A stretch of 63,993 bases of DNA, the filler included, from Octopus bimaculoides (lineage: Eukaryota), in the NCBI RefSeq assembly GCF_001194135.2. It is 4 parts of 3 records of this genome, joined end to end, with 100 filler letters (N's around TTAATTAATTAA, not from the genome) between each part and the next. Parts side by side here need not be neighbours in the genome. Positions count along the whole stretch, not along the records: positions 19,177 to 46,891 come from NC_069006.1; 3 more parts are not named here. One strand, given 5' to 3'. A program made the translations under genes and the position numbers. Of this stretch, positions 1 to 63,993 are shown one piece after another (positions within the stretch are counted from its first letter, which is position 1; every line of letters begins with the position of its first letter). The notes under the pieces are model-generated. The model was not told where the DNA came from. It was given only the letters and a program-made list of their open reading frames with translations, and made no database searches.

Positions 1-14340: not shown

Positions 14341-14745
14341 GTACAAAATCCATTGGCCCAGAATTGGGCTCAACACTGGGATTTAGCAGCGAAACTAACA
14401 GAGCTGACAAGCCAACTGTAAGAAGGAATAAAAGGCAGAAACTATAATTTATATTACGATTTTGCTTAGACACCAGGCTGATTTGGTAACTTCCAGAATT
14501 TCTATATGTTCCAATTCTTATTCTGTGTAATATACGAAGCCCAGTATACCCATCATGACTACCCATCTGATTAGGGTACACCAGGCACATGCATCACAAG
14601 CATATGTACACAAGATGATCTCACATCAGGAGAGACATTCTTTTTCGTAATGTAAATTTTAGCTTTTGCGTTTTATTCCTTCTTATAGTTAGCCTTGTTA
14701 CTTTCGCTAGACCCCAATCCTGGGCCAATGGATTTTGTACGATTC
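14340..14745. mobile_element. MITE-like element with about 110-bp degenerate inverted ends
   Basis: GTACAAAATCCATTGGCCCAG...AAGAAGGAATAAAA at about 14340-14460 is the reverse complement of about 14640-14742. No target-site duplication identified. Confidence 0.5.
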
Positions 14746-15014
14746 AAATACCAAATTTAAATTTCTATAATTTAAAATTTTTATCACTTCTTATTTTGAA
14801 CTCGACAAACTCAGGTTTACTGTCGAAATATCGTTCAACCAATAAAATATCTATTACAATTGAATCGCGCTCTTCGTCTTGACTATTATTATTATCATTA
14901 TTATTATTATTATTATTATTATTTTTCTCTTTTCTCTCTCTTGTAGATCAACTTAAGTTTTCGTCTGTTATGTATAGTTGTTACTGTTGTCACGCTGTTG
15001 TAGGTGACGGTAAC

Positions 15015-15067
<53 letters not shown>

Positions 15068-15284
15068 GCAATAATGCGATGATGGTTTCGTCTACGTCGT
15101 CATCGTCCTCGTAGTTCTAGCAACTCCTCCTTATATTTATTCTTCAGCTATTTAATAATGGATGTCAGTATTGGAATATACAATCAGAAATACTTTGCAT
15201 TCTTCCTTTCGTTTCTCTCCCATTATTGTCTATAATTTTATCACCACCATTATTGCTAAGAATATCATTATCATTTATTATTAC

Positions 15285-15344
<60 letters not shown>

Positions 15345-15350
15345 CGGTGC

Positions 15351-15423
<73 letters not shown>

Positions 15424-15788
15424 GGTGGTTTGCTATGCGCAAACGTCTTTATAAAATTTTGTCCCGAGAATATTCCAGCCAGCGGGTTGTCTCAGTGAAA
15501 CAACTCTTTTAAAAGCCAATATATTTGGCGATGTAAAGTGTTCGCAGATGTTCCCAACGAAATACTCAAGACACAGATTCTTGTTGCAATGTGAAGGACT
15601 GCTATGTGCTTCGCTAAATTTCGTCTTCTTTGATTAGGCCGTGTCTTTGAAAGTTGACAGCCCAAATATCTGACGAGACTACAGATCTCTCTGTTATGTC
15701 GCTGCGGGTGTATTTTTTTATGATGCCCTATAAATATAACAATAATAATAGCGATATTACTACTACTACTACTACTACCACCGCCACA

Positions 15789-15839
<51 letters not shown>

Positions 15840-16019
15840 GGAGCAGGAGTGGCTGTGTGGAAAGTAGCTTGTTTACCAACCACATGGTTCTGGGTTCAGT
15901 CCCACTGCGTTGCACCTTGGGGAAGTGTTTTCTACTATAGCCTCGGGCCGACCAAAGCTTTGTGAGTGGATTTGGTAAACGGAAACTAAAAGAAGCTTGT
16001 CGTATATATATACCAGCTT

Positions 16020-16500
16020 CCAACTTCAGAAAGATGGTACCAGCATAAACCTGAAACTGTGACCGGAAAAGATGATGTAACAGTACTCGGACATGGCAAT
16101 CAACACCGATAAAGAAATCAAGGCAAACAGGTCGGACATAATCATCAAAGATGGGAAGAATAAGAAATGCTTAATGATAGATGTGACAGTACCATCAGAG
16201 AGAAATGTGTCCATTAAAGAAGTTGAGAAGTTAAGTACAAAGGCCGAGAAATAGAAGTGACCAAGATGTGGGGAATGAAAGGCAGCACAGCACCAGTGGT
16301 GATTGGAGCGTTAGGGCTAATTAAAAAGGGCCTTGATAAGCAGCTCAACAAACTCCCTTGTAGTCTTAACGTGGGAGAACTTCATAAAATAGTGTTGCTA
16401 GGTTCCGCACACATTTTACGCCGTGTACTCTCCATGAGATGAGGACCTGCTGTGACCCTAGGGTCAAGGGATGACCCTTGTTCAGCAGAAGACAACGGAC
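16020..16500 (+). mobile_element. 3' fragment of an RLE-type non-LTR retrotransposon (R4/Dong-like), frameshifted
   Basis: WYQHKPETV...TDKEIKANRSDIIIKD..KKCLMIDVTVPSERNV..KE.EK / KMWGMKGSTAPVVIGALG...LHKIVLLGSAHILRRVL*, then a (TAA)n tail. Confidence 0.85.
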
Positions 16501-16516
16501 TATATTTTATTTTAAA

Positions 16517-16594
<78 letters not shown>

Positions 16595-16788
16595 GCATCA
16601 ATGATAATAATAAAGATATTAGCAAGAAGAAGAAGAAGAAGAAGAAGAAGAAGAATGATAGTTATATATTTAATTGTTTTTAAAGATCGAAGTTGGTGTG
16701 GACAAACAATACGAGGGGTTAGAATAAAAAAAACTAGTGGGAGATTTAGAGTGCGTAGAACAAAACAAAACAAAACACGCTATAAGCG

Positions 16789-16836
<48 letters not shown>

Positions 16837-17347
16837 TATTAATAATTAAATAACAATAAATAAGTGGAGAAAGCATCTCCCAAAATGTAGGATGATTCGG
16901 TTTACCCCACACGAAACCAAAAATTACCGAGTCCTTAAGGACAAACTACAGCTGCATACTTAAGACTTGGTTCATCTCGACAACATCAATTTCGCCCCGC
17001 CTCTCTCTCTCTCTCTCCCCCCCTCTCTCTCTCTATCTTTCTCTCTCTCTCTCTCCTTAATAAAATACCCTATTCATATTAGTCTCAAATTTTGGCACAA
17101 GGCTCATAACTTTGGGGAAGCGGGGTAACTCGACTACATTGACCCCCCAAGGCTCATCTGGTACAAATCTACCCCTGAAAGGATGAAAGATAATTCTCTA
17201 TTAATATTGAAATTAAACAATATTAATATTAATATTTAAAAAGAAGCAGCTTTGTCTCACAGGCAATAATAATAGAAAACGTTTGCAAAAGAACATTCTG
17301 GTATGTATGTATACGTTTGTGTGTGAGTGATTACGCAGAAAGATAGA

Positions 17348-17420
<73 letters not shown>

Positions 17421-17589
17421 AAGACATACAGATAGCTTTCTTTATTGGCCACACTGGGCTGAACACAGAGGGGACAAATACAAATGTAGAGCTTTTCTTT
17501 TCGAAAATGAAAAAAAAAAAGTAAAATTCCGATCAAAAGGGATCGGGGAAAAAAAGACGATCAAAAAGGATCGTATATCACAGAAGAAT

Positions 17590-17800
17590 TTTTAAAATGT
17601 AAAAAGCAAGATTAGGTTTATCCGTGAAAAGAAAAGCAGGTAATGCTTCCCGATAGCACTTCCAAGCGAGGAATCTTTGGTGATTGTCCATAGGTCCCGG
17701 CCCGAAAGTTGTTCTGAACAGGTGAGTCAGGTATTTCTCGTCGACGCCCAGATTCTACTCGAGAACGTCGTCGCACCTCCCCTCCACTAAACCTTTATAG
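17590..17800 (-). mobile_element. L1/Tx1-like LINE ORF2 C-terminal relic
   Basis: LGVDEKYLTHLFRTTFGPGPMDNHQRFLAWKCYREALP resembles the region before the zinc knuckle of Tx1-like ORF2 (recalled similarity only). Confidence 0.5.
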
Positions 17801-17815
17801 AACGCCTTTGTTGTA

Positions 17816-17894
<79 letters not shown>

Positions 17895-18684
17895 TGGTCG
17901 TTGTCATAGTTGTTGCTATTGTTTTAGTCAGAACGCCCAAGGGAAGCGATAGAAACCGTTCCTGTTGTGACTATCTCGTCTTATTCTGATATAATGCACC
18001 TAGGACACTACATCAAGTGATATGCCCTTCTTTTTTATTAAAAGGTGTGATTTGAGGGAGAATTGGCTGTAATTTCTAGAACTCCAACCATTCCTGTAGA
18101 CTTGTTTTAAAATCGCATTGTTCTCATTTAACCTTTATGGCTTCGCTTTTGTTTTCTTTTCCTTTTCTGTTTTTCTTTTGTTTTTTGTTGTTTTTTCTTC
18201 GAGAGCTGAACATCCCAAAATATCCAAAAATATAAGCAGAAAAGAACGACGGAAAGGAAGAGAAAGACAGACAGAAAGAAAGAAAGAAAGAAAGAAAGGA
18301 AGAAAGAAGCAAACAAAGAAGCAAGGAAATAAAGATGGTGACAATTAGCTAAAGTAGATACATTTACCAAAAGTGGAGAATATCTAGTGTTAATGATAAT
18401 AATAATAATGATGATGATAATAATAATAATAATGATAATAATAATAACAATAGCAATAATAAATAGGGTGTGTAATTAGAGTATCTTTAAGTGACAACAT
18501 GATCTTAGTGTTTCATTGTGTAATGCCTGAAATAAAATAAACTTGAAAAAAACCTCGAGGAATAAGTTTCGAGAGCGAAAAAAATTGTGATAACTTATCT
18601 GGTGTCAACTTATGTAAAAAGTGGTTACAGGAGGGATTACAGATGACGAGAAAAGGGCGAAATTGGTAGTTCCTTGAATATATA

Positions 18685-18722
<38 letters not shown>

Positions 18723-19076
18723 GCGAGGAGAATAATTATGGCGGTAGACCCAATGAGTAAATCACTGATTCCACTTTCACACATACAGACGATATATTTC
18801 GCTCGCAGTAAATCAAGACATTTGTCTCGTAAATATTCTTTCTTTTATTCTTTCCCTTCTTTCAGGCATTTGACTGCGGCCATGCAAGAGCACCGCATTA
18901 TTAGTCGAACAAATAAGCCTACTACTATTCTATCGGGTCCCTTTTGCCGGACCGCTAGGTTACGGCGACGTAAACACACCAGCATCGGTTGTCAAGTGAT
19001 GTTGGGCGGGGATGCGAACATACACACACACACACAAACATGTACACACACACAGATATATATATATATATATATA

Positions 19077-19176
19077 NNNNNNNNNNNNNNNNNNNNNNNN
19101 NNNNNNNNNNNNNNNNNNNNTTAATTAATTAANNNNNNNNNNNNNNNNNNNNNNNNNNNNNNNNNNNNNNNNNNNN
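19077..19176. other. Assembly join spacer: 44 N + TTAATTAATTAA + 44 N (also 46892-46991 and 62554-62653)
   Basis: Identical 100-bp geometry three times, with stop codons in all six frames. Artificial linker; true gap size unknown. Confidence 0.9.
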
Positions 19177-19239
<63 letters not shown>

Positions 19240-19331
19240 CCGAATAGTATCAAAAGCTGAGCCATGTGTTACAAGTTCCCTAAGCAACGGGGTTGATGTA
19301 AAGATGAATGAATAAACTTCTTGATATTTAC

Positions 19332-19466
19332 TTAGTGCTTCGTATTCTTCCTCTTTTATCGGTAAGGCTATGTCCGGAGTGCTGGTCTTCATCTTCTGAT
19401 TGACCAAACTTTGCAAATGGTTACACCAAATATCAATGACCTGTAACAAAGCATACAAAGATATAA

Positions 19467-19505
<39 letters not shown>

Positions 19506-21113
19506 GTGTTCTTGAGCAAGACACTTTATTTCACATTGCTTCATTTTAATCAATTGTAGAAATGAGTTGCGATGCCACTGGTGCCAAGCTGTATCGGCCC
19601 CTTTGCCTTTCCCTTGGATAACATCAGTGGCATGGACAGGAGGGGAGGCTGGTATGGATGGATGACTGCTGGTCTTCCACAANNNNNNNNNNCAGTGGCA
19701 TGGACAGGAGGGGAGGCTGGTATGGATGGATGACTGCTGGTCTTCCACAAACAACCTTGTTTGGACTTGTTCTTTGGAGGGGAACTTCCTCGATGCAATC
19801 CCATGGTCATTCGTGACTGAAATCAATGGTACTATTGCAGACTTTTTGGCTATATTCTTAGAACATATAAACTCTTACCTTTTTGTATAAAGAATTTGTC
19901 ACTTCTTCTCGTTCTAAGAAGAAATAGACGTTGGCCATGTTGAAATATCCTCCAGAAGTCTGAATATCAAGAGTTCCATATTTCTCTGATGCCAAATATA
20001 TCTGGAAAAACCAAAAACAACCAGAAATTCACCTTTTTTTTTTTTGTCATAAATGTCTTTAAATCAATAAATTCATTTATTTTTTTTCTAAGAATGGTAA
20101 GGGAGGTAGCAGGAACACAGTGTTGCTACTTTACAGTCTCTAATTCCGAAAGATAACAGTTCTTGGTTCAATTCCAAGTGGGTTATGAATTTCTTTTTTT
20201 TTTTTACCTTTTATCATTTCAAAAATACAAACAAAAAATATAATATTCTAACAGAATATATTTAGTTAATGATGTATATATATAGAGAGAGAAAGACAGA
20301 GAGACGAACGGATGGACGGACGGACAGACGGACGGACAGACAGACAAACACACAGACAGACAGACAGACAGACAGATATATAACTGTGTGTGTGTGTTGT
20401 GAGTTTTGAACCCTACTTGAGTTCTATTTTTACAAGCATTACAAAAGAAGCTGAGAAGGCGAGCAGACAGAGCCGTTAGCTCGCCGGGCAAAATGCTTTA
20501 CGTTCTGAGTTTAAATTCCACCGAGGTCGGCAAAATGAGTACCAGTTGAGCCCTGGGGGTCAATGAAATTGACTTAAACCGCACTCCACAAAAAAATTTG
20601 AGGCTTTGTGCTTTTAGAAAAAGATTATGAAAGAAGCTCGATTCGGTGCAAGGCAGATAACTCTTGTGAAGTGTAGTCAGACGCTGGAATTTGATAACAT
20701 GATGACGTAAATAAATTGGTTACCATGGAGATTTTAAAATTTCATTTATCTTATTTCATTTGAAGCTGTTCCTTTATCTCTTATCTTTTATGTGTTTTAG
20801 TCATTGAACTGCGGCCACAGGTCTCTTTTGCTGTTGCTGCTGCTTCTACCACCACCACCACCACCACCGCTAACAACACCACTACCACCATCACTAAGGT
20901 ACGGGGACGTAAACAAACCAGCACCGGTTATCGAGCAGTTGTTGGGCAGTAACACATACATACATACACACGATGCGCTTCTTCTAGTTTCCATCAAACA
21001 AATACACTCTTAAGGGCCAGCCTGAGGCTATAGTAGAAGCCTCTTGCCACAGGTGCCATGCAGTGGGACTGAACCTGGAACCATGTGGTTGGGTCACAGA
21101 CTTCTTGACCTCG

Positions 21114-21156
<43 letters not shown>

Positions 21157-23827
21157 CGTCTTCAGCCAGTTCATCCAGGGCTTGTTGGTAGTTTTCTCTG
21201 ACCATAGACAACTTGGCCATCGTCCGCTTCACCATGTGGTTGCATTTGGTGCCAGTCACTTTGTTCTTTGTCTCAAACCAATTAATCAGAGATAAATAGT
21301 TGGCCGCCTCGTTTGTCTGACCCAAGCCTGTCAACAACAACAACAACAGCAACAACATTAATAACAACAACAAACAGCAATACCAACAATAACAACACCT
21401 AAACTTTGTGTGTGTGTGTGTGTGTGTGCGTGCGCTTTGTGTGTGTGTGTGTGTGTGTGTGTCTTTGTGTCTGTGTTTGTCTCCCCCATCACCACTTGAC
21501 AACCGGTGCTAGTATGTTTACGTCTCCATGACTTTGCGGTTCGGCAAAAGGCACCAATAAGGATGCGTATCAGGCTTTAAAAAAATAAGTCCTGGGGGTT
21601 GATTTATTCAACTAAAACCCCTCGAAGGCGGTGCTCCAGCATCGCTGCGGTCAAAAGGGTGAACGAAATAAAAGAAGATCATCGTTTGTAACGAGATAAT
21701 TACGAAAACGAAAGTAGGGTTTGTCCTTACCGAGCAAACATTCAGCAAGAAGTAAATAAGCCGGGAGCCACTCAACGCCTTCGGCCTTGAATAACATCTT
21801 GTAGAGACGCAGACATTGAAGAGCCGGTGGAATAATAAGCTTGTAATTGCCTTCAAACAGATGTCGGTGTCCATGCAAGAGACACATATTTATAAGTTCA
21901 AGCTGTCAACAAATACAGAAGAAATATAAATATTATCACCGTGCGATTACTAAAGAAAATAGTTTAATAATGGAGCATATAAGCCCTCGATGGAAAAAGT
22001 AGGTATTCTGTACGCATGGGACGGGGGAAGCTACTTTTTTCCGTTGAGGGTTTATATGGTCCATTATTAGACTATTTTCTTTAGCCATTGCACGGTGATC
22101 ACTTAGAAGCTTTAAGCTTATAATATATGTTGTGTGGGGAGGGTCATATTGTCTTAATGGCCAAATCGTTAATCAGTTAATCGTTAATTTACAAAGTTAA
22201 CATTTTCGTTAACGATCTAACTTTTAAGTTAATTTTGGAAATTATTATCAGACTAATTAACTTCGGTTAACTCAAGTTAAATATTGACAACAAAACGACG
22301 GCTTCCAAATCCTGTTTCCTGACTGGGTGAAAATGATCAAACTTTATAAAACTCTAGTCTTGGCAGTCAAACGGAAAAGATCCGATCTTTTTTATTTCCT
22401 GGAATTTTCTGAAACTTTTTGTGAATTTGTATTCTACACACAGGAGTTCTTACGATTATGCACCCCCCACCCAAAAATGGTTTTCGTGCATGATTCAAGA
22501 CTTACTTAGCTGTTATTTTTAGCACATCTCATACCGCATGTGTTTTAAGCATTTAATAAGTGACAAAAAGAACGTGATAAGTAGCTTGGTGTGGAGGCGC
22601 AATGGCCCAGTGGTTAGGGCAGCGAACTCGCGGTCGTAGGATCGCGGTTTCGATTCCCAGACCGGGCGTTGTGAGTGGAACAGAAATTGAAGAAATTGAA
22701 ATTGTGGCAGCCAAACAGAAAACAATCCAAAAGATAAAAGAACGTTAATTAAAACGAGATAATTAATTGTTTACTTTAGTATTGAGGATGCTTCGTTCAA
22801 GTGCTTGTTGTTGCAGCTTCCTTATGCTCCTTGCCGGCGGATTATAGAGGTAGATCAGGCTTTTACAGAGAAATCGGTGAATCCCCACCCAGTCCAGTTG
22901 TCGATGTTCTCGATTACTAAAACAAATTCAAGAAGAAAAAATAAACAAAAGTAAACAAAAGAAGGAGATGAAAGAACGGACGTGTTATTGATTTAATTAT
23001 TTTGTGTGATTAAATTTTGGATTGCTTGGGAAGGGGCTACACTAGTCGTCATCATCACCATCATCACCATCATCGTCATCATTATCAACATCATCATCAT
23101 CATCGTAGTCATTATTTCTAAATGCTTAACTTTATTCTTCATTTTATTCTTCATGCTGTTTTGTACTTTCTTCCTTGTAATCTGACCATGAAGATAAAAT
23201 TTTAAAGTCAACCTGACCCCACACCTTTTTTTGTTTTTGTCCCTTTCTTTATTTCTGTATTTTGTATTTTGACCATAACTGTATTTTGTCTGGTCACTAC
23301 AACTCTGGGTCTAGTTTTGTCTGTAAATTGCTGAAAATAACACACTGCTTTGCATATGCTTTCTCACAATGAAATCATCATCATCATCGTCGTCGTCGTT
23401 TAACGTCCGCTTTCCATGCTAGCATGGGTTGGACGATTTGACCTGGTGAAACCAGGTGGTTACACCAGGCTCCAATCTGGACAATAAAATATAAACTGAA
23501 AACTTTTAAAAAAGTAACCAAAATAAATCTAGATGAAGTTTAACATCATGTAGAATGTAACACCGTGTAGAATGTAACATCGTGTAGAATGTAACATCGT
23601 GTAGAATGTAACAGTGTGTAGAACGTAACAGTGTGTAGACGGTGTAAGAGTATGTAGAAGCAGTCCACTTACCAATAAGCAGCTATTTTACAGCCTTTGC
23701 ACCTCAGCCAGGCAGGTAAGCCGCACACATCACAGAAGATGTAGGTGCCTTTGGGATTAGCCAAGGGGTAGAGTTTCAAAGTGCTGCCTCTTGTGGCAGG
23801 CGTCTTTTCTGCCTTATTCTCCGACAT
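19332..23827 (-). CDS. ZMYND12-like paralog (MYND zinc finger + TPR-like helical region), exons 1-6 found, 3' end missing
   Basis: Exons with GT-AG boundaries: 23827-23673 (MSENKAEKTPATRGSTLKLYPLANPKGTYIFCDVCGLPAWLRCKGCKIAAY), 22916-22775 (CNREHRQLDWVGIHRFLC...), 21902-21731 (LELINMCLLHGHRHLFEGNYKLIIPPALQCLR...WLPAYLLLAECLL), 21327-21158 (GLGQTNEAANYLSLINW...ELAED), 20001-19879 (IYLASEKYGTLDIQTSGGYFNMANVYF...), 19440-19332 (VIDIWCNHLQ...). Exon 2-5 lengths (142/172/170/123) and all phases match the + strand gene. Exons 7-8 not identified; a scaffold join lies at 19077-19176. Confidence 0.88.
23544..23640. repeat. 17-bp minisatellite (about 6 units) CATCGTGTAGAATGTAA in intron 1 of the ZMYND12-like paralog
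   Basis: Tandem units read directly from the sequence. Confidence 0.85.
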
Positions 23828-24399
23828 CTTCTCCCTAATGAACGGGAAACAAAGATATGAGGATATATGAATACAATAAAAAGAAATAACAAGAAAGAAA
23901 GGAGGTAGGAAGGGAAGAAAGAAAGAAAGAAAGAAAGAAAAGGAGAACAACAAATCACTCATAAATGGCCATCATTCAATGTTAATGGTTTTTGATTGTC
24001 TGTTGTTTACTAGAAAAAAAAATCTCCTTTGCCGGAAATAGCAAGCACCTGTTTCTCATTAGCAGTTTACTAATTATTTATTCATCACATGCTTTTTTAC
24101 ATGTTGATTAACCTTTCATCGTCTAGCATAAAGCCATCTCCTTCTCTGCTGCACGCTTGCTCGGTTGAGGAAACATTTTTATAAGTCTTGTGGATTACAT
24201 GATAATTTCACCAGTGTTGGTGCCATGTAAAAGCAACTGGTACATTTCTGTAAAGTGGCTGGTGTTAGGAATGGCATCAAGTTGTAGAAATCAGGACAAA
24301 AGTGAGACCTGGGAGCAAGACGTGGTCCTCCGACCCATTAGATCCTGTCAAACTCTCCAACTCATACTAATTCAATACACAGAGATGTACAAATAGGGC

Positions 24400-24900
24400 T
24401 CACTAGGGCACAATTCTTTGTCCTTTTCTATTTACCATAGTCCTCCTGACCATAATGGAAGAGCTCAAAACCAAATATTCATAGGAACTACTATATGTCG
24501 AGGACTTAGTTCTAAGAGCTGAATTTGTAGATTTAGGGAAGAAATCCCAGGTGTAGAAGCACTAGCGTAGCTAGAGTGTGTGCCACCCGGGGTGGCCCTT
24601 CTGTTTACCATTCTGCACTCTACAGAAAACACATATTGTCTACAGCACACCCATTGGATGTGCAATGTCAGTGTGCATAAATGACGGAAGACAAATGTTT
24701 GGAGAAAAACTAGGCATGTGAGGAATTGGACGTAGTGTGCAAGAGAGAAGACGGTGTTGGTTTGCGCCTGTGATGCATGTGGACGAGTGCTGGTCATTTG
24801 CAGTGGCCATGGAAGAGAGAGAGAGATGTGGAAAGATGTAATATGAAGTGGTGAAGACTGATCTCTGATTGTTGGTGTTAAAAAGGGGGAATCTAGCAGT
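24400..24900 (+). mobile_element. Decayed RTE-clade LINE reverse transcriptase fragment
   Basis: MEELKTKYS*ELLYVEDLVLRAE (decayed WELLYADDLVL) and EKLGM..VQERRRCWFA.VMH; stops and an internal deletion. Confidence 0.7.
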
Positions 24901-25060
24901 AGAAACAAAAGATAAAACTAAGGCACTGGAGCAAGAAAAGGGTCTGCCATCCTGTTTGATCTCATGAAACCATCCCAGCCATGCTTACATCAATCTATCT
25001 ATTTATCTATCTATCTGTCTATCTATCTATTTACATCCATACACACACACACGCATAAAT

Positions 25061-25095
<35 letters not shown>

Positions 25096-26908
25096 GATAT
25101 AGATGAACCAAATTTAATGACTGGCACTCGTGCCAGTGGAGCGTTAGCAGCACCATCCGAGCGGGATCACTGCCAGAGCAGCGTCTCGCTCCCGTGCCAG
25201 TGGCACGTAAAAAGCACCATTTGAGCGCGGTCGTTTCCAGCTTCGTCTTACTGGCAATTGTGCTGGTGGCACGTAAAAGCACCCACTACACTCTCAGAGT
25301 GGTTGACGTTAGGAAAGGCATCCAGCTGTAGAAACTCTACCAGATCAGATTGGAGCCTGGTGCAGCCATCTGATTCGCCAGTCCCTAGTCAAATCGTCCA
25401 ACCCATGCTAGCATGGAAAGCGGACGTTAAACGACGACGATGATATATATATATATACATATATATATATTTGTATGCCTAAGACGCAAAGTAGTCGAAC
25501 TTGTCTGATGTATCGATGTGCTTCACGTTTGTAACTAATAAACCATAACACTCAGATATCCAACAATGGCACCGAAAACTTCGTCACAACCTCACATCTT
25601 CTCACGCCACAATAAACACGCCGTCAGGTCCGGACAGGTCTTTTCACCGAACAAAAGGCCTTTACGACAGACAACAATAACGTCCGCCGCTACTGCTGCT
25701 GCTGCTGCTGTTGTCGTTGCTGCTGTTGTTGCCGCTGTTGCTGTTGTTGCTGTGTGTTTGCATGTATATACGTATATATTTATAGCGTACGTACGTACGT
25801 TCAAACGTATGTATGTATGTATGTATGTATGTATGTATGTATGTATGTATGTGTGTGTGTGTGTATGTATGTATGTGTGTATGTGTATATGTGTAAGTCT
25901 GTGTGTGTGCGTGAGTGATGGGGGGAAGGCGTGAGTATGTGTGTGTGAGTCCGTGCGTGCGTGCATACGTGCGGGGGTGTGTATGTGTGTGTGAGATTCT
26001 GTGCGCGTGCTAGCGTGCGGATGTGGTGTGGTGTGGTATGTGTGTGCGTGGGCGCGCGCGCTATTGTATATATGTACAATCATGGTGTTCCTACATTCAT
26101 GAGGCCTGCTATTCGTATTGGCACTGGATGTCTTGCCCCTGGCTTATCTCAGGATCATATTGGTAGGAGTGGAGAAGGTCTGTGAGGTGCTGGGTCAGAT
26201 TATTGGACCTAAAACTTTTGTTGGAAAAGGCATTGCCCCGGAGGAAGGCATGAGAGAGGCACTGGAACAGCCGCTCTGACTCACAGGGTTTGCACTTGAA
26301 CCCAAAGAATTATTTCTATGAACTCTATTATTACAAACCTGATCACCTTCTCTGAACCTTCAAGCCAATCTTCTGTCATTTCAAATAGTTCTTTTTTTTG
26401 TCGGAGATTTAGAAACAAAATCCTAAGTTTACAAAATACAAAAATAAACTTCGCTATGCATTTATGGAAAACGACCAGTTCAAATAAAATACATCGTTGG
26501 AATTCTCTTGGCGTTTCGGCCCCACGAGCTCATCACATGAGAGATGGATTCGAACGATATAGAGAACTTAGATAGATCGCCCTCACAAGAACATCGACGG
26601 ACATATATGGGTTTTTTCATTCTTTTTGTTTCCCTTTTCTGTCACGATGTATCGTCTGCTGCTTTTGTAAACTATTTTATATTTTCTAATGGTTTGTAGG
26701 TACGTGCTATTTCGTTATGCAATCATAATATACTATAAAGCATATTAAACGTTTCTATAAGTCAATACCATGCTCTACTGTGTTAGCAGGGCTCTTACAT
26801 CACTTGTTGAGGCTATCTCTACAGATTCTCTATAGAAATTATAGCCAACACTGATTTTTGTTATTACGTTTCGTAAGCAAACAATAAGGTCGAAGATGAA
26901 AAATGAAT

Positions 26909-26963
26909 AATGGGCATATATGCCATATTTCGGGGGTGTCTTTCTCCTTCATCAGCACCCATT
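26909..26963 (-). ncRNA. Type I hammerhead ribozyme-like motif
   Basis: Minus strand parses as AAUGGGUG CUGAUGA A GGAG-AAAGACAC-CCCC GAA AUAUG-G-CAUAU A UGCCCAUU. Core intact, helix I 8 bp (2 G.U), helix II with one mismatch, palindromic helix III, AUA cleavage triplet. Confidence 0.55.
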
Positions 26964-27354
26964 AAACCATTAATCATCCCCAAACACATTGCTTAAAAAG
27001 CCCCAATATTTGAAACGGACGATCTCTCCGGCGATCTCTCTGACGAGAGAGGTGTGTGCGTATGTTTGTGTGTGAATGTGTATGTGTGTACGAATGTCTG
27101 CATGTGGGTTTGTGTGAGTGAATGTGTGTGCTTTTGCGAGTGGGTGCGCGGACGTGTGTGTGTGGTGTGTCTACACATACAAGCATTACATCATATAAAA
27201 ATCAAAGCCGACATTTCGCGATGAGGAAGTTGGTTTCACTGTCCACAATAATCTAATCGACCGGTGATAAAAAAAACTAATAATCAAAAAACCCGAAACT
27301 GTATAATTAATCGTTCCACTATTTCCATATCAGTTGTGTCCCTTCCACGAATTC

Positions 27355-27369
27355 GTTGCCTTTAGCAAC
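27355..27369. promoter_or_regulatory. RFX X-box candidate
   Basis: GTTGCC-TTT-AGCAAC fits GTNRCC-N(0-3)-RGYAAC and lies about 190 bp upstream of the ZMYND12 ATG. X-boxes are an established feature of ciliary gene promoters. Confidence 0.6.
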
Positions 27370-27559
27370 CCGTCTCTCAGTTCGTCTCCATATACTCACA
27401 CACGTACATATATATATATATATATGCACACACACAGATATACATAAATACACGTCCAACAGATTTGACACCCATGTTGTTGTTATTATTATTATTATCA
27501 AGGTACTTCTTTCCGAAACTTCTAGTATTTTTTCGGTCGATCGACTGAAATCCGTCAAT

Positions 27560-29033
27560 ATGAGCGTCTACCCGTTTGCCGTCCCCAAGGGAATCAAGCT
27601 TTTGTGCGAGCTCTGCCAAAAGTCTGCCAACCTCGTCTGCACTAATTGTAAAGTGACTTATTATTGGTAAGAGGCCTTTTTTGTTGCTTTTTAATGTATT
27701 GGGGTGGGGTGGGGTGGCTTTTTGTTTGTTTCGGTTAGTTATGTTTTTCGTTTGTTTGTTTGTTTATGTGTTGTTGTGGTTGTTGTTCTTATTGTTGTTG
27801 TTATATTTCCCAGTTGTTCCGGCCACCAAACGTCGGACAAGGAGAGTGTCCATTCTTGTATCTGTGACAATCTCGCCAAAGTCAGACAACCTGAGAAATA
27901 TGGAATTTCCGAAGAACAACGTCAAAAACGCAAAGAAGAAATTCGGCAGCTGAATGTCAGTCTCCCAACTCTTCTATTAATTCTTAGTTTTTTTTCCAGC
28001 AGCCCCTCTTAAGAATTTTCCATTGCTCAATAAACTATGGTAATTACAGGTACCACTAACACACTAGTCACTGAGTTGCAGAGTTTATTTTATTTATTTA
28101 TCTATTTATGTTCACAGATTGAGATAATTCAAACTGCCACCACTAGAGCGCACCACCTGTTGTTTCAAGGATTACACGAACAGGCCCTGCCCGCAGCCTT
28201 GCATTCGGTTAAATTTTGTATGGAAATTTATGGACCGCAAAGTATTGAACTCATTCCTTCCTACCTCTGTCTTGGAGAGGCTTGTATTGGTAGGTATTTC
28301 TACCACTCAGTCTACCTAGTCATCATCATCATCATCATCATCATCATCGTATAATGTCTGTTTTCCATGTTGGCATGGGTTGGACGGTTTGACTAAAGCT
28401 GGTAGGCTAGAGAGTCGCTCCAGGTTCCAGTCTGACTTGGCCTGGTTTCTGCGGCTGGATGTCTTTCTTAATGCCGACTACTTTACCGTGTGAGCAAGGT
28501 ATTTTTAACAAGGAACTGTGTGAGCACTTCAACGTGGCACCGGCATGAGTGCCGTGTCCATGGCACTGGCACAAAACTCTTGCAGGCCAATCTTCCTTCC
28601 AGAAGGAATGGCCTTCATACTTCTGCTGTGTCGGACGGGTCTTCTTGAGTACAGCAAAGGGCCAGGTATCCTGGTCCTTCGTCATTTTTGTCTCAAAGGT
28701 TCAGTGTCCTGAGGATGTCCTTCAGGACTTCGTCCCATCATGTGTGTATGTATTCTTGTTTGTATTTTTCAGTTTATGATTTTCCCTCCACTCTTTCCAC
28801 CCTCCCCCACATTCGCAGTCTTTATTTATATTTTTTCTACTGTCATATCTACAATATTAAACACAGCCCCACTCCATACCCTACCCCACTGAAAATCTTA
28901 ACACAAAACCTATTTTGGCTTTACATTCTCTCTCTCTCGCACACACTCACACTCTATCATTCTCACTCACACACACACTATTTCTATGTCTGTCTTTCTA
29001 TCTTACTGTCTGCCTCGCTATCTACCTACCTAC

Positions 29034-29092
<59 letters not shown>

Positions 29093-32009
29093 CCTGTCTA
29101 TTTATCTATCTATCTATCTATCTATCTAACTACCTGTCTATCTATCTATCTACAAAGACCTTTCCAACTGTTTCAGGTTTAGGAAGACTTGCTGATGCCG
29201 AGCAGTATCTCTCTCAAGCAAACTGGATTGCTTTGACAAACCCCAAGTGTCCCAGTTCCATCTTGTACAACCTTCATCGCAATCTCGGCCTACTCTATGC
29301 TGCCAAAGGGGATTATGCAGAAGCTGCTCGTCATTTTGCTGATGATGTAAGTGAAATACTATGCTTGGCTTTCAATTTAGTTGGCTTTCCACTCGAGAAG
29401 GGCTCTCATTGAAGTCTTGAGTGGGAGTGAGAGGACAGGTGCAAAAGGTAAGGATGACCAATCAAGATCTGATTGAGGACCCCCATTTACTGTGGTCCCG
29501 AGCCATGTCTTTAACCTGTTCCAAAATAAATTCATAGCCCTAAACACCAGAAAAGAGGTTTTATTTTACTATGCCAAATAAATTTGAGCCTCTATTTAAA
29601 TTTAAGCCTTTATTTAAATTTCAGCCCCCACCTAAATTTAAGTCTCCACCTTAATTTGAGCCTCTATTTACATTTGAGTCTCCACCTAAATTTGAGCCAC
29701 AATCTAAATTTAAATTCCTCTCTTAATTTAAAACTTCCACCTAAATCTGTTCCTGTCATTCTCCTCTTCTAATGCCATTATCTTCATCCCAATCTCCTTC
29801 CAGTCTTTGACTTCATTTTTGGTTTTATTTCTTTCCTCTTTAGATTTACCATGCATCAGAAGAATATGGCACAGATTCCTTGAAAACATCCGGGGGTTAC
29901 TACCACATGGCCAATGTTTTCTTCCGACAGAGCAAAATGGATATTGCAATGTCACTCTACAGACAGGTTTTTATCATTTTAATTATCAATTAATTGTCTT
30001 CTTCTTTAATCCAAAATACAATTCAGAGGTGAGGGGCAAGAACTTGGGACTTACTGTGCATCCTAAAGCTTTCTTTTTCTTTTATTATTACAACAATATT
30101 CCAATAGTGTAAAGGTGCGTGGCCTAGTGGTTAGGAGGTTGTGCTCATGATTGCATGATCATGGTTTCAATTTCCAGACTGGGTGGTGCATTGTGTTCTT
30201 GAGCAAGACACTTCATTTCCCATTGCTCCAGTCCACTCAGCTGGCAAAAAGGAGTAATCCTGTGAACCGTCCACATGGGGAATATATACGTCCCAGAAAC
30301 TGGGAAACTAGCCCTGTAAGCCTATATGATTTGGGAAGGAACTTTGCTGTACTTTAATCACTGGATCAGGATTAGGGGAATATATTTAATTACAAAGAAA
30401 CAAAGATAAGGATAAAAAAAAAGGGGGAGAGATAAAGCATCAAAAGATGTGGGAGCAAGTACACTCCAGAACAAATGGCACAGTCAGCTGTGCCCTGTGG
30501 ACATGACCATGATGGTGTTGCCATGGAGAATGACCAGTGATACTCAATGCAGTAGCCATCCCACCTTTTGTGGCTCATTTCTCAGATGGGCCACAGTTAT
30601 TCTGACCTCATGGAGGAAATCTGGAGTACGGATTCCAAGAAAACCTGAAGTTTTGAATGCAAGTGACACAAAGCAGCTGGTCAGTCTCCTATATCTAATT
30701 ATTTCTCTCTCCTTTTACTGTTTTAATTTCAAAACTAATCAATTTAATTATAATTTATAAATTTAAAACTAATCAAAGACACATTCAATGTTTTATGATT
30801 GTTGAAGGTGACCAAAATTTGGCACAACTACTTGTTAGAAATTGCTTCCGACAAGATAAAGAAATTGTCCAGTCCCAAGACATTAGCAGCTGTTAATCTA
30901 ACATCAGAACACAGAACCGGACTCGGTGAGTGAAGGGAATGAATGGCATTCCTTTATCGAATTGATAGTCTGAAGAATAAGAGGAAAGAGTGCATGGCCC
31001 AATGGTGGTGGTGGTCGTCGTGGCAGTGATGGGATGAGGGGTGGGTTATTGCAGCAGTGACGGTGGTGGTAGGGATAGTAGAAATAGTGATGGTGGTGGT
31101 GATGATGATGATGGCAAGGGCAGTAGTGGTGGTAGCAGCAGCAATGGAGGTGGAGGTAGCGGCAGTGATGGTGCTGTGTGGTTGTGGTGCTAGTGCCGAT
31201 GTTGGTGGCGACAATGGTGGCGGTCGCGTTTGTGGGGGGGGGGGGGTAATAGTGGTGATGATCATAGTAGTGTCAGTGATAGCAGCAGCAGCAGCAGCAA
31301 GGGTGATTGTTTTAGTGGTGGTGGCCAGTAGTTGACTGGGTTTGTACAGTTTATGCTGTGTTCCATTTGCAGAAAACCAAAGGGACAGCCTGTACGTGGG
31401 CCAGGATTAGGGTTAAGGTTAGCGTAATGAAATTTTGAATGGATCTGTCTCGTTTCTGCAGAAAAAAAGGGTTAATTTTGTTTATTGTTAATTTTCTTCA
31501 TTGTGACAGATGAAACAGATGAAGCAGAAGGTATCCAGGTTTTGAGTACCATTTTCGATATCTGGGAATCTAGCCACAAGAAACACTCAAAAGATTTAGC
31601 TGAGTCCAGCCTTGCATTAGCCATGTTGTTCTACTGCCTCGAACAATATGACAAGGTAAGACGTGGTTATTTCCCTTTGACGTTTCAGGTCTGAAGGAGA
31701 CAAAATGATAATAATAATAATTATTATTATTATTCCTACCACACATCCATATACACAATTATTTCTTTTTACCCAAAATTACAATAGAATCAATTGATTT
31801 AGATATAGACATAGTAAGTTGAGAGATTTTGTTCCATTGTAAACCAAAGGTGGGTAGTTTTAGACAGGTTAGTTAATAAGATTTCCAAATCTGTTTTCTG
31901 ATTGCAGGCAAAGAAATTCTGCAACAAGGCATACCAAGTTTGCGAAGACAAAGAATATACTGAGATCATCCTTAAGTTTCTGAATTCCAGTAAAGAACTC
32001 TCTCCATAA
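27560..32009 (+). CDS. ZMYND12: Zinc finger MYND domain-containing protein 12 (axonemal inner dynein arm-associated, Chlamydomonas p38 family), complete, 359 aa
   Basis: 8 exons: 27560-27666, 27814-27955, 28118-28289, 29177-29346, 29844-29966, 30808-30925, 31510-31655, 31908-32009 (1080 nt, ATG to TAA, all GT-AG, phases consistent). Motifs YPFAVPKGIKLLCELC..VCTNCKVTYYC...H, ALPAAL, LIPSYLCLGEA, LHRNLGLLY, TSGGYYHMANVF and DETDEAEGIQVL match the ZMYND12 sequence as I recall it. Confidence 0.93.
29580..29745. repeat. Degenerate 18-bp minisatellite (about 9 units, ATTTGAGCCTCCACCTAA-like) in ZMYND12 intron 4
   Basis: Tandem units read directly from the sequence. Confidence 0.75.
30105..30340 (+). 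mobile_element. tRNA-headed SINE family D; body/3' part also at about 19500-19820
   Basis: GGCCTAGTGGTTAGG...GGTTTCAATTTCCAGACTG head, then TTGTGTTCTTGAGCAAGACACTT shared with the 19500 copy. Confidence 0.6.
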
Positions 32010-32017
32010 TTTGTTCA

Positions 32018-32295
32018 CCATTGAACAATTCCTATCATAGTAGGTGCATTAGGTATGATAAAAAAATATTCAGACGAATTCATAACAAAAACACCAGGAC
32101 TAACAAGAATATATAACATACAGAAAATAGCACCACTAGGCACCGCACACATCCTACGTAAAACACTTTCAATACATTGAAAATAAGAGCATCACAACAA
32201 ACCACAGCACATGCCCAAGGCACACAGAGCTGTGCTCGGTAGTGTAGTGAAAGCACATGATAAGAATAAGACGACTGAATAATAATAATAATAAT
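32018..32295 (+). mobile_element. 3' fragment of an RLE-type non-LTR retrotransposon directly after the ZMYND12 stop
   Basis: IPIIVGALGMIKKYSDEFITKTPGLTRIYNIQKIAPLGTAHILRKTLSI*, then a short 3' UTR and (AAT)n. Confidence 0.8.
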
Positions 32296-32646
32296 GATAG
32301 TAATAATCTTTTCTACTTTAGGCACAAGGCCTGAAGTTTGGGGGAGGGGACAAGTCGATTACATCGATCCCAGAATTTCATTGATATTTAATTTATCACA
32401 GGTAAGTACCGCACATACATTACATGAAGTACATTCAATACAGCAAAAATAACACAACACGAACAAAACACTGTATTTAACCAAGGCACACAAAGCTGAT
32501 GACAATAATAATGATGATGATGTTGATGATGAATATTTTTGGAATAGATTAAAACAAAAACAAAAACACCGTGTTAAATTTGATTCTTGATTTTATTGTT
32601 TTATGCAGATATTTTTCAAGGGACTTTTAGCGGTTTATTGCATTAT

Positions 32647-34505
32647 TTAAACTCCTTTAGTTCCACATGGTGGTGCAATCAAATTCGGCCAATCACAAGC
32701 TTCTTTTGTTGGATCAAAGAACAAAGCTGTGAAGAGACAAAAAAGAGAAAGAAAGAAAACTGTTAAGTGATGTAATCTTACATATGTAACATAGTGAGCT
32801 CATTCCCCCTAACTACTACTACTACTACCACCATCACTACTATTAGTACTGCTGCTACTACTACCACCGCCACCACCACCACCACCACTACTACAACTGG
32901 AATAACCAGATTTAATTTCACAGTGAAAAGGGTTAGACTTACAAGCAGGACATTTCACATAACCATGGAACTTGTCCCGTAAACAGGAATAATAGAATTT
33001 ACAACTGCGACTGTAGTCAGGGTAGTTGCCATCCCATAATCCTGTGCAGTTTGGGGCTGTACCACATGGTGGGTCCACTTTATCAAGGCTGCAAAAAAAA
33101 AGAAACAGAAAAAAAAGTAAAGTTCGTCGTAACTCTGAGTGGTCGTTAAATAGGTAGGTCGTTAAATGAGGACAGTCTGTATATATATATAAACACTATG
33201 CTCATTATTATATTAGGTGACATACAAATGTACGTACGTACATACATATTATGAGTTCCAATGTAGTTTTCATCAACAAAATGTCATTCTTATGGTATGT
33301 GTTAATCCAGACACTTTCAGAGGGATTGAACTTTGAACCAATGTTTTTGTAAAGCAAGCTTCTTAACCATACAGCCACAGCTACATTCACACTTTACAAC
33401 AATACATACTATATATAAAATACACATGAAATATATACTTACTAATCACAATACATATAGAGCTTATTTACCACAAGATCATGAGGACAGGATATGTTTA
33501 CAGTTTTACCATCTTTGCAGCGATAGAACCATCTGCATCCTCCGATGTATAAACCATTCTGTTTGTTTATACAAAGAGTACTCTGGTTACCCTTTTCAGG
33601 AGAAACTGTTGCTTGATTTTGTTCAGGTAGATGTGTGGTAAAACTGGTGCTTTGAGCTGAAATTTTATAGAAACAATTTGGGTAAAATTAAAATGTTTAT
33701 TTGAATATTAAGGGGGAAAAACGAAAAATGTTAGCAGTGAGAGAAAATTTTTAAAAATTGTCTGAAATATCAATTTCAAATGTTGGTACAAGAGCAGAAA
33801 TTATTAGGGGAAGAGTAAGTTGATTACAGTGACCCCAGTATTCAACTGGTACTTATTGACCCTGAAAAGAAAAAAGGAAAAGTCGACCCTCGGTAGAATT
33901 TGAACTCAGAACGTAAAGTTGGATGAGGTTCCGTTTAGCAGTTTGCCTGGTATGCTATCAGTACTGCCAAGAATTGTCTAAAATATCAAAATTAAAACTA
34001 GAGGGTGAATAGGGGACCCATGCCAGTTGTGAGCTGTCAGGACACTGACCCCTTCACAAATTCCATGCTTCCTGATATTCACCAACTCTATTCCCGATGT
34101 GTCTTTGTGCCTTTTCCTTTTTGTCGCTCCTTTAATGTTCACTTTTCGGTCTTCTTCTGTTTTATTCTGTGTGCTGTGCATCTACTATTTGCCTTTCATT
34201 GCTGTCTTTCTTGCTAATTGTGTGGATTTATATATATGTGTATTTTCTCATAACATGTGCCTGATGTAATCTTAAGTCCTGAATTTATATCGAAATTATT
34301 AAAGTTTTCAGACGATTACGAAAAAAACAGGAACAACAAAAAAAACCTCCATCCTTTTATGAGATACTTTTTTGTACAAAACTACCCCCAAATCTTCTTA
34401 AACTGTAAAAATTATTAGAAAAAGAAAAGAAAAATCCAAAATGTCCTTACCGAAAATACAACTGAAGAAAATTCCCAAAGTTAAAATGACAACTGGAACT
34501 TTCAT
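32647..34505 (-). CDS. Secreted peritrophin-like protein with two CBM14 (ChtBD2) chitin-binding domains, complete, 164 aa
   Basis: Exons 34505-34451, 33656-33443, 33088-32943, 32726-32647 (495 nt, GT-AG, phases 1/2/1). Protein: MKVPVVILTLGIFFSCIFA QSTSFTTHLPEQNQATVSPEKGNQSTL CINKQNGLYIGGCRWFYRCKDGKTVNISCPHDLVVNKLYMYCDYLDKVDPPCGT APN CTGLWDGNYPDYSRSCKFYYSCLRDKFHGYVKCPASLFFDPTKEACDWPNLIAPPCGTKGV*. Hydrophobic signal peptide, two 6-Cys domains. AATAAA on - at 32634-32639 and 32592-32597. Confidence 0.9.
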
Positions 34506-36036
34506 GGTTCTTTTATAGCAGAAAATTTCTGATAAAATCTATTCTTCTAATTACTGGAATCGTCCCCTTAGAACTCCTTGCAATACAGCGCTACCATCAA
34601 TAGTGTTAACATCCAAACTATGATATTTCTCTGTTGACAACTTTTCCTGAAACAACATTCCTGGATGTGGATTAAAATAAATTCCTTGCGGTAGATTAAC
34701 ACAGGAATGGTAATCTCTTTAAACATACACAGTTTGTAAAGTTAATTAACCTCAGGTTCAGCTTTTTAAGGTGAAGTTTCAATGTCACAGAGAAAGATGG
34801 ATGAAAAGGAAAATAATTTAATCTTTCTTTAAATATTTGTAGAAAAACATTTGGTTTTGTTTTCTTTTTTCTTTTTATCATGTAAAATATTTTATTTTTT
34901 TACCTGTTTCTGTCATTGGATTGTGGCCATGCTGGGGCACTGCCTTGAAGAGTTTTTTGATGAGAAAATCAACCCCAGTACTTTTTTTAAGCCTGGTACT
35001 TATTCTATCAGTCTCTTTTGCTGAATTGCTATGTTACAGAGACATAAACAAAGCAACACTGGTTGTCAAGTGGTAAAGAAAGCTTTTTAATCACACAGCC
35101 ATGCCCCTCCCTTGTTGAAATTATATTTTGAAGTTGCTCCATTATAAAATAAAAACAAAAAAAGAATTTGTAGTCTTTTTGTAGGTCAGGTGGAAAATTG
35201 TGCTGGAATTCATTTTTGAAGTTGAAAACCAAAGATTAAATATTGTAACGATGTGTTTCTGTTTGTATAAGAAATAAATTTGCTTTGCAAGACAGGTCTT
35301 TCGCATTAGGAGAGAAATGTTTGTTGGGGAAATAGTAAATACATAAATACTTGGTAAATATCTAACAAATACAACCACAGAAGAGCAAATGTCATGTAGA
35401 TCAAAGAAATGTCAGCTTTGTTTGAGGGTAAATGACATTAAAAGTGAAGGTAGAGTACAAAAGTTCAAGTCCAGTTAGCAGCGGTTGAGTTGTTTTTTTT
35501 TTTCTTTTCTTTTTATTCATATTTTTTTGTATTCTGTCACTGGTTTCAGTCATTTGACTGTAGCCATGCTGGAGCACCACTTTTTGTTGAATGAATTGAC
35601 CCTAAGTGCAAGTGTGGCTGTGTGGTAAGAAGTTTACTTTCCTGCCACATGGTTCCAGGTTCAGTTCCAGTGCGTGGCACCTAGGCAAGTTTCTTCTATC
35701 AGCCTTGGACCGACTGAAGCCTTAAACTGGTGTGTGTGTATCCTCCACCAGCATTTGACAACCGGTGTTGGTGTGTTTACATCCCTGTCATTTAGCAGTC
35801 TGGCAAAAGAGACTGATAGAATAAGTACCAGGTTTAAAAGAAATAACTGGCTTGATTCATTTGACTAAAAAATTCTTCAAGGCTGAACCCCAGCATGGCC
35901 ACAGTCTAATGAGAGAAACAAGTGAAAGATAAAAAAAAAATAAGTAAACAAAAATTTTCAATTTCAAATATATTTGGAAATTTTATTGACAACATTGAGA
36001 TCCATAAATTCCAATCATGTTAATTTAATCAATTAG

Positions 36037-39000
36037 TTAATTAATTTTAAGTGGGTCAGCATCGATGTTTGAAACACAAACTTCAACTGTAAGTTCGCTC
36101 AGTAGGTTTTCCAACGAGATTTTCAACTGCGACAGGTAACCCCTTTCTGTGTTGCTGTGCTCACAGAGGAGCACCGAGGATCCATTATGGATTGCATCCA
36201 GTACATCATGATGGGACATCTCACCGGAGACATAGAGGTCAGCCCTGACACCCCTGAGGACAGTGGAGCCGGAACCAGCACACACAGCAACCGTCTTTAT
36301 GGTTTTATCGGCTGAAATGAGAGAAAGAAGAGAAACTTTTAGATTACAAAAGAATTTCAGTTAAATTTACACACAACAGGCACAGGTGTATATTAAGTGG
36401 CTCCGGCCCCTGAAAGGACCAGCTTGTATGTGCAGAAGACAGAGATTTTACTTAGTTTGATGTGTTTTATACCAAGTACACCAAATCACCACAACTCCCA
36501 GTCCCTTGTTATTTCCTTAGTGAGGCCCAGTATCTAAAGATCCTTTGTCCCATGTCTTTCTCAGTCAACTCCTTTCCACAGTTAGGGCTCGGCACTTCTT
36601 TTCACAGCTCTCCTCATCCATACAAACATACATATACTGCGTATAAGACATAAAGGGTCTTTCCTGTGATTATATATTTAATTGTTCTCATGAAAGAAGT
36701 GAAACAAAAAGAAAACACAAACAGCAAATGAGGGGGGGGGAATACAAAAAAAAGATGAGATTGAAAGAAGGAAAAAGGGAAAGAAATGATAAAGGGAGAA
36801 TTAGGGGAAAAAAGGGAAGGAAAGAAGAAAAGAAACTCACTGAAAGAGAATCCTGGTCCATGTGCTGTGGCTACTCGAAGATGGGGCAATTTGAGGTGTT
36901 TCTTGATAATTTCAATTGCTTCTGTCAAAGTAATACTAGTCTGGAGTTTAGCAATTCTACCGATTCCAGTATCTGGCATTGGAGGCTAGAATATTGGAAA
37001 GAAAATAATAATAATAATAGTAATAATAATAATAACAATCCTTTCTACTACAGGCACAAGGCCTGGAATTTGTTAAAGAGGAGACTAGTCGATTACATCA
37101 ACCCCAGTGCTTGACTGGTACTTATTTTATCAACCCCGAAACAGTGAAACGCAAAGTCGACTCTGGCAGCATTTGAACTCAGAACACAAAGACAGATGAA
37201 ATGCCACTAAGTATTTTTGTCCTGAGCAATAACGGTTCTGCCAGCTCAATAATAAATGCCCTGAAGCAGTCCCAGGCACAGGCTCTCATGGCTTCTGATC
37301 TTAACTGATTGGAAGTGTCATCATGGACATTGTTTTGTCTTGGTGTAAAAGATGGGCGACAGCAAATATTCTGCTTAATACCACAGATTTGCTTGTCAGT
37401 TGTTTGGCCTTAACCAGTTGAGCATGTCTCTTGGTGGCTGACGATATGTGCATCTCTGATCATGAGCAGAAGTAGTGGGGGAGCATCATAGTCATGTGTT
37501 GAAAGGGATTCTTTTGGGGAGGTTGAATAATTCATTCTTGGAAACATGGGTGTTTCGTTCATCATCTTTAAATAGCCCTTATTCAGGGACCTTTTGAACG
37601 ACATGGACTACTGAACATGAAGAAAATTCTAACTGGGCCCCACCTGCAAGGTCATGTGCTGTTTATCTTGGTCACCATTGTGCACACATATGGTTGTGAT
37701 GCATGTGCCTGGTGTACCCTTATCAGACGGGGAGTCATGATGGGTATATTGGGCTTCGTATATTTGTACCCCAGTGTCACTTTGATGGCATGCACTGCTC
37801 TCTCACTCAATAATAATAATAATAATAGTATATCTGTACCTTAGCAACTTCAGTGAAAACAGGGTCTTGTATAGAATGCGACTTCAAAATTTGGGCAATG
37901 GTTTGTAAAGAAGATTTCTTACACAAGAATGAAACAAAGAAACCATCTTCTCTGGCTGAATCACTGAAAAAAAATAAAGAAAAAGGAAAAAGATAAATAA
38001 GGAAATTATACAAAATTTAATTCTTTCTCATTNNNNNNNNNNNNNNNNNNNNNNNNNNNNNNNNNNNNNNNNNNNNNNNNNNNNNNNNNNNNNNNNNNNN
38101 NNNNNNNNNNNNNNNNNNNNNNNNNNNNNNNNNNNNNNNNNNNNNNNNNNNNNNNNNNNNNNNNNNNNNNNNNNNNNNNNNNNNNNNNNNNNNNNNNNNN
38201 NNNNNNNNNNNNNNNNNNNNNNNNNNNNNNNNNNNNNNNNNNNNNNNNNNNNNNNNNNNNNNNNNNNNNNNNNNNNNNNNNNNNNNNNNNNNNNNNNNNN
38301 NNNNNNNNNNNNNNNNNNNNNNNNNNNNNNNNNNNNNNNNNNNNNNNNNNNNNNNNNNNNNNNNNNNNNNNNNNNNNNNNNNNNNNNNNNNNNNNNNNNN
38401 NNNNNNNNNNNNNNNNNNNNNNNNNNNNNNNNNNNNNNNNNNNNNNNNNNNNNNNNNNNNNNNNNNNNNNNNNNNNNNNNNNNNNNNNNNNNNNNNNNNN
38501 NNNNNNNNNNNNNNNNNNNNNNNNNNNNNNNNNNNNNNNNNNNNNNNNNNNNNNNNNNNNNNNNNNNNNNNNNNNNNNNNNNNNNNNNNNNNNNNNNNNN
38601 NNNNNNNNNNNNNNNNNNNNNNNNNNNNNNNNNNNNNNNNNNNNNNNNNNNNNNNNNNNNNNNNNNNNNNNNNNNNNNNNNNNNNNNNNNNNNNNNNNNN
38701 NNNNNNNNNNNNNNNNNNNNNNNNNNNNNNNNNNNNNNNNNNNNNNNNNNNNNNNNNNNNNNNNNNNNNNNNNNNNNNNNNNNNNNNNNNNNNNNNNNNN
38801 NNNNNNNNNNNNNNNNNNNNNNNNNNNNNNNNNNNNNNNNNNNNNNNNNNNNNNNNNNNNNNNNNNNNNNNNNNNNNNNNNNCATCAAGACCTTGAAGCT
38901 ATGAGGTAATCCATAATGAACTCAAAAGAACGTGAATAGATATGTATTACATTTGACAGAATAATCTGAATGCTAAAGGATTAATGTATCTTTTAGCCAA

Positions 39001-39166
39001 GACAGAAGCACATTGCTCGTAATTCCTACATAGCAGCAGACCCCCAACCCTTTTTGCATCACAGACTGGTTTCGTGCAAAACAATTTTTCCACAGACCAG
39101 AGGATCAAGTGCATAACAAAACAATAAAGTACATAATATATAATTTAATCAGTACATAGACAGATC

Positions 39167-39208
<42 letters not shown>

Positions 39209-39722
39209 TTCATACTTTACCAAATGCACTGAGGAGCCAATCATTAACACCATTCTTCAAAGCATCGCAACTAGTGTGGGGGGAGTAGATGGCGATTCGA
39301 TTTTCAATGGCTCGGACGATTAATTTCTGCTTCCAGGAACTCTGGCAAAGTCGTTTTAAAGGACTGAAAATAGGAGGATGATAAGACAAAATAAAATTAG
39401 CCTTTAAGTCGATAGCTTCGTTTAATACTTCAGGAGTGAGATCGTTGGTGAGCAGTATTTTAGAGACATTGTGTGGTTGAGTTGGTTCAACTAACAATCC
39501 AACATTATCCCAACTCTCTGCAAGAGACGGCGGCATAAATTCATTGAACAAGGCCACTATTTTGGATAAGTTTCCTTTTTTGCTTGATGACATCTCCAAA
39601 GATGATAACGATTGCGAACACAAGTTTTTCTGGCAGATCGATGCGATCTTAGGCGGTATTTTAAGACGGCTAATTCGAAGGAAGAACCTGCTGTTGACAA
39701 CGACCCGCGACAGAAATGTCAT
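36037..39722 (-). CDS. NIF3L1: NIF3-like protein 1 (DUF34 / GTP cyclohydrolase 1 type 2 homolog family); one internal exon unsequenced
   Basis: Exons 39722-39221 (LAESWDNVGLLVEP, LLTNDLT, ILSYHPPIF, YSPHTSCDA, GVNDWL), 37963-37840, 36985-36841 (PPMPDTGIGR...IKKHLKL), 36311-36037 (VAVCAGSG, GEMSHHDVLDA, LCEHSNTERGYL, DPL*). The first exon ends in phase 1 and the next visible exon starts in phase 2, so an exon is missing, probably in gap 38033-38882. Confidence 0.93.
37265..37825 (+). mobile_element. Interspersed repeat ending CACTGCTCTCTCACTC(AAT)n, probably a LINE 3' region
   Basis: Related pieces at about 14520-14640 (-) and 56940-57020 (+); (AAT)n tail. Confidence 0.6.

Positions 39723-63993: not shown

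What the first reader, a model, noticed from the sequence alone, without database searches (positions are those of the whole stretch)
19332..32009. Old head-to-head duplication of ZMYND12 with fully conserved exon architecture
Two ZMYND12-family genes diverge from a 3.7-kb spacer. Exons 2-5 have identical lengths (142/172/170/123 nt) and all phases match, yet by hand count the proteins share only 21/41 residues in exon 5 and 15/56 in exon 4. The - copy has no stop or frameshift in six exons, keeps all MYND ligands and has a 16-aa N-terminal extension, which argues for long-term selection. ZMYND12 (Chlamydomonas p38, partner of TTC29/DNAH1) is, as far as I know, usually single copy. A retained divergent paralog could mean specialised inner-arm dynein complexes, e.g. 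sperm flagella versus somatic cilia (inference).
Basis: partly seen in the sequence, partly recalled or inferred. Interest (0 to 1): 0.7.

Follow-up and report, generated by a model that had tools for sequence, protein, structure and literature searches.

The report
Old ZMYND12 gene pair in octopus
Octopus carries two back-to-back copies of ZMYND12, a docking protein for a flagellar motor; the second copy is very divergent but intact, conserved across cephalopods and under purifying selection, so it is a real lineage-specific paralogue whose role is untested.

Summary
The piece is Octopus bimaculoides chromosome CM046626.1. The + gene (A, 8 exons, 359 aa) and the - gene (B, 6 exons visible) are both ZMYND12 homologues. 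Exons 2-5 are 142/172/170/123 nt in both, with the same phases. The proteins share 33% identity.

The 10-N gap lies in B intron 5, inside a collapsed tandem repeat, and touches no exon. B exons 7-8 fall in a 1152-N gap at the piece edge. They are present in O. sinensis and Argonauta hians.

B is not a pseudogene: dN/dS is 0.08-0.15, the same as A. It is intact in three octopods, and a spliced B-type transcript exists in a more distant cephalopod. Argonauta keeps the head-to-head layout.

An exhaustive profile search found B-type proteins only in cephalopods. Likelihood placement puts B on the stem of the cephalopod A clade (RELL 0.94-0.96). The duplication is therefore cephalopod-specific and older than the octopus-cuttlefish split.

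B's predicted fold matches axonemal ZMYND12 (TM 0.78-0.86). Annotated first exons of the two genes lie 309 bp apart, which suggests a shared promoter.

Both genes are already annotated in public databases. Specialised inner-arm dynein docking is plausible but untested. Interest is moderate to low.

The parts
27560..27666 (+). ZMYND12-A exon 1. Holds the ATG of isoform X2 and the first half of the MYND finger. In isoform X1 the exon starts at 27526.
27814..27955 (+). A exon 2 (142 nt, phase 2). Holds the second half of the MYND finger.
28118..28289 (+). A exon 3 (172 nt)
29177..29346 (+). A exon 4 (170 nt)
29844..29966 (+). A exon 5 (123 nt), the most conserved block (TSGGYxHMANVFF)
30808..30925 (+). 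A exon 6 (118 nt)
31510..31655 (+). A exon 7 (146 nt)
31908..32009 (+). A exon 8, including the stop codon
26689..26699 (+). Coding part of the upstream first exon of A isoform X1 (ATG GTT TGT AG|gt), spliced to 27526
   Evidence: the joined sequence reproduces the N-terminus of XP_014774051 (P0025).
26339..26379 (-). Coding part of the upstream first exon of the NCBI model of B (MTEDWLEGSEKVIR), spliced to 23834
   Evidence: the joined sequence reproduces the N-terminus of XP_014774047 (P0001).
26380..26688 (.). The 309 bp between the two annotated first coding exons: candidate shared bidirectional promoter plus 5' UTRs. Inferred from gene models only.
27355..27369 (+). X-box (RFX-type) consensus GTTGCCTTTAGCAAC, 191 bp upstream of the A ATG
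   Evidence: the only match in 27.7 kb, with 0.155 expected by chance; identical in O. sinensis, 188 bp upstream of its A ATG.
23673..23827 (-). Holds the 16-aa extension and the first half of the MYND finger.
22775..22916 (-). B exon 2 (142 nt). Holds the second half of the MYND finger with the canonical EH..DW.GIH...C.
21731..21902 (-). B exon 3 (172 nt)
21158..21327 (-). B exon 4 (170 nt)
19879..20001 (-). B exon 5 (123 nt)
19332..19440 (-). B exon 6 (109 nt). This is the last B exon in the piece. Exons 7-8 lie in the 1152-N assembly gap just beyond 19177.
19625..19750 (.). The 10-N assembly gap (19683-19692) with its exact 58-nt flanking direct repeat, in B intron 5. It is a collapsed ~176-bp tandem array.

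Best explanation
This is a cephalopod-specific inverted tandem duplication of ZMYND12. ZMYND12 is the MYND-TPR adaptor (Chlamydomonas p38) that, with TTC29 (p44), docks inner-arm dyneins d/g at the base of radial spoke 3.

Shown here: the duplication happened on the cephalopod stem, after cephalopods split from the other sampled molluscs and before octopods split from the lineage of the cuttlefish-type A sequence.

Shown here: copy A stayed close to the canonical protein, at about 50% identity to other molluscs. Copy B diverged fast early on, with a stem branch about 2.4 times that of A. It has since evolved at the same slow rate as A under purifying selection. B keeps eight exons, all zinc ligands and the ZMYND12 fold.

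Inferred from gene models: the two genes are transcribed divergently from a shared region a few hundred base pairs wide. An RFX X-box, typical of ciliary genes, lies nearby.

Inferred, not shown: B still works as an axonemal MYND-TPR docking adaptor but with changed TPR surfaces. That would let cephalopods build two versions of the dynein-d/g docking complex, either in different cell types or side by side in one axoneme.

The confidence given is for the whole statement. The evolutionary part alone is about 0.85 and the functional part about 0.4.
For: Identity. B equals XP_014774047 and A equals XP_014774052, both O. bimaculoides. PDB sequence matches are ZMYND12, p38 and TAX-1, plus weak MYND-domain-only matches for B. 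Scores against human ZMYND12 are 283 bits for A and 175-184 bits for B.

Fold. The AF2 model of full-length Argonauta B has pLDDT 89.5. It matches ZMYND12 chains in 9d2f, 8j07 and 9fqr with TM 0.78-0.86 over the whole length.

Age and origin.
- Head-to-head neighbours also in Argonauta, with ATGs 6.4 kb apart.
- A spliced B-type transcript at 48% identity comes from run SRR8281677.
- A profile search of 1.84 billion representatives gives three B-type proteins (748, 628 and 554 bits). The next hit drops to 237 bits.
- Likelihood placement puts B on the stem of the cephalopod A clade, 11.5 lnL better than any other branch. RELL support is 0.95, and 0.94-0.96 for alpha 0.6-2.0. Deep placements are 18-20 lnL worse, and placements inside crown A are 32 or more lnL worse.
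- Five derived residues are shared by A and B, including R->W, which occurs in none of 32 outgroups. Control groups share 0-3.

Selection. dN/dS between O. bimaculoides and O. sinensis is 0.084/0.145 for B and 0.075/0.127 for A. The B ORF is intact across 8 exons in O. sinensis and Argonauta. A and B have equal branch lengths within Octopoda.

Promoter. Annotated first coding exons are 309 bp apart. The X-box is unique in the piece and conserved in O. sinensis.

Function of the family comes from PMC10266980, PMC10629824 and PMC11335240.
Against: - No expression data for octopus B could be examined. The transcription start sites are taken from predicted gene models.
- The species behind SRR8281677 is unknown. 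A cuttlefish origin is inferred only from the divergence and from the neighbouring run number SRR8281683, which yields a sepiid A transcript.
- A and B both sit on long branches, so the likelihood result could be inflated by long-branch attraction. KH z-scores against other within-mollusc placements are only 1.6-1.8.
- Neighbour-joining with all taxa did not recover A+B (6% bootstrap).
- B has lost 53 of the strongly conserved family columns that A keeps, mostly in TPR exons 3-4. It may no longer bind TTC29 or dynein.
- In O. sinensis the two genes are on different scaffolds, so the layout could not be confirmed there.
- B exons 7-8 of O. bimaculoides itself are unsequenced.
Confidence: 0.65

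Rival explanations
1. B has left the axoneme. After the duplication it became a MYND-TPR adaptor for some non-ciliary partner (neofunctionalisation), and its adjacency to A is only historical.
For: B lost 53 strongly conserved family columns that A keeps, concentrated in TPR exons 3-4 (16 and 12 columns). Its MYND finger is more canonical than A's: Pfam zf-MYND scores 35 bits against 18.6. It also matches ETO/CBFA2T1 MYND domains, which bind peptide motifs. The post-duplication stem is long, at 1.14 substitutions per site.
Against: The most conserved ZMYND12 block (exon 5) is kept at 51% identity. The whole-length fold matches axonemal ZMYND12. The genes share a promoter region and an X-box lies nearby. 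No other family matches the TPR part better.
Confidence: 0.22
2. B is an ancient paralogue, pre-molluscan or pan-metazoan, that survives only in cephalopods. It happens to lie next to A.
For: B is about equally distant (33-37% identity) from A, vertebrate and flatworm ZMYND12. Neighbour-joining with all taxa does not unite A and B.
Against: No B-type sequence outside cephalopods among 1.84 billion representatives. Deep placements are 18-20 lnL worse, with z 2.2-2.6 and RELL 0.014 or less. A and B share derived residues. Adjacency and inverted orientation are conserved in Octopus and Argonauta. The scenario would need many independent losses.
Confidence: 0.06
3. B is a decaying or untranscribed copy, or an annotation or assembly artefact. 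Its odd annotated C-terminus in O. bimaculoides would reflect real disruption of the 3' end.
For: The NCBI model XP_014774047 ends in 46 residues unrelated to ZMYND12. Exons 7-8 are not found in the sequenced DNA downstream. No octopus transcript contig for B was seen.
Against: O. sinensis sequence on both sides of exons 7-8 aligns to the two edges of the 1152-N gap, so the exons are simply unsequenced. O. sinensis and Argonauta have complete 8-exon ORFs. dN/dS is 0.08-0.15. A spliced transcript exists in another cephalopod. At 33% identity the copy cannot be a haplotig or a false duplication. No octopus transcript contig was seen for A either, so that absence is uninformative.
Confidence: 0.03

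Closest known systems
ZMYND12 / Chlamydomonas p38 (FAP146) / Trypanosoma TAX-1: docking subunit of inner-arm dynein d, partner of TTC29/p44
   Same: N-terminal MYND finger with the same eight ligands, followed by a TPR solenoid. Eight coding exons, as in human. ZMYND12 is the best sequence and fold match for both copies (PMC10629824, PMC10266980).
   Different: B shares only 30-37% identity with any canonical ZMYND12 and has lost many conserved TPR positions. A is canonical in the TPR part but has a derived second half of the MYND finger: the DW motif is lost and Pfam zf-MYND scores below its cut-off. Neither copy has been shown to be axonemal in a cephalopod.
Head-to-head (bidirectional-promoter) gene pairs formed by inverted tandem duplication
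   Same: Divergent orientation, paralogous partners, and annotated first exons 309 bp apart. The arrangement is conserved between Octopus and Argonauta.
   Different: Transcription start sites and co-expression were not measured. The distance between the main ATGs is 3.7 kb in Octopus and 6.4 kb in Argonauta.
Whole-genome-duplication ZMYND12 duplicates in salmonids and sturgeon/paddlefish
   Same: More than one ZMYND12 sequence per genome appears in the hit lists.
   Different: Those copies remain close to each other and to canonical ZMYND12. They are not expected to be adjacent, though that was not checked. The cephalopod B copy is a local, inverted and highly divergent paralogue.

Membership tests
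ZMYND12 / p38 family | N-terminal MYND zinc finger with all eight Cys/His ligands | tested here: met
   Both copies carry C-x2-C-x7-C-x2-C-x5-C-x3-H-x8-H-x3-C. Pfam PF01753 scores 35.0 bits for B (cut-off 22.7) and 18.6 bits for A, which is below the cut-off although the ligands are intact.
ZMYND12 / p38 family | C-terminal TPR solenoid with the ZMYND12 fold | tested here: met
   A scores 81.6 bits on TPR_12. The B fragment scores only 24.5 bits, below the cut-off. The AF2 model of full-length Argonauta B (pLDDT 89.5) superposes on ZMYND12 chains 9d2f_M, 8j07_d4 and 9fqr_Qq with TM 0.78-0.86. B exons 7-8 of O. bimaculoides itself are unsequenced.
ZMYND12 / p38 family | ZMYND12 as the best match, ahead of any other MYND or TPR protein | tested here: met
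   The top PDB sequence hits for A, for octopus B and for Argonauta B are mammalian ZMYND12, then p38 and TAX-1. Database hits are named ZMYND12 or ZMYND12-like.
ZMYND12 / p38 family | Eight coding exons with conserved phases | tested here: met
   A has 8 exons. B has 8 exons in O. sinensis and Argonauta. Exons 2-5 and 7 are equal in length and all phases are equal. Human ZMYND12 has eight exons (PMC10629824). Intron positions were not compared with human.
ZMYND12 / p38 family | Axonemal localisation and binding to TTC29 and DNAH1 (inner-arm dynein d) | not testable with these tools
   This needs proteomics, pull-down or imaging.
Cephalopod-specific paralogue (B subfamily) | Orthologues confined to cephalopods and sister to cephalopod A | tested here: met
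   Only three B-type representatives exist among 1.84 billion proteins. ML placement falls on the A stem with RELL 0.94-0.96. Nautilus and squids were not sampled.
Bidirectional-promoter gene pair | Divergent transcription starts less than 1 kb apart, and co-expression | tested here: inconclusive
   Orientation is divergent and the annotated first coding exons are 309 bp apart. These come from predicted models, and no transcript or expression data were available.
RFX-regulated ciliary gene | X-box motif near the promoter, conserved in relatives | tested here: inconclusive
   A single consensus X-box lies at 27355-27369, with 0.155 expected in the piece. It is conserved in O. sinensis. No strict match was found in the Argonauta spacer. 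Binding was not tested.

The most novel reading that the evidence does not exclude
Coleoid cephalopods have kept, for a very long time, two structurally distinct versions of the p38/ZMYND12 docking adaptor, expressed from one bidirectional promoter. The two may act together, for example as alternative or paired partners of TTC29 at the dynein d/g-RS3 junction. Alternatively they may divide labour between the sperm flagellum and epithelial or sensory cilia. Either way this would be a lineage-specific remodelling of an otherwise invariant part of the 96-nm axonemal repeat.
Probability: 0.3. Interest if true: 0.55.

Novelty: new member of a known kind. Interest (0 to 1): 0.3.

Why it matters
ZMYND12/TTC29 is a conserved docking module for inner-arm dyneins d and g, and its loss causes sperm flagellar defects in humans and mice. 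In the species listed in the searches it is a single gene, apart from whole-genome-duplication copies.

A second, strongly diverged copy that selection has kept across octopods, and apparently in a decapodiform, is a natural experiment. It shows which surfaces of the adaptor can change. It also hints at tissue-specific or composite inner-arm complexes in cephalopods.

It is also a clean, datable case of an inverted tandem duplicate that kept exon structure while protein identity fell to 33%.

There is a practical result as well. The public O. bimaculoides model of the B gene carries a spurious C-terminus, because exons 7-8 lie in an assembly gap.

Tried and rejected
- Neighbour-joining on all 40 sequences grouped every long branch together (flatworms, vertebrates, A, B). 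A+B bootstrap was 6%. I rejected this as long-branch attraction. After dropping other long branches, A+B bootstrap was 0.59-0.92, but only 0.12 at alpha 0.6. I replaced it with a likelihood placement scan of my own, using a rate matrix derived from Gonnet 1992 with four gamma categories.
- Searching with the distant B transcript P0003 for more decapodiform B genes returned only itself and octopus B. This used the last protein search, so a TTC29 copy-number check was impossible.
- A literature search for SRR82816xx to identify the species behind P0003 found only unrelated projects.
- A literature search for ZMYND12 with cephalopod terms, and one for the five RefSeq accessions, found nothing relevant.
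- I looked for B exons 7-8 in the 15 kb downstream of exon 6 by tblastn with the Argonauta and O. sinensis proteins. None were found. The gap explains this.
- I looked for A next to B in the O. sinensis chromosome scaffold. It is absent within 10 kb, and A is on an unplaced 41-kb contig that starts 4.6 kb upstream of the gene. This is an assembly limit, not evidence against adjacency.
- A second X-box-like site in O. sinensis (L005 position 3656) lies in unalignable sequence and was dismissed.
- I tested whether divergence is split cleanly by domain, with MYND kept in B and TPR kept in A. It is only partly so: in the MYND region each copy keeps about as many conserved positions as the other.
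- ARAGORN found no tRNA genes in the piece, although the introns contain tRNA-like SINE sequences.
Full report
**Source and layout**

The piece (window 19177-46891) is identical to Octopus bimaculoides chromosome CM046626.1, assembly GCA_001194135.2. It ends at 19177 because a 1152-N assembly gap follows. Locus L001 coordinate equals 36380 minus the window coordinate.

**Observation**

I rebuilt both genes from the raw sequence using canonical splice sites.

- The + gene (A) has eight exons of 107/142/172/170/123/118/146/102 nt. It encodes 359 aa, identical to XP_014774052.
- The - gene (B) shows six exons in the piece, of 155/142/172/170/123/109 nt. They are open throughout and 100% identical to XP_014774047.
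- Exons 2-5 have the same lengths and phases. Exon 1 differs by 48 nt, which is the 16-aa extension.
- Both proteins carry the same eight-ligand MYND pattern.
- A and B share 33% identity over 261 aa, E = 9e-50.

**The assembly gaps**

The 10-N gap at 19683-19692 is inside B intron 5. It is flanked by an exact 58-nt direct repeat. The orthologous O. sinensis intron holds 18.8 copies of a 176-bp tandem repeat that matches these flanks. The gap is therefore a collapsed satellite and cannot affect the frame. The exon 5/6 junction has the same exon lengths in two other species and is spliced in a transcript.

The 3' end of B is the real weak point. Exons 7-8 are not in the piece and not in the 15 kb of sequenced DNA beyond it. 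The NCBI model instead ends in 46 unrelated residues.

O. sinensis sequence just before its intron 6 aligns to the left edge of the 1152-N gap. Sequence starting 157 bp after the B stop codon aligns to the right edge. So exons 7-8 are unsequenced in O. bimaculoides, not lost, and the odd annotated C-terminus is best read as an artefact.

**What the genes are**

Both have mammalian ZMYND12 as their best solved-structure match by sequence, followed by Chlamydomonas p38 and trypanosomatid TAX-1. Scores are 283 bits for A, 175 bits for the octopus B fragment and 184 bits for full-length Argonauta B.

An AlphaFold2 model of Argonauta B has pLDDT 89.5 and pTM 0.87. It superposes over its whole length on ZMYND12 chains in mouse and human respiratory cilia and bovine sperm doublets, with TM 0.78-0.86.

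In the literature, ZMYND12/TTC29 (p38/p44) is the docking complex of inner-arm dynein d. Together with dynein g, it is joined to radial spoke 3. Its loss gives sperm flagellar defects in men, mice and trypanosomes (PMC10266980, PMC10629824, PMC11335240).

**Is B alive?**

- O. sinensis (377 aa) and Argonauta hians (372 aa) have complete eight-exon B genes. Exon lengths are 155 or 134/142/172/170/123/109/146/117 or 123 nt. Exon 7 (146 nt) therefore also equals that of A.
- dN/dS between O. bimaculoides and O. sinensis is 0.084 (NG86) or 0.145 (YN00) for B. For A it is 0.075 or 0.127.
- Within Octopoda the two genes have equal branch lengths, about 0.43 substitutions per site.
- A 1220-nt contig from run SRR8281677 is a spliced B-type mRNA covering exons 2-8 with an intact ORF. 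It has 48% identity to octopus B. Its 5' end runs into intron 1, so exon 1 is not seen.

**How old, and from where?**

- In Argonauta, A and B are head-to-head with ATGs 6.4 kb apart.
- A profile built from the three B-type proteins was scored against 1.84 billion representatives. It returned those three at 748, 628 and 554 bits. The next hit, at 237 bits, begins the canonical ZMYND12s. There is no wider B subfamily in that collection.
- Distance trees were dominated by long-branch attraction. I therefore placed the B clade on every branch of a species-tree backbone by likelihood. The best position is the stem of the cephalopod A clade.
- That position is 11.5 lnL above any other, with RELL 0.95. 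It is 18-20 lnL above placements at the lophotrochozoan, deuterostome or cnidarian-bilaterian branches (z 2.2-2.6). It is at least 32 lnL above placements inside crown A. The result is stable for alpha 0.6-2.0.
- A and B share five derived residues absent or nearly absent in 32 outgroups, including an R-to-W change seen in no outgroup. Control clades share 0-3.
- The duplication is therefore cephalopod-specific. It predates the split between octopods and the sepiid-type A sequence (P0026, 95.6% identical to Acanthosepion pharaonis).
- The idea that SRR8281677 is also a decapodiform is inference. It rests on its divergence and on its run number, which neighbours that of the sepiid run SRR8281683.

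**Pattern of divergence**

After the duplication the B stem accumulated 1.14 substitutions per site, against 0.47 for A.

Among columns conserved in at least 80% of non-cephalopod sequences, A keeps 53 that B lost. These fall mostly in TPR exons 3-4. B keeps 16-21 that A lost, depending on the threshold. They include the canonical EH..DW.GIH of the second MYND half. Accordingly Pfam zf-MYND scores 35 bits for B but only 18.6 bits for A, below its cut-off. Exon 5 (TSGGYF.MANV.F) is the best-kept block in both.

**Regulation (inferred)**

The 3.7-kb 'spacer' between the main ATGs is largely 5' intron. The NCBI models add an upstream coding exon to each gene, at 26339-26379 (-) for B and 26689-26699 (+) for A isoform X1. 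Both have canonical splice sites and reproduce the database N-termini. They lie 309 bp apart.

A single consensus RFX X-box, GTTGCCTTTAGCAAC, lies at 27355-27369. It is the only match in the piece, with 0.155 expected by chance. It is conserved at the same distance from the A ATG in O. sinensis, but no strict match was found in Argonauta.

**Verdict**

Both genes are already annotated in public databases as ZMYND12 or ZMYND12-like. I found no paper that discusses the pair.

It is a lineage-specific, long-retained, strongly diverged paralogue of a known axonemal adaptor, so it is a new member of a known kind. The suggested specialisation of inner-arm dynein complexes is plausible but untested. 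The rival that B has taken a non-axonemal role cannot be excluded.

Noticed in passing
L001 22108-22245 (outside the window; O. bimaculoides CM046626.1): The RefSeq model XP_014774047 ends in a 46-aa terminal exon with no similarity to ZMYND12. The true exons 7-8 fall in a 1152-N gap, so the public model has a spurious C-terminus.
   Followed up: yes
window 19625-19750; L005 24980-28337: A 176-bp tandem repeat fills B intron 5 in O. sinensis (18.8 copies, 95% matches). It is collapsed to a 10-N gap in O. bimaculoides. As assembled, intron 5 is 438 bp in one species and 5.5 kb in the other.
   Followed up: yes
window 27355-27369: A consensus RFX X-box lies 191 bp upstream of the A start codon. 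It is the only one in the piece, it is conserved in O. sinensis, and it fits a ciliary gene.
   Followed up: partly
window ~32650-34500, - strand: A gene with a chitin-binding peritrophin-A domain (Pfam CBM_14) lies downstream of A. The same neighbour follows A in O. sinensis. My own Pfam scan of one ORF fragment found nothing.
   Followed up: partly
window 36037-36285 and 39210-39590, - strand: Exons of a NIF3-like gene (Pfam DUF34_NIF3, E = 4e-37 and 4e-16). The gene is interrupted by assembly gaps at 38033-38882 and 40031-40302.
   Followed up: partly
window 23375-23478, 25119-25444, 28326-28482, 43293-43477, 44247-44441, 46584-46873: Copies of one interspersed repeat (core ...CCATGCTAGCATGGGTTGGACG...) lie in the introns and spacer of both genes. 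The repeat occurs many times in the O. sinensis locus as well. tRNA-like SINE segments at about 22590-22680 and 30110-30200 are not called as tRNA genes.
   Followed up: no
L008 7885-8007 and 11575-11658 (Argonauta hians): The Argonauta A model (GAB1602245, 'partial', 288 aa) skips exon 5 and exon 8. Both are present and intact in the genome; exon 5 is 97.6% identical to octopus.
   Followed up: yes
L005 and L007 (O. sinensis GCA_006345805.1): In O. sinensis, B is on chromosome scaffold CM016884.1. A is on an unplaced 41-kb contig that begins 4.6 kb upstream of the gene. A second near-identical B protein (XP_036355036) sits on a 60-kb contig. These are probably assembly fragmentation or haplotigs.
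   Followed up: partly
window 21097-21157 and 21330-21400: Microsatellites, (TAC)n and (GTT)n-like, abut the donor and acceptor of B exon 4 within a few bases of the splice sites. The whole locus is unusually rich in simple repeats.
   Followed up: no
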